Part shown: positions 1 to 64,000 of the stretch, piece by piece
How the letters are laid out: the number at the start of each line of letters is the position of its first letter
Numbering within the stretch: position 1 is the first letter of the stretch
From: Vitrella brassicaformis CCMP3155
Lineage: Eukaryota > Protista > Chromerida
DNA: 64,000 bases
Assembly (NCBI GenBank): GCA_001179505.1
Contig: CDMY01000257.1
Location: 62,001 to 126,000, forward strand
Direction: 5' to 3'
Translations under genes and position numbers: made by a program
Notes under the pieces: model-generated
What the model was told of the DNA's origin: nothing
Database searches by the model: none
The model's input: only the letters and a program-made list of their open reading frames with translations

Positions 1-3000
1 GGATCCAGCGATTACGGCCTGATGGCTGTCTCGTCATTTGAGCCCATCTTACGTCAGGAAAGCGTCGTCCGGCTTGAGGAAATCTTCATCGGCCCTCAAG
101 ACAAATGGCCTTCTGGCCAGGCATTGAATCTGCACGCCTGACAACAGACAGGTGGTGACCTTGCCTGTGAGTACTTGATGCAATACTGTTTGTCGTACCT
201 TCTTTCGGAATGTCGCAGACTTCTCTCAAGTGACCGCTTACTCTCGACTGGAAATCTATGCCGCCGCGGCCTTGCCTCGTATACATACGAAACCAACTGT
301 CGACGAATGTGGTGTTGTCCTCGGAATCCGCATTGTCAACCGACAGTAAGGGAAAGCTGAATAGTGACGCGTTAACGAATTCTCCATCCTCCAACTTGAC
401 AAGTGCCGTTCCATTCTTCCGGTAGGTCAGTGTCTTTGGGGGCAGCAAGCAGCTCTCAGCAGAGGTATTGCTGGGAGGAGAAATAATGCTGTACTGCATG
501 GTGCCGACAGGGGCACTTGACGTGAAGATCTGCACAAAGCAGTCAGCAGACATGCCCTCATTGATGCAGTGATGAGTGCGTAGCCGCATTACCAGTTCAG
601 GCGTGATTGACTTCGTGTCGTTGGTTCCAGCTCGGTTGAAGAAGTCTCTGATGGTGGGGAGATACGACGTAAGAGCCGGATAACTACCCTCTTCTCCCTG
701 AGGCTCAAAACTCAAGCCGCCGGCAAGAGTGCCTATATGATTGAGAGACACAAGCCGAGCACACAAAAGCGTACACGTACTCCTCTGAATGCGTCAAAGC
801 GTACCTTCAACGAACATCAGAGTGCCTTCGCACTCTTCGGGCGACACCTGGCGCACCGTCCCCTTGAAGTCAACATTGGCGAAGCCAACCTGTGGCTGGT
901 CATCATCCCCTGGGGCTCTCAGTGCGATCCGTCCATCCAGAGCCTCGACATCATATCTGATCCGCACTTGCAAGTCGGCGTCGTCTCCCTCGCAGCTGAA
1001 GGCTTGTACGAAGGCCTCTGTCCCACTGCCCCTTTCCCCCCGAGCCCGGAATATCCAAAGACAAGCGGTACTGTTAGGGTCCACTCCTGTGTCATTGACA
1101 TCTTCCGCGGGAAGGTCGGCAGCGGTACTGTCAGGGTCCACTCTTGGTTTGAAGTCGGTCATGCGGTAGCTTGATGGCTGGGCTGTACTGGAGGCATTCA
1201 GGACAATCTCAGGACATGCCTCGACTGACACAAGCAAAAGATATGACGAAGCAACAACAGAAAGCGACAGCAAGTCAGCTGTGAGTCATTCTGATTGCTT
1301 ACAGCATTCAAACCCAATCACACAGCGATTAGGCAGGACATCCCCGTCTCCCATGGCAAAATCGCTGAACCTCTCGGTGCAGTTGTTGATCGTTGGATCC
1401 TCACGTGTCGAGAACATCTCGACCGAAGCGTTGATCCGCTGCTCAGAGCCTCTCGTTATCCCCTTGCAAGTATGATTTCCATCGGGAAAGACGAAAACAC
1501 ACGTGTCAGCTCCAAGGAGTCCTTCGTTGGGCGCAAGAGCAACACTCACAACCTCGCCAGTTAAGCTGGGATCAACGAGGGCTTGAGCAGATAGGCCGTC
1601 ATCGCCAGGTTCAAAGTCGACGGGAAGGTTTGGGAGCCTTAATCCTCGGCAATTGGCCAAGACTGCAGACACACGCATCAACGGCAGGACAGTCAACCGT
1701 CTTTGCGTCTCAGCCAAGAGACAAGAAGAGAGAAACATGCTTGTCACGCGCCTAGCTGGTGTCATTGCCATGTACCTTCTCTTCCATCGATCAGATTTCC
1801 CAGCTGGCCCTTCACACAGCGGCAGCACACAGACAGACATATGTGTGGCTGCTTCTTGAGAATGAACGGAGTACCTTCAGAATCAGGTCAAGTGACACGC
1901 CCGTCTCCGCGCTGAAGAGGTCGAACGATCGAGGCCCCTTTGTATCGGACACATTTGAACATAGCACAGACTTATTTCCCACAGGGAACTTGACGTCTAA
2001 GTCCAAATCGTCCAAACACGACACGTCGTCATCCGTGATGACAAAGAATCTGTCTCCGATTGCGGCGCTGCTGAAAGACAGGTCTGGCGACTGCTCCGGC
2101 TTGTACAGGGGGGAGAAGATGGTCGGCAGGACCTCTCCTAGAAGGGCACGGCTGAAATCCTCGCGAAGAATTACAGATGTTCCAGCTTGTTCTGGACGGA
2201 CCTCAGTCACGCTGTCCTCACTCATATCGGCCGCACTCACACATATCTCACTGCACTCCCGAAATGCATCTTGATTGTCGAAAGCGAACTGACTGGCCTC
2301 CAGGGGGTTCTGACGATGTGAAGGGAAGCGAGACATATACGTGCATATGAGGTCCCCCTATCTACCAGTGCCGTACCTTTCGGATAATTTCGCCAGACGT
2401 CGTGTCCCTTCCATATCCTGAGGCAGCCAGTGCAAGGATGCCGCCCGCCTCGGTCTCGCCAGATGTCACTGAGAACGCTCGCTGGTTGAGCAGGACATCA
2501 CATTCATCAGGCACATCATCGGGGAATGTCAGGAGGCCGAGACTCGTGTTGGCTGAGGGCGAGAGAATGCCGATCGCCCGTGCAGTGACAAGATCGTCCT
2601 GTGTCTCGTTGCCGATGATGAGAATCCGCTGGGTCTGGTTGTACTCGAATTGCTGAGCGATGAGAGACTCCGACTCGTCCACGAAACCCGTCAAGGTGAC
2701 CTCGATCTGCGCCTCGATTCCCTCGCACACCGGGTTGCTGGCGTTCTCGACGACCAGCACGCCCTGAACTGTGGCAACTGCAGGCTGGAGGGCATTGCCG
2801 GCTCGATTGGAGCAGAGGCCGGTGTCGGGGCAGGTGAACTGGAGGGTGACGCTAACGCCCTCTGTCGTGTTGCACGACAGGTCCACAAAGAAGTCACCAA
2901 GTCCATTATCATCGTCACTCTTGCCCTGGATCCTCATGCAGCTCGACACGTTGGCGCCGGTGTTGTTGACTGTCGGCAGATAGGCGTCAGAGCTCACGTC

Positions 3001-3917
3001 TTCGAACAAATAAGTGCCGGGCACCAACTGAGCGAACGTCGCCTCTTGCGGAACAGGGGGCTCTTCGTTTGGCTTGACGCTCTGCTCTCGTGGGTTGGGC
3101 CCAATGTCTTCCCTTCTCTCGACGACGGGCAGGCTGCCCGCACAGTCAAAGGGCACGGCGAAGCGGTTGACGGCATTGAAGCACGGATCCAGCTCGGCCG
3201 GGAAACACAGAGACGATGGCTGGCCGCTGGCGACGCCCCTCGTTAAGCTGACATCGCCGCGCGAGAAGTTGGCCACGTCGCCGAACAGACCCACTTCCTC
3301 CTCGATGCAGTAGCAGAAGCGGGAGTCGCTCGTGCGGGCACAGATGGGCTTGTCCGACGGGCAACTGACAGACAGGCGCACGAAATTACGGTGCCATACT
3401 CATTGAGCAGTTCCTACCTTCCCAGTGCCGCAGTGCCCAGATCGGTGATGTTTGTGCCATTGACGCCGCTCGGCTCGCCACAGATAATGGACTGGTTGCC
3501 GCTGGTCGCAGTGACATTGCCGAAAGTATCCGAGTCCTCATTGTTCAGCGCATCTGTCTGTTGCTCCTTGAGTAGTCTTCTTGTGGTATTCTCATAGAAG
3601 CACTGGCCGAAGTTGCCCAGAGTGATGTTGTCGACGATGGGCAGCAGCGCATTGGCCTCGCACGCCGCGGCGATCTCACCGCGCGGGAGGACGGCTGAAG
3701 AAGCGAAAGGCATTCATATCCACTTGTTGTTCACGTGCCCTCTGTTGTGCTTACCCGGCTGGCAGTCTGCGTTTGTTTCGGTCGGCTGTCCGTCGTCGTC
3801 TGTTCTTGTGTTGTTGGTCAGACAGGCCGTCGTGAACTGAGCTACAGCACCCTTCCTCTCCCATTGGCTCAGCAGAACGGACAGCACCGCAGCCACAAGC
3901 CAAAAGGCTCTCCGCAT
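1..3917 (-). CDS. Large secreted acidic Cys-containing glycoprotein, copy A (multi-exon; 3' end probably runs off the window start)
   Basis: ATG at 3917 gives a signal-like leader MRRAFWLVAAVLSVLLSQWERKGAVA|QFTT. In-phase GT-AG introns checked at 3754-3695, 3417-3365 and 2376-2310 join ORF-track segments 3414-3713, 2362-3381 and 1812-2336. Further exons lie in 1286-1840, 794-1273 and 86-766, then GVQIQCLARRPFVLRADEDFLKPDDAFL with a GTAAG donor near 51, conserved in copy B. Many N-x-S/T sequons. About 1,100 aa in the window. No family recognised. Confidence 0.85.
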
Positions 3918-3981
3918 AAAATCGTGATCACAAGAATTTACTTCAGCCGTTGCCACACTGTACAATGCAAAGGAAACAAGA
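3918..3981. promoter_or_regulatory. Very short divergent intergenic region shared by large gene A and peptide A, with conserved motifs
   Basis: CAAGAATTTAC, CAGCCGTTG and CTGTACAAT occur in the same order in 9662-9724. The first two also occur upstream of copy C (12261-12303). Confidence 0.55.
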
Positions 3982-4361
3982 ATGAGGCTCTTCCTTTTTC
4001 TCTTCGTTTCCTCCGTCCTTCGGGCAGCTGGAGAGATGAGTGGTCTGCCGCAGACGCGTCGGGAGGGCGCGCCGGACCGTCGTTCAATCTTGGTTTCGTC
4101 TGCACAGGAGAGCTCCGGAGGACGTGCTGCTGAAGACGCCGCCCACCACGGCGCCCTTCTCGGCCAAGATGGTGGGCAGAGTACAACACCTACCATATTG
4201 CAACCCGACGATTGCGTGCATCAGATACCCTCCCTTCTCGTCGCCTGCAATTCGATGATGAGCCCAGGCCGATGCAGTTTCAAGGCATCTGCTGCACCGA
4301 TTGTATTCCTCTATACGGCACAAGTGCTTGTTACGACGGTAACTGTATTGAAAGTTGCTGA
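3982..4361 (+). CDS. Small secreted six-cysteine peptide precursor, copy A (108 aa; exons 3982-4171, 4225-4361)
   Basis: MRLFLFLFVSSVLRAAG leader. A phase-1 intron (4172-4224, GT...CATCAG) gives ...LGQD-DTLPSRRLQFDDEPRPMQFQGICCTDCIPLYGTSACYDGNCIESC*. Intron position, phase and Cys framework match the copies at 9725 and 12304. Confidence 0.85.
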
Positions 4362-5452
4362 GGACAAGAGAGCCAGGCACGCCTTTAGGTCAGTTTCAGT
4401 GACCCGCGTTGCGGAAAGATTCGCGTGTAGCATGATTAGTGTGTGACCAATGTGTACAGCAGTCTCTATGGCTTATTGCACCACATTTTTCCTGGTGCTT
4501 TGTCATTGGGAAACCTTTTGTCATTGGGAAACTTTTTGTTGTGACTGACTGGGTGGGACGAACGGACGGGAAGGGACCTTGCAAAATACTGAGCAGATTC
4601 GGTGTGACGCTGTGGCCCTCATCCAGCAGTATAGTTACTAGCACTGCTGCTGGTTTTGTGGACCGTGCTCCGTGAGCCGTCACTTTCTTCAGTGGATGAC
4701 TTTCTCTAGTGTCCATGGGGCGAGACAATAACATGAGGGGTTGGAGGGCATCTCACGTCCCTTGTCGCGGACATGCAAAGATCTACATGTTCGTGCATGC
4801 ATCAATTCGTGGAAGCAATGGGTGGCCCCCATGTACAGACAAGAAAGATATGAGTGACAGGGGCCATTCATGTGGACACGCAAAGTGGGACAGACATGCA
4901 CCGCGGCTGTGAATGTGACAGCGCTGCAGACTTGGTTACATGATGCGTCCATGGCTGGATGATTTCAAATGCCAACACCGCAATAAGTCCAACCACCCTT
5001 GATTGACACATCCATGCACACAACGAGACGAAATGCGTCCCAGCCAACACATGCACGCACACGACGAGACTGCGGTCTCCAACGCACACCGACACATTGA
5101 ATGGCGTGTCAAACACGCCCACACAATCTGATGTACAGTCGGTGGACACGCAGACTGACAAATACGCCACTGTGGTGCACCTATGCAGTGCCCATGGCAG
5201 ACAAAGAGACAGTCATCAACTGCACACACTCACACACACAGGGAGAAAGAAAATGACGCCGTCAGAGGAATCACCACAATGTGTCTCTTCCACTTGCGTA
5301 CCTTCCAACAGGCGACAGGCGCGTATGTCTTCAGCCATACGTATCGCAGATAATGCGATCACAGAAAATAAGAAAAATCCCTCCATTGACGAGAGAAAAA
5401 ATGGGGACATGACTGTCGAATGTGGTCTTGCCCACTTCCCCTTTCGTCACTT

Positions 5453-8400
5453 TCACGATGATATCTCGCCGTCTTCCGTCTGCCCAGCAGGCGTCGGTCT
5501 CTGTCGCTCACCCGGGATAAAACAGAGGGTCAGAACAGGGCATAGCTGCTCAAGTCTGTGGGTCTTGCCATCGTCGGTGGGGGCCTCGACAAAGAGGGGA
5601 ATCGTCCGCACAATAAAGCCCCTAGGCCTGTCAAAAGCCTCTACTTTGCGCTCGACATCAGCAAGCGAGCAGCTGAGATTGAACCCGTCTGGCGACTGGA
5701 GCCGCAAAGCGGGATCAACGCCGTTTGGTGTCTGCACTTGGGCGACAGAGCTTGATGGACGGAGACACATACGGAACGGGAGCACACGGCAAAAGGACAG
5801 TGCTGATGTTCTCGCCATTTATGCGATATCTTACCTCAATTGGAAATCGTCGTCCGGCTTGAGGACAGTTTGATTGGCCTCCAGGACAAATGGCTGTCGG
5901 GGGAGACATTGGATCTGCATGCCTGATCGACCGAAAGGCACCCTTGCGTGTGAGCACGTAACGGATTACAACGTGTCGTACCTTTCTCAATATCACATAC
6001 TTCGCCCAACTTGCCACCTATTCTCGACCAAAAGTCTCCGCCGCGGCCTCGCCTCCCCGCAAACATTCGAACCTCGCTGTTGACAAGCATGGTGTCGTCC
6101 TCGGGTCCCGAATTGCCAATCGACAGAAAGGGAATGTTGAATGAAGCATCATTGGTTTCATCCTCCGGAGGTCCATACTTCCGGTGGGTCAGTCTCGCTG
6201 GGGGCTGCAAGCAGCTCTGAGGGGTATCGTCAGGGGCAGAAACAACGTCGTACTGCATAGAGCCGAACGAGGCACTTGACGTCCAGACCTGCATAAAACA
6301 GTCACTAGACATGCCCTCCTTGCTAATGTATACGTGTGGCAGTATTACTAGTTCAGGCAGGATCGTGTCATCGACTCCAGCTTCGAAAACGTCCCTAATC
6401 GTGAGGAGATACGTCCGACTCGAAACCGGACCAAGGGGCTCTTCTCCCTGAGGCTCAAAACCCAAGACGCCAGCAAGAGTGCCTGTGTGAAGCGACACAA
6501 GCCGGACACAGAGAGGCGTACACGTACTTCTCTGAATGCGTCAAAGCGTACCTTCAACGAACATCAAAACCCCTTCGCAGTCTGGGGGCCAAACCTGGCG
6601 CACCGTCCCCTTAAAGTCAACATTGGCGAAGCCAATTTCGGGCTCCTCGTCAAGGCGTCCATCGAGAGAGAGCGGGATCTGTCCATCCAGAGCCTCGACG
6701 TCGTATCTGATCCGCACTTGCAGGCCAGCCCCTTCCTCGTCCGGGTCGCAGCTGAAAAGGGCCCGAAAGTCCTCTGCACCTGGAGTGTTTTCTGTCTCGA
6801 GGCAGTAACTGACATCTGTGCCATTGACATTTTCCGCAGGAGGGTCAGTCAGGAAATAGCTCGATGGCTGGGCGGTCAATGGGGCGGTTAAGTTGACCTC
6901 AGGACATGCCTCAACTGACACAAAGCAAGAGAGACGAGGAAGCACGAACATGATGACACACCCAACGCGCCAGTGACTGAGCTGTGACTTATTCTGATTG
7001 CTTACAGCATTCAAAGCCAATCACACAGCGATTAGGCAGAAAATCCCCGTCCCCCATGGCAAAATCTCTGAGCCTCTCCCTGTACCTCTCGGTGCAGCTC
7101 TTGTTTGTTGGATCATTAGCAGTCGAGAAGATCTCGACAGAAGCGTTGATCCGCTGCTCAGAGCCTGTCGTTATCCCCTTGCAAGTATGATTTCCATCGG
7201 GAACGATGAAAACACACGTGTCATCACCAAGGAGTCCTTCGTTGGGAGCAAGAGCAACACTAACAACCTCGCCAAATGAGGTGGCATTAACGAGGGGTCG
7301 AGCATATAGGCCGTCATCTTCAGGTTCTAAGTCGACGGGGAGGTTTGGGAGCCTCAGTCCTCGGCAATTGGCCAAGACTGCAAACACACGCATCAATTGC
7401 AAAACGACCAGCCATCTCCATCTTCACCCCTCAGCCAAGAGAACTCAAGAAAGAAACACACATGCTTGTCACGCCACTGAGCGACTGCCTGGTGCCCGTA
7501 CCTTCTCTTCCATCGATCAGATTTCCCAGCTGGCCCTTCACACAGCGGCAGCACACAGACAGACACGTGTGTGTGGTGTGGCTCGAGAATGACTGAAGTA
7601 CCTTCAGAATCAAATCAAGCGACACGCCTGTCTCCGCGTTGAAGAGGTCGAACGATCGAGCATCAGACGCATTTGTACACAGAATGGACACACGGACTTG
7701 AGGGAACCTGACGGGCAAGTCTAACTCGTCCAAACACGAAAAGTCGTTTTCCGTGATGACAAAGAATCTGTCTCCGATTGCGGCGCTGCTGAAGGATAGG
7801 TCTGGCGACAGAGATTCTGGCTTGTAAAGGGGGGAGAAGATGGTCGGCAGGAGCTCTCCTTCGAGGGTACGGCTGAAATCCTCGCGAAGAATAAAAAATG
7901 ACGGAGCTTGTTCTGAACGGACGCCAGTAACATTGTCGTCACTCATATTCATCTCGTTCACACATATCTCACTGCACTCCCGGAATGCATCTCGATTATC
8001 GATAGCGAACTGACTGGCCTCCAGGGGGTTCTGACGATGTGAAGGGAAGCGAGACATACACGTGTATATGAGCTTCCCTTATCTAACAGTGCACTGACCT
8101 TTCGGAAAATTTCGTCAGATGCCGTGTTTCTTGCATATCCTGAGGCAGCCAGTGCAAGGATGCCGCCCGCCGCGGTCTCGCCAGATGTCACTGAGAACGC
8201 TCGCTGGTTGAGCAGGACATCACAATCACCAGGCACGTCATCGGGGAATGTCAGGAGGCCGAGACTCGTGTTGGCCGCGGGCGAGAGAATGCCGACAGCC
8301 CGTGCAGTGACAAGATCGTCCTGTGTCTCGTTGCCGATGATGAGAATCCGCTGGGTCTGGTTGTACTCGAACTGCTGGGCAATAAGAGACTCCGATTCGT

Positions 8401-9661
8401 CCACAAAGCCCGTCAAGGTGACTTCGATCTGCGCCTCAATTTCTTCGCATGCCGGGTTGCTGGCCTTCTCGACTTGCAGCACGCCTTGGATGGTGGCGAC
8501 GGCCGGTATCAGTTCGTTGCCAGTGCGATTCGAGCACAGGCCGGTATCGGGGCAGGTGAACTGGAGGGTCACGCTGACGCCCTCTGTCGTGTTGCACGAG
8601 AGGTCTAGGAAGAAGTCATCGAGCCCATTGCTGTCGTTCTTCTTGCCCTGAATCCTCATGCAGCTCGACACATTGCCAGTGCCCACGTTCTCGATGGTCT
8701 GCAAATAGGCGTCAGAGGGCACGTCTTCGAACAGGTAAGTGCCGGGCACCAGCTGGGCGAACGTCGATTCTTGCGGCACGGGAGGCGGGTCGTTTGGCTT
8801 GACGCTCTGCTCTCGTGGGTTGGGCCCAATGTCTTCCCTTCTCTCGACGACGGGCAGGCTGCCCGCACAGTCGAAGGGCACAGCGAAGCGGTTGACGGCA
8901 TTGAAGCACGGATCCAGCTCGGCCGGGAAACACAGGGACGATGGCTGGCCGCTGGCGACGCCCCTGACGAGGCTGACATCGCCGCGCGAGAAGTTGGCCA
9001 CCTCACCGAACAGACCAATGCTCTCCTCGATGCAGTAGCAGAAGCGGGAGTCGCTCGTGCGGGCACAGATGGGCTTGTCCGACGGACAACTGACAGTCAG
9101 GCACACACGGAAGAATGATGGTGCCATCACATGAGACGAGCAGTCCGTACCTTCCCAGTGCCGCAGTGCCGAGGGCCGCCGCCGTGATGTTGCCATCTTC
9201 CACGACACTGGGCTCTCCACAGATAATGGACTGATTCTCTCCTGATGCGCTCACGTCGCCGGCGGTCTCCTCATCGGTGGTCAGGGCATCTGTCTGTTGC
9301 TTCTTGAGCTCTTCCTGGGCGTTATCCTCATAGAAGCACTGGCCGAAGTTGCCGAGGTCGGGGTCGTCGACGATGGGCAGCAGCTCATTGGCCGCACAAC
9401 TCGAATACATGATCTCATCACCATCTTCGCCAGGGATCACGACTGAAGAAGCGAAAGCCATTCACAACAGCTTGTTGTTCACGTGCCTCTGTTGTGCTTA
9501 CTTGGCTGGCAGTCTGCGTTTGTTTCGGTCGGCCGTTCGTCGTCGTCTGTTCTGTTGTTGTTGCTCAGACAGGCCGTCGTGAACTGAGCCACAGTACCCC
9601 TCCTCGCCCATTGACTCAGCAGAACGGAAAGCAACGCCACAAGACGGAGGGCTCGCCGCAT
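5453..9661 (-). CDS. Large secreted acidic Cys-containing glycoprotein, copy B (tandem paralog of copy A; exact 3' end uncertain, could extend to about 4.9-5.3 kb)
   Basis: ATG at 9661: MRRALRLVALLSVLLSQWARRGTVA|QFTT. Exon-by-exon collinear with copy A (ORF-track segments 9003-9461, 7958-9220, 7431-8057, 6989-7402, 6541-7020, 5836-6498). A GTAAG donor near 5833 splices in phase into SSVAQVQTPNGVDPALRLQSPDGFNLSC... (5453-5818). Confidence 0.85.
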
Positions 9662-9724
9662 ACGAAAAAGCGCAACGCCCAAGAATTTACGTACATCACA
9701 GCCGTTGAGCTGTACAATAGCAAG
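9662..9724. promoter_or_regulatory. Very short divergent intergenic region shared by large gene B and peptide B
   Basis: 63 bp between the two ATGs, with the same conserved motif trio as 3918-3981. Confidence 0.55.
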
Positions 9725-10245
9725 ATGAGGCTGTTGGTCGTCTGCTTCGCTCTGTCCGCGCTCCGTGCGCGTTCCGGGTTGAATGCCCCATCACGTCAGG
9801 ACCCCCCGGCCCCCCCTCCGTCCGCGGCGGCGTCAGTGCAGGAAACCGCAGCAGTGCATCCGTTCACCGACGAGACCGACCGCGGTCGAGGCGCCACCGG
9901 TCAAAATGGTGAGCAGAGAACGACACAGAACCGGCACTGCTTCTGTGGACGTCTGGGTGCATGATGCGTCGTACAGATCGCCCTTTTCTCCGTCGTACGC
10001 AGTCCGACTCCGACAAGAAGGCCAAGCCAGAGCAGGATTATGACGAGGTCTGCTGCGATGATTGTGTGTATTACGCCCGAGTCAGTTTATGCGAATTGTA
10101 CTGCGATGATGACTTTTGCTGATGACGAGACATCCGCCTTCAGGCCAGGTTGTAGTGCCGCGTTGCGCAGAGATGTATGTACAGCCGTCTCTGTGACCTC
10201 CTGTGCTTCGTCACTGGTGAACTTTTTGTGTCGTGACTGACTGGG
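9676..10245 (+). repeat. Recent segmental duplication; partner at about 12261-12800
   Basis: Shared sequence starts at CGCCCAAGAATTTACGTACATCACAGCCGTTGAGCTGT (9676 and 12261). Near-identical through exon 1 and the intron. Homologous with indels in the 3' flank (e.g. CTTCAGGCCAGGTTGTAGTGCCGCGTT in both). Confidence 0.95.
9725..10122 (+). CDS. Small secreted six-cysteine peptide precursor, copy B (109 aa; exons 9725-9908, 9977-10122)
   Basis: MRLLVVCFALSALRA leader. Phase-1 intron 9909-9976 (GTGAGC...GTACAG). Spliced C-terminus: DRPFLRRTQSDSDKKAKPEQDYDEVCCDDCVYYARVSLCELYCDDDFC*. Confidence 0.88.
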
Positions 10246-10742
10246 GCACACACACACGGGCAGCGACATTGTCTCACCCATGACTGTCTCACCCATGAAC
10301 ACGCAGCTTGTTTCGCCGAAAGCACGCATTAATCTCTACTAGACATCTACTTATGGACAGCGCAGTGGAGAAAGACGTGTATAGGTCGTCGACGTCAAGT
10401 GTGGGCACACAGTGACAACTGCCGTGCACCGCGTGACCCCTCACTAATGCGTCAATCAACGGATGCCGTCGGTCAGCCGACGAAGACACGCTCTCGAGCG
10501 TGTCGATGTGCTGCTTGCTTATGTGACAATCAAATCGCACACACAACAGCCAACGGACACGCAGAAATGCAAGCGCTCGCCGTCGGCGTGCTGTTCTGTA
10601 TACTCACACATGGGGCAATCCACCAGAGGGGTGTTCCACTGTCCGAAGCACGTGTCGCAAAAGGCTGACATCGACACAACAACACGACATACACGGACGC
10701 AGAAACAGACAAGTGGTCGACACGTGGTGGTGGCTGACCCAC

Positions 10743-12197
10743 CTAAGTGTTTGCAGAAGGAGTTGGGTTGGCTGCCCGACAGTCCATCGTCTGACGAGCG
10801 TGTGGCCCTATGTTTGCTGGCTGGCTCCGTCTCCCCTTAGCGGCCAGACCATCGATGATCGCCTCACGCCGCGCTACCTGAGAGACACACCACCGACAGA
10901 CCCGTCCAGCGGTGCAGACACGCCATCACTCGACCACTGTGTGCGCGTGCGCGTCCGCACCTCCGCCTGCAGTCGACTCTTGTCCTCGGCGAGGCGGCTG
11001 CTCTCCCCCGTGGCCTCCCTCACCTCTTCCACGAGCTTCTCATTCATCCCCCTCTCCCTCTCTACGTCGCTCTCCAGCTCCTTCACCCGCCCAATCAGCA
11101 TGTCGGTCGCCCTCACCCGAAGGGTCTCGTACACACGGGCAGTCTTGTGCGTTGTCTTGTCTTGTCTTGTCCTGTCTTATCTTGTCCTGTGCTGTTTTGT
11201 CGGTCGGGGGTGGCTCACGGGTCAGGGTGGTTGGCTTTGAGTTCCTTGATCTGCTCTTCAGCGTCTACCAGGCGCTTCTCGGCGCCATGCTTCTCCTCCA
11301 AACACCTGAACCAAGCATAGCACATGGATAGACAGAAATGTGCCCAGACACACGCAGGCGAGCGCACCTGTTGTATTTGTCGTTGATGTCGGTCGCGTAT
11401 TGCATCAGCCGCTCACTATCCCGGATCTGCTGCTTCAGCTGCGACTGGCTCGTCGCGCAGTAGCCAGACAAATCGCCACAATTCCATACAGACAGCACAC
11501 AGCACAACAGATGCCGACAAGTCACGAGCTGGTGCCTGTGTGGGGTGAGGGAGGTAGCTGTCGATTCGGTCTTTGAGCTCCTGTATCTCCCTCTGCTTCT
11601 CGCGCAGCTTCCGGCTCAGCTGCAGGTTCTCGTCCCTCAGCTCGACATGCTCCATCAGGTTGCGACTGTCCTCCGTGCGCATAGGTACTAGTAGGGGGTA
11701 AGGAATGGGCTCACTGAACACACACAAACATCACACAAGGCATACACACGCCACCCAGCCCATCGCGTTTTGCCGTGTTTGTTACCTGACAGCGGCCTCT
11801 TCCATCGAGCTATCGCCAGACAGGTTATCCAACAGCAGACTGCTACCGCGCCCCACCGCCACGTCACCGCTACCGTCACACCCGTTCTCGCCCTCCCGCC
11901 CCTGCTCCTCCCACCTTGCCTCTCCCTCCTCTCTCCCTGCGCTTCTCTTCCTCCATACTCGCTATTCGTCTCGTCCTGTGCCGCCACAGACGCCTCTTCC
12001 TGCTCGCGCGAGCTGCTGCTGCTGCCGTTGAGCAGCGCCTCACGCAGCGAGAGGGACTGTGCAGCAGGTGGGATCCCATTGTTGCAGCCTTCTTGTTCTC
12101 TGATTGAGCCGAAACAGGCTCCCAGCCGCCCCGCACCCGAAGGGGGCGTCTCACGGTCGTTGGCCGAGGCCGGCATGCTGCTGCTGGAAAGCCGCAA
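10743..12197 (-). CDS. Multi-exon coiled-coil protein of unknown function
   Basis: Exons encode heptad-rich E/K/R/L segments: NLMEHVELRDENLQLSRKLREKQREIQELKDRID, SQSQLKQQIRDSERLMQY, LEEKHGAEKRLVDAEEQIKELK, LIGRVKELESDVERERGMNEKLVEEVRE, RLQAE|VARREAIIDGL. They are separated by GT-AG introns. Start is 12197 or 12176. Confidence 0.7.
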
Positions 12198-12303
12198 CCG
12201 GTTTCGGGCAAGCAGGAGACAAGCAAAAGTGCTTCAATGAACAAGAGAGCTCCTCGGTGCCGCCCAAGAATTTACGTACATCACAGCCGTTGAGCTGTGC
12301 AAG

Positions 12304-12704
12304 ATGAGGCTGTTGGTCGTCTGCTTCGCTCTGTCCGCGCTCCGTGCGCGTTCCGGGTTGAGTGCCCCATCACGTCAGGACCCCCCGGCCCCCCCTCCGT
12401 CCGCGGCGGCGTCAGTGCAGGAAACCGCAGCAGTGCATCCGTTCACCGACGAGACCGACCGCGGTCGAGGCGCCACCGGTCAAAATGGTGAGCAGAGAAC
12501 GACACAGAACCGGCACTGCTTCTGTGGACGTCTGGGTGCATGATGCGTCGTACAGATCGCCCTCTTCTCCGTCGCACGCAGTCTGACTCCGACAAGAAGA
12601 CCAAGCCAGAGCAGGATTATGACGAGGTCTGCTGCGATGATTGTTTTTATTACAGAAATGTTCGTGACTGTTACGATCAGTGCAATGATGACTTTTGCCG
12701 ATGA
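12304..12704 (+). CDS. Small secreted six-cysteine peptide precursor, copy C (110 aa; exons 12304-12487, 12556-12704), orphan copy
   Basis: Exon 1 differs from copy B by one base (N20S) and the 68-bp intron is identical. Spliced C-terminus: DRPLLRRTQSDSDKKTKPEQDYDEVCCDDCFYYRNVRDCYDQCNDDFCR*. Confidence 0.88.
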
Positions 12705-13238
12705 CGAGACAGCCAACCCGTCTTCAGGCCAGGTTGTAGTGCCGCGTTCAGTGCCGCATGCATTGTCACTGGTGAATTTTTTGTCTTGTGACTGGCTGGG
12801 ACGCCCACCGACGGGCAGGGACCTTGTGAAATGCTGAACACAAACCCGTTTCGTGTTGTGGTGTGGCTCTGGTGACTTCTGCTGCTGGTTTGCGGACCGT
12901 GCTTCGTGAGCCGTCAGTGCGTGAAGCGACACCTCACTTTGTGAGGCAATGAGTTTCTCTCCACGTGCGTTGAGAGAGACAGTGACATTCGAGATATACC
13001 GGAGAGAGCGGCCTGTACAGCACGACCAGACGGTGCAGCAGCGGTGTGTGTGGACAGGGAACCAAGTACACATGAGATGAGGAGCGGTGTATACACAATT
13101 GTGTCAACAGTCATCATGCCAGCAGTTGGTGCTTTGGCACGGTGATAGATTCTGACATACACAAAATGCTACCGTGAGGCACTGGCAGACAGACAGACCT
13201 AGTTCGCTCTCTAGAGCCCAACAGGATGTCTGTGTCCT

Positions 13239-13996
13239 TTACGCCTCCTTCTCAATCAGATAGGTCACCCCGTCGCTCCTGCTGAAATCGTAGGTCTCGT
13301 GGTCGACTAGATTTGTGTCGCTCAGCTCCAAGTTGTAAAAAGACACGGGATGCGGCTGATCAAACAGGGGGCCGGCATGCCATGTGCCGATCTCCATCTT
13401 GATGAACGCATCACCTGCAGAAACCAGACGCACAACACATTCATTCATTCATTCATTCGTGAATCCCTCATATGTGCCCATCTTCTATCCCATCTCACCA
13501 GGTATTCGAAAGACCTTGAGCCTCTCCACATCAGGGCGGCTGCTGCTGAGGTCGGGAGGCGCCACGGCCATGTACCACGGCTCGCCATTGATAGCACCCA
13601 GGCATTGAGTCACCTGCTTGTGCCTCGTGATGGTGCTGAAGGAAAGGCCCCGCTGCGGCAGCCTCATAATGTAGAATCGAGGCGTGCCCCTATCCAGCTG
13701 AAGCGCTGCATCTTCGTCGTTGAACTCCTTCCCATCAACCTGTGCCTGTTGCAACTGAATCATACACACATAATGAGGAAGATGTGCGATGAATGTCAGT
13801 CTGTGAAATCGCGTGTGTGCATGCGCTGTACCTGCCCGTAGGGCTTGAAGTTGTCAACGGTGACATTCTCCGCTCGAATGAGCTTGATCTGCGGCTCAGG
13901 TCCACTCATCTCACCGTTTGGAACCAATCGAAAACACGCGACGGGGACGATGAGTACTGAGAGAGCCGCCAGAGGCGTCAAAGCCGTGACTTTCAT
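13239..13996 (-). CDS. Ureidoglycolate hydrolase/lyase (AllA-like cupin) family protein, cyanobacterial/plant type, with an N-terminal signal/bipartite leader (3 exons)
   Basis: Family motifs: FKPYGQ; LDRGTPRFYIMRL; ITRHKQVTQCLG; FIKMEIGTWHAGPLF; FYNLELSDTNLVDH. Leader MKVTALTPLAALSVLIVPVAC-FRL. Confidence 0.8.
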
Positions 13997-14074
13997 CCGA
14001 AATGCCGACGAGCTCGCCAAATGGATCGGGATCTCGGCTCGCACAAGAACCGCGTTCCGAAGTGCTTGAGGCTG

Positions 14075-15154
14075 ATGGCGGACTCTAAGGGCACGCCCAC
14101 ACCAGGATCTGACGAAGTTGTGGTGATTGGTGTGAAGAGGAAGCGCACCGACGAGCCCATCCCGACGCTCTTCATCGCTCCGCCCAGCAAGCGCCGCCAC
14201 GCCGGCCACCCCGCACCTCAGCCCTTCCGCTTCGTCACGTCCGTGTCGACGAACGACTTCCGCACGAACCGCGATGACATCCTATCGAAGCTGTCGAAGC
14301 AGTCCAGGGTCTCCCTCAGAGGCGAGGCGGAGAGGATAGGCCTGTCTGGCAAGGATGGATCAGCATCGGCCAACCGCATGCGTGACCAGAGCTACCGCCG
14401 GCTGCTGATGGAGAGGCTAAGTCAGCTGTCGCGCTTGCGGGAGGTGGGTCGGCATCGCGGCCTGGGGATGCCTGACGGCACCCACGTGAGCCTGATAGAG
14501 GTGGTGGGCAAGCAGGAGATGACCGCCCCGTGCCCATCTGACGAGCAAGACCCGCCCCAAGAGGACCGATGCGAGGATGAGGAGACCGTTCGACAGCGGC
14601 TGGAGGGGTTGCTGGGCTCGGCTGAGGGCGGCCAGGAAGCGATTGATGACGACTTTGACCTGTATGTCATGGATCGGTCATCGTATGGTGGAGGGTCATC
14701 GTACGACGACCCCATCGAGTCGCTCATGGTGGATGGCGATAGCACGGCGGCGGCCGACAGGTGTGCGCTGGTGGAGCTGGAGGACGGCGGGTATAGCATT
14801 TTCGACTACGGAGAGCTGGGCGAGACGAGCGACGACGACCCTGAAGACGGTGAGCATCCACTCGCCCCAACACACACACAGCGGCACTTGTATGACGTGT
14901 GTCGTGGGTCCGTGCCTGTGTCAGAGGATGGGAAGGAGATCGATTACCCGGACGAGCCGATGGGCGAGGAGGATGGCGTCGGTTCACAGGACAGCTGGCC
15001 GGATGACGATGACGTCGGTGTGCCGCGAGACAACCTCTCCGACGACTGGTCCGACGAGGGGGAGCAGAAAGACCGCAGCTACCACTTCAATGTCGGGGAC
15101 GTCATGAAGCAGCGACTGGAGCAACTGAGGCCCTCACACGAAGCCATCAAGTGA
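14075..15154 (+). CDS. IWR1/SLC7A6OS/DMS4-like RNA polymerase II nuclear import factor (one intron near 14850-14923)
   Basis: N-terminal VVVIGVKRKRTDEP motif. Acidic C-terminus with DDDPED|EDGKEIDYPDEP, resembling the Iwr1 DYPDE signature. Confidence 0.6.
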   Translation: MADSKGTPTPGSDEVVVIGVKRKRTDEPIPTLFIAPPSKRRHAGHPAPQPFRFVTSVSTNDFRTNRDDILSKLSKQSRVSLRGEAERIGLSGKDGSASANRMRDQSYRRLLMERLSQLSRLREVGRHRGLGMPDGTHVSLIEVVGKQEMTAPCPSDEQDPPQEDRCEDEETVRQRLEGLLGSAEGGQEAIDDDFDLYVMDRSSYGGGSSYDDPIESLMVDGDSTAAADRCALVELEDGGYSIFDYGELGETSDDDPEDGEHPLAPTHTQRHLYDVCRGSVPVSEDGKEIDYPDEPMGEEDGVGSQDSWPDDDDVGVPRDNLSDDWSDEGEQKDRSYHFNVGDVMKQRLEQLRPSHEAIK

Positions 15155-15178
15155 GTGCGTAACCAGCACACACACACA

Positions 15179-15252
15179 CATACATACATTAGTGGCGTAG
15201 TGGCGTTCTGGCTTCCTTCATACATACATTAGTGGCGTTCTGGCTTCCTTCA
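15179..15252 (+). repeat. Short direct tandem duplication (about 33-40 bp unit)
   Basis: CATACATACATTAGTGGCG...TTCTGGCTTCCTTCAT occurs twice between the IWR1-like gene and the next ORF. Confidence 0.8.
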
Positions 15253-15284
15253 TTCTGTCCTGGTGTGACCAACCGACACACAGG

Positions 15285-15833
15285 ATGGCCACGACGTCCC
15301 CTGCACCACCACCATCACCACCAGCAGCCGATGGTTCAGAGCGTGAGATGACCGACCAGGAGGTGTTCCTGCTGGGCGCCCGCAAGTACTGGGCCAGCCT
15401 GCAGGATCCGCCCCGCACCTCCTTCTATCCCGGCAAGAGGAACACGGCCCCAACAGCCGACGAGCCAATGGACAAGCTCCCGCCCGACCTGCGAGGCAGC
15501 GGTGACGAGGGCAAGAGCAGCAACGATGAGATCAGCAGCGGCAGCGGTGATGACGAGCCACTCACCCATCCCGGGTTCATCAGAAGGAGGTCAGAGCACG
15601 AGGTGTGGCGGGATGAGGCGGAGGTCCCGCAGCCGACCCAGGCTCATGTGCGCCGAATGGTGAAGCAGAAGATGGGCAGTGGCGGTGCGGCAAAGGGATC
15701 GGCTGACGGCAAGTCGGGTAGCTTCATGGAGAGGCTGCGTGCGCTGCAGGAGGCGGAGGACGAGTGGGAGAAGGGCAAGGGCAGGGCGGGAGGCAGGGTG
15801 GTGCGTTTCGACAAGAGACAGGGGGCGCGTTAA
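15285..15833 (+). CDS. Hypothetical 182-aa hydrophilic protein, apparently intronless
   Basis: ATG-initiated ORF with G/C-ending codon bias like neighbouring genes. No family recognised. Confidence 0.6.
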   Translation: MATTSPAPPPSPPAADGSEREMTDQEVFLLGARKYWASLQDPPRTSFYPGKRNTAPTADEPMDKLPPDLRGSGDEGKSSNDEISSGSGDDEPLTHPGFIRRRSEHEVWRDEAEVPQPTQAHVRRMVKQKMGSGGAAKGSADGKSGSFMERLRALQEAEDEWEKGKGRAGGRVVRFDKRQGAR

Positions 15834-16704
15834 ACGAGGGATTTCCTGTGGTTGACTGCTGGGTCCTCTGTGGGTGCATGTCTGCGGTTTGGGTGGTGGG
15901 TTCATGCATTGACTCAAGGGTACTCCGATTTGCTTGCGCATGTGCACCGTTCTCTTTGATTCAGCATCGAACCAATCGATCGATCCCTCGACAAAATACG
16001 GCACGTCATTCGATCGCACACCTTCGGGGACACACACACACACTCGCGACACCGCGTCAACACAAAGCTCAACAACAGCCCACAGTTAAGGCACCCATCA
16101 CCGACCTGCCCCCCGTACACACACACACACACCCATAACATGCCATGACATATCCACAGTGGCCAGCCCGCGCTCTTGTTTGTCACTCATGTGTCATAGG
16201 GAGACCATGCTAGTGCCGCTCTTGGCGTGTCATCTCGCCCAGCCGCACTCCATGTGACGGCCACACCAGCTGTGAAGCGATTTGGCGGAGACATGGAAAG
16301 GGCCTGCAACATGACACGCCAGGCAGCATGGGAAGCAGGATCGAGGCAGGGGAAAAAGGAAATGGATACAGTACCTTCTACTGGGTGCTTAAATGCACCC
16401 CGCATACGGACATACGCACGCCACACCCACACCACGCCATAACGAGTACAAAACACACCCACACACCCGCTTGCACTCACCTTCCTACATTACCCAACCA
16501 GCACGCGCGCCCACCCACTCCAAAACTGCCTGTCTGCCTCTCTGTCTGTCTGTCTGTCTGTGTTTTGCAGAGGCAAAACTGTGCAGCACCATCCTGCCCA
16601 TTGGCCAAGCAAGGCTCCCGCCTATGCCACCAAAAAAAGCACTGCAGCGCCCTGCGTGTGTGCGTGAGTGAGTGACCCTGCTGTGTATGATGGCATCTAT
16701 AGGC

Positions 16705-17803
16705 CTATGCTACCCCCCTTTGTGCTGCCTGTGCGGCCTTCTTTGCCTCCTTCCTGGCCCGTCTTTCCGCAGCCATTCGTTTCCGCTTGGCTTCGTCCTG
16801 CTCGTGCCACACACGCGTTACCTCATGGCAGAACTGACACCACACAAACCCAAAGTGCTCAATGGGCGATTCTCGCCGCAGCTGAGTGTGTTGACCACTC
16901 ACCTCGTCGAAATCTATCTTTCCGTTTCTGTCTCTGTCGAACGCCCTGAATCGCGCGTGCATCTGCTTGTGTGTGAACGGGATGCCCACAAGTCGAAATG
17001 CCATGAGTGCCTCGGTCTCGTCGATGAAGCCGCTGCCGTCCGTGTCGAGCGACGTGAAGGCCCACGTGAGGAACCGCTGCCTCAGGAAGGGGATTTTCCG
17101 GAACATGTCCACGGGGTGCCGTGAGACCTCCAGGATGGTCCACGTCGACACGCCCGATGCGCCACCGACCGAGAAGATCAGTGCGCCTATCGGCCGAAAA
17201 GCCCACGAGAAGAGGGCTGACAGGCCACCTGCAGACGTGCAGAACACGCATGTGCGTGGGTAGGTGAGTGGATGGGTGCATTGGGCCGGCGGGAACTCAC
17301 CGATGACTGTTGTTTTGAAGGCCAGGATGACGACATTGATGAAGTGGACGATGTTGTGGCCAATCATGTGGCTGATGCTGTGCTCGACGCTCTTGTGCAG
17401 AATCTTCTTCGTCCGGGAGTGCAGCTTGCTTGCCACGTACGCTCCTCCGGGCCAAGCCTTCGCACCCACGACATCGCCCTCCTCGGACAGCTCATCGCCC
17501 GACACATCGACGGTGCCGCCGCCATCACCACCACCACCGCCTCCTGCGCTGCTGCCGCCATCTGCATGACACACACAGTCATCAGATGGAGCCATCTCCG
17601 CTCGTTTTTCTGTTATCTTTCGCACCTGACAGAACGACAGAGCTGCCAGCAGCAGGACTGGCTCTCCGTCGGGTGCACGATGGCCTCAGAAGGCGAGTCC
17701 GATATGGCGGAAGTGATATGAAGGATGGTTGCCGGCATCTGAGGAGGGCAAGTGATGAGGCAGCGGCGAGGGCCGGCAGCAATAGCACAAAGGCAAGCTG
17801 CAT
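16705..17803 (-). CDS. EF-hand (calcium-binding) protein with a hydrophobic segment and a putative bipartite plastid-type leader; may have extra 3' exons down to about 15.85 kb
   Basis: Leader MQLAFVLLLPALAAASSLALLRCRQPSF... splices in phase at 17561. Two EF loops: SLDTDGSGFIDETE and AFDRDRNGKIDFDE. Basic coiled tail KRKRMAAERRARKEAKK. Confidence 0.7.
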
Positions 17804-18002
17804 GACGAGATCTTTTTGATCCGTTGCGATCTCAGCTTGCGTGGCGAGCTTTTGAAGAAGGGTCGAAGGGAAAGAGAGGAAAAAGAGGCTGTGGGAAGCA
17901 GCCATGATGAGGCAGATGCGGATCTTGCAATGGGATTTCGCCTCATCTGCTTGATCTACGCACGGTGGAGCAGTCTGAAGGTCATCGTATGAATTATTCG
18001 CG

Positions 18003-21000
18003 ATGGTAGCTCCTCCACTGGACGTCGAGCTCATCGACAAGCTGGTGGGCAAGTGGCGGAAGCGGTCACACAAGAAGCTCGTCATCGAAATCACCCAGGT
18101 ACGCACACAAACACTCACACATCATAGACGGAATGCCAGATCAGGCTGATGGCAGCGCAGCGCCCCATATGAATGTGTGTGTGTGTGTCGACGCATTGCT
18201 GCAGGCCAAGGACAACCCCTCTCTGCTGTTGTTCCACGACCCCTCAGCAGCATCCGGCTCTCTCCTCTCGTGGGGCTCTCCCACCAGGCCGGAAGGGGCG
18301 CCCATCGAGATCCAGACAGATGACGACGGCGAGCCCTTTTTCCTTGTCCAATGGGCAGAGAAGCGTTGGGGTGTGGCGAGGTTCACCCTGGGAAGCCGGG
18401 AGGACGAGATGATGGAGAAGAGGCAGCACCACTGGGACCGCTTTGAGAAACCCAGCAGAATTAAGGTCCCAATGCACCCACACCCACAAGCCACACCCAA
18501 GCCACGGAAGACTGCTCATGAGGCCAGCACCGCCACCACCATCGGCAGCGGCAAGGTCACAGGCGGCGGGAAGGAATCCTCTGTGCCGTCCCCTGTGCCA
18601 CAATCCGTCCAGCTTGTGGATGACGACGTCGAAGGAAGCGCAGACGGAGGAGAGGACGAGGAGGAGGATGGATCGCCGCTGCTCGAGCCGCCCACCGACG
18701 AGCCAAGCGAGGCTCCCTTGTGGCGTGACGCGGTATTTCAGGCCGCATATGGGCTGGCGGATGATGCAGCCGAGCCGCTGGGTCCGTCAGAGGCACTCCA
18801 GCAAGCCGTCCAGGCTCTTGAATTCGCCAGTGAGTCGTACACGCATCTCGCAACGGCCCTCCCGGCCCCCTACGCAGAGGATGCAGACGGCGTGGCCGGG
18901 CGAGTGCAGCCTTTCATTACCAGTGTCAGCGGCGAGCTGCGGCAGGTCCTCGACAGCTGCCGGTCCCTGACGTCGAGACTGCTGCCGGTCATCTCGGCGG
19001 GGGCGAAGCACCACACGGCCTTCTACACTTACGTGGTAGAAGTAGTGGCCCGTCTGCGACAGCTGGCCAGTGGGGGCAAGGGAGGCATCTTGGTGGCGCC
19101 TGTTGGCTGGCTGGCCAAGGGAGAGTCGGCTGACAGCGATGATGCTTCGGTGAGGCTGGTGTATCTCGTCATCACCAAGGCCGACAACTCACAAGGCCCC
19201 CCGAACGAGAGCTTCTTCGACGTGTCGGTCATCAGCTCGTGCGACAGCGCCCTTGGCTACCACCCCGTCACCGCTGAGGCGACACCAGCAACAGCACAGC
19301 TGCTCTACCTCACCCCTCTGCCGTTGAGGCACATCAAAGCCGAGCGGCTCATCGACGGCAACTTTTGGACTTTAGTGCTGCGGCTGCTGGTGCATCCACA
19401 GCCAGACGAGGAGCAGGCGCGTATCCTCTATGACATCCTCCTCCCATCCGCCACACACACACCCGGCCTCTACAGCAGCGAGCACGGCAAAGACGAGGCA
19501 CTCCTCTCCTGGTCACCCCCACCGCCCGTCAAGGACGACCCCACCAACACCCACCTGACCACGCTGCTGGTGCGCGAGACCCTCTTGGCTCTCGGCCTGA
19601 CGAGGCAGGAGGCCGCACACCTTTCCTGCATCAACGCATGGGCCATGTGCGAGCGGCTCACACAGGACATCACCAAGCACTCAGTGACGCCGAGAGACGC
19701 CGCTCTGCTCAGCCAGGCCGCTCGGCACATCGCTGTAGGTGTGGCAAAGGCCACCCAGCAGTCGACAACGGATGGGGGGCATCACACACGGTGCAGAATC
19801 CCACTGGAGGGCCGGCACCTGGCTGCACTGCACGGAGCGCTCGAGCGGCTGAATGACTATGTCGAGCAGCGGTCTCTGCACCGGACGGAGAGGCGCGTGC
19901 TGGGAGGGCCGACAGTGAGGGCGGACGACGGGTGCAGTGACGTACGTGTGGCCGGCTGGGAGGAGTTCGACCTGATGGGCGGCTTTCGGCGTGACGAAGA
20001 CGTCGACAAGCTGGCTGGCGAGGCGAAGGACCCCCCCGTGCTGGTGCCTGTGCAGCTGACAGACATCCCTGAGAAGGTGGGTGAAACAAAGGACACCCAC
20101 ACCCGCGGCCTCGTCTCTGTATGTATGTTTGTGTGCATCCTTGTCTGCTGGCTACTTCAGGTGGTGACCTTCGCTGACGTGTCCACAACACTGCGCAAAT
20201 GCGTCCGCGTGTGCACGCTGCTGGCCAACCAGCGGTGTGACATCGACAATTCGGCTGCATTCCGTCTGGCATTGATCCAGCACCTCGTCACCAAGGTGCT
20301 GCCCGTTCCGTTGCCCCTAAGCGCCCCGGATCGTCCGGCCAAGTGTTTCTGGGCGTCACAGCAGATCACCAGAGCGGTGCAGCACGATATCCTGCGGTGA
20401 GTTGGCTATGCTACTGATGCACTGAATGAGGTGCATTGCTGTCTCGTGTCGTGTGGGAGGTGCTGCAGCCACTTGCACCTGATCGGCCTGCATCTCGTCA
20501 CCGCGTCTCTTTCAGTCATCCCATCACGGTGACCAACCACCCCAGAAAGCTCCTCCAATCAACCAGTGCACCCATCGATGTGCTCTTCCTTCATTGGCTC
20601 GTTCGTCAGGCCCATCGATGCGTCTCGGCTCACATCGCTGGCCGCCCTGGCCACACTGGCCGACGCCACCGTGCGGTTGATGGCCACCGACGACCCGTCA
20701 GGTCTCTCCCGCCACTACGGCGGCTACCCCGACGGCCGTCCCTTCTGGTTCGACCTGACCGAGTTCGCCTCAGAGAGCGAGTACTTCATGTACGCCGAGC
20801 CGCACCTCGCCATTGTGCGCTGGCAGGTGAGAGACCTTACCTGACCCAAACACACACACACACACACACCACGTGTATGTGTGTGGAGTGTGCGCTGGTG
20901 CGTGCAGGTGCTGGAGTACCTGACAGAGCTCAAGGGGCTGTCGGCTACGTCGTCCGTTGGGAAGCAGCTGTTTCGTTTTGAGGATGGGATGGCGTTCGAC

Positions 21001-24000
21001 ACGGGCACAGCGGAGCTGCTGAACCGGCTGGCAGTCGACACGGCCTTCTCAACCGATGAGACCGATCTCGCTCAGTACTACACGGGCGAGAAAGGCGGCA
21101 TTGCGACCCTTTTCCCAGAGCTAGGATACCTCCGCGACCTGGTGAGTGAGTGGGATTCACACACAGATGACCCTGTGGTCATCTGTCATCTGTCCTCACA
21201 CGTGTCTGCCGGCCTTCTGCAGGTGTTTTATTTCAAGGCTCTCCTCAACCCCACCAGCGACCAGCTGCCCGCCATCCGGTCGTGGGACCCCGAATCGGCC
21301 GCCATCCAGTGGTCCTACACACACGCCAACAAACAGGGCAAGCTCGCCGCCTTCGCATTCGACAAGTCCCTCGAGTGCGCCAGATTTCAGAAGGACGACT
21401 ACTACGAGAGGAGGTCGTCAGTGTGGTCCCGGATGTGGGAGTGGGTGGGGCTTGGGAAGGCACCCCGTGTGCCGCCGAGCAAGGCAGACCCGGCGACGCT
21501 GCTGCCCAAGCCGCAGAAGATCGAGAGTGAAGACGATCTGCTGCATGTGAGGGATATGCCGACGTTTGGTGGCGAGGCCGGGCAGAAAGGCGGGCTGATT
21601 GGGGAGGCCCTGTCGGAGCAGCTGCTGAGCTTCCTCACGGTACCGTATCTGCGCATTCCCCTCGTCATGACGTTCCTGGCCGACGCGGGCAGAGTGGACG
21701 CACTCACCGACGCAAATCTGCAGGTGTGAAGACAACACACTTTCCCACACACATAATATGGATGGTTGCAAGCCTGATGTGTACTGTCTCCCTCTTTGCG
21801 TGTATCTGTGCATCATCAGGGTGTGGTCGCAGCGGCCTTATTCGAACCGGGCGGCTGGTGCTCCTCATCTAACCCCTCTCCCCCCACCCAGGTGCCCACC
21901 CTCTCCGCTGCACACATCGCCACGCCGCTCGGCCTGCTGCTCAACGAACTCACACACAGCCCCGCCACGACACTCACAGCCATCGACAGGCTGCTCCAAC
22001 TCGCCATGGACAAAGACACCGGCAGATACAAGAGCCCCGCGTGCCGTCTGCTGCTGTTCGTCGTGCGCATCATGGCGAGGGTCTTGGCGTTTGTCAAGGT
22101 GGTGAGAGAGCGGAATCGAGAGGGCAAGAACGACGGCCTGCTGGCCGAGTGGGAGAAGAGGGCGACAGAGCAGCTGACAGGGGTGGTGGCGAGGCTGCTG
22201 GCGGCTCTTGCGTTCCGGGCGGTGCAGGACCAGCAGATGGGATATGCCTGTGCGATCCACGCGCACCTCGTCTTGATCTTTTGCCGAGAGATGGGTGACG
22301 CCCCATCTGTGGCAGCCTTTGTCAGCAGCCTGGTCTTCGTCATGACCCACCACCGGTTGAGCATCGACGTGGCCGAGGGCAGCACCGTCAAGCGCGCTGC
22401 AGTATCATCGGACGAGGACGCCGCCGCGTCTCTCATGGGGCTGCCCGAGTGGGAGCTGATCGAGGTGTTCCAGACATCTCGCCACTCCCTCATCGCTTTC
22501 ATGAAGACCAATCCCACTCACCGCAACACAATCCTCGAGCAATGCGTGCAGCTGGTCAGCTTCGCCTCTGGCGGCCCTCTGCTGGCCGACGCCGGCAGCA
22601 GCAGCAGCGACGCCGGGGCACGCTCCTGGGTCCAGCCGCTCATCCCTACACACTGGGAAGGCCGATTCGTCCCGCAGAACGAGCTGCCTCCTGCTGTCCG
22701 CGAAGGCCGTGTGGACGTCGCAATGCAGGGTGGCTCGTACGAGTCTTGGCTCAAGCAGCGGGTTGGCCGGCTGTCCGACTCTGAGATGAACCTGCAGTTG
22801 GGCGACTTCTCTCTCCGCAGTCAGCAGATGAAGCTGCTGGGGCCGTGGGTGAACTCGTTTGCCGATTTCCGCGCACTGTTCGGCGGTGTGGGGGCTGACA
22901 AGGCGTTCCAGTGCGCCGAGGTGCGGCGTGCCACCAAGCGGCTGACACTGCAGCTGGTGGCCGAACGATACACTCTGGAGGTGGGACAGACAGACAGAGG
23001 AAGGGAGAGAAATGTGTGGATGTCCCTGCTGTGTGTGGTTCATTCAGAAATGGCGTGCCCCTGACGGCCCGGCCAGCTTGCCCAGTGGCTTCAAGAAGAG
23101 GTACCGTGTTGGTGGCCGTGGCCTGACGGCGGCACACAGATGGGCACTGCCACTGCTGGACCCCTTTATCAAACGATACCTCACAAGTAGGTCGTCGAGT
23201 CAACCAACAAAGAGAGACCAGACCCCCTTTGATCAACCTACCTTATGTGTGCGTGCAGACCTCCCGGTGTATCTCTCATCCGATCATGTGTCCGACCCCA
23301 CCACTCTCCGGCTCGCCTTCCTCGCCACCCACACCACCACACACAAGGACGCCCGGGGCAACACGCACAAGACCACACACACCCGCCTGCGCGAGATCCA
23401 CCTCAAGCACACCCACGACGACAGGTCTCCCTTCCTGGAGCTCTATGACGTGCAGGAGTGCGGCCGCCGTCACTACCGCTCGCTGGTGTACTCGACCAAC
23501 GCGTCCATGACGCTTCACAACCCCTCACCAGTGGCCATCTTTCACAGCGGTCGGTACCCAGTGCTGCAGGGGGGTCTGCCCGCGCCAGTGGTGCCGAAGA
23601 GTGACGAGAGCCTGGTGATCCAGCGGACTGTGGGGGATGTGGTGCAGGAATACGTCCCACCGAGGTTCCTGGCTGGTACGCACAGGGGGAGAAAGATCGC
23701 CACCGTATGCGCACAAAGGTGCCTTGGTGTCCCATTTCAGGTTTGCTGCCGAGTGCCCTGATCGAGGCATACGAGTTCTGGCAGAAGGTGGGGCAGGGGG
23801 TCAAGGAGCTCATCGGCTACCAGCTCCCGCACAGCAGAGAACGCTCCCGCACTCCGTCGATCCTACTCGTGACCGTCCATCCCTCACACACACACGCCTT
23901 CCGCTCCACGGCCACCGTCACGCGCCACACGACCACTCTGCCCCCGGCCGGCCACCTGGGGATGGACCCAGCAGCTTCTCGGGCAATCGATGGCCGCCCA

Positions 24001-27000
24001 CTTGTGTGGGATGAGATTGACAGAGAGGGGGAGGCGATGGTGCTGATGAACGCGCAGAGGGTGATAGGTGGCCGGGATGACTGCCCGCTGAAGCGGCTGC
24101 TGATGGTCGTGATGCGCCTGGAGAACCTGTCGCACGTGCTGGTGTGGCGGGAGAAAGCCGGTGGGGCGTATGTGGTGGAGATGCCGCGAGTGGACCTGAC
24201 TTTCACGGGCAGCGGGGATGGCAATGGGGCCTTCTACTGCGAGCAGCATAGTGGATTGTTCGTCAGCCGGATGGACCCGCTCTCGTGTGACAGGACGCGA
24301 CGGCTGCTCGCCGGCCTTCCCAACGTCATTCTGCTGGTACACACATGCACAACACACATACGGTTCCTTGGTGTTCCATGCCTATGGCTCTGTGTGTGCA
24401 GGAGAGTTCTCACGAGGAGTTGTATCTGCTTATGGCTGCGACGGGCAAGCCGATCAGGGTGCGGGAGACAGTCGACATTCTGTTCAATCGGGAGGACAGT
24501 GAGTGGGGGGAGGCGGGTATGCGGCACTTCCTGTACCCCATCCACGTGTCGCGGACGTTCGTCTTCATCCCCACTGCCGAGGCGTCCCTGTGGATGCTCC
24601 TCATGAGGCTCATGAGTGGCCAATACGAAGAGGTACGCACAAGGGGTGGTTGAAGGCTGGAAGAAACCACGCCCCAACCTTCTTCTTTGTTGCGCGTCTG
24701 CAGGTGTTCTCTCTCTCCGAGACGGCGTGTGTGGTTGACGGCACCCTCACCGACGCACAGCAGCTGCTCTGGGACGCCTTCATGCACACCCTCACCGACC
24801 GCCCGCCGTTCCCCCACCCAGACATACACGCCCTTCGCCTAAAGCTCCTCCTCAACGCTCGTGCGGCAGGCGCGCCGGCACGCCTTTTCGCCCCCATCTC
24901 GGCAACCACCGACGTGCGCTCGTCCCTTCTGGCGTACGTCCGCAACGCGCGACACATCAGTGCGGAGTGTCGGCTGACGGCGGATGAGCAGTCGACGCTG
25001 TTTGCCTATGTGGGTGCGTCCATGGTGGGCGACATCGAGCTCGTCAACCGCCGGTCGCTTCTAGACGCCGTCAAGCCACGGGTGCATCGATCGCTCTCTG
25101 GGGCGGGCATGTCACTGGGAGGGGCCGTCAGGGAGGTACGCAGAAGGAGAAACACCCACTCGTTTGCCATCTCTCGCTCACAGTTGGGTGTCTGTCGTCT
25201 CTCTGTGTCAGGTGGACATCAAGTACCCATCTCTCCCGGCCCTCCATCCATTCGACCGACCATCACGCGGCGACGGGCAGCTCTCCCTGGGCTCATGGCT
25301 CGACCAGGCCCTCGCCTCTGTGGGTTCCATCGGCATCATCGATCCCGCCCGACCGTCGGAGGGGCAGCACGAAGGGCCGGGTGCCATCGAGTGGCTCGAC
25401 GCTCTCATGGGCAGCGGGGGCGCGGGGTGTGTCGGGCTGAGGCATTTCTTTGTTTTCTATGACCTCATGACGTCCAGGCTCCCCGTGCGAATCCTCCCGG
25501 ATGACTCCTCCCACAAGTTGGGTGGGCTGCTCCTGAGGTTCCTCCCACCCAGGTCAATGACTGACATGACACACCACATGAGGACAAAAGGGCCTCATTT
25601 TCTCGTCCGTGTCGCCGTGAGTGCAGGGATTTCTCCGCCGACAGCGGGCTCACATCGGTGCTCCGCGCCATGGCCGCCGACCCGTCCTTCGCCAAATCCA
25701 TGCCCATCCGCAAGACGGAGGAAGACAACAAGGATCCCGGCAGCGGCAGCAAAGCCAAGAAGGACACCCCCATGGCGGCCATAACGTCGTTCTTCAACGT
25801 GGGCGCCAAGAAGGAGCGGCTGCAAGCATTCTTCGCCGACCTCAGGAGAGCCATCGAGACGGCAGAGAGGCCGGCGAGTGACGATGTGGCCGAGATGAGT
25901 GCCTACGTGCCGCCTCGAAAGGTCTTCGTGAGGCCGTTCGACCACCCCAGCAACCGGTAGGTGGGGTGATGGGAGGGGGCAGAACAGGCGTCACAGATCT
26001 GCGTGTGCTTATGTGGGCAGTGAGTTCTGGTACTGCTATCGCGGCGGAGACAATGCATGTGGCGAGCGGGTGATCGAGCCATTCTCTGTCGACCACTCTG
26101 ATAACGGTGTGCAGAATACCCAACAAATACACACGCGTGTGCATTTTTCTCCCTCTTTACCTCTATCAGGTGCTTCTTACCACATCGATGCGGCCCTCCT
26201 GCATGCCCTGTTCACCAAGCCGATGGCACCCATCGACCTGTCGGCGTATGTCAACCACGTGACGCAGAGTCAGCTGGGCCACGACAAGGTGTCCGCTGTG
26301 ATGCCCTTCCACCTGTCCAATCATTCTGTGGCCAAGACGCCAGTGGCTGTGGAGATGAGGAGACGACTCAAGGTGGAGATGGATGGGCCGGAGAGATGAC
26401 GAGCCGGAAATGGCTCATGCATGTATCATGTTTGTTTGTACGTTTGCTGAACTTCAGGACGATTTGTGTGTGTATGCTGATGGGGTGAACAAGGGCATGA
26501 CGCCCGTGCTGATCGGCCTCATGGAGACGGAGATCCCATCCACTCTCCAAAACGGTACAGCACACGACATCACATCACACCACACCACCCCATCTCTCTA
26601 CGCGTCTCTTCGTCTGCTTCGCACCATCAGAGTTAGCCCTGACCAACGTGCTGCAGCGGCTGAAGACCCTCTATCGGCAGCTGACGGCAATGCGGCAACA
26701 AGACCAGAAAAGAGGTGTCGACCTGATGCAGCGCGCCGTGCGGCTCGCCAACAGATGCTGCGAGACATCACGTGAAGAGGCCGGTGGCCCAGACGTGCGC
26801 AAACACGCCCTTGCGCTTGCCAAGAGCGGTGGCCACGAGCCCAGCCTGGCTTTTGACGCCCTGGTGGCCCTGCTTACCAGCCAGCAGGCCACATCCACCC
26901 TGCAGTGCATCAACCCCCTCCTCTCCCCCGAACAGCACACGCGGCTTCTCTCTCTCACTGCTGTGGCCCTGCTGCTCATCAACCGCACCTCGCAAAGCGA

Positions 27001-30000
27001 CAGGTGCCTCCGGTCCTGTGCTGGGCTCATGCGGCTGCTCGCCAGCGACGGCACAGATAGGAGTGTGGACGCAGTGCGGCTGAGGGCGGGCGAGCTGGTT
27101 GGGAACCTGTGTGCGGAGAGGCACTATGGGTCGGTTATGAGCGAGGGGGGCGGCGTGCGATACGACCCCCGGCTGCTGGTGTTTGAGTTCGCGAGCACCT
27201 TCCTGCTGCGTGAGGCGCAGACGATACTCATTGACAAGTTTGTGGGGGCGGCATCAGGTGGTCAGTCGCTGTGTCACCAGATGATCATGGGAGCTGGAAA
27301 GGTAACAAGAACAGAGCACTCGGACACTATGGGTGGGTGCGTGTGTGACACGTGTATCCATCCATCCTTGATGCAGACGACGGTCGTGGGCCCGCTACTG
27401 TCCCTGTTGCTGGGCAGCGACAGGTCGCTGATTGTGCAGGTGGTGCCTCATGCATTGCTCGAGTTCACCCGCAGCGTCCTGCGGGAGCGATTCAGTGCCA
27501 TGATTCGCAAGCCGATCCTCACCTTCCACTTCGACCGGTACGACACGGTGACTCCCGAGCTGCTGATGCGGCTGCAGAATACGCGAGAGAATGGGGGTGT
27601 AATGATATGTGACCCGACCTCACTCAAGGTGGGTGGGTGGGTGGGTGGGGGGAGGTGCTGGCGTGGCTGTACCATGTGTGTCCTTTCAGAGTTTCATGCT
27701 CAAGACGGTGGAGCTGCTGCTGTCGCTCGACCGACACGCAAAGGTAGGTCGGTGGGCATCTGCCTTGATCGCCAGTATGTCATGTGTTTGTCGGGTGTGT
27801 CGGTCTGTCAGGTGAAGCAGCAGCTGGCCATGATGCAGGAGGGCACCGACACCGACGACTCATGGGGCCTCGGCAAACTCGCCGGCAGCGTCGAGGCGGG
27901 CATCAGGAAGCTCGTCGGCATGGGCAGCAATGACGCGCTAAAAGAGGCCAAGAAAGGTCAGCTGCATTCTAGCTGTTGATGCACCAACAGCCGTCCTTTT
28001 CTCTTCGCGTGTGTTGTGTGTTTTCAGGTCTGTTGGCGGCTGTGTTTGGCGACGCTGAGCTGAGCGGTGTGCGTGACGAGGTGTCGCTGTGCTTCGACAT
28101 CCTGATGCTCTTCCGCTCATCCACGCTCATACTCGACGAGGTCGACCTCATCCTACACCCACTAAAGAGCGAGCTAAACTGGCCTATCGGTAACACCGAC
28201 AATGCACAGATGGTCTCCCCCACCTCACGTGTGTTGTGAGTGAGTATGGTTGGTAGGTCTGAAGTACCCGCTGGATTTCACCCGCCCCGACCCCTCACAC
28301 AAGAAGGACAAGCGGGCCAGTGACGGTGTGAATGCGCCGCTCGAGCTGGGTGTGAGGTGGCAGATGCCGTGGCACCTGCTCGACGCCATAGTCTTCTGCC
28401 AGACGGGCAAGATGACCGTCAACTTCCAAGACAGCAGGTGAGTGACGACACCATCAACACGCTGATACATGCCTGCATACCCGTTTCTGTCTGTGGTGTG
28501 TGTTGGTCTCAGCGAGGCGCTCCGTCTGCTGCAGTCCATCCGCGAGGCCATCAGCCATGCGGCCGAGGGCGGCCTGCTGCAGCGCACCCCCCACCTGATC
28601 CTTCTCTCCACCTCATTCTACCACGCCACTCTCAAGCCCCTCCTTGCCAAGTGGCTGTTCTTCTTCCTGCGTTCCAAGCGGCTGACGGGCATCAACGACG
28701 AGACGGCCCTGAGGTACCTGACGGGGGCGGAGGGCGAGTTGACGCGTGACGAGGGGATGAAGGCGACGCTCGAAAGGGGTCTGAGCGACTTCCACATGAA
28801 GATGCTCAACCTGGGGAGGGAGTGGCTGCACTCTCTCATGCCACACGTACTCGCCAAAGTCAACCGAGTCAGGTCGGTCAGGGGGCGAAATGAGGAGAGG
28901 GGCCGAGGGTATCTCCTGCTCTGTCTGTGTGTCTTCATCAGTTTCGGCTACCTTCGTCCAGCGGACATTGTCCGTCTGCAGAATGACCAGCCGCTGATGC
29001 CCCGGTCTCGGCGGCTGCTGGCAGTGCCGTTTGTGGGCAAGGACGTGCCCAGCCGCGCGAGTGAGTTCTCTCACCCCGATGTGGTCATTGGCCTCACCAT
29101 TCTCGCCTACCGCCTCGACGGCCTGCGGATGGACGATTTCCGCCAGGTACGCAACAGAACCACACACCTGACTCCCTCATGTCACTGTCGTTTCGTGTTT
29201 TCTCAGACGATGAGCGGCCTCAAGCAGACGCTCGAGCAGCAGGTGGGCCCTGTCGACAAGCGCCCTGCGTCACTTAAGTTCAACAAGTGGGTGGACAAGG
29301 CAGGAGGCCGCGTGAGGGGCAGCAAGCCGTCGTCAGCGACACAGGGGCTCCCCCCAACAGCCCCCGCCACCGCCCCAATCCCTGCCAGCGCCACGTTGGA
29401 TTTCGACCCGATGCGTGTGTGGCCGCTGGCGTTGATCGACCTGGGAGATACGGAGCAAATGGACGCGTTGTATGGGCTGCTGCAGCACGAGAGCAGCGTC
29501 ATCTGGGGGTACCTGCACGAGTACGTCTTCCCCGTGTGTTTGGAGCACACCACACTCCAGCTGAGTGCTTGTGGGCAAGATTTGGGCGGTTCGAACCTGT
29601 TCGGCACACGGCTGGGCTTCTCAGGTATCTATGGCACACCCGCTCTGTGCTTGCTTGATTCAGACACGTGTGTGTGTGTGTGTGTGTAGGCACGCCATCC
29701 AATTTGATCCCTCGCGAGCTGGGACTGTGTCAGTACGAGCAGGGGACGGACGGTAAGTGACAGGAGAAGAGACGGACTCAGTCAGCTGGGAATCTTGTCG
29801 GTCAGGTAAGATCCTCACGCTGCTGACCTCACCCCGGGTGGTAACCCACACGACCCTCGAGCAGGGATGGGGTGTGGCGGCCATTCTCAAGCGAGTGGCC
29901 AACGGGGGATTCCACGCGCTCATCGACACAGGTACACAGCACAACTATACATAGAGGAAGCATGGACATGCTGTGTGCCGTGTGATGTGCCTGCAGGTGC

Positions 30001-33000
30001 GCTGATAACGGGTCTGTCCAATTTGGAGGTGGCTCGCCGTCTGCTGGCTGCCGGGCTGAAAGGGCACGATGGTGTGGTGTTCCTGGACAGCCAGGACCGG
30101 CAGATGGTGCTTATGAGAGAAGGAGGCAAAGTACTTCCTCTCGCCCAGTGCGGCCTCTCGTGGGACAAGCGTTTCACCTTCTACGATCAAGTACGCCGGG
30201 ATGCATGGTCCATCCATCCATTTGCTCGCTTCTCATGTTTCTTTCTGTGCCATCAGATCCACACGACCGGCATGGACATCAAGCAGGCCATCTCTGCTCG
30301 TGCCGCTCTCACTATCGGCAAAGACATGACGCTGCGGGACTACAGCCAGGGGGCCTTCCGCATGCGCGGCATCGGCAATGGCCAGACCCTCCAGGTACTC
30401 ATCCCGCCAGAGGTCGCTCGCCTCATCGCCGAAGCAGCATCCATCGACCCCCCATCCCTCGCCACCCTCTCGGCTGCTGACGTGCTCTCCCACACAGCGG
30501 GTTGGCTGACGCTGCAGAGCATGCGCAGCGAGAAGATGCAGTTCGACCTCCTGTGCGAGCAGGACCTCTGCAACGTGTGGCGGCGACGGGCGTTCGAGCT
30601 CCTGCGCGAGGGCCACGACCAGGTGGGGAGCAGCGCGTCCCTCCTCTCTCGTGATAAGGCCCCCCACCCCCTGGCCCTCGCCGTCGACACTTTTCGCGAC
30701 CGAATTGACTTCACCGTCCCCAACACTGTGGAGGCGAGTGAGGGTCTTGGCGAGAAGCTGCGAGACCTGATGCAGGAGAACGACAGGATTCTCACCGATG
30801 AGGACCGCCAGACGTGTGGCCTTGTGCTGCGGCGGATGGAGGGGGGCGGGGAGGGGGCGGGGAGGATGGGCGGGGTCATGTACACGTCAGAGCTGGTCCA
30901 GCAGCAGGAGGAAGAGCAAGAGAAGGAGCAGGAACAGGAGCAGGTGGGCAGGCGGGCGGGCGAATGGGGCACATATATTGACGCGGTTCTTTCATCCATC
31001 GATTGTGTCGTTTTGTGGTGTGTGTCGGTTGGTCATCGCTGCAGGAGCAGGAGGAAGAGAAGGAGAAGGAAGAAGAGAAGATGACCGAGCCAGAGGTGGC
31101 GCTGCCTCTCAAGTACTCACGAGACGACGAAAACCCCATCCCCTGGCCCATCACCGCGCTGTCACACCCACCGGCCCACAGTGGTGCGCCACCCTTCTAC
31201 CCGCTTTCAGAGTTTGCCGTGCTCGTGAAACTTCTCCAGAAGCCGAAGCCGCTGGACTTCCCACACCATCTGTCCCTCTCACAGGTGGGCACAACACGCG
31301 ACCACACACCATTGCAGCTGGCCGCATCTCTGTCCATGTGTGGCTGTGCTTTGCATGTGTGTGTATCAGAACCACTATCGTCAGAAGTGGTCTCTGCAGA
31401 CCTTCCGCCGGCTGAAGAACGTGCTGGTGGTACTCGAGTGGATCCCAGACACTACCAAGCTGGGCAGCGATGTGGACAGAGATGAGGGGCAGAACGAGCT
31501 GACGGACGAGCAGGAGGATCGACTTCGGAAGGCCTTCGAGCTCTTCGACACTGACAACGATCGCACCATCGATAGGGGGGAGCTGGTGCCGCTCCTTCGC
31601 GCCATGGAGATGGAGGCAAGGAGCGCACAAACACGAGAGAGGAAGCCACCGTGCATTCATTCAGGTACATACATGCCTGGCCGCTTCATGTGTGCAGGTG
31701 GACGACTCTATGGGGACAGAGATAGTGCAGCTGATCAAGAGCCGCCTGGCCACCGACGGTCAGTCCCCCACCTCCGTCACTTCACTCTCGTTCGACGAGA
31801 TCCGCACCGCACTCGCCGACAGACGACTCCTCACAGCACAGGAGGGCCGGCATTTTGTCGTCCTCTCTCTCGCCGAGGCCCAGACGATTCGTGTGGCCCT
31901 GCACGCCACCAATGGCCGCATGCCAGACGGCAATGTGGCCTTCGCCCTACGGGCATTGCCATGTGGGTTTGTGGCTTTCGACTCGAGTAGCGGATTCGGC
32001 GATTGGAAGCGTGGTGCCAAGGCCCTGGTGAAGTACCAAGAGGAGAGCGCGGCTCAGTGCTGTCGGTTCGTCAACTCGGAGCACTTCTACACGCCGAAGC
32101 AGCTGGCCATCCTGTTGCGGGCGCTCCAGCCCAACGACTGCAAAGCCCGACAGACATTCTTCCTGGAGGTGAGTACAGCATCACAGTACCCACCAAACCA
32201 AAGCTTTTTGTTCTCATCTTTCCTTCTCTTATCAGGTCCGTCGCTGCCGGCGTCGTGCGCAGCTGCCGTGGGAAGACACACCTCTCGCACAGCTGTTTGC
32301 CACGGCAGACGACTTTGCCGCTTTGAAGCTGAAGGCCGTGGGTGCGCGTGTGCGGCAGCGGCTGTACGAGAGGGGCATGAGCCTCGCCGACGCATTCATG
32401 GCCTTCGACCACAACAGAGACGGTGGGGAAGAGGGAGAAGGGGAAGGGGAGACGGCAAGGTTTGGGTGTGGACTGTATGTACTGTGTGCTGGCTGTGGTG
32501 TGGTGTGGATGTATTGTGTAGGTGTGTTGAGTGGGGCCGAGCTGTATGGTGGGCTCAAGTGGCTGGGCGTGCCGCTCACGCCCGAGGAGGTGCGGGACGT
32601 CATCACCTTCGTCGATCACGACGCCAACGGATTCATTCAACAGGTGACAACAAAAGGCAACAACAAACATCACTTGGCGCATCCATCCATCCATTCTCCA
32701 TCCTTGCAATATGTAGGCTGAGCTTCTGGATGCCTTCGGCGTCTCGTCCTCCTATCTCCTCACCGACGAGACCTCCAGCACCACCCTCCCGTCGCCCACT
32801 CTCCGTGTTGAGCACGCACAAGCAGCAGCGCTACGCCCTGCTGCACTTCCCCGCCCTCCCGCCTCCCCCGCCGCGACCCACCAGATCATCCCGGTGGCGG
32901 TGCCCGGCATCCATGAGGCCCTCGGCGCCTCCCACGACCCAGCACAAGTCATCGACAGCGGCTTGCGGCGCCTGCAGGCCGCACTGGTCGATCGGCTGGA

Positions 33001-33850
33001 GTTTTCCATCGAACGCCACGACAGCTTCCACAAGGTGTGGACGAGTGAGGGCTCGACCATGATGATGCCGACCGCCTTGTCGCTGTGGGAGCCTGACGAG
33101 CTCAAGGGGAGGCGAGTGGAGCTGAGAAAGAACCGACTGCGGCTGTGTGTGGGGCACTATGCGTCGACACAGAAGGCGCTGGTTGTCGAGGCGCATGATT
33201 TGGGCATCACTGTCTTCAACAAGCCGCGTGAGATGACCGCCGCGCTGGAACTCATTTGCCCTCAAGTCATCCGATTCAAACAGGTCCGTCCACCAATCTT
33301 GATCGACATGCAGACGTGACGTACGTGTACGGATGTCACGGTGCCTTCTGTGCGCGAGTGTCATGCAGGTGTGGGCCAATGAGCGAGGCTCTCATCCCCT
33401 TTATGTGTGGCGGGGGGTGCCGCCCTCTGATGACTTTGTAACTCTGGGGCTGATGGTGACCAGCAAGAGAACACCCCCAAAGCGGAGCCACCAGAGATGC
33501 ATACCCAGAAAATGGGTACGTCCACAGACACCTATAATCCGATCAAGCAGTCTGTCTGTCTGTCTGTATGCTTCTCTGTGTGCTGTGTGATGTGTGTGCA
33601 GGTGCGTGTGCTGGACAGTGACAAGGTGTCAGCTGCGGCAGAGAGGCTGCTGGACAGCGAGAGTATCGGGGCTGGCGCACGGCCCGGGTGCCTCTGGAGT
33701 GTCCCCCCGTATGGCCTCCTGGCCTTCACAGAGCAGGAGGGGGAGGAGTTCTCCCAGCCTGCTTTCGCGCTGCCGATGGCCTTCAAGCTGAAAAGTGCCG
33801 ACAAGGCACATGGCGGCGACGCCATCCCAGATGTGATTGTCAGTGAGTGA
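18003..33850 (+). CDS. Giant multi-exon DUF3638/DUF3645-type protein with an SF2/SecA-like P-loop core, C-terminal EF-hands and a Vps62/DUF946-like segment
   Basis: First exon MVAPPLDVELIDKLVGKWRKRSHKKLVIEITQ (18003-18098). Motifs: QMIMGAGK|TTVVGPLL (P-loop split by an intron near 27.3 kb), ILDEVDLILHPLKSELNWP, LLAVPFVGKDVPSRASEFSHPDVVIGLTILAY, GFSG|TP, ALIDT|GALITG, FYDQ|IHTTGMDI, RDYSQGAFRMRGIG. EF loops FDTDNDRTIDRGEL and DHDANGFIQQ. Vps62-like GVPPSDDFVTLGLMVT. Stop position approximate. Confidence 0.85.
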
Positions 33851-34589
33851 CTGACCAACCAAGTGATCTGATTGATGAGTCTGTGTGTCCACGTGGTGTG
33901 AGGTGAGTGGCCTTTTGTGTACCTCGAGGAAGGGTGTGGTGTGTTGTGTCCACATGGAATACCATCAAATTCCCTGAGGGGAAGGGGAGGGGCCTGGCTG
34001 CCAGTGGCTGGTATCTTTGCGCAGTGCATTTATTCATTTTGTGTTGTCGATCAGCAGTGTCGTGGAGCGATTGAGTGGTAGTGTTTCGGTCCTGTGTGCG
34101 TGGAGGCTAGGTGGAGGCAAAGCCGTACAGCTACAGTGCTGTGCCTTTCTGGCCAGCGGCATCTTACATGTACCTCTCCCTTCAAGATGGACATGAATCG
34201 TATTCCATGACAGAACAAAAAGATCCGAGCGCAAGGGACATGTGTGTCATCTGCTCTCAGATCTCTCGTGCATGACACGGCCTACCTGTCAAAAAATGGA
34301 TTTTATGCAATCGTACTTTGCCTCTGCCCACCTTCCATGGCCTCCTGCTGCATGTCCTCAAAAAAGCGCGGCGTGGAGATTTCTCGCGAGACGGAGATAA
34401 ACTTGCAAATTTCCGAATGATTATGAGCTTGCATTTTTCATTATTCTACGCATTCAGCTTGCCAGCCTTGTTTCAGCCACAGATCCTCCAATTCTTTTTC
34501 TTTTCGGCTCTCATAGTCTGGTATTGTGCGCATCATCTCCCTCCCAACTCGTCCGGACGTCATCGGGCACTTTTTTTCTCAACCGCCAA

Positions 34590-35080
34590 CCGCCATGCCC
34601 CCCAACACCGGCATCCCCCAACATCGGCGGGCAGAGTGCTGACTGCCTTGGGAAGGGAGATTCACGGCCTCTTATCGCCCCTATATGCGAAGGACATCAG
34701 CAGCATCAGCCAGCAATCCCGTGCAGCCATCAACAACCTTGAGGAAGATCCCGCCTTCTTCGACACAAGACCTGCTCACCCATCCTGACCTCCCCTTCAC
34801 ACCGACAGCCGAGAAGAAGCACATCCTCTTCGGCGAGGCTGCGCTCTCAGTGCTGGGCCTCGCGGGGAAGCTGGAGACTCACCTTCGAAGCCGCCCTCGA
34901 AACAGTCAGGCACTGACTGAACAGAAGAAGGAAGGTAGACCAGACCAGACACCGATGTGTGTGTGTGTGTGTGTATGTGTTACTTACAGGGAAATCAGCG
35001 AGAAGTTGCTCATCCCAGGTGTCTTCACGCTCGACAAACAAGGGGGGCACCAGTTCAAGGGAGGCGCAGTCATAATGAGA
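34590..35080 (+). other. Coding-like segment of uncertain strand and structure (possible small gene or gene relic)
   Basis: Coding-like codon bias in two overlapping + frames (AINNLEEDPAFFD; EKKHILFGEAALSVLGLAGKLE) and a plausible + intron at 34935-34989. No clean start. A plausible - strand intron (34987-34917) overlaps it. Confidence 0.3.
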
Positions 35081-35776
35081 ATGCGTTCGTTTCTCGCGTT
35101 CATCGCTGGCTACATTTTACATCTGCTGTTTCCTCTGGCATCCACTCCGTTTCTTTCCGCACTTTGACACATGCATGTGTCTCCACTTCGAATGCAAGTA
35201 CAGTGCACACGCGCACACACACACACAACGCACATGCATTGCGTCCGTGCACAGAGAGCGGTCGTGTGTTGGTTGTCTTCTCTATGGAAGACATCCCTCC
35301 AAAGGCCTGCCTACTTACTGTCTGTGGTGTCTACTTACTTTGCTGTGTGTGTCTCTGCCATCGTCAGATAAATTGGGCTGGCACTGTGTGGTGCGTGTGT
35401 GTGTGTGTGTTGGGGGCGTGCGAGGGGGGGTACTGTGTGCAGCTCGTCTTCGTGTGTCGATGCAATCGATGTATGCTGGATTAACATGTCCGTCGGTCGG
35501 CGGCGTGAGACACACATGAATAGACATAACCGAGTGATTTTTGAAGGTGTGTTTGGGCATCACGCGATCGACAACCCCGCGTCATCAAGTGATGCATCGA
35601 AACGAGCTGTGCTTCGACCATCGCTTGCTCAGCGAGGTCCCCGGCAACACAATGCCCATCACACACAAGACACAGGCACCAATCAGCCGATCATCCATCC
35701 ATCCATCCACAACGCGGGCGTCCGCGCGCACAGAGTGGTCCGCTCTTCGCCCCGCCAGCTTCCGTGGCTCAGCCGA

Positions 35777-38700
35777 TCAGCCTTTCTTCTGTCTCTTCTT
35801 CCGCTGCTCGTACTCAGCATTGAAGCTCGCCGACGCCTGGGCCAGCAAGTCGGTGCTCTTGATGCGCTTCTGAGAAGACACACACACCGACCGACCGACC
35901 CACATGCACACAGCGACGGGCGGGTTTGTCTCGTTTGTGTGGCGTGACGCCCACCTGCGCCCTCCTCTTCTCCCTCTCGGCCTCGCTGCCTGTCAGCCCG
36001 ATGGCACGTTTGGACAGTCGGTCCTCCTTGGCTTGCCTAGGGAGGGGAGAAAGGCAACACAGACAGACACAGACACCGACACACAGAGACGTACACAGAC
36101 ACAGGCGCATGGCTGTGTGCAGTGTGCCCACTTGTTCTTGTCGGTGAGCTTCTGCTGCCTGTCGATTGCCTCGTGCAGCGTCATCCGACCCTCACCCTAT
36201 ACGAACCAACACGGCGCACACACGACGCATGGCGATATCGGTGCCAAGTGAGAGAGAGACCCTGTGCACCCATACCAGTTTGCCCTTGACTGCCTGTTTT
36301 CGCCTCCGCTTCTTTGCACCCCGCAGCGCCTTCCGCTCCTCCCGACTCATCTCGTGCGATGCCTGAACACACACACACACACACCGTAGACCATGAACGA
36401 AAGCATCTGACGCTCAATGCGTGTATGCATGACTACGCACCTTTTCTGGTTCGGGTGCCTTGACCTCCTCGGGGGCCTTTCGCTGAGCATCAGACATTGT
36501 CACGGGCCTGCACACACACACACACACACCCTCAATCGCATGAATCTATGGATCAGACAGGCTTTGTTCTTCCTTGTTGTGTGTGCACACGTACACTGTG
36601 TCTTCGACAGTGATGGCGGCGATGTCCCTGTTGTGGCCGTCGCCGTGCTTGGGGGGCCGGGGAACGAAGTGCTGGTTGGTCAGGGAGTCCAGCTGGTGCA
36701 CAAGCTTGGCGAACAGACGGGCCAACTCCTGATACACCCATGCATCGCGACACACTCATGTGTGGTACCATGAGGAATGAGCGGCCCCTTACCTGTTTTG
36801 ACTTGTCTTCTTCCGTTTCCGCCTTGTGTCCTGCAAAAAGACACCGACAAGGCGTCCCATCGAACGTGTGCAGCGAGTCATCGTGTACATGTGTGGCTTT
36901 GCATCCCACCGAGCAGCTCAGCTTCGTACTGGCGCGAGTAGATCTCACCAAGACCCACCTGACAGACACGAGAAGGCAGTCGTGCAGCGCATATGACTTT
37001 CCCCCATTCTCCCTAATTGGCTCACTCTGCTCTTTTGGAAGTCGAGGGTCTCCTCGGCGTTCTCCTCTGGTGCACGAGCTGCTGGTGGGGCCTCCACCCT
37101 GACGGACGCACGCGCAGTGTGGAGAGGGAGATAGATGGATGACGCGCTGCCCTGTGTGCGGAATTCTGTGTTTTGTACTTTCTGACGACGTCGTCGAAGG
37201 CGAGGTCCTGGATGCGCTGACGGATGATCTTCTCTATGATCCCCGATATGCTGAGGAAACGAATAACAACACAACCCCGTCACCATGATTCAAGGACGGC
37301 CAGCTTAGCCAGCTTTGTTCGGTGTCTTACTCTGTCTTTTGCAGCGCCTCCTGGGCCACATCGAGGTTCTCCTGCACACACACACACACACAGGCACAGG
37401 GCCGGTATGTACGCGCATCGAATGACTTCGTGTGCGGTGCCGTGCGATGTGGTGCTTCCTGACTCCGAGTGTGTCAGGCATGGCGGCCATCTCGGCGCTC
37501 TGGGGCGCCGCATACTGAGGCAGCTCCAGATTGATGTCAAGCAGACTGACACACACACACACACACACAGAGAACCATAACAAATGAGAGGATTGGGTCT
37601 CTGTCTGTCTGTCTGTCCGTCCGTCCTTGGCCGCGTACCTGTCCCTCGGTCTCTGTTTAGCCTGCACCTCGCCCGTCATTGTCCAGTGCTTCGGCGCCAG
37701 CGCGTCATCCTCCAACTCATCTACAGACAGCAACATGTCGGTGGGTGGGGTTTGGAGCTTCTCTGTTTGTCTTTGCCGTCTGTTTGTTCGTACCCACCCA
37801 CCTACCAATCATGGCTTGGAGTTTCTTGTACCGCTCGTCCAGCTCCAGCAGGCTGCCCTTCTTGGCGCCTGGCTTGGGCTCGACTGTCTGTGCTGCCTCA
37901 GCGCCCCCCTCTTGCTCCTCCTCGGGTATGGTGTCGTCATCATCCTCCTCGTCGTCGACGCCAGCCTCCGCCTCGTCTCTCGTCGCTTGGGCAGATGAGT
38001 CCTCATCTGCCTCGGCCTCTTGGGCATCATCGTCGCCGTCGTCAGCCGCTAGGTCGTCTTGTGGTTGCTCGTCACTGTCGTCGCCCTGCCCGCTCTCATC
38101 GTCATCTTCCTCCTCACCCTCACCCTCGTCGCTTTGCTGTTGGTCGGTCTCGCTTTGGTCTTGTTCAGCATCGTTGAGGAGTTCTTGCTGCATCTTGGCG
38201 ATGAGGTCGACCTCTTCACCCTCCTCCAGCTCCATCTCATCGTCGTCATCATCGTCGTCCTCCATCGACAAGACTGACACGCAAACAGACACACGGATGG
38301 ACAGACCATTGACATACCGTGTTTCCTGCTCACTCACCGTTTGTCTTCTGCGCCATCTTGTCTGCCTTGTCGGACTTCTCGAAGTAGTCACGGTACTTGG
38401 TCGACTCATTCTCGGCCTCGCCGCCGTCCTGAGGTCACAGACAGGGAGAAGATCATAGGCTCGCTGCAGCGGTGTCTGTCTGTCTGTCTGTCTCACACAG
38501 ACCTGTGTCGGGGCGTACAGGAGGTCTTGCAGCTCTTCGTCCACATCAGCATCACCTGCCTCGTCGTCATCCAGCGCACCTCCCTGACGGACGACACACA
38601 AAGAAGTCAGAACAGACAGTGGTGTCGGGTGTTGCTGGCCAGGTGCGTCTGTCGTTGCTTTCTCACCTGTTCTTCTCTCTTTTTGCGCGCCGCTTCGGCC

Positions 38701-39732
38701 CTCTCAGCCTGCTGCACAAACTCCTCCATCTGAGAAAAGAACACACAGCCATCGACAAGAAGTGATGCATAACACGCCGCTATGCGCTTTTTGTGCCCAA
38801 TGCACTCCTTCACCTCAGCAAGTTTGAAGAGGTGGTCATCCACGACGCTCCCCTTGCCGTGCTTGGCCGACCCCCTCCCACGTCCCGATGCCGCCCTGCT
38901 GTCACCTGACGACAGCATGCGCTCCAGCCTCTCGTCCTCTTCGTCTTCCTCCTCGGCATCGTCTGGGTTGATGTCATCCTGCTGTTCGTCGTGTGTCTGC
39001 CGCCGCCTTTGTCTCTTGCTGACAAGTTGCCCCTCCCTTGTGTGATTGTCTCCTCGACTGCTGTGTGGCCCCCGAGCCCTTTCGCGGGCTTCCACACTCA
39101 GCAGCGATAGTGGCACCCCATCGCTGGCATCGTCGGCTCCCTTGTCGATCGCACCGTTGGTCGCTGTGGCCCTCTTGTGGTGCAGCAGCTTGGCCACCCT
39201 CTTGGTCAGCTGCTGCAGCGCGCCTTGATGCTGCAGACATACGACACGGAACAAAAAGATGGATCGAGGATCGATGGAAGGCTATGCAAGTGGTGCTAAT
39301 CTGCGCGGCCCACCTTTGAGTCGATTTGCTCCCACACCTGTTCCGGCTCAAAGCCATCAATGTGCAGCTCGGTGCCCTTGTGCGCGCCGCCAGGTTGATC
39401 TGACCAAGGCGCATGGACATTCACTGAAGCAAGCAACACAAGCAGCACAAGAATCACAAGCATCACAGCCCTGCGACAGGCATGGCAAGACGATGGATCT
39501 CACTGACCCTGTCGGTTGAAGAATCTGGCACACTTGAGGGCCTCTCCTGTGAGATGGGCGTCGGCGGACACCACCTTCTCGGGGTGCTTCAGCACCTGAC
39601 ATAACCATATCCCATCCAACGATGGATGAATCAAAGCATGTCCACTCATTGTGTCTGATCTCAGTGGGCCATTCCCACCTTGTCCACGAGCTCTCCCAGA
39701 TCAGGGCACTCACTGGACGCACCAAAACTCAT
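35777..39732 (-). CDS. MPP10: U3 snoRNP / SSU processome protein Mpp10 (multi-exon)
   Basis: Spliced motifs: ELHIDGFEPEQVWEQID; DDHLFKLAE|MEEFVQQAE; long acidic tract; ELEDDALAPKHWTMTGEVQAKQRP; SLLDINLE; IIRQRIQDLAFDDVVRK; LVHQLDSLTNQHFVPRPP; EMSREERKALRGAKKRRRK. Start MSFGASSECPDL at 39732. Confidence 0.9.
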
Positions 39733-39934
39733 CTTCGCGTTTCAGAAGCGAGAAGCTCCAGACAAGTCACACAACGCCACAGATCACTGTCTGGCTGACC
39801 ACAGATCCCATTGCCTTCATCCCACCAGGAGCGTGATTTGCTAGCTCGCATCAGTGGTCCACTTTTCGCCTGAGCTTCCTTCACCGACGAGCATACCTGA
39901 CTCCCTACTACCCGAAGGAGCCAGCTCAAGAGAT

Positions 39935-42090
39935 ATGGCCCTTTCTCAGCTCTCAGAGAAGTCTCCGCTGTCGGGTGGCTCCCTCAGCAAGGGAGACTCC
40001 CGAGGCGACATCCCCGACCTGGTTGAGGCTGCGGAGACCACGGAGGCCTTCGTCCCCTGCCTGGCCAAGGTGTTGGACCACCTCATTCAGATGTCCCAGG
40101 AGAACATCGGACAGGTGGGTGGGTGGCCACGGGAGGCAGGCCGAGACAGCATGTGGGAGGGGGGGCGGAGGAAGGGGATGGACGTGGCCGTGTGTGTGGC
40201 GGGTGGTGCAGGTGACTCGGTTCCATGCGGTGCGGCCTCCTGCGATTTCGACGCATGACTATCTGGCGAGGTGGGTGTACACGACGGCAGGCAGCCGCCT
40301 GGTGGCACGCGTCTCGCGTGCTGCGGGTGGTCCACGGCCTTCCTCTGTGTGTGTGGTGTATTTGGTTCAGGATTGCCAAGTACTTCAACTGCAGCCCTGA
40401 GTGTTTCGTGTTATCGCTCGTGTACATCGACCGGATTGTCAAACTGCACACCGACTTCACCGTCAACAAACTCAACATACACAGGTCGGGGGGCGCACTC
40501 ACACACAGAGGACACCCCTTCCCCTCCCCTCTTCCTGTCTGTCTCATGTGTGCGCCATCCATCCCCTGCTGCTGCCTTGGTTGCGTGTGATGTGATAGGT
40601 TGTTGCTGACGAGTGTGTTGATGGCGGTCAAGTATTTCGACGACCACTACTACAGCAACGCCTACTACGCCCGAGTTGGGGGCGTCAAGACCGAGGAGAT
40701 GAACCACCTCGAGTCGCACTTCCTCATGCTAGTCAAGTTCCAGCTGTACGTCACGCCACACGAATACGACCAGTACCGCAAAAACGTCCTCGCAGCCGTA
40801 CACGGAATGGTAACCACCACCAGCACCACACCAACAACCATACCCACCCCTCTCACTTGTCGGTCTCTCCTTCAGGAGCCGTCTAGCGTTAGTTCGCCGA
40901 CGGCCGTGTCGGCGTCTCCGTCGAGCCTGCTGACGACGCCCAGCGATGAGTCGGTGGCCAACCCGCCCATGCACCCCATGGCCGCCACCCTGCCCATCGT
41001 CAGCACCGCCGCGCCGTTCCCGCCAACCATGCCTTCCTTCTCCGACTCGGACAGCGACAGCACCCCGCTTCACGGCAATGGTGGCAGTGGCCGTAGCGGC
41101 AGTGGTGTCGACAGACGGAGCAGCAAGGACCTGGCGGGCACCTTTGGGATCGCCCTGCTGCAGCACCAGCAGCGCGTTGAGTGCGGGAGTGTGAGTGTAG
41201 GGGGGCTGCCGACCGTGTCCAGCACCCATTGCTACGCGCCATCGCAGTGTGAGAGTTCCAGCCTGTCGCTGCACTCGTCGAGCAGCTACAGCATGTCGCT
41301 GCACACCCTCGCCATCGAGAGGGGACTCAGCGACGTGGCCACCATCCACTCCACGGGCTCGCCCCAGTCCACCGCATGCCCCCCACACATGTGGTCGGCC
41401 AACCCGGTGCTCTCAGCTTCGTCGCCCGCCGTCGCCCAGTCGTTCAACAACTGGTCGGCGCCGGCCCCCCCGCCCCCGCCGCACCATGGTTGCCCTTCCC
41501 TGCCCCTGTACGCAGCATCGGCTAGCAGCGATCGTTGTGTGTCGGTGAGTCCGATAGCGCCCCCACCTCCCCCGCCCCCGCCCCCGTCAGAGGGCAGCCG
41601 CAGCACGCGTGACGGTAGCGGCGACAGCCTGGCCGACTGGTACGACTGCGGTGCCGCCCTCAAGGGGCCGGAGCGAGTGCGGTCGGGTGGGTGTGCTGGT
41701 GCTGGTGCTGGTGTGGGTGGGGGCCTGCTGCCCACGCCGCCCCTCAGTTTTCGCAAGTGTGAGAGGGGCAGCAGTGTCGGCGGAGGATTCGCCCACTCCC
41801 ACTCGTCCCAGGCCATGCAGCAGCAGCAGCAGCAGCAGCAGCCCCCACCGCCGCCCTTCCCGCCACCCGCACACAGCGGCCACCATCAGCGGAGCTTCAG
41901 CAGCTTCCGGGGCGGCGTGCAGGGTTGCGGGTTCGTGCCGCCCCCTCCGCCCCCGTACGACAAGGACCATGCGAGTGGCGGTGGTGTGGGGCACATGTCG
42001 ATGATGATGATGCAGATGCACCACAAGGTGCCGATCGCCAAGGCGCATGCTGACTACCACCCCAAGATCCAGGTCGTCAGCAACTACTGA
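39935..42090 (+). CDS. PHO80/P(U)-type cyclin with a long S/P/Q-rich low-complexity C-terminal tail
   Basis: Cyclin box across exons: FHAVRPPAISTHDYLAR|IAKYFNCSPECFVLSLVYIDR...NIHR|LLLTSVLMAVKYFDDHYYSNAYYARVGGVKTEEMNHLE. Confidence 0.92.
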
Positions 42091-42099
42091 CTGAATCGA

Positions 42100-45000
42100 C
42101 CGCCGGGATGGAGCGAGGGTCGGCGGGTGTTGGTGTGCGTGGGGATAGTACAGCGAGTGAGTGAGTGTGGCGTGACGGCTCGCTCTGTTGGTTGATGGAG
42201 GAAGCAAGGAAGAGGGCGATGCCCATGGTGGGGTGGATGGATCGTTGGATGGGTGGCTGTATCATACTGATGGAATGAATGAGTGGATGAGTCGCGGGTG
42301 GGGTGGCGTGCAGACGCAGAAAGAATGGTGGTCAGTCGGGTGTCTCTCTCTGTCTGTCTGTCTGGTTAGTGTGGTTGTGAGAGCGAGCCAGGGATGCATT
42401 GCATTCCATCCGTCGTGCTTGGATGGCATGGCGTGCATGAGTGTCTCGGCCGGCCGGGTGACGCGCCCCTGTCTCTCGCTGATATTGTGCAGTCAGCGAG
42501 AGACAGGGTAAGGCGGCCTTGAGACGCCTGTTGACCGACTGACTGACTAATGCTCGCTGGACAGGCAGGCGCGCAGGCAGGCAGGCAGGTGAGCTCTTGT
42601 CTCCCTCTCCCTCTCTCTCCCCTGTCGTCTCGTCTCCTTGTGTAGAATAAGGCTAGATTTGCCTGCCCCCTGCCTGCTCACCTGCCTGCCTGTTTGCCTG
42701 TTTGCCTGTTTGCGTGCGTGTGTGGCGTTGTGTGTCTTTTCCCTTTTTGACCGGCTGACCACCGTTGTATGCCGATTTCATTCATCATGGATTGAATGGA
42801 TGGATTGACGGATGCACGCCTGATGCATAGATACATAAGTACATACGTACATGTCTGTCTGTCTACACATGTATAAGTTACGTACGTGTATTGTATACCT
42901 ATGTATCTCTCTATATTCAGCTTCCTGTCTGTCTGTCTGTCTGTATGCCAACCAACAGGAAACAGGATTATCTCACTTTTCCCCGTCTGCCTACGTATCT
43001 GTCTGGCCCATTCTTGTCTGTCAGTCTTGTCGGCCTGCCACACACGCCATACCATGTCATGTCATGCCATCTTTCAATCAATGCTATGGATGCGATGCTA
43101 CTCGTACGTACCTGCTACTTGCTGATGTCGTGCTGCGTGGATGGATGCGTGCATCTGGATGAATGAGTGAGTGCGGTCGTGCTTTTGATGGGCCGGATGG
43201 TGCCATGCGATGCCATGGGCATGGGAGTGAGACAGGGCGCACGCACGTACGAGCTGATGAGCAATGGGGGGCTGTCCGTCGTCTGCGCGTTATAAGTGAA
43301 TGGTGAATGGCTACCCTACTGATCTGTCTTGCTGGCGAAGAAAGAGGGGAGGGAGGGGGAGAGACAGACTGCGTGGCGGCTGGGTGGTGTCGTTCTGCGT
43401 ACCGTGTACCTATCGTGTATCTATAACGTCTCTTGTCGTGTGCACGTACCTGTGTACATGTGTGGCGTGTTGTGTTGTGTTGTGTGTCTTGTCGATTCAT
43501 CGTTCGTTTTGTCGTTTTGTGCACCCAGCCACTCCACAAAATGGAGCGGAGCCACTCTGTGCACCTTATCCACACACACACACACGCGCGTATACACACA
43601 TCATCACACACACATTCCTGTGTGCATACCTGCATGGGTCTTTGAAGATACCAGAAGGAGAGAGGGGGAGGGGAGAGAGGGGTTGCTGTGTCGGTGTACC
43701 TGTCTGTGTGTGTTCTCTACGTGTCAGTACGTCGCTGCTTTTCCTTGCCTCCGTGCCGCCATCCATCCATCCATTCGGTGGGCAGATTCTCACGAGGGGG
43801 GCGGGTGTGGGCGTGTGTGAGGGAGAAGCTGCAGCTGCGGATATGAATAAGGCTCGTCTGTCGCGTCTTTCTCTTCTCTCACACCACAGCCACGCCCGTC
43901 TACCGATCTCACTTTTTTGCCCCAGCCACCAGCCACAGCTCTGCCAATTTTCGTATTTCTCGTACTGCTGATGAGTGACGCTTACGTCCCTCAGAGGTTA
44001 GGGAGGTAGGTACTACCTGTTCCTTCCTGTCCGCCTCTCTGTCTGTCTCTCAGTACAAATGTATCTGTGCCTGCTCATCACATCACATGGCATCGGTGCT
44101 GTGCCCTTGCCTGCCTCTCGTCCCCTTCTCCTTCCTCTCTGTCTCTTCTTTTCTCTCAATGTACCATCACTCACTCGTCGATTGACGGCAGGGCGTTTGT
44201 ACACTACACTACACTACTCACAAGCTCACCCGTCCCCTCCTCTCCCTCCCCTCCCGCCCTTTTGGCTGAATGGTTGGCGGCCTGACTGGCTATCCGTCCG
44301 TCCGTCCGATCAAAGATCGGAAGCACTATTGGCCCTCATCTGATGGGGCCTCCCACACGCACAGCAGACAGACATGCCACGCCATGCCACGCCATGCCAG
44401 TCGCCGGCCATTCATTCTATCATGATCCATGATGATGCTTCCTTTGTTGTTTTCATTTTCGTGCGTGTGGCAGGGAGGGAGGGAGGCGCGGGGAGAGAGC
44501 ACGGCCCCTTTTTTCGCGATAGATAGGCGGGTGGCATGGCATGGCATTCCGGATGGAAGGGGCCATTTTGGATTCGCTGGCGGCTGGTGGCTGCTGAGGA
44601 CGCCCCTCTCCCCCTCGGTACGGATGGATCGATCGAATGAATCAATTAGCGCTCTCTCTCTCTCGTTGACGGCTGATGTGTGCGCATGAGGGTGTATACG
44701 GGTGGGTGGTACCAATAGTCGCTGCGGCCTGTCGTATCGTGGTGTCTTGTGTTGTGTCGAGAGAGAGGACAGACGGACAGACAGACAGACAGATGGCTGG
44801 ACGGATGGATGGATGGACAGAGACAGACGAGCCCCCGGACCAGCCCCCGGGGGGCTGGAGAAATGAAGGAAAGATTGATCGATCTGTTGTCGTCCATGTG
44901 TCTGATTGATGGATGGATGGCTTTTGCGTTGCGTTGCGTGCCCGTGATGTAGATCGCTTGTATGCCGACAGACAGACAGACCGACAGGGAGAGGGAGAAG

Positions 45001-48000
45001 GGGAGTGGGGCGATGTATGTTGATTTGTGTCCGTCCGTCCGTCCGTCCGTCCGTCGACCGATCGATTGATCGTTGTGCTGTAGTGAGGAGCATGTGTTCA
45101 TTCCTTCATTTGCGCGTCATGTCTCGTCATGGCCACGAACGGGGAGACAGGGAGAGGGAGAGGGAGCAAGGAAGGTAGCCGTCCTTCCAGCGCCAACACG
45201 CCCCTCACTCCCTCTCTCTCTTTCTCGCCCTATCTGCCTGCCTCTTCTTAACGGCTGGCCATCAATGACAGTGACTGACTTGACAGAAGAGTGTTTCTCC
45301 CATTTTTGCGCACCCTCCCTCCTGCAGATGGATGGATGGATGATTGCGTGTGCTGCCTGCCCTGCCCCGCCCTGCCCCGCCCCGCCCCTTTCCGGGGCGA
45401 TCCCTTTTTCGACAGACAGGACGGACAGACAGGCACGGCGCAGAGACGCGCATGCCAATGACAGAAGGATAGACAGATGCACGAGGGGGCTGGGGGCTGG
45501 CCGGCCGTCATAATTTTCACGACAACGGGAGGCTGGTGTGTTGATGCGTGTATGAGCGGCAAAGAAAGACATTGTTGGTGCACCTGTCTGTCTGAGACAT
45601 TTGTCTGTGCCATCATCAATCACTCGTGTGAAGGCACGTACATACGTACACACACCTGGCTGCTGGCTGTGTTGCCGTGTTTGCACCGGCGGCCGGCAGC
45701 TGGCTGACGATGGGTAGTAACCTGCAGAACAGATGGAGAATCATGCGTGGCTACTGGTATGTATATCACTTTCTGATGATGTGCTCACTACTCCTGGACT
45801 GACGGACTCACTGACTCACTCACTCACTGACTGACTTGAGTGGTGTGCAGAGATGCATTCATGCTGCTGCCTGACTGCCTGCTTGCCTGCTGCGTGTGTT
45901 GTGTTGTGTTGTGTGTGGTTTTGCCATGACTGACTGACTGACTGCGTTCCTTCCCGAGTGAGAGTGAGCGAGTGACTAATGCTGCTATTTGTGAGAGCAG
46001 AGCACGGAACTCCTGATTGACTGACTGATGATCAAGGCCAGACAGACGGACAGACAGACGGACAGCGAGGAGGGGAGAAGGAGAGAGGGGGAGGGGAATG
46101 GTTTTGTCGTCTGTCGTCTGCGAACGAATGAATGGATGGATGGATGTCGGGGTGTCGGTCGATCGTGGGCGAGTGGGAGGGTGTCTGTATAGGAAGGTCG
46201 TGTGTGTCGATTTGTAAACTACTCATATGCGTACGTATGTGTAAACGGCGGGCGGCAATCCTGGAGGCGTCTCCTTTTTGTATACAACCCATCACACACA
46301 CACCCACACTGACGCACGCACGCACGATAATTAATTTTGCGGGCGGCCTTGCTTGCTTCTTTCTTTCTTTGACTTGACGTGTGTGTCGTGTCGCCTGTGT
46401 GGCGCTGTAGCCTCCCTCCTGCATGTCGTAAGTGTTGGTTTCTCTTTTTCCCTCGTCGTTTTGTTTGTTTTTGTCAGTCCGTCAGTTGGTCACACACACA
46501 AGCTACTGCTTATGCGTCTCGTGACATCGATCGCACATTGGGCCTGCTCAAGTGTACGGCTGGTTCTTTCTTTCTGTCTGCCGTCCATTCATTCATTCAT
46601 TCTCTTTGCCTACCTTGGTCCGTCAGCCACGCACCCATCCAATGCATTCACATCACAGACCTGCTGCGTGTGCGGTGCGCCGTCTCTTTTGCCCTTGTTC
46701 CCTCCTGCGTGTTGGTGAGTGAGTAAAGGCTGTATACATGTGTGGTGTACACTTAACAACGTATATCTCTATCTTTCCCTCCCTCCCCGTCATGGCGAAT
46801 GGTCGACCACACGGCTGCTGGCGACTTTTGACATTTTTCTCCTCCTCCCAGACACACACATACCATACACGCGCGGATGATCAGGAAGTGAGCGAGCGAG
46901 TAAGCGAGTGGGCTGTATTATACCTACCATACCGACAGATGGATGGATGGATGGATGGATTGACGTGTGGTGTGTCTGCGAGTGGTGAATGCACATCTAC
47001 CTGCCTGCCTGCATGCCTACATGGGTGTGTTGTATCGCTTCGCTGCTCTGCTGCGTTGGTGTTGTTTGTGAAGTGACGACACTCACCCACTACCCACTCA
47101 CCCATGCCGGCCGTGCATTTGCAGACCCAAAGGCCACAGCCCCCACCAAACCACACCACACGACGCCACTCACACATCAATTCATCCCACCTTTCGCCCA
47201 GTAGCACCTAGGTCCTGCACGCCTGACAGAGAGAGAGGGGGGGAGGAAGAGAGGGCACATGCAGGCAGCCGTCCTCGCATCTGCGTGCATGACGGTGCAG
47301 CCAACGAATGGTTCTTGACTGGACGACCTGACGACGACGACGGCGATGGCGATTTTTTGGGCCACCCAGTCGACTAACTATTAGTGCTAGCTCACGATTA
47401 GGTAAGTAGGTGGGCGGCTCAGCGAGAGATCCATTACAGAGAGGGGCGAGGGAGGGGGATATTTGTATTCTGTGTATGTATGTATGTGTCCTTGCTGCTG
47501 TCTGCCTGCCCGGGGTGGTGCCATGCCCACCCATCCACACACGCGGAACAGCTCCGGTCTTCCTTTTTTCCCAATGCAGGGCTGCCGGCGGCCGGCCGAA
47601 GACAGACAGACAAACAAGGCATGCGTGTCGATCGATGGATTGATGTTTACACAATTTTGCGGTTCCGAGCGACCGACCCACCCACCTGCGTGCATATGTG
47701 TGTATGTGTCTGTACAGGCTGCGTGTGATGTGTTTCTGTGACGGCTGGAGGGAAGAACTGTCTTGTGGCTGGCTGTAATTCGCTGACTCCGCTACTCCTC
47801 TCGTCGATCTCACTGACTTGACTGACGATGATTGACCACTGAATGCACTGTCCATACGTCCACACATGCACCTCGACGTCACTCGTCCCCTGTTTGGAAA
47901 AAAATAAGATAGCGCAGTGCAGTGCAGTGCCTATTCTGCCTAGCCTGTCTGTCAGTCGGTCTATCTGTCTGTCTATCTGCCCGTCCTCCCTTCTAGTCTG

Positions 48001-50700
48001 AGAGTCTCCGGCTCGCTCACCCCATCCAGCTACTCACTTGCCCACTTACCTACCCACTTATCCACCTGTTGTGCCCACCAACAGTGTACCATAGAAGCCC
48101 CCTCCCTCCTCCTAAGGCTACCTGCCTGTCTGTCGGTTGGCTACCTTCCCCCTGAGTGAGTGCGTCCATCTACAAGTGTATCTATCTACCTTCGCCCATT
48201 CATTCGTCCATTCGTCCGTTGATTTCATCATTGCATCATATCACTACTGGGCGGTCTCGTGTAAAGGGGAGGGAGGGGGGCATTGTATGTATCTATGTGT
48301 GTGTGTTCGTATGTCTCGATCGTCTGTAATCATGGCTTACGAGTCGCTATCCCTCTGGCTCTCTCGGCCTGCCTGCCTGCCTTTTTGACCACGCGGCATC
48401 TAACCCTCACTGGTAAATGGCTGACAGTCGGATCGAGGAAGCCACACTGACATTGCGTAACAAACATGGGTGGGTGGGTGGCCATCAGACAGCGTGTGGG
48501 TGTTTTTTCGCTGCACGAACCAACGAACACACGCTGTCGTGTGTCTCGCGTCCCGTGTCCTGACGCCCCTGCCGGGCCCGTCTGCCACTTGTGCGGCGGG
48601 TGTCTTTCATCTCGTCTCCGCACCAGTGCCAGCCAGGCCCTGGTGGTGCATCAGGAACACGTCAGCAAGACTCGCTGCACGCGCGCTGCGTTTTTGCTCT
48701 CGGCTGGACGGTCCACACACGAATGAACGGATGGCTCATCGATTGCCTTGTCACTCAGCTCTTGTCCCAAACCACGGCACACAACTTACTTTCAGAGAGG
48801 GAGCCAGTGAGACCGGTAGACAGACAGGTGGTGGGGACTCAGCGAGCATCATTATTTTTCTGTACAGTATGGCCTCTCCTCCCCCCCCCGGGCGCTTCTT
48901 GACGACTTCACCAGCTAGCTACCCGACTCACATGCTACCGGTAGACAGACAGACAGACAGACCAAACCATACCACGTCGGTGATGCTGTTCCTCGGTCGG
49001 GTGGCTTGGTGGGTCGCAAAGGTCTGCTGGGGCGGGCTGGGCTCAAGTGGTGGGACGGCCGACAGAGGCCCTGACTGAATGGCTGGGTGTGGGTGTGGGG
49101 CGCTGGAGGGTTGGGTGTTAAATACAGGGACGTAGAAGGACAGACAGACAGACAGAGACTGCAGCGATCGATGCCGCTGACATTGCATTGCATTGCACTG
49201 CATTGCATGGCACTCATCGCGGCGCGGCCCTCACTCATTCACTCATTCATTGACTCATTCATTCATTTGTATTTTTCTCCGCAGCCATCCGGTCAGCTCA
49301 TGACGATGGCTGCATTCGTCCATCCGTCCGTGGCGTAGGCGTAGCCCTTTTTCAATATGGCCTGCTTGACTGGCTGGCTGCTTGGCTGTCTCGCCATTCC
49401 CTTCCAACCGGTGGGTCAGCCTGTGTGAATGGAATGTGCATGTGTGTGTATGGTCCGTCCAGAGTCACCCAAGGGCGGGAGACACGAACGAGCTGGCTGT
49501 GGGCGGGTGGGAAATGGATGTCTGAATGACTCGTGGATGGGGGCAGTGGGGATGGACGGACGTCATCCACACATCCACACCGACACACATTCGGGAGAGG
49601 GAGGCAGGGAGGGAGGGACAATTCGCCGATGGATGGATGGATGGATGGCTGGATGGGGCAGTTTGTGACAGACAGGCATTGCNNNNNNNNNNNNNNNNNN
49701 NNNNNNNNNNNNNNNNNNNNNNNNNNNNNNNNNNNNNNNNNNNNNNNNNNNNNNNNNNNNNNNNNNNNNNNNNNNNNNNNNNNNNNNNNNNNNNNNNNNN
49801 NNNNNNNNNNNNNNNNNNNNNNNNNNNNNNNNNNNNNNNNNNNNNNNNNNNNNNNNNNNNNNNNNNNNNNNNNNNNNNNNNNNNNNNNNNNNNNNNNNNN
49901 NNNNNNNNNNNNNNNNNNNNNNNNNNNNNNNNNNNNNNNNNNNNNNNNNNNNNNNNNNNNNNNNNNNNNNNNNNNNNNNNNNTGTGTGGGTGTTTTTGGT
50001 AGAGGTATAGGTAGATCCCCCTCTAACCTCGCTTGTTCGATGCTGCTACTCTGTCTGTCTCCCTTACTCGACTTCGTCCTGGTGTACCATAGTGCCCCTC
50101 ACTCGCCTCGCCTACCTTGGTTTCTGCTTGGTGTACAGCCAGCCACTTCGTCTCTTATCTATCTCGTTTCGCCCCGTCCCCCTCTCTGTCAATATAACGG
50201 CATCTTCCTCTGTGTGGTGTGGTAGTCTCGTGACTGCTGCTGCTGCTGCCTTCGTGATGGGACCACTGACTTGTGGCTGGCTGAGAGGGCGGGTGGCTAT
50301 TGCTGTTGCTGCTGGCTGGTGGGTGTGGGATCGGCTGATCTGTGGTGTTGTTCGGACTTGTCTGCTAAGCTGCCAGCCTCCCAACTGTTGCATTTTTGTG
50401 CAGACTTGCATACAATACACACATACCCACATACATACATAAATGTGAGCAGAGTGTTTTGAAGTGCTAATCTGACTGACTAGTGGCTTGACTGGCCGAA
50501 TGAATGCTTGGTAGGGAGCCTACTGTGGCCGGCCGACTGACTGACTGACTGACTGGGCGGTTTGGCGTCGATCTAATTGGTATCTCTGCGGTGGGTTGCC
50601 TGCTCTCTCCCACACACACTACACTCCATTGTGGGTGGATGGGATGGATGGAGTGGGGGATGACTTATGTATGAATGAATGACTTGGATCCGTCCGTGTG
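42100..50700. repeat. About 8.5 kb of microsatellite-rich, apparently non-coding DNA
   Basis: Dense short runs of (GGAT)n, (GTCT)n/(CAGA)n, (GCCT)n, (CTGA)n, (GT)n, (CCGT)n. No ORF with coding-type codon bias or a recognisable motif. Confidence 0.8.
49683..49982. other. Assembly gap (300 N)
   Basis: Run of N bases. Confidence 1.
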
Positions 50701-50885
50701 TGCATGCGTGAATTCACTTTCTGTCTCGCTCACACCCCGCTCAGACGCAGTTGGTCTCACGCACGCACAAATAATATTGACACACAGAAGACACACATGT
50801 ACACACACAGCACCAAATCGGCACAGAGCCGCCTCGTTTCAGGTGTCCCATCTATCCGTCCGTCCATCCATCCATCATGTTTCAT

Positions 50886-53606
50886 TCATGGAGGCTTTGT
50901 CCTCTTGGGTCTTCGTCGCATCGGCCCCTCCCCACCAGCCCCTCCCACGTCATCCCCCCGTGGCTGCTGCCTGTTGGCACGTGCTGGTGCTGCTGGCGGT
51001 GCCTCACTCGGCTGCCGTGACAGCATGTCTTCTATGTCGTCTTCACTCATGCCCTCAGTCACGTGAACTGCACCACACACACACACACACACACCACTCG
51101 TCGTACGATGCTGTGAGCTGGTGCGCTGCTTACAGTGGACTGTGTTTCCGAAGTCTTTGGTCATCTGGCCGTCCTCGCCGAAGAGCCTCTCCAGGTCGCC
51201 GGCCATCATCTGCTGGAAACGATCGCTGACGGCCTCTGCTTCATCGTCGCTGTCGTCGTCGTCGCGTGGGGAGGATTCCCCTTCCTCATCAATATTGTCA
51301 TCTTCTTCCTCATAGCTCTTCTCGTCAGCAGCACGCGCCCGAGCAGCTGAGGAGCGACACAGACACACAGAAGTCAAGAAAACAATGTGTGTGTGTGTGT
51401 GTGTATGTGGTGTGTGCCGATCGACTGACTGACCATCTCTTATCCTCGGTGGCCTCCTGGGTAATGATGTGTCAGCTGGTGCTGGTGACGGCGACGCTGA
51501 TGGTGACGATAACGGTGGTATGTCAGGCCTGTCCTCCACATCCACAAACTCATCATCCCCCTCAATCCACCGAGAGAAATCCATCGGCTGCTCCTCATCA
51601 TCTCCCATCTCGGCCTCGATCTCGTCAAGGCCTTTTTCCAGCTCGTCAATGTCATCGACGCCCCCGCCGCCTTTCTCGAGAAGCGACAGCAGCGCCTCGT
51701 ACTGCTCCTCATTCAACTCGGACGTGTCGTCGCCCACAATGCCGCTGGACAGCCTCTCCAAATCCAGCTTGATGTCTTCATCCGAGAACTCCTCGGGATA
51801 GCCTTCACGCTGGGATTTGGCAGCGGCCTCAGCAGGTTCTTCCTCTCGTTCTTCCTCGTCGTCGAGCTGATCGTCGAGGTCTGTGTCGCCATCGTCGCGC
51901 AGCAGGTAGGGGAGGGCGGCTGGGAGGGAGGACGAAAGCGAGATGACCTCGTCGCTGATGCGTCAATGGATGGGCACACACACCCAACAGATATACAGGC
52001 AGGCAAGTCAGCAGACTGTGCACATGGGGGCAGTCATTGCCTTTCTGTCTGTCGCTGTTCACCTGTCCATGGACAGCAGCCAGGTCAGGTTGTCGGCGAG
52101 GCCCTCCTTTGCGGCTTGTTCCGTGAAGCCGTCATCACTCAATACAGACGAGGGCAGCAGAATGCGAGCAGACGGACCGACGGTGTCGAGCAGCTGCGCA
52201 CACACCCAACCCAACCCGCACACGCACACGCAGGCGCAATCATGTATTCATCATGCTGGCCGATCGCTCGTTGCTGCGTACCTGTTTCACTGACTCGACA
52301 GAGGGCGCCTCCGACACTGAAGACACAAAGGCACAGACAGGCAAAGCATCACAGCACATCACATCCATCGGTATATAAATCCTCCTTCCCGTCCTTACAT
52401 GCAACACCAACGACTTCCAAGTTCTGGCCTCTCTCCACAGCCTGCTCGACCAGTGCCATCCCATCAGCGTCCAGTCTTGTGAGCTCCAGCATTACTCTCC
52501 CCAGCTGGCCGCCCCCCTCTGTGTCATCCTTTTCAACCTCCTGTTCCCCTGCCAGGTCCTCAAAGCCCCCCGATCCTCTCGTGGCCGGATGTGGCAACGA
52601 TGCTGGCCGTTTCTTCCCCAGGAAGCGGGCGCGTGAGGCGCTCACCCGCCGAGGCCTCCAAGGCAGAGAGGCCTGGATGGAGAGAAGGAGACAGAGGGCT
52701 GAGTGCATTGTATGTCAGATCGTCTTGCCCGTGTCGGTGGATACCTCTTTGCCTGCCAGGACGCCATCGATGGCCGCCAGTGTGTCGATTGAATCGACCA
52801 GGAGGCAGGGGAGGGCCATCCCCGCGTCGCCGCTGCCGTCTTTCATGAAGGGGCTGATGACCCTCTGGACGCGCTTGGTGTTCAGAGAGCCGGTCACACG
52901 AACGACAAACTGACAGTCGTCCTCTACGTAACACACACCCAACCACATGGACACACACGTACAGCACTGATACGCATCGGTGCCTCTCCATCGATCTCAC
53001 CCACCGAAGTTGTCTTGCAGCTGCTTGACTTGCCTGCCTCCCTGCTCCATGAACACCCGCCATCCATAGTCGTAGGCAATGTCACCGTAGAGGGCTGCCG
53101 TGCGGGACATGTCCATGACCGCGGGGAGGGTGCCGCTTGTGCCCACCGATGGGAAGCGCGAGAGTATCTGGCCCTTGGTGTGGGCTAACACGCGGTCCCA
53201 CGCCATGACGGCCTCCTCAGACACCCGCTCACCTTCCTCCACCTGATGAATCAGTTCATGACACACATCACATGACAAGAGTGATCAGGTCATGCATGTG
53301 TTGTGCTTGTGCATCTCTCTCTTGTCCGTGTTGCCTTACCCCTAGTTCGCGCACGCGGACGTCTGACTGCTTGCCAGCCATCACTGCGCGGCCACGAACA
53401 GGCCGCCCAGCACCAGGAGGACGAACATGCGGCCGTATAGGAAGCAGGAATGAGGCTACTGACGGCGCGCGGAGGTGCGATAGTGCCGCTGACGTCCCAG
53501 TGAACGGGGAAACCACAGCGATGAAAGCGGGGATGAGTCGATACGCCAGCAGAACCATCAGGAATCGATGAGGCCGCTCTCCAAGTCCACGATGCTGCTT
53601 ATTCAT
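50886..53606 (-). CDS. Multi-exon acidic protein of unknown function with a putative bipartite (signal plus transit) plastid-targeting leader
   Basis: Leader ...MVLLAYRLIPAFIAVVSPFTGTSAALSHLRAPSVASFLLPIRPHVRPPGAGRPVRGRAV (hydrophobic, then R/S/P-rich) spliced to VEEGERVSEEAVMAW... Later exons (52997-53240, 52715-52930, 52400-52670, 50886-51960) are joined by GT-AG introns. D/E-rich C-terminal half. Confidence 0.7.
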
Positions 53607-53777
53607 CCCAGATCTTCCTTTCCCTCGTCTGCGCGATTGAGCTCGCAAACGGCGACGATCCAAGGGAGAAAAATGTGCGTGCAGAAGGGAGCAATGCAAT
53701 GAGGCATGACGACGAAGCTCACCTGAACGGAGATCTGGCAATTCGAACGACGAAATCGATGGATCACTAACTGATTC

Positions 53778-56700
53778 ATGGCATCCCCTGCCTGCCCTGC
53801 GTCGGCTGCAATGGCATCCAGCCCCACCGCCGACGCATCTCCCTTGCTGCCCGGCCCTCCCCCCAAGCGCTCTCTGCGGGAGGTCATCACGGCGTGGCTC
53901 ATCACAATGAGGGTCCGATTTCACGACAGTGCGATGGAGGCTGCCTACCTCAACCAGGACCCCAGCAGCGTCTTCTACGGGCTCTACACATTGCACGGGA
54001 TGATGTGCGTCTTCTCGCTGGCGAGGTCGGTGGTGTTGGCGCAGAGCATGCCTGGATGGGGCACGGTGCCCACACTGGTGGCCCTCTATGCGCACATCGG
54101 CCTCTGGATCAACGGGCTCACAGTTATCAACGCCCTGTGCGTCATGGGGTTTCTCAAGAGCCCATGGTCTGTCGGCACGCACCTCAAAGCGGAGACCATC
54201 TTACACATGCGAGGACGCAGACGGATGCACACACACTTTCGACTGCCGTGTTCGTGTGTGTGTGGTGTTTAGGTTAATGATCAACCTGGTCCACAGCGAC
54301 CACCTGAGGGCAACGATTTGGGATGCTTTATCGGTGATCATTCCCTTGGGCCGTTTGTGGCCGCTGATGTGCAACTGCACCTTCACCCTCATGCTGCCGC
54401 CGCCACTCATCACTCTCCCCTTCCGCGTCTTTGTCGTCGGCGTGACCTTCGCCTGGTGCATCCTCCTGGAGTGCACGTGCCCACAGACTCTCATGGACAG
54501 CGGTGTCACGCGCACGCAGGTCATCAACGGGTACGTGATCGTCATCTACCCCATCCTATGCATCTTGTATCGCGACTACCAGCTGGAGACCTACTCACGG
54601 GCGCTTTTTGAACAATCATGCAAGACGACCAAAGAGCTGCAGTTCCTGGGAGCGATCTCCAACGACACTGTATTACTCACAGACGGCAAGAACAGGTGCG
54701 TGTCGCGGCTAGACGGGCGCCTGGAGGGCAGTCCCTCCATCTATGACTTCGTGCACCTCGACGACCGTGACAGCGTGGAGGAGCTCTTGCGTGACCCGCC
54801 GCGTGTGTCGTCGTCGATGAGCCAGGAGGATGGGGATGAGGGCTTCAAGTCGGAGACGGTGCGCATGGTGTTGCCCAAGAAAGGCGCCAGACACTCTTCG
54901 AGCAACTGCGGCGGGCCGCATGGCCCAGCAGGTGTGAAAGATAGATGTGTTGCCTGCCATCCACGCAGTGGTGGCCAGTGGAAGGGCGGTGCCTCGTGCG
55001 TCTTTGTGTGTGTGGTGCAGACTATCGTCACATGGAGGTGTATGTCCGTTCGTTGAGAGATGAGGAGATGCTCGGCCGCCAGTGTCTTGTATGCCTGCGC
55101 GACGTGACACAGATCACGCGCGAAAGGCAGAAGCTGGCCATGCTGCTCGAGGCTGTCAGCCAGCGGCTGGGCATCGTGGCCTGGGGGTCAGCAAGCGACA
55201 CACACAAAACACCACCAATACGTTCTTCATTCATTGTGTGTGGTTGTTCCCCTGGGTGTCCAGATGCGACTGCGTGTGTACCCCGGGAGACGACAACGCC
55301 CAATGCGGCGAGGCCGTGTTCTTCGGGACAGTCTATGAAACCGTCACTGGCAAAAAGTACGCAGATGGATCTACTGGATACTCTGTATGTCCTGCATGGT
55401 CTGGTCGGTTCATTGATTCACTGCAGGCCGCCGGACCCCTCCACGACTCCCAAGTCGGCCTCTCCCCCTTCCCCGCTTCACCGCCCCACCAGCGCGACGA
55501 CGGCCGTCCCGCCCGCCGACCTTCCACCGCCGTTTGATGCCATACACGAGAGGCCATCGCACGCCTACCTGGAGCCGCCAGACGACTGGGGCAACCGATC
55601 CATCGACAGCGAGGAGCCGGTGTCACAGCTGTCCGCCGGGTCAACCGCCATCAGAGAGTACATGGCCCTCATAAGGCGGAGGGTCGGGGTGATGGACCCG
55701 CTGATTTCTGTTGACGACGATTTGCAGCCCTGCTATGGCTTGCAAGCGCCCCTGCCACAAATGCAGCCACAGCAGCAGCCACAGCAGCGACGGGCGTACT
55801 CAGCAGTCGATGTTCGTTGCGTGTCCCGCAGCAGCAGCGGCTGCAGCGGCATACGGCCGCTTGAGGGAGACGCTGCGGTGGCCGCTGAGCGATGTGTGGA
55901 TGGGTGCGATGCCCCCCCGGCCAGGCGGGACAGCGACGGTAACTTCTGGACCAGCTGGATGCAGCACTTCGCAGAACCGGGACGGTCCAAGCTGCAGGAA
56001 GCATTCGGGGTGAGTCACACACACACACAGACACGCACAAAGCAGGTATACTGACTGTGTGTGTGCGTGTCTGTGTCTGGGCCTGGGCCTGAGTTCATTC
56101 AGCGTCTGTGCCACAATAAAGAGTCTTTCTTAATGGACCTCCAGTACGAGACGCCACAGGGCGGAGAGATTAGGTACGTAGCATGCATGATAACGTGGCA
56201 CAGTCTTGCATATGTGGGCTGTGTGTGTGTGTGTGCATGTTTTTCCAGGTCGTTTAAGGTGGGCGGGCAGGCGGATCCCGCCTGCCCTGACTTTGTGTGG
56301 GGCCTCTTCCAGGACACCACGTCGTAAGTCAGACCATCACCACACACACACAAATGGACATCTAATTGTGTATTGTGTTTCAACCTCTCTCTCTGTCTGT
56401 GCCTTCTGATGTGGTTCAGAGAGCGTATGCGTGAGCTGTCGACGCTCAATTTGACGCAGTGGCTGCAGCGGCTGGTCGAGACGCACTTCGCCGGATGGGG
56501 TGTGGCTGAGATCCAGGACACGGGCACCATCACACAGAGCTCAGCCACACTGGACGCCCTGCTGGGCAGAACCGTTCAGGTCAGTCAGTCAGTGGTGGGA
56601 TTGACATCCAGACAAGCGTCCACCCACACATCCATCCATCCCATGTTTCCCGTCTGTGCAGGGTTCGAGTGCTCGTGTGGTGTTGAGCAGCGACGCCCTC

Positions 56701-57192
56701 CAGATCTTGCGGGCGCACGGGTCCTTCAAAGACCATCCGCAGGAGGTGAGCCTGGCAGAGAGAGAGGGAGGGACAGAGGGAACAGTCAAAGAGATGCATT
56801 AGTAGAGGCCACTGACATCTGTTTTGTGTGTGTATGTGTGTGTGTGTGTGTAAGCTCCGTGTGGCTTTCACTGGCCGTCGCATTGTCCACCGTCTTCGGC
56901 TGACGGCCTTCGTGGATCGAGAAGGTAACAAAGCGAACATCCACACGCACTTGGTCAAGTCCCTGTGCGCGCCTGTCTATAGATCCCGCGCTTGTCGTCT
57001 TTGGCCTACGTGTTGAGGAGACCCGTCGGTTCCCTCCTCCGGTCAACACCCGCTGCGACGACATCGTGCTGCCCATCGACAGCCCTGATGACCTCCAGCT
57101 GCCCGTCTCGTCGCCGAGAATGCCCATCGTGCCGCCGCGGTTCGATGTGCTGGGCAGTGGGGATGGGGCCGGGCTGGTGGATCAGCCGGTGA
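53778..57192 (+). CDS. Multi-pass membrane protein followed by several PAS/PAC-like domains (putative sensor)
   Basis: RFHDSAMEAAY precedes about 6-7 hydrophobic segments. Then DFVHLDDRDSVEELL (PAS-like), VCLRDVTQ and WGLFQDTT (PAC xD[IVT]T-like ends). No output domain recognised. Confidence 0.65.
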
Positions 57193-57723
57193 GGGTCATC
57201 ATTCCACCCTCTTACCAACCGGACGACCCGTGAAGTGCATGTGTGTGTTTTGTGGATGTCTGTGTGTGTGCGTGTGTCATGGTGTGTGTGGAGCGGCGCG
57301 TCGCCAATGAGTGAGTCGGTGGTAGTGAGCCAGCGCACCCTGCGTGTGGGGCGTTGTGTGGCGAGTGAGGTTTGAAGGTTCGAGTTGGTTTATTGTAGGG
57401 CCTATGGGAGTCACGCCTGTGCTAGTCTGCGCAGAGAGGTGCATTGACTGCATGTGGTGGTTTCGTGGTCGAGTTGATGTGGTGTGATGCACGTTGAGAT
57501 TTCCCTCCCTCCCTCCCTCCCTCCCTCCCGTGTGTGTGTGCGTGCATCGATGGATGGACGGATGAAGGGATAGCTCAGTGGATGGATTCGACTAAGTGTA
57601 TGCATCAGCTACTGTGCACAGACAAGTCTACACACAACAAGGCAGCGTCATTGCATCTCTCTATGCACATGCAGCCCCGCCGCCCTGCCGCATCTCATCT
57701 CATCTCACCTCACCTCGTCTAAT

Positions 57724-59425
57724 CTAGATGAACTCCTGTGTGCTGAGGAGTAGGTCTGCCTCACACACCTGCTTCCCGTCTGCCAAAGTCACTAACGGCC
57801 CATCCAGCTCGGGTGCATATGCCGGGGGGACAGCCGCCATCAGCCTTTTGGTATAGGGCATGAACTCCGCCTTTCCCACCTCGGCTTCGATGCGCTGCAC
57901 CTCGGCCTCAGTCATCCCCGTCACCTCTGCCAGGGACTCGTCGATGAGGCCGGGCTTGATGTACTCTATCACGTTGCGCCTGTGCGGTAGGTACAGTCAA
58001 TCAATGCACACATGCGACAGACAGGCACAGTCGTGCTGTCATTTATTAACCTGTACTGATCGGTGTAGGCAAGCGCCGCCTCGAGGAAGTCCGCCTTCAG
58101 CTGGGAGACGGCAGCATTCAACGCGGCCTTCTGCTTGCGGTGGCCTAACTTGCGAGGCTGGGAGTCCCTCTGCACACACACGCAGACACACACAAACGCA
58201 CAGGAGGACAGCGCATGCAGACAGACACGCAACCCCTCGCCTCCTCCCTCACCTGTAGAGCGAGCTCGTGGCAGATGCGATCGATGGTCTCGGGCAGCCC
58301 CTTGATGTTGTTGATCTCCCACTCGATCTCTTTGCGCCACTCGTCACGCAGCAGCTTCTACCGCAGCGGCATTAGGGCAGGGTCGCGGATCACCGGATCA
58401 CCATGCATGGTCAGCCGGATAACCTCGCTCGGGCGCTTGCCTTTGCCGAACACTCGAGATGCGGCGAAGCTGACGGCGCATATGACCACCGAGTAAGGCG
58501 TCAAGTCGAACAGGTAGGACACGGAGCGACAGTTGCCGTGATCGGGGACTCGACAGAGGATCTTCCGCCAGAACAGCACGTCGACCACGATGTTGGTCCG
58601 GTTGTCGCAATTGATGAATGGGTAGACGGCGACAGGAAGGCCCCGTGCGGCCATGTCAAGAAAGGCAGCGATGGTCGTGGAGAGGACGGCAGCAACCCTC
58701 TGGCCGCACAAAACTGACAGCTCTGGACTCAGCCTCGGCGGGCCATTGGAGTTCAGTCGGGGGTTCGGTGCTGTAAGGGGGAAGAGTTGGTAACTCGGGT
58801 AAACGACGCTCTTGTCATAGAGTAAGGCGCCTGTGTCGCAGGGGGGTTGTCGATCAGGGTGGCCCCTGGTTGAGAGGCTTGACATAGCCACAAGGCAATA
58901 GAGCCGGTCGGTCTCGAACGAGGCAACCTCGGGACTCACAGCGACTTCCGTGCGATGCCCGTAGTCCTCGATTTCCCGCAAGATAGCCTGCTGCTTCTGC
59001 CGTTGCCGCTTGAAGAAGCTGTCCTCAGACATCCAGCCCAACAGATATTTGACAGCATGTGGGTTGCCGCGCACTCTCAGGTCATAGACGTAGAGCTTCC
59101 GGCCCCTCTCGCACATGGCCCTGGTGTGCCGCCCCCTCTCGACGTACTGCCGCAGACACGCCTCACTGCAATAACGGGGACTGACCTCACGCACACACCG
59201 ACTGCACACGTGGAATCGCTGGCCAGGCTCAGGTCGCTTGCCGCACACGATGCACTGCTGAAGCTCCATTTCAGGGTCAGCCGTCGAGGCGTCCATCCGC
59301 ACTTTGTAGCCGGCCATTTCGCTGAAGCTGAAGGGACGCCGGCCACCTGGGGCGCTTTGAAGTGCTGCTGGGTGGTCCGGTTGCTTCATTGGCGAGGCCC
59401 ATAGAGGCGAGGCGGGCGCCAGCAT
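57724..59425 (-). CDS. MYND-type zinc-finger protein; reading frame interrupted by TAG at 58358-58360 (intron acceptor or premature stop)
   Basis: CIVCGKRPEPGQRFHVCSRCVREVSPRYCSEACLRQYVERGRHTRAMC fits the MYND pattern. Coding-like sequence continues in frame after the TAG, through two more GT-AG introns, to a stop at 57724. Confidence 0.75.
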
Positions 59426-59736
59426 GTGCTGAGGGTGCGGCGGGCCCGGAGGAGGAGGACGAGAGCGATGGGCGCGGCAGACATAATGAATGGGTCAGCC
59501 CAACACGGCAAAAGAAAGACGCGTTCGCCGTGCCGCTTCTGCCTTTCTTACTGCTTTTGCTGATGTGTTCTCGCCTGTACACTCCTTCAAGCGATCCACT
59601 ATGCGAGCTAACCCCAGATCTCCTCCCTCTGGATGAATGGAGGCTCTTTGAGGACAGCCAGACAGTGATCCATGCTATCGTAAACTGTCCAAGATCCGAA
59701 ACTCATTCAGCAACGTACAGCTTTTGGTTCATCATC

Positions 59737-62700
59737 ATGAGTCAACGTCCTACGCCTCATTCGCTGAGATCCAGCAACCTCTTCTACCCCGCCCGCACCA
59801 TTGGCCTGGTGACCGACCGCATTCCCTTCCAGTACTCACAGATGGGCAACGACGCCTTCCTGGTGGTGAGCGTCGGGCGAGCATACCAGGTCATGGATGC
59901 CCGCAGGCTGCGGCTGGCCTACATCGGCCACCAGGGCGGCGACAAGATCAGGGCCATGTGTGCGGACAAGGAGACGGTGTTTGTGGCCGTCAAGCGGGAC
60001 ATCGTGGGCTACAGGCGGCTCAAGGAGGTGAGGAGGAGGGACTGGCTGGCAGATGGATGGATGGATAGATCAGCAGTGTGGATGCACTCGCCGTGCTCTC
60101 CCTGTCTGTGTATTTCAAGGTCCATCGGTTTTCGGGTCACCGCAAGTCTGCCAGCGGTCTGCATCTGTTTGGCAGGACACTCATGTCCTGGAATGAGAAT
60201 GAGCTCAAGTTCTGGGACCTTGACACAAGTACACGAGAGAGCAGAAAGAAGATGCCATCCGTCCTTCTGCTCATTGTACTCGTCTGTTTGTCCATTGTCT
60301 GCAGACGCTGAGGTTCCCTCCCCCGCCCTCCCCGCCGATTTCTCCATCTCGTGTCTGCTCCACCCGCCCACCTACCTCAACAAGGTCCTCATCGCATCCA
60401 CCGCAGGCGACCTGCAGATCTGGAACACCCGCACCCTCGAGCTCATCCACCACCTGACATGCATCCCCACAGCAACCACCGGCACCCGCGACACTGTCAC
60501 GTGTATGGTCACATCCCCTGCTTTCGACGTGGTGGGCGTCGGCTTTGCGTCTGGGCGGATCGTTGTGTGTGACATCCGGAAGGACGAGGTGCTGATTGAG
60601 TTCCGGCAGCAGCAGGGGGGCGTGACGTGTCTGGCGTTCCGATACGACGGCGTGGGAATGCTGGTCAGCGGGGCGACTGGGGGCGAGGTGGTGGTGTGGG
60701 ACCTCGACAAGCAGCAGTTCCACAGCACCGAGGAGAATGCGCATGCGGGGAGGGTCGTGCAAGCGACGTTCTCGTCTGACGGGCCGTTCCTCTTCACACA
60801 AGGTGCGTGTCGGACAGGGGAAGGTGTGAATCTGTGTTGCTAGAGTGTATTTGGCTGCAGGTGAGGACAATTCGATCGTCAAGTGGGTGTTCGACCGGGC
60901 GGACGGCGGCATGCGGGAGGTCAAGGCGAGAAGGGGACACATCGGGGCCGTCCACCACCTGGCATTCTACGGTCAGCGACTATCCTAACGCCCCTGGCGC
61001 ATTCACCAATTTCATCCATTCGTGTGTATTGGTGTGTGTCATCCTGCAGATGACGAGGGCAAGGAGCTTCTGTCGTGCAGTACTTTCGACAACAAGGGCA
61101 TACTCGGTAGGTAGCCGACGCACACACACATCACCGCACGAACACACACGAGATGTCTGTTTTGCTTATACCGTTCATTCAGGCAAGACGTCGTTCATCC
61201 AGCAGCACCAGAACCTCCATTTCAGCCAGAAGGCCCTCAGGAAGCGGCACGACAAGTGGAGCCCGCCCCATCAGCACCTGCCGCCCATCGTCGATGTGGC
61301 CTTTGCGTACTCACGGCACTTCGACTGGCCCAACGTCGCCACCGTCCACAAGGGTAGACCAGATCGGGGGCAGATCAGATCGTTCGTGTGCTGACAATGC
61401 GGTGTGGCTTCTTGCAGGTGAGCATGAAGTCTATCTGTGGAGCGGACACGACAAGACTCTCGTAAGTGATGGCGGACAGCACACAAAGCCATCCTCAGCC
61501 CACCTATCTCTCCCTCATGATCAGGTGCCGCGGACGCTCTCGCTTCGTCACGAGAAACAGCGGCCGCCCACCCTGCCCGCGGCCACAGCAGTGGCCATCA
61601 GTGGCTGCGGCAACTTCGCTGTCGTGGGCTACGAGGACGGCCAGATGCATCGCTATAACCTGCAGTCCAGCCTGCACCGTAACAGCTACTTGCGGAAAGA
61701 CAGTGACGTAAGCAGAGAGAATTATGTGCCGAATTGTGTGAGAGTATCGGTGGATGGGCATCTGTTGTTGTCTGTGCAGTGGTCGGATCGGGCCCACCGG
61801 TCTCGCGTGAGCCACGTGGCCATCCTGCACTCGCAGACGCTGCTGTCAGCCTCCAACCATCCAAAGGTACCAACAGGGACAAAGCCACCCAGTGGATCGA
61901 TCTCCTGTGTCACCTCCCCGTCTCTCTCTGGCCTTCCAGGACATTTGCCTGTGTGTGTGGAGCCTCCACAGCCACCAGCTGGAGCATGAGATCGCCATCC
62001 AGCCCACGACAGCACCGGCCGGCCCCGTCACCATGTTTCGCTGCATGGGGGTGCTCGCCGCTGTCGCACTCACGAGTGAGCGGGGGCGTTGAACACGTGG
62101 CAATGATATGGATCGGTCCATTCGGTGGTGTGTGTGTTGCTGTGTGTAGGTGGCGTGGTGTGTGTGGTGGACCTGCAGTCTGAGAGCGTTGTGAGAGAAT
62201 TCGGAGGGCTCACAACCGTCACGGACCTGGCATTCAGGTGAGCGATGACAATGCAGCGTCCTCAGGCAATGGAGCACCGTTTGCCCATGACGGTGTCTGT
62301 GATTCACTCAGTCCTGACGGTCGTTGGCTGGCGGTTGGTTGCATCGACAGCTGTCTGTACGTGTATGACCTGTTCGCCTCTTCCCTCATCGACTGGGTGC
62401 GCTTCCAGTCGCCCCCACTCGCCGTGGTCTTCGAACCGAACGGGGTCTTCCTTCTCACATCACACACACACTCCAAAGGTGAGCTCGGCTCGGCTAGTGG
62501 GGCCAAGGAACGTCGCTGCTTCTGATGCGCCTGTCTGTCTGTCTGTCTGTCTCTGTCTGTCTGTCTCTGTTTGCAGGTGGGACCTTCGTGTGGGCCAACA
62601 AGCACGTCTTCGACCCCTACCTGCGCGCCCCCCTCCTCAGTGGCGTCCCCACACAGCCCATCGACATTGAGGAGCCCACCATCACCAAGCAGGTCGCTGA

Positions 62701-63705
62701 CGATGAGGGAGAGGATCTGACCGAGGAGAAAGACGGGCAACAGGAGACAGATGGGGTGGAGCCGGCTCATGGCGACGAGGTCGAGAATGGGGGTGTCGTG
62801 GAGCCTCTGCACGAGGGCGCTCTGACGCTGTCGGGCGTGCCGCAGGGAAAGCTCCAGGCCATCCTCTACCTCGAACAAATCAGAGAGAGGAACAAAGTGA
62901 GAGCAAACAGACACGGACAAGCAAGCATGGCTTAGTACTTCTGCACTCTTCTCCCTTCCTTTGCCCTTCTCAGCCCCGCGAGCCGCCCAAGCCTCCGCCG
63001 AAGGCCCCCTTCTTCCTGCCCACTCGCTACGAAGGCGTCGACCTCAAATTCGCCCCCCTGGCTGCCGACGAGGCACTCGTCGAGGATGAGGAGGGAGGGG
63101 AAAGCGAGCGTGCTGAGCAACCAACTGCCAAGCGAGTGCGGCGGTCAGCGAGTGGGATGACGGCATTTCAGCGTCTCGTGAAGAAGGGCAAGTACGATGC
63201 GATGCTGAATGCGTTGAAGGGCATGACGCCCTCTGGGGTGCACGTGGCGTTGTCGCAACTGGGGCCGCTGGCAGGGGGGACGATCAAGGAAGTAAGGGAA
63301 GAGGGAGTGAGAGGGCAGTGAGTGCTGAGAAAATGGCACCGTTGTCGTCACGTGCAGATAATAAGTGTCTTGGGGTTCTTTGAGCACTACCTCGATCGTC
63401 GTGATGAGGCCGACCTGATCCAGACGCTGCTGTACACCTTCCTACAGGTAGGAATGCCACACGCAGCGACGGGACAGATGGGAAAGAGGTAGGTCAGTCA
63501 GCTTGCCCGCTCTTTGTGTCAGTTTCACCACCACTGGCTGTTTGGTGACCCCGACCCCTCGACCGACCCGAGCGAACACGCCGCTCTCATCGACGCCGCC
63601 AGCCGTGTTGTCAGCCGACTTGACGATGACTGGAAGGTGCTGGACCACCAGTTCCAGCACCTGTTCTGCTCTATCAAACTCCTGACACACCTGCAGGTGA
63701 GGTGA
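59737..63705 (+). CDS. UTP21: U3 snoRNP WD40 protein UTP21/WDR36 (multi-exon; may have one more short 3' exon near 63781-63849)
   Basis: SNLFYPARTIGLVTDRIPF; LLHPPTYLNKVLIAS; WD repeats (GEVVVWDLD, GEDNSIVKWVFD); AVAISGCGNFAVVGYEDG; FSPDGRWLAVGCID; LTLSGVPQGKLQAILYLEQIRERNK|PREPPKPPPKAPFFLPT; MTPSGVHVALSQL. Confidence 0.92.
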
Positions 63706-64000
63706 TAAAAAAACTGGCTGGTCGGTGCATGTTTGAATGCGGCCTCTGTGTGTCTTGTATCTTGTGTCTGCATCTCTGCAGATGGAGACTTAGAGAGTGA
63801 GCATGGTGTATGTGTTTTGCGTTGTCAGGGGAACGGATCGTGTGCATAGAGCGTGACGCATAAGGGGTGTGGTGAAATCCGCCATTTGACGTACGATTGC
63901 AAGAAGCGCGACTTGGTCTACATGAGACACATTCATTCGTCAGATATATGAATCGGAATGGTACAATAAGCAATGAGCATGAGTCAGACAGTCAAGTGGA

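Follow-up and report, generated by a model that had tools for sequence, protein, structure and literature searches.

Does a head-to-head gene pair that encodes a small cysteine-rich peptide and a large secreted protein, and that was duplicated as a unit, specify two products that act together, or two unrelated neighbours joined by a very short spacer? The question arises in the coral-reef alga Vitrella brassicaformis, which is free-living and closely related to apicomplexans (PMC4501334). Chromerids serve as the free-living point of comparison for the evolution of apicomplexan parasites, and extracellular signalling, recognition and defence are almost unstudied in these organisms. The window referred to below is the whole 64,000-nucleotide stretch analysed (contig C257:62001-126000), with negative positions lying to its left.

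A preliminary description of this DNA had proposed a tandem two-gene cassette with a period of about 5.75 kb, in which the peptide gene and the large gene were duplicated together. Both claims held, as direct repeats in the window are spaced 5.69-5.79 kb apart (74-97% identity) and BLASTN aligned positions -1029..3918 to 4782..9662 at 79-84% identity. The unit of ~5.75 kb occurs twice in tandem, and each copy contains an 11-exon, minus-strand gene for a large secreted protein (~1150 aa) and a head-to-head, two-exon gene for a prepropeptide. The start codons of the two units (3917/3982 and 9661/9725) and that of a third peptide copy (12304) were all found at the positions previously claimed; likewise, the spliced frames of both genes are intact and both proteins carry secretory leaders—with signal peptides called by inspection and hydropathy alone.

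Large gene A (1..3917, minus strand) encodes P0001 (1171 aa), a public V. brassicaformis CCMP3155 protein that maps exactly to the DNA with GT/AG introns. Its exons in the window lie at 3917-3755, 3694-3418, 3364-2377, 2309-1875, 1809-1776, 1662-1303, 1224-805, 732-593, 529-199 and 137-53; the last coding exon (-29..-311) lies beyond the left edge, which corrects the extent given in the preliminary description. A 64-bp spacer between the start codons (3918..3981) leads to peptide gene A on the plus strand, where exon 1 (3982..4171) encodes the signal peptide and pro-region and is followed by a 53-nt, phase-1, GT..AG intron (4172..4224), both placed by an RNA joint. In exon 2 (4225..4361), a P-S-R-R-L processing motif is followed by the core CC-x2-C-x8-C-x4-C-x3-C (4290-4358) and the stop codon (4359-4361), and the 3' UTR extends to at least 4469. 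Large gene B (4453..9661, minus strand; 1155 aa), with its exons transferred from A, has coding exons at 9661-9502, 9442-9151, 9089-8099, 8030-7602, 7535-7502, 7377-7006, 6914-6552, 6482-6349, 6288-5982, 5922-5835 and 5750-5453, a stop codon at 5453-5455 and a 3' UTR reaching ~4453 with an intron at 5220-5301. Both large genes thus have 11 exons, GT/AG at all junctions and an open frame. The 63-bp spacer of pair B (9662..9724) precedes peptide gene B (9725..10122, plus strand), with exon 1 at 9725-9908, a 68-nt, phase-1 intron (9909-9976) and exon 2 (9977-10122), which holds the core CC-x2-C-x8-C-x3-C-x4-C (10051-10119) and ends with the stop codon (10120-10122). The third copy, peptide gene C (12304..12704, plus strand; exons 12304-12487 and 12556-12704, intron 12488-12555, core 12630-12701), has no large partner, as had been noted, but it is not isolated, since it stands head-to-head with an unrelated coiled-coil gene; it retains only ~45 bp of the B spacer before its start codon.

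Transcription was assessed with contigs of two RNA-like runs (X1 and X2), with two DNA-like runs (X3 and X4) for comparison. The peptide A joint 4170->4224 was covered in X1 (depth 27) and X2 (depth 145) but absent from X3 and X4, and the GT..AG joint of peptide B (9907->9976) occurred in X1 and X2 only; RNA thus supports the peptide intron and exon 2 on which the preliminary description had relied. CT..AC joints in X1 and X2 confirmed six introns of large gene B, and transcripts of a further copy, A', were present in the RNA-like runs, while letters specific to C were found in neither X1 nor X2. Judging by contig depth, the large-gene transcript appears to be far scarcer than those of the peptides, in which case sharing a spacer does not hold the two genes to the same level of expression.

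The 64-bp spacer of pair A is taken to be a putative bidirectional promoter. It carries a TTTAC…GTAC motif and a YAACGG site (Myb-type by consensus), as does the spacer of pair B, and in most copies 63-133 bp separate the two divergent genes. Across 11 homologous spacers, TTTAC occurred in all 11 (shuffled mean, 2.1) and YAACGG in 10 (shuffled mean, 1.25)—and both are kept across subfamilies in which the spacers are otherwise not alignable.

The large protein is acidic, with ~1150 aa, a signal peptide, 38 Cys and 19-29 N-glycosylation sequons. No transmembrane or GPI-type tail was found, the hydrophobic segments of A, A' and B falling below transmembrane level. The open 11-exon frames have dN/dS values of 0.37-0.44, below 1 over the gene, which marks continued selection, with the C-terminal third evolving fast (0.5-0.93); the neutral sites of the copies are just 58-71% identical, and the 5' half was homogenised by gene conversion after the module had spread. 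Pfam searches with exon pieces and seven full-length family members, up to E = 1, returned few hits, all far below gathering thresholds and to unrelated families.

The peptide precursors are prepropeptides of 93-110 aa that end in a core of 22-24 residues with the six-cysteine framework CC-x2-C-x8-C-x3/4-C-x2-4-C. All six Cys are kept in every copy, and the stop codon follows the last Cys directly or one or two residues past it, which marks continued selection on the peptide gene as well. Hypervariable inter-Cys loops contrast with a conserved leader and conserved UTRs: in the comparison of A with A', all 12 nucleotide differences in the core are nonsynonymous, with the 3' UTR 96% identical, and across loci divergence is such that the leader, the CC…C…C…C…C framework and the P-x-R-R-L motif alone remain. 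This Pro-preceded motif, located before the mature part, reads RRL in A, L014 (three times) and L015, RHL in A', RQL in L013 and RRT in B and C, whereas the peptides at L009, L010 and L012 have no R-R-L-type motif; L014 encodes a multi-unit precursor in which the motif separates the repeated units. Pfam searches with eight peptide exons and P0015 found no match up to E = 10, Foldseek found no match, and a PDB sequence search with a peptide profile gave no significant hit, the best being the Euplotes pheromone En-6 (E = 0.3). No peptide homologs were found outside Vitrella. The preliminary description had recognised neither family, and indeed no known family or fold could be assigned to the peptide or the large protein.

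The pairing recurs across the genome. The large-gene family comprises at least 20 loci, in Vitrella only, and 9 of the 12 assessable close paralogs (A, B, L008, L009, L010, L012, L013, L014 and L015) are paired with a divergent peptide gene 63-272 bp upstream—the conserved linkage across paralogs that a ligand/partner gene pair calls for. The upstream genes at these loci encode precursors that begin with a signal peptide and finish in a Cys-rich peptide, and L009 has an extra peptide gene that adjoins a 5' fragment of a large gene. The module spread to at least nine loci by segmental duplication, and peptide subtypes track the clades of the large genes. Searches of the whole genome by DNA, protein and pattern found no peptide gene away from large-family genes besides the local copy C, and all four genomic matches to the leader pattern MRFLW[FC] adjoin such genes; the preliminary description had made its proposal depend on this linkage, and every peptide paralog found elsewhere in the genome bears it out. 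The pairing is breakable, because three close and five divergent large genes lack a peptide gene (the peptide gene is cleanly missing at the B-like loci L007 and L017, and none accompanies L011 or the five divergent paralogs) and peptide gene C lacks a large gene.

We infer that the pair may have a ligand/partner, toxin/immunity or recognition role, as was first proposed. In the explanation that we favour, which has about an even chance of being correct, this Vitrella-only two-gene module would yield a released peptide that acts with the neighbouring large protein as candidate ligand and binding partner, the diverged pairs forming a matched set. Release of the peptide would take place within the secretory pathway, where either a dibasic convertase or an ASP5/plasmepsin-V-type protease would cut at the conserved D-x-x-P-x-R-R-L/T site, and the peptide would then fold with three disulfides; outside the cell, it and the large protein encoded next door would meet as ligand and binding partner, and the many diverged pairs could provide a set of matched specificities for recognition or defence. 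Co-folding of P0001 residues 205-1160 with the exon-2 product of peptide A gave a score of 0.00, which counts neither for nor against binding; models of the two folds were of low confidence (pLDDT 36 and 65). A more elaborate version seems unlikely: that matched pairs at many loci diversify in step for cell-cell recognition (zoospore, gamete or kin), with ligands released at the TEXEL-like RRL site. If true, ligand release at this site would place ASP5/plasmepsin-V-type effector maturation already in a free-living relative of apicomplexans.

The most serious alternative, somewhat doubtful in our judgement, is that the two genes have unrelated functions and that separate reasons account for the persistence of each family. 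Because the genes lie only ~64 bp apart, both would be carried along in any segmental duplication, so the linkage may be passive; the spacers of 63-133 bp fit this reading, as do the solo copies in both directions, and duplication history alone would account for the peptide subtype following the large-gene clade. Moreover, closely spaced Vitrella genes are head-to-head above chance expectation, and the co-expression of such pairs is mostly no more than modest (PMC4501334). A hitch-hiker should decay, however, yet frames, splice sites and Cys frameworks are intact in both partners at nine loci despite the divergence at neutral sites, and the peptide family, copy C aside, never occurs away from a large-family gene. 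The module combines at least nine pairs of fast-evolving secreted proteins with a putative promoter that both genes share, whose motifs are conserved, and with a candidate site for processing that is similar to the export motif of parasites. Binding between the products would make the module a previously undescribed eukaryotic system for recognition or defence, composed of two families restricted to Vitrella; without binding, the locus would be a clean case of very short head-to-head spacers locking unrelated genes into joint family expansion.

We consider it quite improbable that the peptide is a toxin or antimicrobial agent against competitors or microbes that the large neighbour neutralises, carries or presents. 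The prepro layout, in which a conserved leader precedes a hypervariable Cys-framed core, is reminiscent of venom and defence peptides, and the abundant transcripts and the multi-unit precursor at one locus would suit this reading. However, their acidity (pI about 4-5.8) sets the peptides apart from most membrane-active antimicrobial peptides, protection would fall to a secreted protein of ~1150 aa that is apparently far less transcribed, and neither sequence nor fold matches any toxin or immunity family. A role in extracellular metal or calcium binding, with ions chelated by the acidic, Cys-rich peptides and the large protein as an unrelated wall glycoprotein, is very improbable; although the cores are 26-29% Cys and, of seven peptides examined, six have at least as many acidic as basic residues (that of L015 has none of either kind), the even, invariant Cys count, the i/i+4 spacing and secretion are better explained by structural disulfides, the loops vary strongly instead of conserving ligand positions, and His is absent. 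It is hardly credible that the small gene is a divergent promoter-associated transcript with an accidental open frame. Its product is short, with no homologs beyond Vitrella and no family match, but the phase-1 intron, the six Cys and the stop after the last Cys (one residue past it in C) persist in all four close copies despite 30-55% of nucleotides differing; the transcripts are spliced and abundant, and diverged copies at other loci share the layout.

Known systems offer partial parallels to the favoured ligand/partner reading. As in the Brassica SCR/SP11 and SRK/SLG system, a gene for a small secreted Cys-rich peptide is tightly linked to one for a large glycosylated extracellular protein, both partners have hypervariable parts and the two are inherited as a unit. 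The Vitrella variants are, however, at least nine paralogous loci in one genome rather than alleles at one locus. The peptides are not members of SCR/SP11, having six Cys instead of the eight-Cys defensin-like framework and no Pfam match up to E = 10; nor does the large protein belong to SRK/SLG, as Pfam identified no B-lectin, S-locus glycoprotein or PAN domains (nor the SRK kinase) and, unlike SRK, it has no membrane anchor. In Dictyostelium, tgrB1 and tgrC1 are head-to-head genes with a shared promoter region, part of a large, rapidly diversifying, lineage-specific family, and encode extracellular matched partners in kin recognition. The genomic layout and family diversification are alike, but tgrB1 and tgrC1 each encode a large transmembrane protein with an Ig-like fold, whereas Vitrella combines a peptide of ~25-40 residues with a soluble partner, and no homology between the two pairs was found. 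Conotoxin-type prepropeptides share the signal peptide, pro-region, C-terminal Cys-framed core, conserved leader and UTRs and hypervariable loops; they come from venomous animals, whereas Vitrella is an alga, and the CC-C-C-C-C framework is not known among conotoxins. Membership in a conotoxin superfamily was rejected, with no Pfam, significant PDB sequence or Foldseek match. Euplotes pheromones are likewise small, acidic, three-disulfide, secreted and highly variable alveolate proteins made from prepro precursors, but their Cys pattern differs and their genes are not known to have a linked large partner gene. Finally, the Pro-preceded R-R-L that lies shortly before the mature part of the A, L014 and L015 peptides resembles substrates of ASP5 and plasmepsin V (TEXEL RRL and PEXEL RxLxE/Q/D), RRL being the ASP5 cleavage motif in Toxoplasma (PMC4764566). 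An RRL or RxL sequence in a secretory protein is found in A, A', L013, L014 and L015; B and C carry RRT. The candidate site would suit a dibasic convertase that cuts after RR just as well.

Public gene models of these peptides are incomplete or wrong, e.g., P0015, which covers peptide gene C but splices out its Cys loops. The UniRef name of the paralogs P0010 and P0011 denotes a thyroglobulin type-1 identity, which we rejected, as no such Pfam domain was detected up to E = 1. By inspection, nothing but a C-Y-C-I stretch resembles the CWCV signature.

The window, C257:62001-126000, belongs to a 72.7 Mb assembly of 1064 contigs, and database records assign its encoded proteins to Vitrella brassicaformis CCMP3155. 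Most of positions 1-9700 is covered by direct repeats with a start-to-start spacing of 5.69-5.79 kb, and BLASTN on the window extended to the left by 8 kb (L004; negative positions lie left of the window) aligned -1029..3918 with 4782..9662 at 79-84% identity, bearing out the tandem two-gene unit with a period of ~5.75 kb proposed in the preliminary description. Each unit, A or B, consists of a minus-strand gene for a large secreted protein and, head-to-head with it, a plus-strand gene for a six-cysteine prepropeptide. Large gene A starts at 3917 and its 11 exons are matched exactly by the public product P0001 (1171 aa); since the last exon lies at -29..-311, the gene extends beyond the left edge of the window. 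Transfer of these exons to large gene B (minus strand, start 9661, stop codon 5453-5455) gave an open frame of 1155 aa with GT/AG at all junctions. The spliced frames of both large genes are thus intact, as had been described, and the three plus-strand peptide genes of the window, A, B and C, do start at 3982, 9725 and 12304. A phase-1 intron is common to all peptide copies (donor G↓GTG(A/G)G, acceptor CAG↓AT), and the spliced prepropeptides of 108, 109 or 110 aa carry the core CC-x2-C-x8-C-x3/4-C-x3/4-C, the chain stopping at the sixth Cys or one residue beyond.

Contigs of four sequencing runs were used to examine transcription. Two of them (X1 and X2) behave as RNA, since joints with canonical intron ends occur there and are missing in X3 and X4, where introns are covered unbroken. 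The joints in X1 and X2 confirmed the peptide introns at 4172-4224 and 9909-9976, so that the intron and second exon predicted for the peptide genes have RNA support. Joints also confirmed the minus-strand introns of large gene B at 5751-5834, 5922-5980, 6287-6346, 6482-6550 and 7378-7501, together with one in its 3' UTR (5220-5301), and a further intron predicted at 6915-7005 is consistent with the loose ends of contigs at 6914 and 7006. Another loose end, at 4355, has sequence from exon 2 of A', a fourth copy of the peptide gene, from which it follows that A' is transcribed. Contig depth, a rough guide only to transcript level, was 27-429 over the peptides versus 2-10 over the body of large gene B (35-90 towards its 3' end). 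The transcripts of large gene B and peptide A converge: the 3' UTR of the former (4453-5219, beyond its own intron) adjoins or overlaps the 3' end of the latter at ~4453-4469.

Searches at the DNA or protein level returned four genomic copies only of the A/B-type peptide, namely A, B, C and A', the last (C257:14306-15062, on the same contig as the window) lying head-to-head with a large paralog whose start codon is at ~15078. By listing signal-peptide open frames for each paralog and then applying a looser Cys framework, we found divergently oriented small genes upstream of large paralogs at six further loci (L009, L010, L012, L013, L014 and L015), all with a signal-like leader (MRFLWF…, MRFLRF…, MSLLWF… or MTLMWC…), a canonical GT…AG intron directly after it and a Cys-rich end. 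A paired peptide gene is carried by 9 of the 12 close paralogs with a readable 5' flank, and no dispersed peptide genes were found in the genome; the pairing therefore recurs beyond the window. As a DNA pattern, the leader MRFLW[F/C] had four whole-genome matches, all four at large-family loci (two for the reversed control); a genome protein search with the 29-aa leader exon missed known relatives and is not a census.

Departures from the paired arrangement take several forms. At L009, a second peptide gene (L009:1464-1960, C257:~126.9-127.5k) adjoins a large-gene 5' fragment of ~35 codons; this partly duplicated module may be compared with the solo copy C. Two other loci, L007 and L017, resemble the B locus minus ~520 bp, with the peptide gene cleanly absent: the sequence that follows peptide gene B (10320-10440) recurs at L007:4114-4234 and L017:5985-6105, 140-290 bp upstream of large-family genes at C257:~3.9k and C502:~61.8k, respectively. 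Judged by these alignments, both look like the B arrangement with its peptide gene deleted. A peptide gene was sought and not found at L011 and at five divergent paralogs. A tree of the conserved exon was star-like, with support for an L013/L015/L016 clade and for the split from the divergent subfamily only; gene conversion probably lies behind this shape, and for that reason the tree cannot date the pairing.

Start codons within a pair are separated by 63-133 bp in eight cases and by 205 and 272 bp in two, and the spacers are not alignable between subfamilies. TTTAC occurs in 11 of 11 spacers, always in peptide orientation (shuffled mean 2.1), and YAACGG, the Myb-type consensus, in 10 of 11 (shuffled mean 1.25), although these counts are not independent, the copies being related by descent.

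Whether the two neighbouring genes are functionally coupled is, in our assessment, an evenly balanced question. Coupling is favoured by the retention of both genes intact at nine deeply diverged loci, by the failure to find dispersed peptide genes and by the secretory leader on both products. Passive linkage, which we consider credible if short of an even chance, draws on the very short spacer, which makes co-duplication automatic, on the existence of solo copies of both the peptide gene and the large gene, and on the general head-to-head bias of the Vitrella genome, in which such pairs are only modestly co-expressed (PMC4501334). A co-fold of P0001 residues 205-1160 with the peptide A exon-2 product scored 0.00, a value with no bearing on binding either way.

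The 339-aa third exon of the large gene has 31 genomic exon matches at ~20 loci, comprising ~15 close paralogs at 69-91% amino acid identity (contigs C257, C770, C297, C502, C764 and C481) and five divergent ones at 40-53% (C130, C332, C429, C279 and C869). In tblastn with all exon pieces, the N-terminal half was conserved and the C-terminal half mosaic, only 27-55% identical between subgroups. A HMMER scan of 1.84 billion representative proteins with the same exon yielded 7 strong matches, mapping to Vitrella paralog loci, besides two weak bacterial repeat proteins matched over ~40 residues; P0001 and the family profile, used in word-indexed searches, gave nothing outside Vitrella, and Pfam, NCBIfam and PDB profiles gave no meaningful match. 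The large proteins are acidic (pI about 4.2), with 37-48 Cys and 14-29 N-x-S/T sequons, and in those of A, A' and B hydropathy nowhere reaches transmembrane level, nor is there a hydrophobic tail. An AlphaFold2 model of P0001 from a 10-paralog alignment had a mean pLDDT of 36, too poor for fold search.

Core loop lengths of the peptides vary among paralog loci, some beginning CCC-x3-C and others CC-x2-C-x4-C-x3-C-x3-C. The latter unit is repeated three times in the predicted precursor at L014 (L014:~2050-2887, minus strand; C770:~82.5-83.4k), spaced by D-D-x-P-x-R-R-L in a polyprotein-type layout. The mature part follows a conserved motif, D-x(1-2)-P-x-R-[RHQ]-[LT], in A, A', B, C, L013, L014 and L015. 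Toxoplasma ASP5 cleaves an RRL motif (PMC4764566), and the conserved motif may be processed by an ASP5-type protease or, fitting equally well, by a dibasic convertase. The peptide model (pLDDT 65) retrieved nothing from the PDB with Foldseek, Pfam and ESM Atlas searches with the peptides were likewise empty, and the best PDB sequence match, Euplotes pheromone En-6, was not significant (E = 0.3). An insulin-like A chain was ruled out by the absence of the upstream B-chain Cys, and a thionin by its different Cys spacing. Elsewhere in the window, the minus strand has at ~41125 a Cys- and His-rich open frame (CC-x2-C-x3-C-x4-C-x2-C…), which may be chance.

A and B resemble each other in a mosaic fashion, with 89% identity in exon 3, 92% in the 3' flank, 72-78% in exons 7-11 and 58-71% in introns 8-10, and over the length of the large gene dS varies between 0.10 and 0.82. 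This pattern fits an old duplication that would have been followed by gene conversion of the large-gene 5' half and 3' flank. For the large gene as a whole, dN/dS is 0.37-0.44, against 0.5-0.93 for the C-terminal third, values that mean fast evolution but do not establish positive selection. Peptide genes A and B share 45-55% coding identity, near or past the neutral-site level. Between A and A', the peptide core differs at 12 nucleotides over 19 codons, every one of these changes being nonsynonymous, and the adjoining 3' UTR is 96% identical. Peptides B and C are 99.5-100% identical in exon 1 and the intron versus 68% in the core, a contrast of which much is explained by a gene-conversion boundary, since dS is also raised in the core.

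Peptide C lacks a large-family neighbour, as the preliminary description had it, but does not stand alone: ~130 bp from its start codon lies, head-to-head, a minus-strand multi-exon gene (10870-12200) with coiled-coil-like open frames (e.g., 11416-11727 and 10874-11134). The public model P0015 (92 aa, 12304-12704) uses the first intron and then splices out most of the Cys-loop coding sequence, and is probably a mis-annotation of peptide C. Letters specific to C are absent from X1 and X2, a weak indication that it is less expressed. A short (GTCTT)n microsatellite of 11.6 copies occupies 11142-11201.

Follow-up and report, generated by a model that had tools for sequence, protein, structure and literature searches.

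Spliced genes for putatively secreted six-cysteine peptides, and their pairing with large orphan genes, in Vitrella brassicaformis

The question raised by this locus of Vitrella brassicaformis CCMP3155 is whether it encodes a family of small spliced precursors of cysteine-rich peptides and, if it does, what role such peptides might have. The window that we analysed is a stretch of 64,000 nucleotides of contig CDMY01000257.1, in which the first-pass annotation had proposed three genes, here called A, B and C, each with a phase-1 intron. The genes lie on the plus strand and the introns are of the GT..AG type; the models and their C-termini were reproduced exactly, and reading through the introns of A, B and C without splicing yielded unrelated tails, as had been said. 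Exon 1 of gene A (3982-4171) encodes a signal-like N-terminus (MRLFLFLFVSSVL...) and the first part of a spacer, and ends one base into a codon, as judged by translation, by hydropathy and (-3,-1) sites, and by alignment with B, C and a fourth member, D. After an intron of 53 nt (4172-4224), exon 2 (4225-4361) encodes the spacer DTLPSRRLQF... and then ICC-x2-C-x8-C-x4-C-x3-C and the stop codon (4359-4361). In gene B, exon 1 (9725-9908) encodes a signal-like segment and a Pro/Ala-rich spacer, the intron has 68 nt (9909-9976), and exon 2 (9977-10122) consists of the spacer RPFLRRTQ..., VCC-x2-C-x8-C-x3-C-x4-C and the stop codon (10120-10122). Exon 1 of gene C (12304-12487) is one base, and equally one amino acid, apart from exon 1 of B. 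Its predicted intron (12488-12555, 68 nt) shows 0/68 differences from that of B, and its exon 2 (12556-12704, stop codon 12702-12704) encodes a six-Cys module whose loops have diverged strongly and which has one more Arg ahead of the stop codon. Translation after intron removal gives products of 108 aa (A), 109 aa (B) and 110 aa (C). The claimed layout was borne out: a signal-like N-terminus throughout the family (assigned heuristically, from hydropathy and (-3,-1) sites only), a poorly conserved spacer that is rich in Pro, Ala and Ser in B and C, and a six-Cys module of 23-25 residues at the extreme C-terminus, with the last Cys at the stop or one residue before it. The modules have computed pI values of 4.05-5.8 and net charges of -5 to 0. 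A six-frame regular-expression search of the window found the Cys framework at A, B and C and in one unrelated minus-strand match, and nowhere else.

A and B are real, spliced and transcribed genes. Their proposed junctions, 4171/4225 and 9908/9977, were present in transcript-like contigs from two studies (runs X1 and X7), which behave as RNA and lack both introns, and were absent from runs X3 and X6, which resemble DNA, span the introns and are unspliced. Member D is transcribed as well: a D-type transcript contig was present among the run contigs and was matched to the D sequence.

Gene D lies on the minus strand of the same contig (14643-14995), about 50 kb from A-C. It is already public as CEL97833.1, an uncharacterised 75-aa protein with the same splicing and the start placed at Met19, so that the description of the family as hidden fits A, B and C, which become visible only after intron removal, but not D. 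These four were the only members recovered by a profile search of the Vitrella brassicaformis CCMP3155 genome; a genome-wide search with the raw cysteine pattern was swamped by TGC/CTG repeats. The A/D and B/C branches are 30% identical and have kept the signal-like segment, the intron position and phase (phase 1 in all four genes), the six Cys and the placement of the stop. The framework as first given, CC-x2-C-x8-C-x3/4-C-x3/4-C, describes A, B and C, whereas the last Cys loop of D is x2. An RR dibasic site had also been taken as common to the family, which D refutes by carrying PPRHL: the residues are RRL in A, RHL in D and RRT in both B and C. No dibasic site and no R-x-L site occurs throughout A-D, and the sole motif that they have in common after the intron is R-[RH]-[LT]-Q.

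The peptide genes A, B and D are paired head-to-head with paralogues of a large secreted orphan gene, at distances of 63-82 bp from start codon to start codon. Copy 1 of this large gene (1-3917, minus strand) begins MRRAFWLVAAVLSVLLSQW at 3917 and extends beyond the window start. Copy 2 (4453-9661, minus strand) has its start codon at 9661, is multi-exonic with CT..AC introns in the RNA contigs, and has no Pfam domain. The gap between the divergent start codons measures 64 bp at A (3918-3981), where it holds a conserved CAAGAATTTAC, and 63 bp at B (9662-9724), with conserved elements as in the A gap. A "conserved upstream box" (3861-3881 and 9608-9628) that was considered as a promoter is actually a coding segment, which specifies the signal peptide of the neighbouring, divergently transcribed gene. 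As the three cassettes, those of A, B and D, are paralogous duplicates of one another, their pairings do not count as three independent observations. Gene C, a partial duplicate of B, is without a large partner because the B-to-C duplication begins only at 12262, with the upstream stretch that C and B have in common (12262-12303, plus strand, CAAGAATTTAC...). The large partner is Cys-rich, with many N-x-S/T sites and, by the same heuristic, a signal-like start. Its family has at least 16 copies and is Vitrella-only among proteins of 190-607 aa, the length range that was searchable. Pfam searches found no domain in ten pieces of the partner and only sub-threshold lectin and Fn3 noise in 17 of its paralogues, and its AlphaFold model, with a pLDDT of 30, is uninformative.

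The pairing extends beyond A, B and D. At least six more partner paralogues, on this and other contigs, have a different small gene on their divergent side, with the design (C)C-x2/3-C...C-x3-C-x2-4-C-stop and variable loop lengths; these models were made without RNA and are ambiguous. No small gene was found within 1.4 kb of the partner paralogues L041, L044 and L051-L054. Over nine diverged sequences five Cys columns are invariant; the x8 loop is confined to the A-D branch and ranges from x4 to x13 in the relatives. In two of these related genes, L048 and L049, DDxPxRRL stands directly ahead of each core: in L048 the module comes immediately behind RRL, and in L049 several cores alternate with DDxPxRRL linkers. 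L048 has an intron at a near-equivalent position under one candidate model. A strict genome-wide search for DDxPxRRL gave 31 matches against 50 in the control, which is no enrichment. A-D form a single branch of a larger group of Vitrella genes of this design, which is tied to the large secreted partner family. Could the small genes instead be non-functional, that is, by-product transcripts of the large genes' bidirectional promoter with chance open frames? Their start at 63-82 bp from the large genes and the lack of a partner at C would suit such an origin, which we nevertheless consider extremely unlikely given the precise splicing, the constancy of the five Cys columns among such diverged relatives, and the features kept between A/D and B/C.

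An undescribed family, as the first-pass annotation had suggested, is a fair reading of the sequence comparisons, because no family, structure or homologue was found outside Vitrella in the searches that were run. Pfam gave no family for either peptide exon at E-values up to 10, and a word search gave no relative. In a profile search of 1.84 billion representative proteins D was the sole match, and 48 pattern matches in metagenome contigs led to 0 confirmed members. The ESM Atlas returned no usable match for D or the large partner, and a search for contigs encoding D returned no record. Nor did the searches reveal a known larger family of which these peptides might be fragments. In the PDB, A, B and C matched nothing singly at E-values up to 10. 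The single PDB match of D was the Euplotes nobilii pheromone En-1 (E 1.3), and the family profile had two, En-6 of the same ciliate (E 0.28) and the unrelated hormone-like peptide 5xs1 (E 0.27). This raises the possibility of true homology between the Vitrella peptides and the water-borne pheromones that Euplotes uses in mating and growth. The latter are likewise acidic and Cys-rich, with pre-pro precursors whose leaders are conserved and whose mature parts vary (PMC9542385). En-6 and En-1 have the CC-x2-C-x8-C spacing with Gly and Ala placed as in A and D, and the C-terminal residue of En-1 is also a Cys (PMC4030967). However, none of these E-values is significant, the nine-sequence profile loses the pheromones and has a small Tim protein on top at E 0.3, and the x8 loop is a property of the A-D branch only. 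In En-1 the bonds are 11-37, 23-33 and 30-52, so that the three matched Cys pair with N-terminal Cys that Vitrella lacks (PMC4030967). The pheromone family PF06360 had no match in the Vitrella genome, but a control was equally silent. Altogether we regard homology with Euplotes pheromones as very unlikely.

The comparison of B with C shows where the peptides vary. In the prepro part pS is 0.03 and pN 0.016, compared with a pS of 0.38 and a pN of 0.29 in the module; the difference between the two genes arises because a stretch of about 45 nt for the mature peptide has diverged at synonymous and non-synonymous sites alike (pN/pS about 0.76). Positive selection was considered for this stretch and rejected, as pN/pS is not above 1 and synonymous sites are raised too. 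Such a conserved leader with a highly divergent mature stretch, in a prepro layout, would also be expected of a peptide that acts on its own in defence or allelopathy against other organisms, as an antimicrobial, a protease inhibitor or a toxin, and whose linkage to the large gene reflects duplication history alone. The twin-CX3C-like spacing recalls plant alpha-hairpinins (PMC7191063), and the multi-core L049 would agree with this role. Yet the net charges of -5 to 0 are unlike those of most membrane-active antimicrobial peptides, the pN/pS of the variable stretch does not exceed 1, and the pairing recurs on other contigs where the peptides are very diverged, which a simple history of duplication explains poorly. 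A defence peptide is, in our judgement, unlikely.

We consider it probable, with appreciable doubt, that A, B, C and D are Vitrella-specific small two-exon genes whose products are secreted partners or ligands of the large neighbour. The secretion, disulfides, processing, fold and partnership of the peptides are what we infer, as follows. Exon 1 would provide a signal peptide for the ER, followed by the first part of a disordered spacer, and exon 2 the R-[RH]-[LT]-Q motif, further spacer and the acidic-to-neutral six-Cys module. The precursor would enter the secretory pathway, where the six Cys may form three internal disulfides. Read as a twin CX3C motif, C1-x3-C3 and C4-x3-C5 suggest a helix-loop-helix that is stapled and carries a third bridge; AlphaFold gave a weak model for the module (pLDDT 61), with only two short helices. 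The spacer would probably be removed, and the small stable module would be released or displayed outside the cell. Our best guess is that it acts there as a disulfide-stapled partner or ligand, co-expressed with the large protein encoded next to it. One could also imagine a structural component of the wall or matrix, an uncleaved secreted protein of about 90 aa whose C-terminal cystine module ties it, by docking or cross-linking, to the large glycoprotein of a cyst or sporangium wall. The Pro/Ala/Ser-rich spacers of B and C and the many Cys and N-x-S/T sites of the partner are compatible with this; against it, the spacer is short and poorly conserved, and the layouts of L048, with its module right after RRL, and L049, with its DDxPxRRL linkers, resemble the release of small peptides. 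We therefore hold a wall component to be improbable.

The partner or ligand reading can be extended to a multiplied, co-diversifying ligand-partner recognition system in a free-living relative of the apicomplexan parasites, serving in cell-cell signalling, mating or self/non-self discrimination, with peptides freed at R-x-L/RRL by an ancestor of the parasite export protease; in this full form we think it quite doubtful. If true, it would give PEXEL/TEXEL-type processing a role that predates parasitism, and chromerids, the photosynthetic sister group of Apicomplexa, a first peptide signalling system. Small, disulfide-rich secreted peptides are well known as such, but to our knowledge chromerids have yielded no described example. 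The present family is expressed, so far Vitrella-only and mostly absent from the public protein set, and its module couples a constant cysteine scaffold with loops that vary widely. The repeated pairing at 63-82 bp makes a two-component extracellular system a testable hypothesis, and through the R-x-L/RRL motifs that some members carry one may ask what a plasmepsin V/ASP5-type pathway did before parasitism. Should the peptides be ordinary wall components, the value would lie mainly in better annotation.

How do these genes compare with known systems? The resemblances to conotoxins, defensins and Euplotes pheromones that were noticed at first remain analogies. Membership among defensins is contradicted by the lack of any Pfam match and by modules that are not cationic. 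The analogy with conotoxins holds for the CC-C-C-C-C order and the signal-pro-mature layout, and conotoxin precursors resemble the B/C duplicates in contrasting a conserved leader and intron with a divergent mature stretch. However, no conotoxin was matched in Pfam or the PDB at E-values up to 10, the loop lengths differ from those of framework IV, the host is a unicellular alga, and synonymous and non-synonymous sites diverge together. With Euplotes the likeness lies in the acidic, Cys-rich, C-terminal mature part behind a conserved leader and in the local CC-x2-C-x8-C, which is identical to that of A and D, although the similarity is not significant. The Euplotes pheromones are three-helix bundles of 32-109 aa in which the Cys of CC-x2-C bond to N-terminal helices, whereas the Vitrella module, at 23-25 aa with its six Cys packed together, is too short for three helices. 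The pheromones have a cysteine cluster C-x1-3-CC-x2-3-C (PMC9229436). This cluster is absent from A-D, where CC-x2-C has no Cys in the three preceding residues. Moreover, the different Euplotes pheromones represent alleles at a single mat locus, while the Vitrella peptides are products of paralogous genes paired with a large gene.

Plant alpha-hairpinins, which act against microbes or inhibit trypsin, are released from precursors with several modules (PMC7191063). They form an antiparallel helix-loop-helix with C1-C4 and C2-C3 bonds and have two CX3C spacings around a variable loop. If C1..C3 is read as CX3C, B, C and most relatives also have two such spacings (C1..C3 and C4..C5), and like the Vitrella peptides the hairpinins come from signal-peptide precursors, one Vitrella relative also having several cores. 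The Vitrella modules differ in having six Cys rather than four, a CX4C second motif in A and D, and an acidic rather than basic character; there is no sequence similarity and no vicilin-type domain, and the low confidence of the module model applies to this fold too. The apicomplexan proteases ASP5 and plasmepsin V recognise RRL and R-x-L, respectively, and cut behind the Leu (PMC4764566). RRL in A and RHL in D, shortly after the signal peptide, and DDxPxRRL before the L048 and L049 cores are reminiscent of PEXEL/TEXEL, a likeness by motif alone, whereas RRT in B and C has a P1 residue unacceptable to the known enzymes.

The gene arrangement itself recalls Brassica, in which SCR/SP11 and SRK form a tightly linked pair of genes for a small Cys-rich ligand and a large receptor. 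The Vitrella partner has no recognisable domain, its copies are paralogues in one genome rather than alleles, and binding of a ligand is hypothetical there, so that the comparison is by analogy only. Within these terms, the two systems would have in common that the gene for a small, variable, secreted Cys-rich peptide adjoins that for a large secreted or membrane glycoprotein, and that both have been multiplied and diversified together.

Translation of the spliced models proposed in the first-pass annotation reproduced three small two-exon genes on the plus strand. Gene A has exon 1 at 3982-4171, an intron of 53 nt and exon 2 at 4225-4361 including the stop codon (108 aa product), gene B has exon 1 at 9725-9908, an intron of 68 nt and exon 2 at 9977-10122 including the stop (109 aa), and gene C has exon 1 at 12304-12487, an intron of 68 nt and exon 2 at 12556-12704 including the stop (110 aa). 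All three introns are GT..AG and in phase 1, and the tails given by unspliced read-through are unrelated. The C-terminal cysteine module reads CC-x2-C-x8-C-x4-C-x3-C in A and CC-x2-C-x8-C-x3-C-x4-C in B and C, and its six cysteines end, as had been claimed, at the stop in A and B and one residue short of it in C. A six-frame pattern search of the window returned these three sites and one further match, at 41057-41125 on the minus strand (..CCSVCRHHCRYGHCHHCREAGC..), which lies in an Arg/His/Ala-rich frame, is unrelated and probably arose by chance. Positions 49683-49982 of the window are an assembly gap of 300 N. When the genome of Vitrella brassicaformis CCMP3155 (72.7 Mb, 1064 contigs) was searched with exon 2 of A, a fourth gene, D, was found on the minus strand of the same contig, outside the window (G000:C257:14643-14995; L024 1492-1844). 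Its product of 93 aa has the module VCC-x2-C-x8-C-x4-C-x2-C, and its phase-1 intron of 71 nt is in a position equivalent to that in A-C. Profile searches of the genome with alignments of exon 1 and of exon 2 identified exactly four members (A-D), all on this contig, and a stricter pattern search of the genome yielded, beyond these, simple repeats only. We are almost certain that the gene family is real.

Evidence for transcription came from public sequencing runs; of the eight listed, seven include a portion of the B locus, and four were compared with window positions 4080-10079. In runs X3 and X6, exons, introns and intergenic DNA are all covered continuously without joints, and these runs therefore behave as DNA. 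Runs X1 and X7 stem from two separate studies. Neither covers the intergenic stretch, and both have joints that are canonical for either strand, GT..AG in the genes on the plus strand and CT..AC in the neighbour on the minus strand, so that they behave as transcript assemblies. Both contain the 53-nt skip at 4171/4225 and the 68-nt skip at 9908/9977, which are the junctions in A and B that had been named for a check in RNA. At the positions where B and C differ, the RNA contigs that align to B show the bases of B. An extra contig in X1 and X7 matches the 3' UTR of A with few differences before continuing into unlike sequence; since its consensus agrees with exon 2 of D at every base, D is transcribed as well. 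Over window 4403-4469 the 3' UTR of A is near-identical to that of D, with one 2-nt deletion and two substitutions. In every run the assembly contigs are interrupted at 4453-4469, the point at which the 3' end of A meets that of the convergent large gene.

The N-termini of the products consist of MRL, 10-11 hydrophobic residues and RA-x-G or RA. Their maximal 10-residue hydropathy is 2.6-2.8 and (-3,-1)-compatible sites follow residues 15-17, which supports the signal peptide claimed earlier as judged by a heuristic rather than by a predictor. The spacers between this segment and the module are 55-70 aa long and mildly acidic, with little conservation from A/D to B/C (30% identity), and the modules have a pI of 4.05-5.8 and a net charge of -5 to 0. 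The product is predicted to be secreted and disulfide-bonded, which we consider likely. The motif after the intron is RRLQ in A, RHLQ in D and RRTQ in B and C; the RR dibasic site is thus not a family-wide feature, and B and C lack the R-x-L site. In the spacer of A (window 4225-4300) the pro motif is apparently double (DD-TLPSRRLQF, then DD-EPRPMQF) and in D it is single; the repeat in A suggests a small internal duplication.

Gene C derives from a duplication that took in about 585 bp of B, and because the duplicated piece begins 43-49 bp upstream of the ATG, C is without B's neighbour. The two genes are nearly the same in their prepro codons (pS 0.030, pN 0.016) and show no differences in the 68 positions of the intron, whereas the module differs at pS 0.38 and pN 0.29. 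Positive selection on this module is not demonstrated, as synonymous sites are raised too and pN/pS is about 0.76. We regard the contrast as genuine and read it as a mosaic, in which either the flanks would have been homogenised or the module stretch replaced.

An 'upstream box' of A and B (3861-3881 and 9608-9628) was rejected as a promoter, since in reverse it consists of codons for the signal peptide of the neighbour (..SVLLSQW..). On that strand it reads as a start codon followed by MRRAFWLVAAVLSVLLSQW..., and the box is the signal-like start of a large multi-exon minus-strand gene. The element truly common within the gap of 63-82 bp is CAAGAATTTAC...CAGCCGTTG...CTGTACA. With tblastx, three paralogous copies of this large, putatively secreted orphan gene were found head-to-head with A, B and D (window 1-3917 and 4453-9661, both minus strand, and G000:C257:15078-19770, plus strand), the start codons being 64, 63 and 82 bp apart, respectively. 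Cys and N-x-S/T sites are abundant in the large protein; a Pfam search gave no domain, an Atlas search no look-alike, and AlphaFold failed on it (pLDDT 30). The family shows at least 16 detectable copies of the first exon and some 20 matches to the body of the gene, spread over about 12 contigs, and a word search gave matches in Vitrella only, among proteins of 190-607 aa. One fragment carries the UniRef title 'Thyroglobulin type-1 domain-containing'. A further copy, L041 (G000:C257:2319-3972), whose main exon is interrupted by two in-frame stops and which has no divergent small gene, is probably a decaying cassette.

When the divergent side of each large-gene first exon was examined over 1.4 kb, DNA similarity to A-D was present at A, B and D only. 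A different small gene lies head-to-head with six or more other copies, namely at L040 (C257:~136.8-137.1k), L045 and L047 (C257:~126.9-128.8k), L046 (C770:~65.9-66.1k), L048 (C297:~125.5-125.9k), L049 (C770:~82.8-83.5k) and probably L050 (C770:~76.7-77.2k), with intron models that are ambiguous without RNA. These candidates have a MRFLWF-type signal-like exon and then a Cys-rich C-terminal exon that resembles A-D in design but differs in loop lengths; its cysteines follow (C)C-x2/3-C-x4..13-C-x3-C-x2/3-C and finish 0-2 residues before the stop. The L048 module comes immediately after DDAPLRRL, and a candidate phase-1 acceptor lies in an Asp codon just before this motif, like in A (DD-TLPSRRL) and D (DD-DFPPRHL); L049 has several cores with DDxPxRRL linkers between them. 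Given this shared design and the five Cys columns that are invariant in an alignment of nine modules, A-D are one branch of a wider Vitrella set. Peptide and large gene have thus stayed paired even though the peptides diverged deeply. The finding is more extensive than first reported, and the peptide family is embedded in a repeated two-gene module. It is plausible, though slightly less likely than not, that the peptide acts together with the neighbouring large protein, and any specific role (signal, defence or wall) is individually doubtful.

The public record of D (CEL97833.1 / A0A0G4ELX4, 'uncharacterized', 75 aa) is spliced as found here, but its model begins only at Met19, which leaves out the signal-like N-terminus of 18 residues that is conserved with A, B and C. 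The latter three were not found in protein collections, either by word search or with a profile against 1.84 billion representative proteins, so that the description of the family as hidden holds for A-C and not for D. The suggestion that it is undescribed agrees with the searches: Pfam gave no family and a word search of proteins no match to the peptides, the four-module profile returned D alone from the 1.84 billion proteins, and a metagenome scan confirmed no relative. For the 44-position Cys-rich profile we estimate that roughly 45 bits are needed for E 0.001 in that library, which makes relatives sharing the cysteines alone invisible to it; unannotated small genes of other protists are absent from protein databases and fall outside these searches. 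The peptide family is so far Vitrella-only, expressed and mostly unannotated, with a fixed six-Cys scaffold.

Among known systems, RRL and R-x-L recall the sites of apicomplexan ASP5 and plasmepsin V. B and C depart from this motif, and across the genome the strict DDxPxRRL pattern shows no enrichment. A PDB search with the four-sequence profile gave only pheromone En-6 of Euplotes nobilii (E 0.28) besides a hyperglycemic-hormone-like peptide (E 0.27). With D as the sole query only pheromone En-1 was matched (E 1.3), and A, B and C searched singly gave no match. Homology to Euplotes pheromones would be in line with their neat local match to A and D (CC-[STN]-[DS]-C-[IYF]-x3-G-x2-A-C) and with a parallel biology, as they too are acidic and made as pre-pro forms whose leader is conserved and whose mature part varies (PMC9542385). 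However, none of the E-values reaches significance, the x8 loop is a peculiarity of the A-D branch, and once the profile is built from nine sequences the pheromones drop out and the best match is a twin-CX3C small Tim (E 0.3). Moreover, the bonds of En-1 (11-37, 23-33 and 30-52; PMC4030967) pair the matched cysteines with N-terminal ones that have no counterpart in the Vitrella module, and we regard such homology as very improbable. The spacing of the module can be read as two CX3C motifs (C1..C3 and C4..C5, the second being CX4C in A and D), with C2 and C6 spare. The AlphaFold model (pLDDT 61, short helices at exon 2 residues 27-36) is too weak to confirm a helix-loop-helix, which is thus read from the spacing. 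Two CX3C motifs are the signature of helix-loop-helix peptides such as the plant alpha-hairpinins (PMC7191063), and the module may accordingly be pictured as a twin-CX3C helix-loop-helix in which C2 and C6, additional to the alpha-hairpinin pattern, would form a third bond.

Follow-up and report, generated by a model that had tools for sequence, protein, structure and literature searches.

Peptide genes B (9725-10122) and C (12304-12704) of Vitrella brassicaformis CCMP3155 lie close together in a 64,000 bp stretch of contig CDMY01000257.1 (bp 62,001 to 126,000; "the window", whose own numbering is used here), and they raise the question of how two copies can be almost identical in exon 1 and intron and differ nearly at random in the loops between the cysteines of the mature peptide. 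Our reading, which we consider probable, is that B and C are real transcribed paralogues in a lineage-specific family and that gene conversion together with positive selection on the mature peptide explains the contrast.

The peptide genes and their family

Both genes are read from the forward strand. Exon 1 of B (9725-9908; 61 codons plus 1 nt) encodes a predicted signal peptide and pro-region, its intron (9909-9976) is a 68 nt GT..AG intron in phase 1, and exon 2 (9977-10122) completes the pro-region, including an RR site, and continues through the mature peptide (CC-x2-C-x8-C-x3-C-x4-C) to the stop codon. The parallel parts of C are exon 1 (12304-12487, which matches CEL97855.1), the intron (12488-12555) and exon 2 (12556-12704); the latter has the cysteine framework of B and one additional C-terminal arginine, as the position of the B stop codon reads CGA in C. 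The exon 1/exon 2 joint is present at the predicted bases in RNA run X11, one contig of which contains the splice joint 12486 to 9976 and confirms the predicted end of the exon, and both loop versions are present in this run. B is public protein CEL97852.1 (P0002, 109 aa) and C is CEL97855.1 (P0001); the public model of C erroneously splices out the loops, and the C RNA contig 12615-12952 is unspliced across them. Among the four closest family members the public annotation mis-models one and truncates one, and one was not found among the public proteins; automated gene models can delete precisely the part of such genes that counts. UniRef names B "SREBP regulating gene protein," a name that we do not adopt, since Pfam gives full-length B (P0002) no match to that family.

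It is very improbable that the pair is an assembly artefact, in which B and C would be two alleles, or one repeat that had been collapsed and then expanded again, and the 5′ near-identity a chimera made by the assembler. Such an artefact would be in keeping with the assembly of the shared part as a single collapsed contig in public runs and with its depth in run X1 (8.35), which is not clearly twice that of the unique flanks (7.3-8.1). However, DNA runs X1 and X3, which come from different studies, each contain one contig specific to B (10036-10660) and one specific to C (from 12615 to beyond 13100), both with a k-1 base overlap to the shared part, so that both island versions are joined to it; an additional contig (12012-12298) links the unique upstream flank of C to the shared part, and the unique C upstream flank and the distinct B and C downstream flanks are thereby bridged. 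The depth of the shared part in X3 is about 1.7 times that of the flanks, although contig depth in these public runs is not usable as copy number and the two DNA runs disagree. B and C also differ by indels in the 5′UTR and 3′UTR, and a 601-nt contig from a marine-sediment metagenome (run X13) independently covers the upstream flank, gene and 3′UTR of C. At least 5 of the 19 substitutions in this environmental contig are inside 17 nt of loop 1, and its changes in or near the C island are at 12641, 12645-12647 and 12657. The possibility of mis-assembly, for which the initial annotation had recommended a check against reads, is thus answered by two DNA runs and one RNA run that carry both versions.

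The peptide family has at least nine members and no detectable relatives. Each gene is split into two exons, and its product consists of a predicted signal peptide, a pro-region in which an RR site is usually present, and a mature peptide of 24-42 residues. Gene A (exon 1 3982-4171, intron 4172-4224, exon 2 4225-4361; 3982-4361 on the forward strand) has the framework CC-x2-C-x8-C-x4-C-x3-C, and the fourth paralogue, D, with which it pairs, lies 50 kb upstream. The mature peptides of A, B, C and D conform to CC-x2-C-x8-C-x3/4-C-x2-4-C, and in all four genes the codons for Cys1-3 and Cys6 are TGC TGC TGT ... TGC. At least five further members, found by regex scans around paralogues of the partner gene described below, keep the cysteine scaffold, and their loops vary from 2 to 13 residues in length. 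Most of the Vitrella peptides are strongly anionic, A, B and C having net charges between -5 and -8.

The majority of members lie head-to-head with a large gene for a predicted secreted protein. The partner of A (57-3917, reverse strand) and its paralogue next to B (5836-9661, reverse strand) have start codons 64 and 63 nt, respectively, from those of the peptide genes (the 3′ ends of both partners are approximate); C has no adjoining partner gene, and the partners of the further members share 76-91% protein identity. The motif CAAGAATTTAC is found upstream of B (9680-9690, forward strand) as well as of A (3931), C (12265) and D, and as an element common to these tiny upstream regions it is a putative core promoter element.

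Gene conversion and an island of divergence

A scripted comparison of B with C returns the same counts as the initial annotation had obtained by hand. Exon 1 plus the intron differ at 1 of 252 nt and the start of exon 2 at 4 of 89 nt, a 27-nt run in the 3′UTR is identical, and 22 of the 54 nt in the Cys3-to-Cys6 stretch (10066-10119) differ; there, 9 of 15 non-Cys residues are changed, all six cysteines of the peptide are kept, and two codon changes (GTC/GTT and TGC/TGT) are purely synonymous. The position of the differences can be refined, as all 22 are confined to 40 nt and do not occupy the whole 54. They define a hypervariable island in the loops between Cys3 and Cys6 (10066-10105 in B and 12645-12684 in C, forward strand) with 55% difference (22/40), compared to 9/442 in its flanks (Fisher p=3e-20). 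Cys codons within the island are unchanged, and if these and the conserved YY codons are set aside, the remaining 28 bases differ at 22 positions, close to a random level. On the 3′ side lies another near-identical block (10106-10164 in B, forward strand), composed of the last four codons, the stop codon and the proximal 3′UTR (including the 27-nt identical run), with 3/59 differences and a 5-nt indel.

Conversion, not constraint, made the B and C leaders identical. The converted tract extends from the 5′UTR to the Cys3 codon (9677-10065 in B and 12262-12644 in C, forward strand), homology starts abruptly at 9677/12262, and only 6 of 383 aligned nt differ, with one 6-nt indel. This identity is attributed to conversion because it includes the intron (0/68 differences) and the synonymous sites of exon 1 (0/50.7), because the unconverted 3′UTR is 24% different, and because the B leader differs by about 39% from exon 1 of A. 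In a Sawyer-type permutation test the 85 polymorphic sites in a row without a B/C difference have p<1e-4, and a run of 26 sites in the A/D 3′UTR has p=0.0056; the partner genes are patchy too, with pS from 0.03 to 0.51 among 40-codon windows. The initial annotation had taken a conserved leader as part of the signature of selection and had offered conversion of the 5′ part as an alternative or contributing explanation. The first of these does not hold, given that the B/C identity extends to silent sites and the leader is so different in A, and the second is borne out.

In our reading the contrast has two sources. A conversion tract has homogenised the region from the 5′UTR through the Cys3 codon, with a short near-identical block after the last loop, and the 40 nt of inter-cysteine loops have diverged to near-randomness; the island may have escaped conversion, or converted versions of it may not have been retained. 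Conversion might also suffice by itself, if B and C were old paralogues whose loops had kept a neutral or relaxed divergence everywhere save at the cysteines while that of the flanks was erased. The locus demonstrably undergoes conversion, and the end of the tract at the island would be explained by high divergence itself, which keeps heteroduplex DNA from spreading. Nevertheless, this account without positive selection is unlikely, as the island is more diverged than the adjacent unconverted non-coding DNA of the mid 3′UTR (20/82 nt; Fisher p=0.0012), and the independent pair A/D (below) also argues against it.

A second alternative is that a local mutational mechanism (targeted hypermutation, error-prone multi-nucleotide repair or a short donor segment) scrambled the island, and the near-randomness of its bases outside the YY and Cys codons would fit such a process, as would the frequent B/C codons that differ at two or three positions and the predominance of transversions (kappa at its lower bound of 0.3). 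Against this, no donor copy of either island was found anywhere in the assembly, the Cys codons were left untouched, and the reading-frame bias in A/D described below would not be expected; we consider such a mechanism quite improbable.

Selection on the mature peptide

The dN/dS values were calculated per exon, with the split codon excluded. In the B/C loops the ratio is 0.67 by the Nei-Gojobori method and 0.19 by maximum likelihood, neither of which is above 1, but these local values are uninformative because the sites are saturated (pS 0.50, pN 0.39). That synonymous change is as high as nonsynonymous, and that the changes are distributed without bias over codon positions (9:4:9), are points in favor of conversion acting alone on old paralogues. 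The initial annotation had based its case for diversifying selection on this B/C comparison and had set loop dN/dS beside the divergence of introns and UTRs; the two measures part here, since dN/dS is below 1, yet the loops exceed the 3′UTR in divergence (55% vs 24%).

The selection part of that claim finds its support in the sister pair A/D. The A/D test covers 34 codons in one alignment, and exon 2 of this pair has 20.5 nonsynonymous and 0.5 synonymous differences (Nd and Sd; dN 0.31, dS 0.024). Against omega=1 the likelihood-ratio statistic is 13.2 (p=3e-4), with omega at its upper bound and none of 400 parametric bootstraps as high, and against the exon 1 omega (0.64) the statistic is 13.1; omega is only ∼1.2, however, if the exon 1 dS (0.26) replaces the local dS. 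Of the 21 exon 2 differences, 10 are at first, 10 at second and 1 at third codon positions (p about 0.002), and the adjoining 3′UTR differs at 1 of 57 positions. Adjacent double substitutions are present in 6 of the 15 changed codons, and such events can inflate omega. In the recent pair H1/H2 amino-acid changes are not in excess. These A/D data support the conclusion that positive diversifying selection drives the evolution of the family's mature peptide.

The same pair bears on both alternatives. Neutral divergence cannot yield so large an excess of nonsynonymous over synonymous change, which counts against conversion without selection. The six tandem double substitutions could be products of a mutational mechanism, but mutation is blind to reading frame and the A/D changes avoid third positions. 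Conversion combined with positive selection on the mature peptide is the preferred reading.

Relationship to known peptides and possible roles

Database searches used single exons or database proteins P0001-P0003 as queries, and not a spliced protein of our own joining. In Pfam no family matches any exon of A, B or C at E<=10, full-length B gives only noise (E 0.07-0.18, unrelated models), and six exon-sized pieces of the B partner gene match no family at E<=1. A HMMER exon-2 profile run against 1.84 billion representatives matched only D's own protein; word-based protein searches returned only the Vitrella proteins themselves for the B exon-1 reading frame and no match for A exon 1. Two AlphaFold2 runs gave low-confidence models (pLDDT 55 and 61) with two short helices only, for which Foldseek found no match in the PDB; the ESM Atlas gave no usable match in its feature search, and all its structure rows were below TM 0.5. 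Two scans of JGI metagenomes, the first for a two-anchor pattern and the second for a 21-mer taken from the conserved 3′UTR block, each returned 0 contigs. In the PDB sequence search the best or near-best matches were Euplotes pheromones, En-6 with the family profile (E=0.28) and En-1 with D alone (E=1.3), both below significance, and A alone had no match.

Like the water-borne pheromones of Euplotes (E. nobilii En-1 and En-6), the Vitrella products are secreted, disulfide-rich peptides (both predicted in Vitrella) of an alveolate, made from pre-pro precursors, and the two groups have in common the local motif CC-x2-C-x8-C, with G-x2-A-C. Conservation of the secreted part of Euplotes pheromones is limited to the cysteines, and the segments between them change and extend (PMC9542385, PMC9229436); the Vitrella peptides follow a like pattern. 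The two groups differ in that, besides the insignificant sequence matches and the lack of any Pfam or structural match, a single mating-type locus supplies the Euplotes pheromones as its alleles, whereas the Vitrella variants are dispersed or tandem paralogues in one strain's assembly, most with a large-gene partner. Euplotes strongly conserves its pre and pro segments, but those of Vitrella evolve almost neutrally (omega about 0.6) and are identical only where converted. The Euplotes fold is a disulfide-held up-down-up three-helix bundle; the low-confidence Vitrella models show two short helices.

The CC-C-C-C-C pattern of the Vitrella mature peptides is that of conotoxin framework IV. The layout of signal, pro-region and mature peptide is also that of conotoxins, as are the variable loops, the kept cysteines and the fixed Cys codons of A-D. 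In conotoxins the loops between the cysteines are hypervariable, whereas the cysteines are invariant and each has its own characteristic codon (PMC3823881). Membership in a conotoxin superfamily is rejected, since the Pfam searches of the A, B and C exons and the profile search gave no precursor homology; moreover, Vitrella is a photosynthetic alveolate and not a venomous animal, its leader is not conserved family-wide, and its loop spacing is different.

Brassica SCR/SP11 with SRK is a linked hypervariable ligand/partner gene pair. The Vitrella cassette resembles it in that a small cysteine-rich, predicted secreted peptide with variable loops and the adjoining gene for a large secreted or surface protein form one inherited unit. 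On the other hand, no domain, and no kinase, is recognisable in the six pieces of the Vitrella partner that were searched, there are many paralogous cassettes and not single-locus haplotypes, and C is without a partner. Plant defensins and NCR peptides are multigene families under conversion and diversifying selection (PMC5731061, PMC7230169), and the Vitrella genes are like them in having patchily homogenised flanks and leaders and amino-acid-changing divergence focused in the mature cysteine-rich part; they share no homology with these families, and their mostly anionic peptides differ from typical cationic defence peptides.

From gene structure and sequence, a secreted recognition ligand is the favoured identity of the peptides. 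The mature peptides would be disulfide-bonded ligands whose loops form the contact surface, and their most likely role appears to be recognition outside the cell in concert with the large secreted product of the head-to-head gene, both genes perhaps served by the shared 64-nt promoter region; defence or allelopathy is the main alternative. It is a more speculative suggestion, and a doubtful one, that peptide and partner are a co-expressed, co-evolving recognition pair (mating type, gamete or self/non-self) in which duplication of cassettes, conversion of their common parts and positive selection on the loops would generate new specificities. If true, this would place a pheromone-type system among the photosynthetic organisms most closely related to apicomplexan parasites.

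Chromerids are free-living photosynthetic sisters of the Apicomplexa, and to our knowledge almost nothing is known of their signalling, mating or defence, and their sexual cycle is essentially unknown. The present analysis reveals an orphan family of expressed, predicted secreted peptides in the coral-reef alga Vitrella, and offers a compact natural case in which conversion and diversifying selection appear to have shaped a 40-base island of hypervariability. By uniting conversion and positive selection in a conserved two-gene cassette, the family provides concrete candidates for recognition or defence in this lineage.

Structure and expression of the peptide genes

Genes B (9725-10122, plus strand; CEL97852.1) and C (12304-12704, plus strand; CEL97855.1) each have two exons separated by a 68-nt phase-1 GT..AG intron. 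Their products have a hydrophobic N-terminus of the signal-peptide type, followed by a proline/alanine-rich pro-region, an RR site and an acidic peptide whose C-terminal end reads CC-x2-C-x8-C-x3-C-x4-C. A third copy, A (3982-4361, plus strand), shares this exon structure; its framework is CC-x2-C-x8-C-x4-C-x3-C. The fourth, D, lies on the minus strand of the same contig, 50 kb farther upstream (L015 2236-1884; the window is C257:62001-126000, in an assembly of 72.7 Mb and 1064 contigs), and its predicted splicing is matched exactly by a 75-aa database protein (P0003). The family is obscured by public annotation. The model of C (CEL97855.1, 92 aa) takes out as an intron the 54 nt that encode the loops (12627-12680), through which an RNA contig passes unspliced; the D protein begins at an internal Met and so has no signal peptide; and the protein database search returned no matching protein of 35-110 aa for A exon 1. 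The UniRef label of B (P0002), "SREBP regulating gene protein," is backed by no Pfam model and looks like a spurious automatic transfer onto a cysteine-rich sequence.

It is very unlikely that the B/C pair arose by mis-assembly. Contigs from four public runs were aligned over 9400-13100, and two DNA runs from different studies (X1 and X3) each contain B-specific and C-specific contigs, which start at 10036 and 12615, respectively, and overlap the shared part by k-1 bases; a further contig (12012-12298) bridges the unique upstream flank of C and the shared part. The shared part itself was assembled only once, in one run with B variants (12362 G>A and a GCAATA insertion). Contig depth is not copy number, and since X1 and X3 give conflicting answers on a doubling of the shared part, depth was left out of the argument. 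Run X11 is RNA, since its contigs show as joints the minus-strand introns of the gene lying between B and C. A further joint links 12486 to the upstream position 9976 and corresponds to the exon 1/exon 2 splice at the bases predicted, and contigs of this run traverse both loop versions (B, 10036-10517; C, 12615-12952). The intervening gene (about 10450-12180, minus strand) is spliced and coiled-coil-like, with four introns confirmed as CT..AC joints in RNA (10518-10607, 10665-10742, 10876-10958, and 11303-11364). A single RNA contig runs from the B loops and 3′UTR into this gene across one of its introns, so the convergent transcripts abut or overlap.

Gene conversion and probable selection on the loops

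The initial annotation described B and C as having a conserved leader and hypervariable inter-cysteine loops, and a recount by alignment reproduced its figures: 1 difference in 252 nt of exon 1 plus intron, 4 in 89 at the start of exon 2, and 22 in the 54 nt from Cys3 to Cys6, where 9 of 15 non-Cys residues are changed and two codon changes are purely synonymous, with a 27-nt identical run in the 3′UTR. All 22 loop differences are confined to an island of 40 nt (10066-10105 in B, 12645-12684 in C; 55%). Its 5′ flank (9677-10065) has 6/383 differences and a 6-nt indel and its 3′ flank (10106-10164) 3/59 and a 5-nt indel (island vs. flanks, Fisher's test p=3e-20); the 3′UTR farther out has 20/82 and a 26-29-nt indel. 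Blocks of the 3′UTR such as GTGACTGACTGGG (4541, 10233, and 12788) are conserved among all four genes, and the A and D 3′UTRs are 92-98% identical across about 400 nt; in spite of this, the A/D-type and B/C-type coding parts are almost unalignable.

The near identity of the B and C leaders stands; its reading as selective conservation does not. There are no differences over the 68 intron bases or over 50.7 synonymous sites of exon 1, and because silent sites are identical too, purifying selection is ruled out as the cause. The unconverted 3′UTR of the same pair is 24% different, exon 1 and intron of B differ from those of A by 34-39%, and dS in A/D exon 1 is 0.26. A Sawyer-type permutation on the four-gene alignment, which has 217 ungapped polymorphic sites, detected 85 successive sites at which B and C do not differ (p<1e-4), as well as a significant identical A/D run in the 3′UTR (p=0.0056). 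The B/C tract extends from the start of homology with C (9677/12262) to the Cys3 codon. Gene conversion, which the initial annotation had offered as an alternative for the 5′ part, thus accounts for this identity. Unlike the selectively conserved leader of conotoxins, that of B and C is alike through conversion, and the unconverted leader evolves at an omega of about 0.6. In the large genes that adjoin A and B head-to-head (partner genes; omega 0.24-0.68), synonymous divergence varies between 0.03 and 0.51 from one 40-codon window to the next, which indicates patchy conversion, and conversion is common at this locus.

The B/C island differs more than the adjacent unconverted non-coding DNA (22/40 vs. 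20/82, p=0.0012), an excess that would not be expected if the coding segment had merely escaped conversion. The diversifying selection that the initial annotation proposed from this pair cannot be read from its dN/dS: omega of the loops is not above 1, whether by Nei-Gojobori (Sd 4.3/8.7 sites, Nd 17.7/45.3; 0.67) or by maximum likelihood (0.19, at t=2.1 substitutions per codon and kappa at its lower bound). Changes by codon position are 9:4:9, and the loops are saturated, since 22 of the 28 island bases differ once the retained YY and Cys codons are set aside; the test is without power here. The younger age of the A/D pair makes it informative. In a nucleotide-guided alignment of its exon 2 (4227-4358 vs. 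L015 1988-1887), a small sample of 34 codons, Nd is 20.5 and Sd 0.5 (dN 0.31, dS 0.024), and the maximum-likelihood omega lies at the upper bound, differing from 1 (likelihood-ratio statistic 13.2, p=3e-4; 0/400 parametric bootstraps as high) and from the exon 1 value of 0.64 (statistic 13.1), with the qualification that omega is only about 1.2 if exon 1 dS serves as the yardstick and is possibly inflated by adjacent double substitutions in 6 of the 15 differing codons (GAT/AGT, GAC/AGC, ATT/TAT, and AAC/GGC among them; five of the six at codon positions 1-2). The cysteine domain alone gives a statistic of 7.2 (bootstrap p about 0.02). Model-free counts agree: the 21 exon 2 differences are distributed 10:10:1 over codon positions, and the first 57 nt of the 3′UTR contain one. 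Neither relaxed constraint nor a frame-blind mutational process can account for this third-position deficit. The claim of diversifying selection holds in substance, from A/D. The B/C mosaic is real and more than a simple duplicate, and it probably reflects gene conversion together with positive selection acting on the loops.

Loop variation beyond the culture is hinted at by a marine-sediment metagenome of 2025 (X13), in which one contig of 601 nt runs from the unique upstream flank of C through the gene (12166-12712). At least 5 of its 19 substitutions and one indel fall within 17 nt of loop 1 (12641-12657), where its codons differ from those of C; a B-like 3′UTR without the deletion of C follows (10133-10185). 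Relatives of the alga with other peptide versions are therefore present in sediment.

Partner genes and the wider family

A, B, and D are each adjoined by a large minus-strand gene whose start lies 63-64 nt from the start codon of the peptide. The products of these large genes have a signal peptide, and no Pfam domain was found in them. Two of the genes lie in the window (57-3917 and 5836-9661), and the family, which numbers at least 12-20 genomic paralogues, is also found at C257, C770, C297, C502, C764, C481, and other contigs. Scanning the head-to-head side of these paralogues gave five further small genes 850-1230 nt from the partner large exon, at C297 (about 125.8 kb), C770 (about 65.9 kb), and C257 (about 136.8, 128.5, and 127.0 kb), represented in stretches L044 (~5838, plus), L047 (~4001, minus), L043 (~2903, minus), and L042 (two copies, minus). 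Four of the five carry a signal peptide of the MRFLW type, and for the remaining one (C257, 136.8 kb) exon 1 was not identified. All five encode CC(C)-x2-3-C-x4-13-C-x3-C-x2-3-C right before the stop codon, with loops of 2 to 13 residues, and the partner proteins are 76-91% identical. The scaffold is thus retained, and the partners to that degree as well, while the loops are altered almost entirely in length and sequence. In H1/H2, two of the five that form a very recent tandem pair (97-98% identical), the mature parts are separated by two amino-acid replacements, two synonymous substitutions, and an in-frame indel of 27 nt that adds two cysteines, and amino-acid change is not in excess.

Among A-D only C has no partner gene; its upstream neighbor is a different spliced minus-strand gene. 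The motif CAAGAATTTAC (3931, 9680, and 12265) is conserved in the 63-64 nt between the divergent start codons and is also the first shared sequence at the boundary of the C duplication, and transcription of C persists. This motif may be a core promoter element.

Relatives and possible function

No relatives outside Vitrella were found in Pfam, in a word search over 5.8 billion clusters, with a profile run against 1.84 billion representatives, in the Atlas, or in two pattern scans of JGI metagenomes. Against PDB sequences, the family profile gave two matches, a crustacean hormone-like peptide (E 0.27) and the Euplotes nobilii pheromone En-6 (E 0.28), and D alone matched only pheromone En-1 (E 1.3). 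The C-terminal half of En-6/En-1 weakly but repeatedly resembles A 4290-4358 and D exon 2, with CC-x2-C-x8-C and G-x2-A-C common to both, a similarity below significance that may serve as a lead and not as a sign of membership. It is noteworthy because the known example of such peptides in protists is the Euplotes pheromones, which are pre-pro, disulfide-rich, and water-borne, with conservation confined to the cysteines (PMC9542385, PMC9229436).

The peptides could be defence or allelopathic agents, a role we consider somewhat less likely; the mature peptides predicted for A, B, and C have a net charge (-5 to -8) that is atypical for membrane-active defence peptides. Because of the Euplotes lead, this atypical charge, and the conserved cassette, we tentatively favor the somewhat more probable reading that they are secreted recognition ligands, which would act with the neighboring partner protein.
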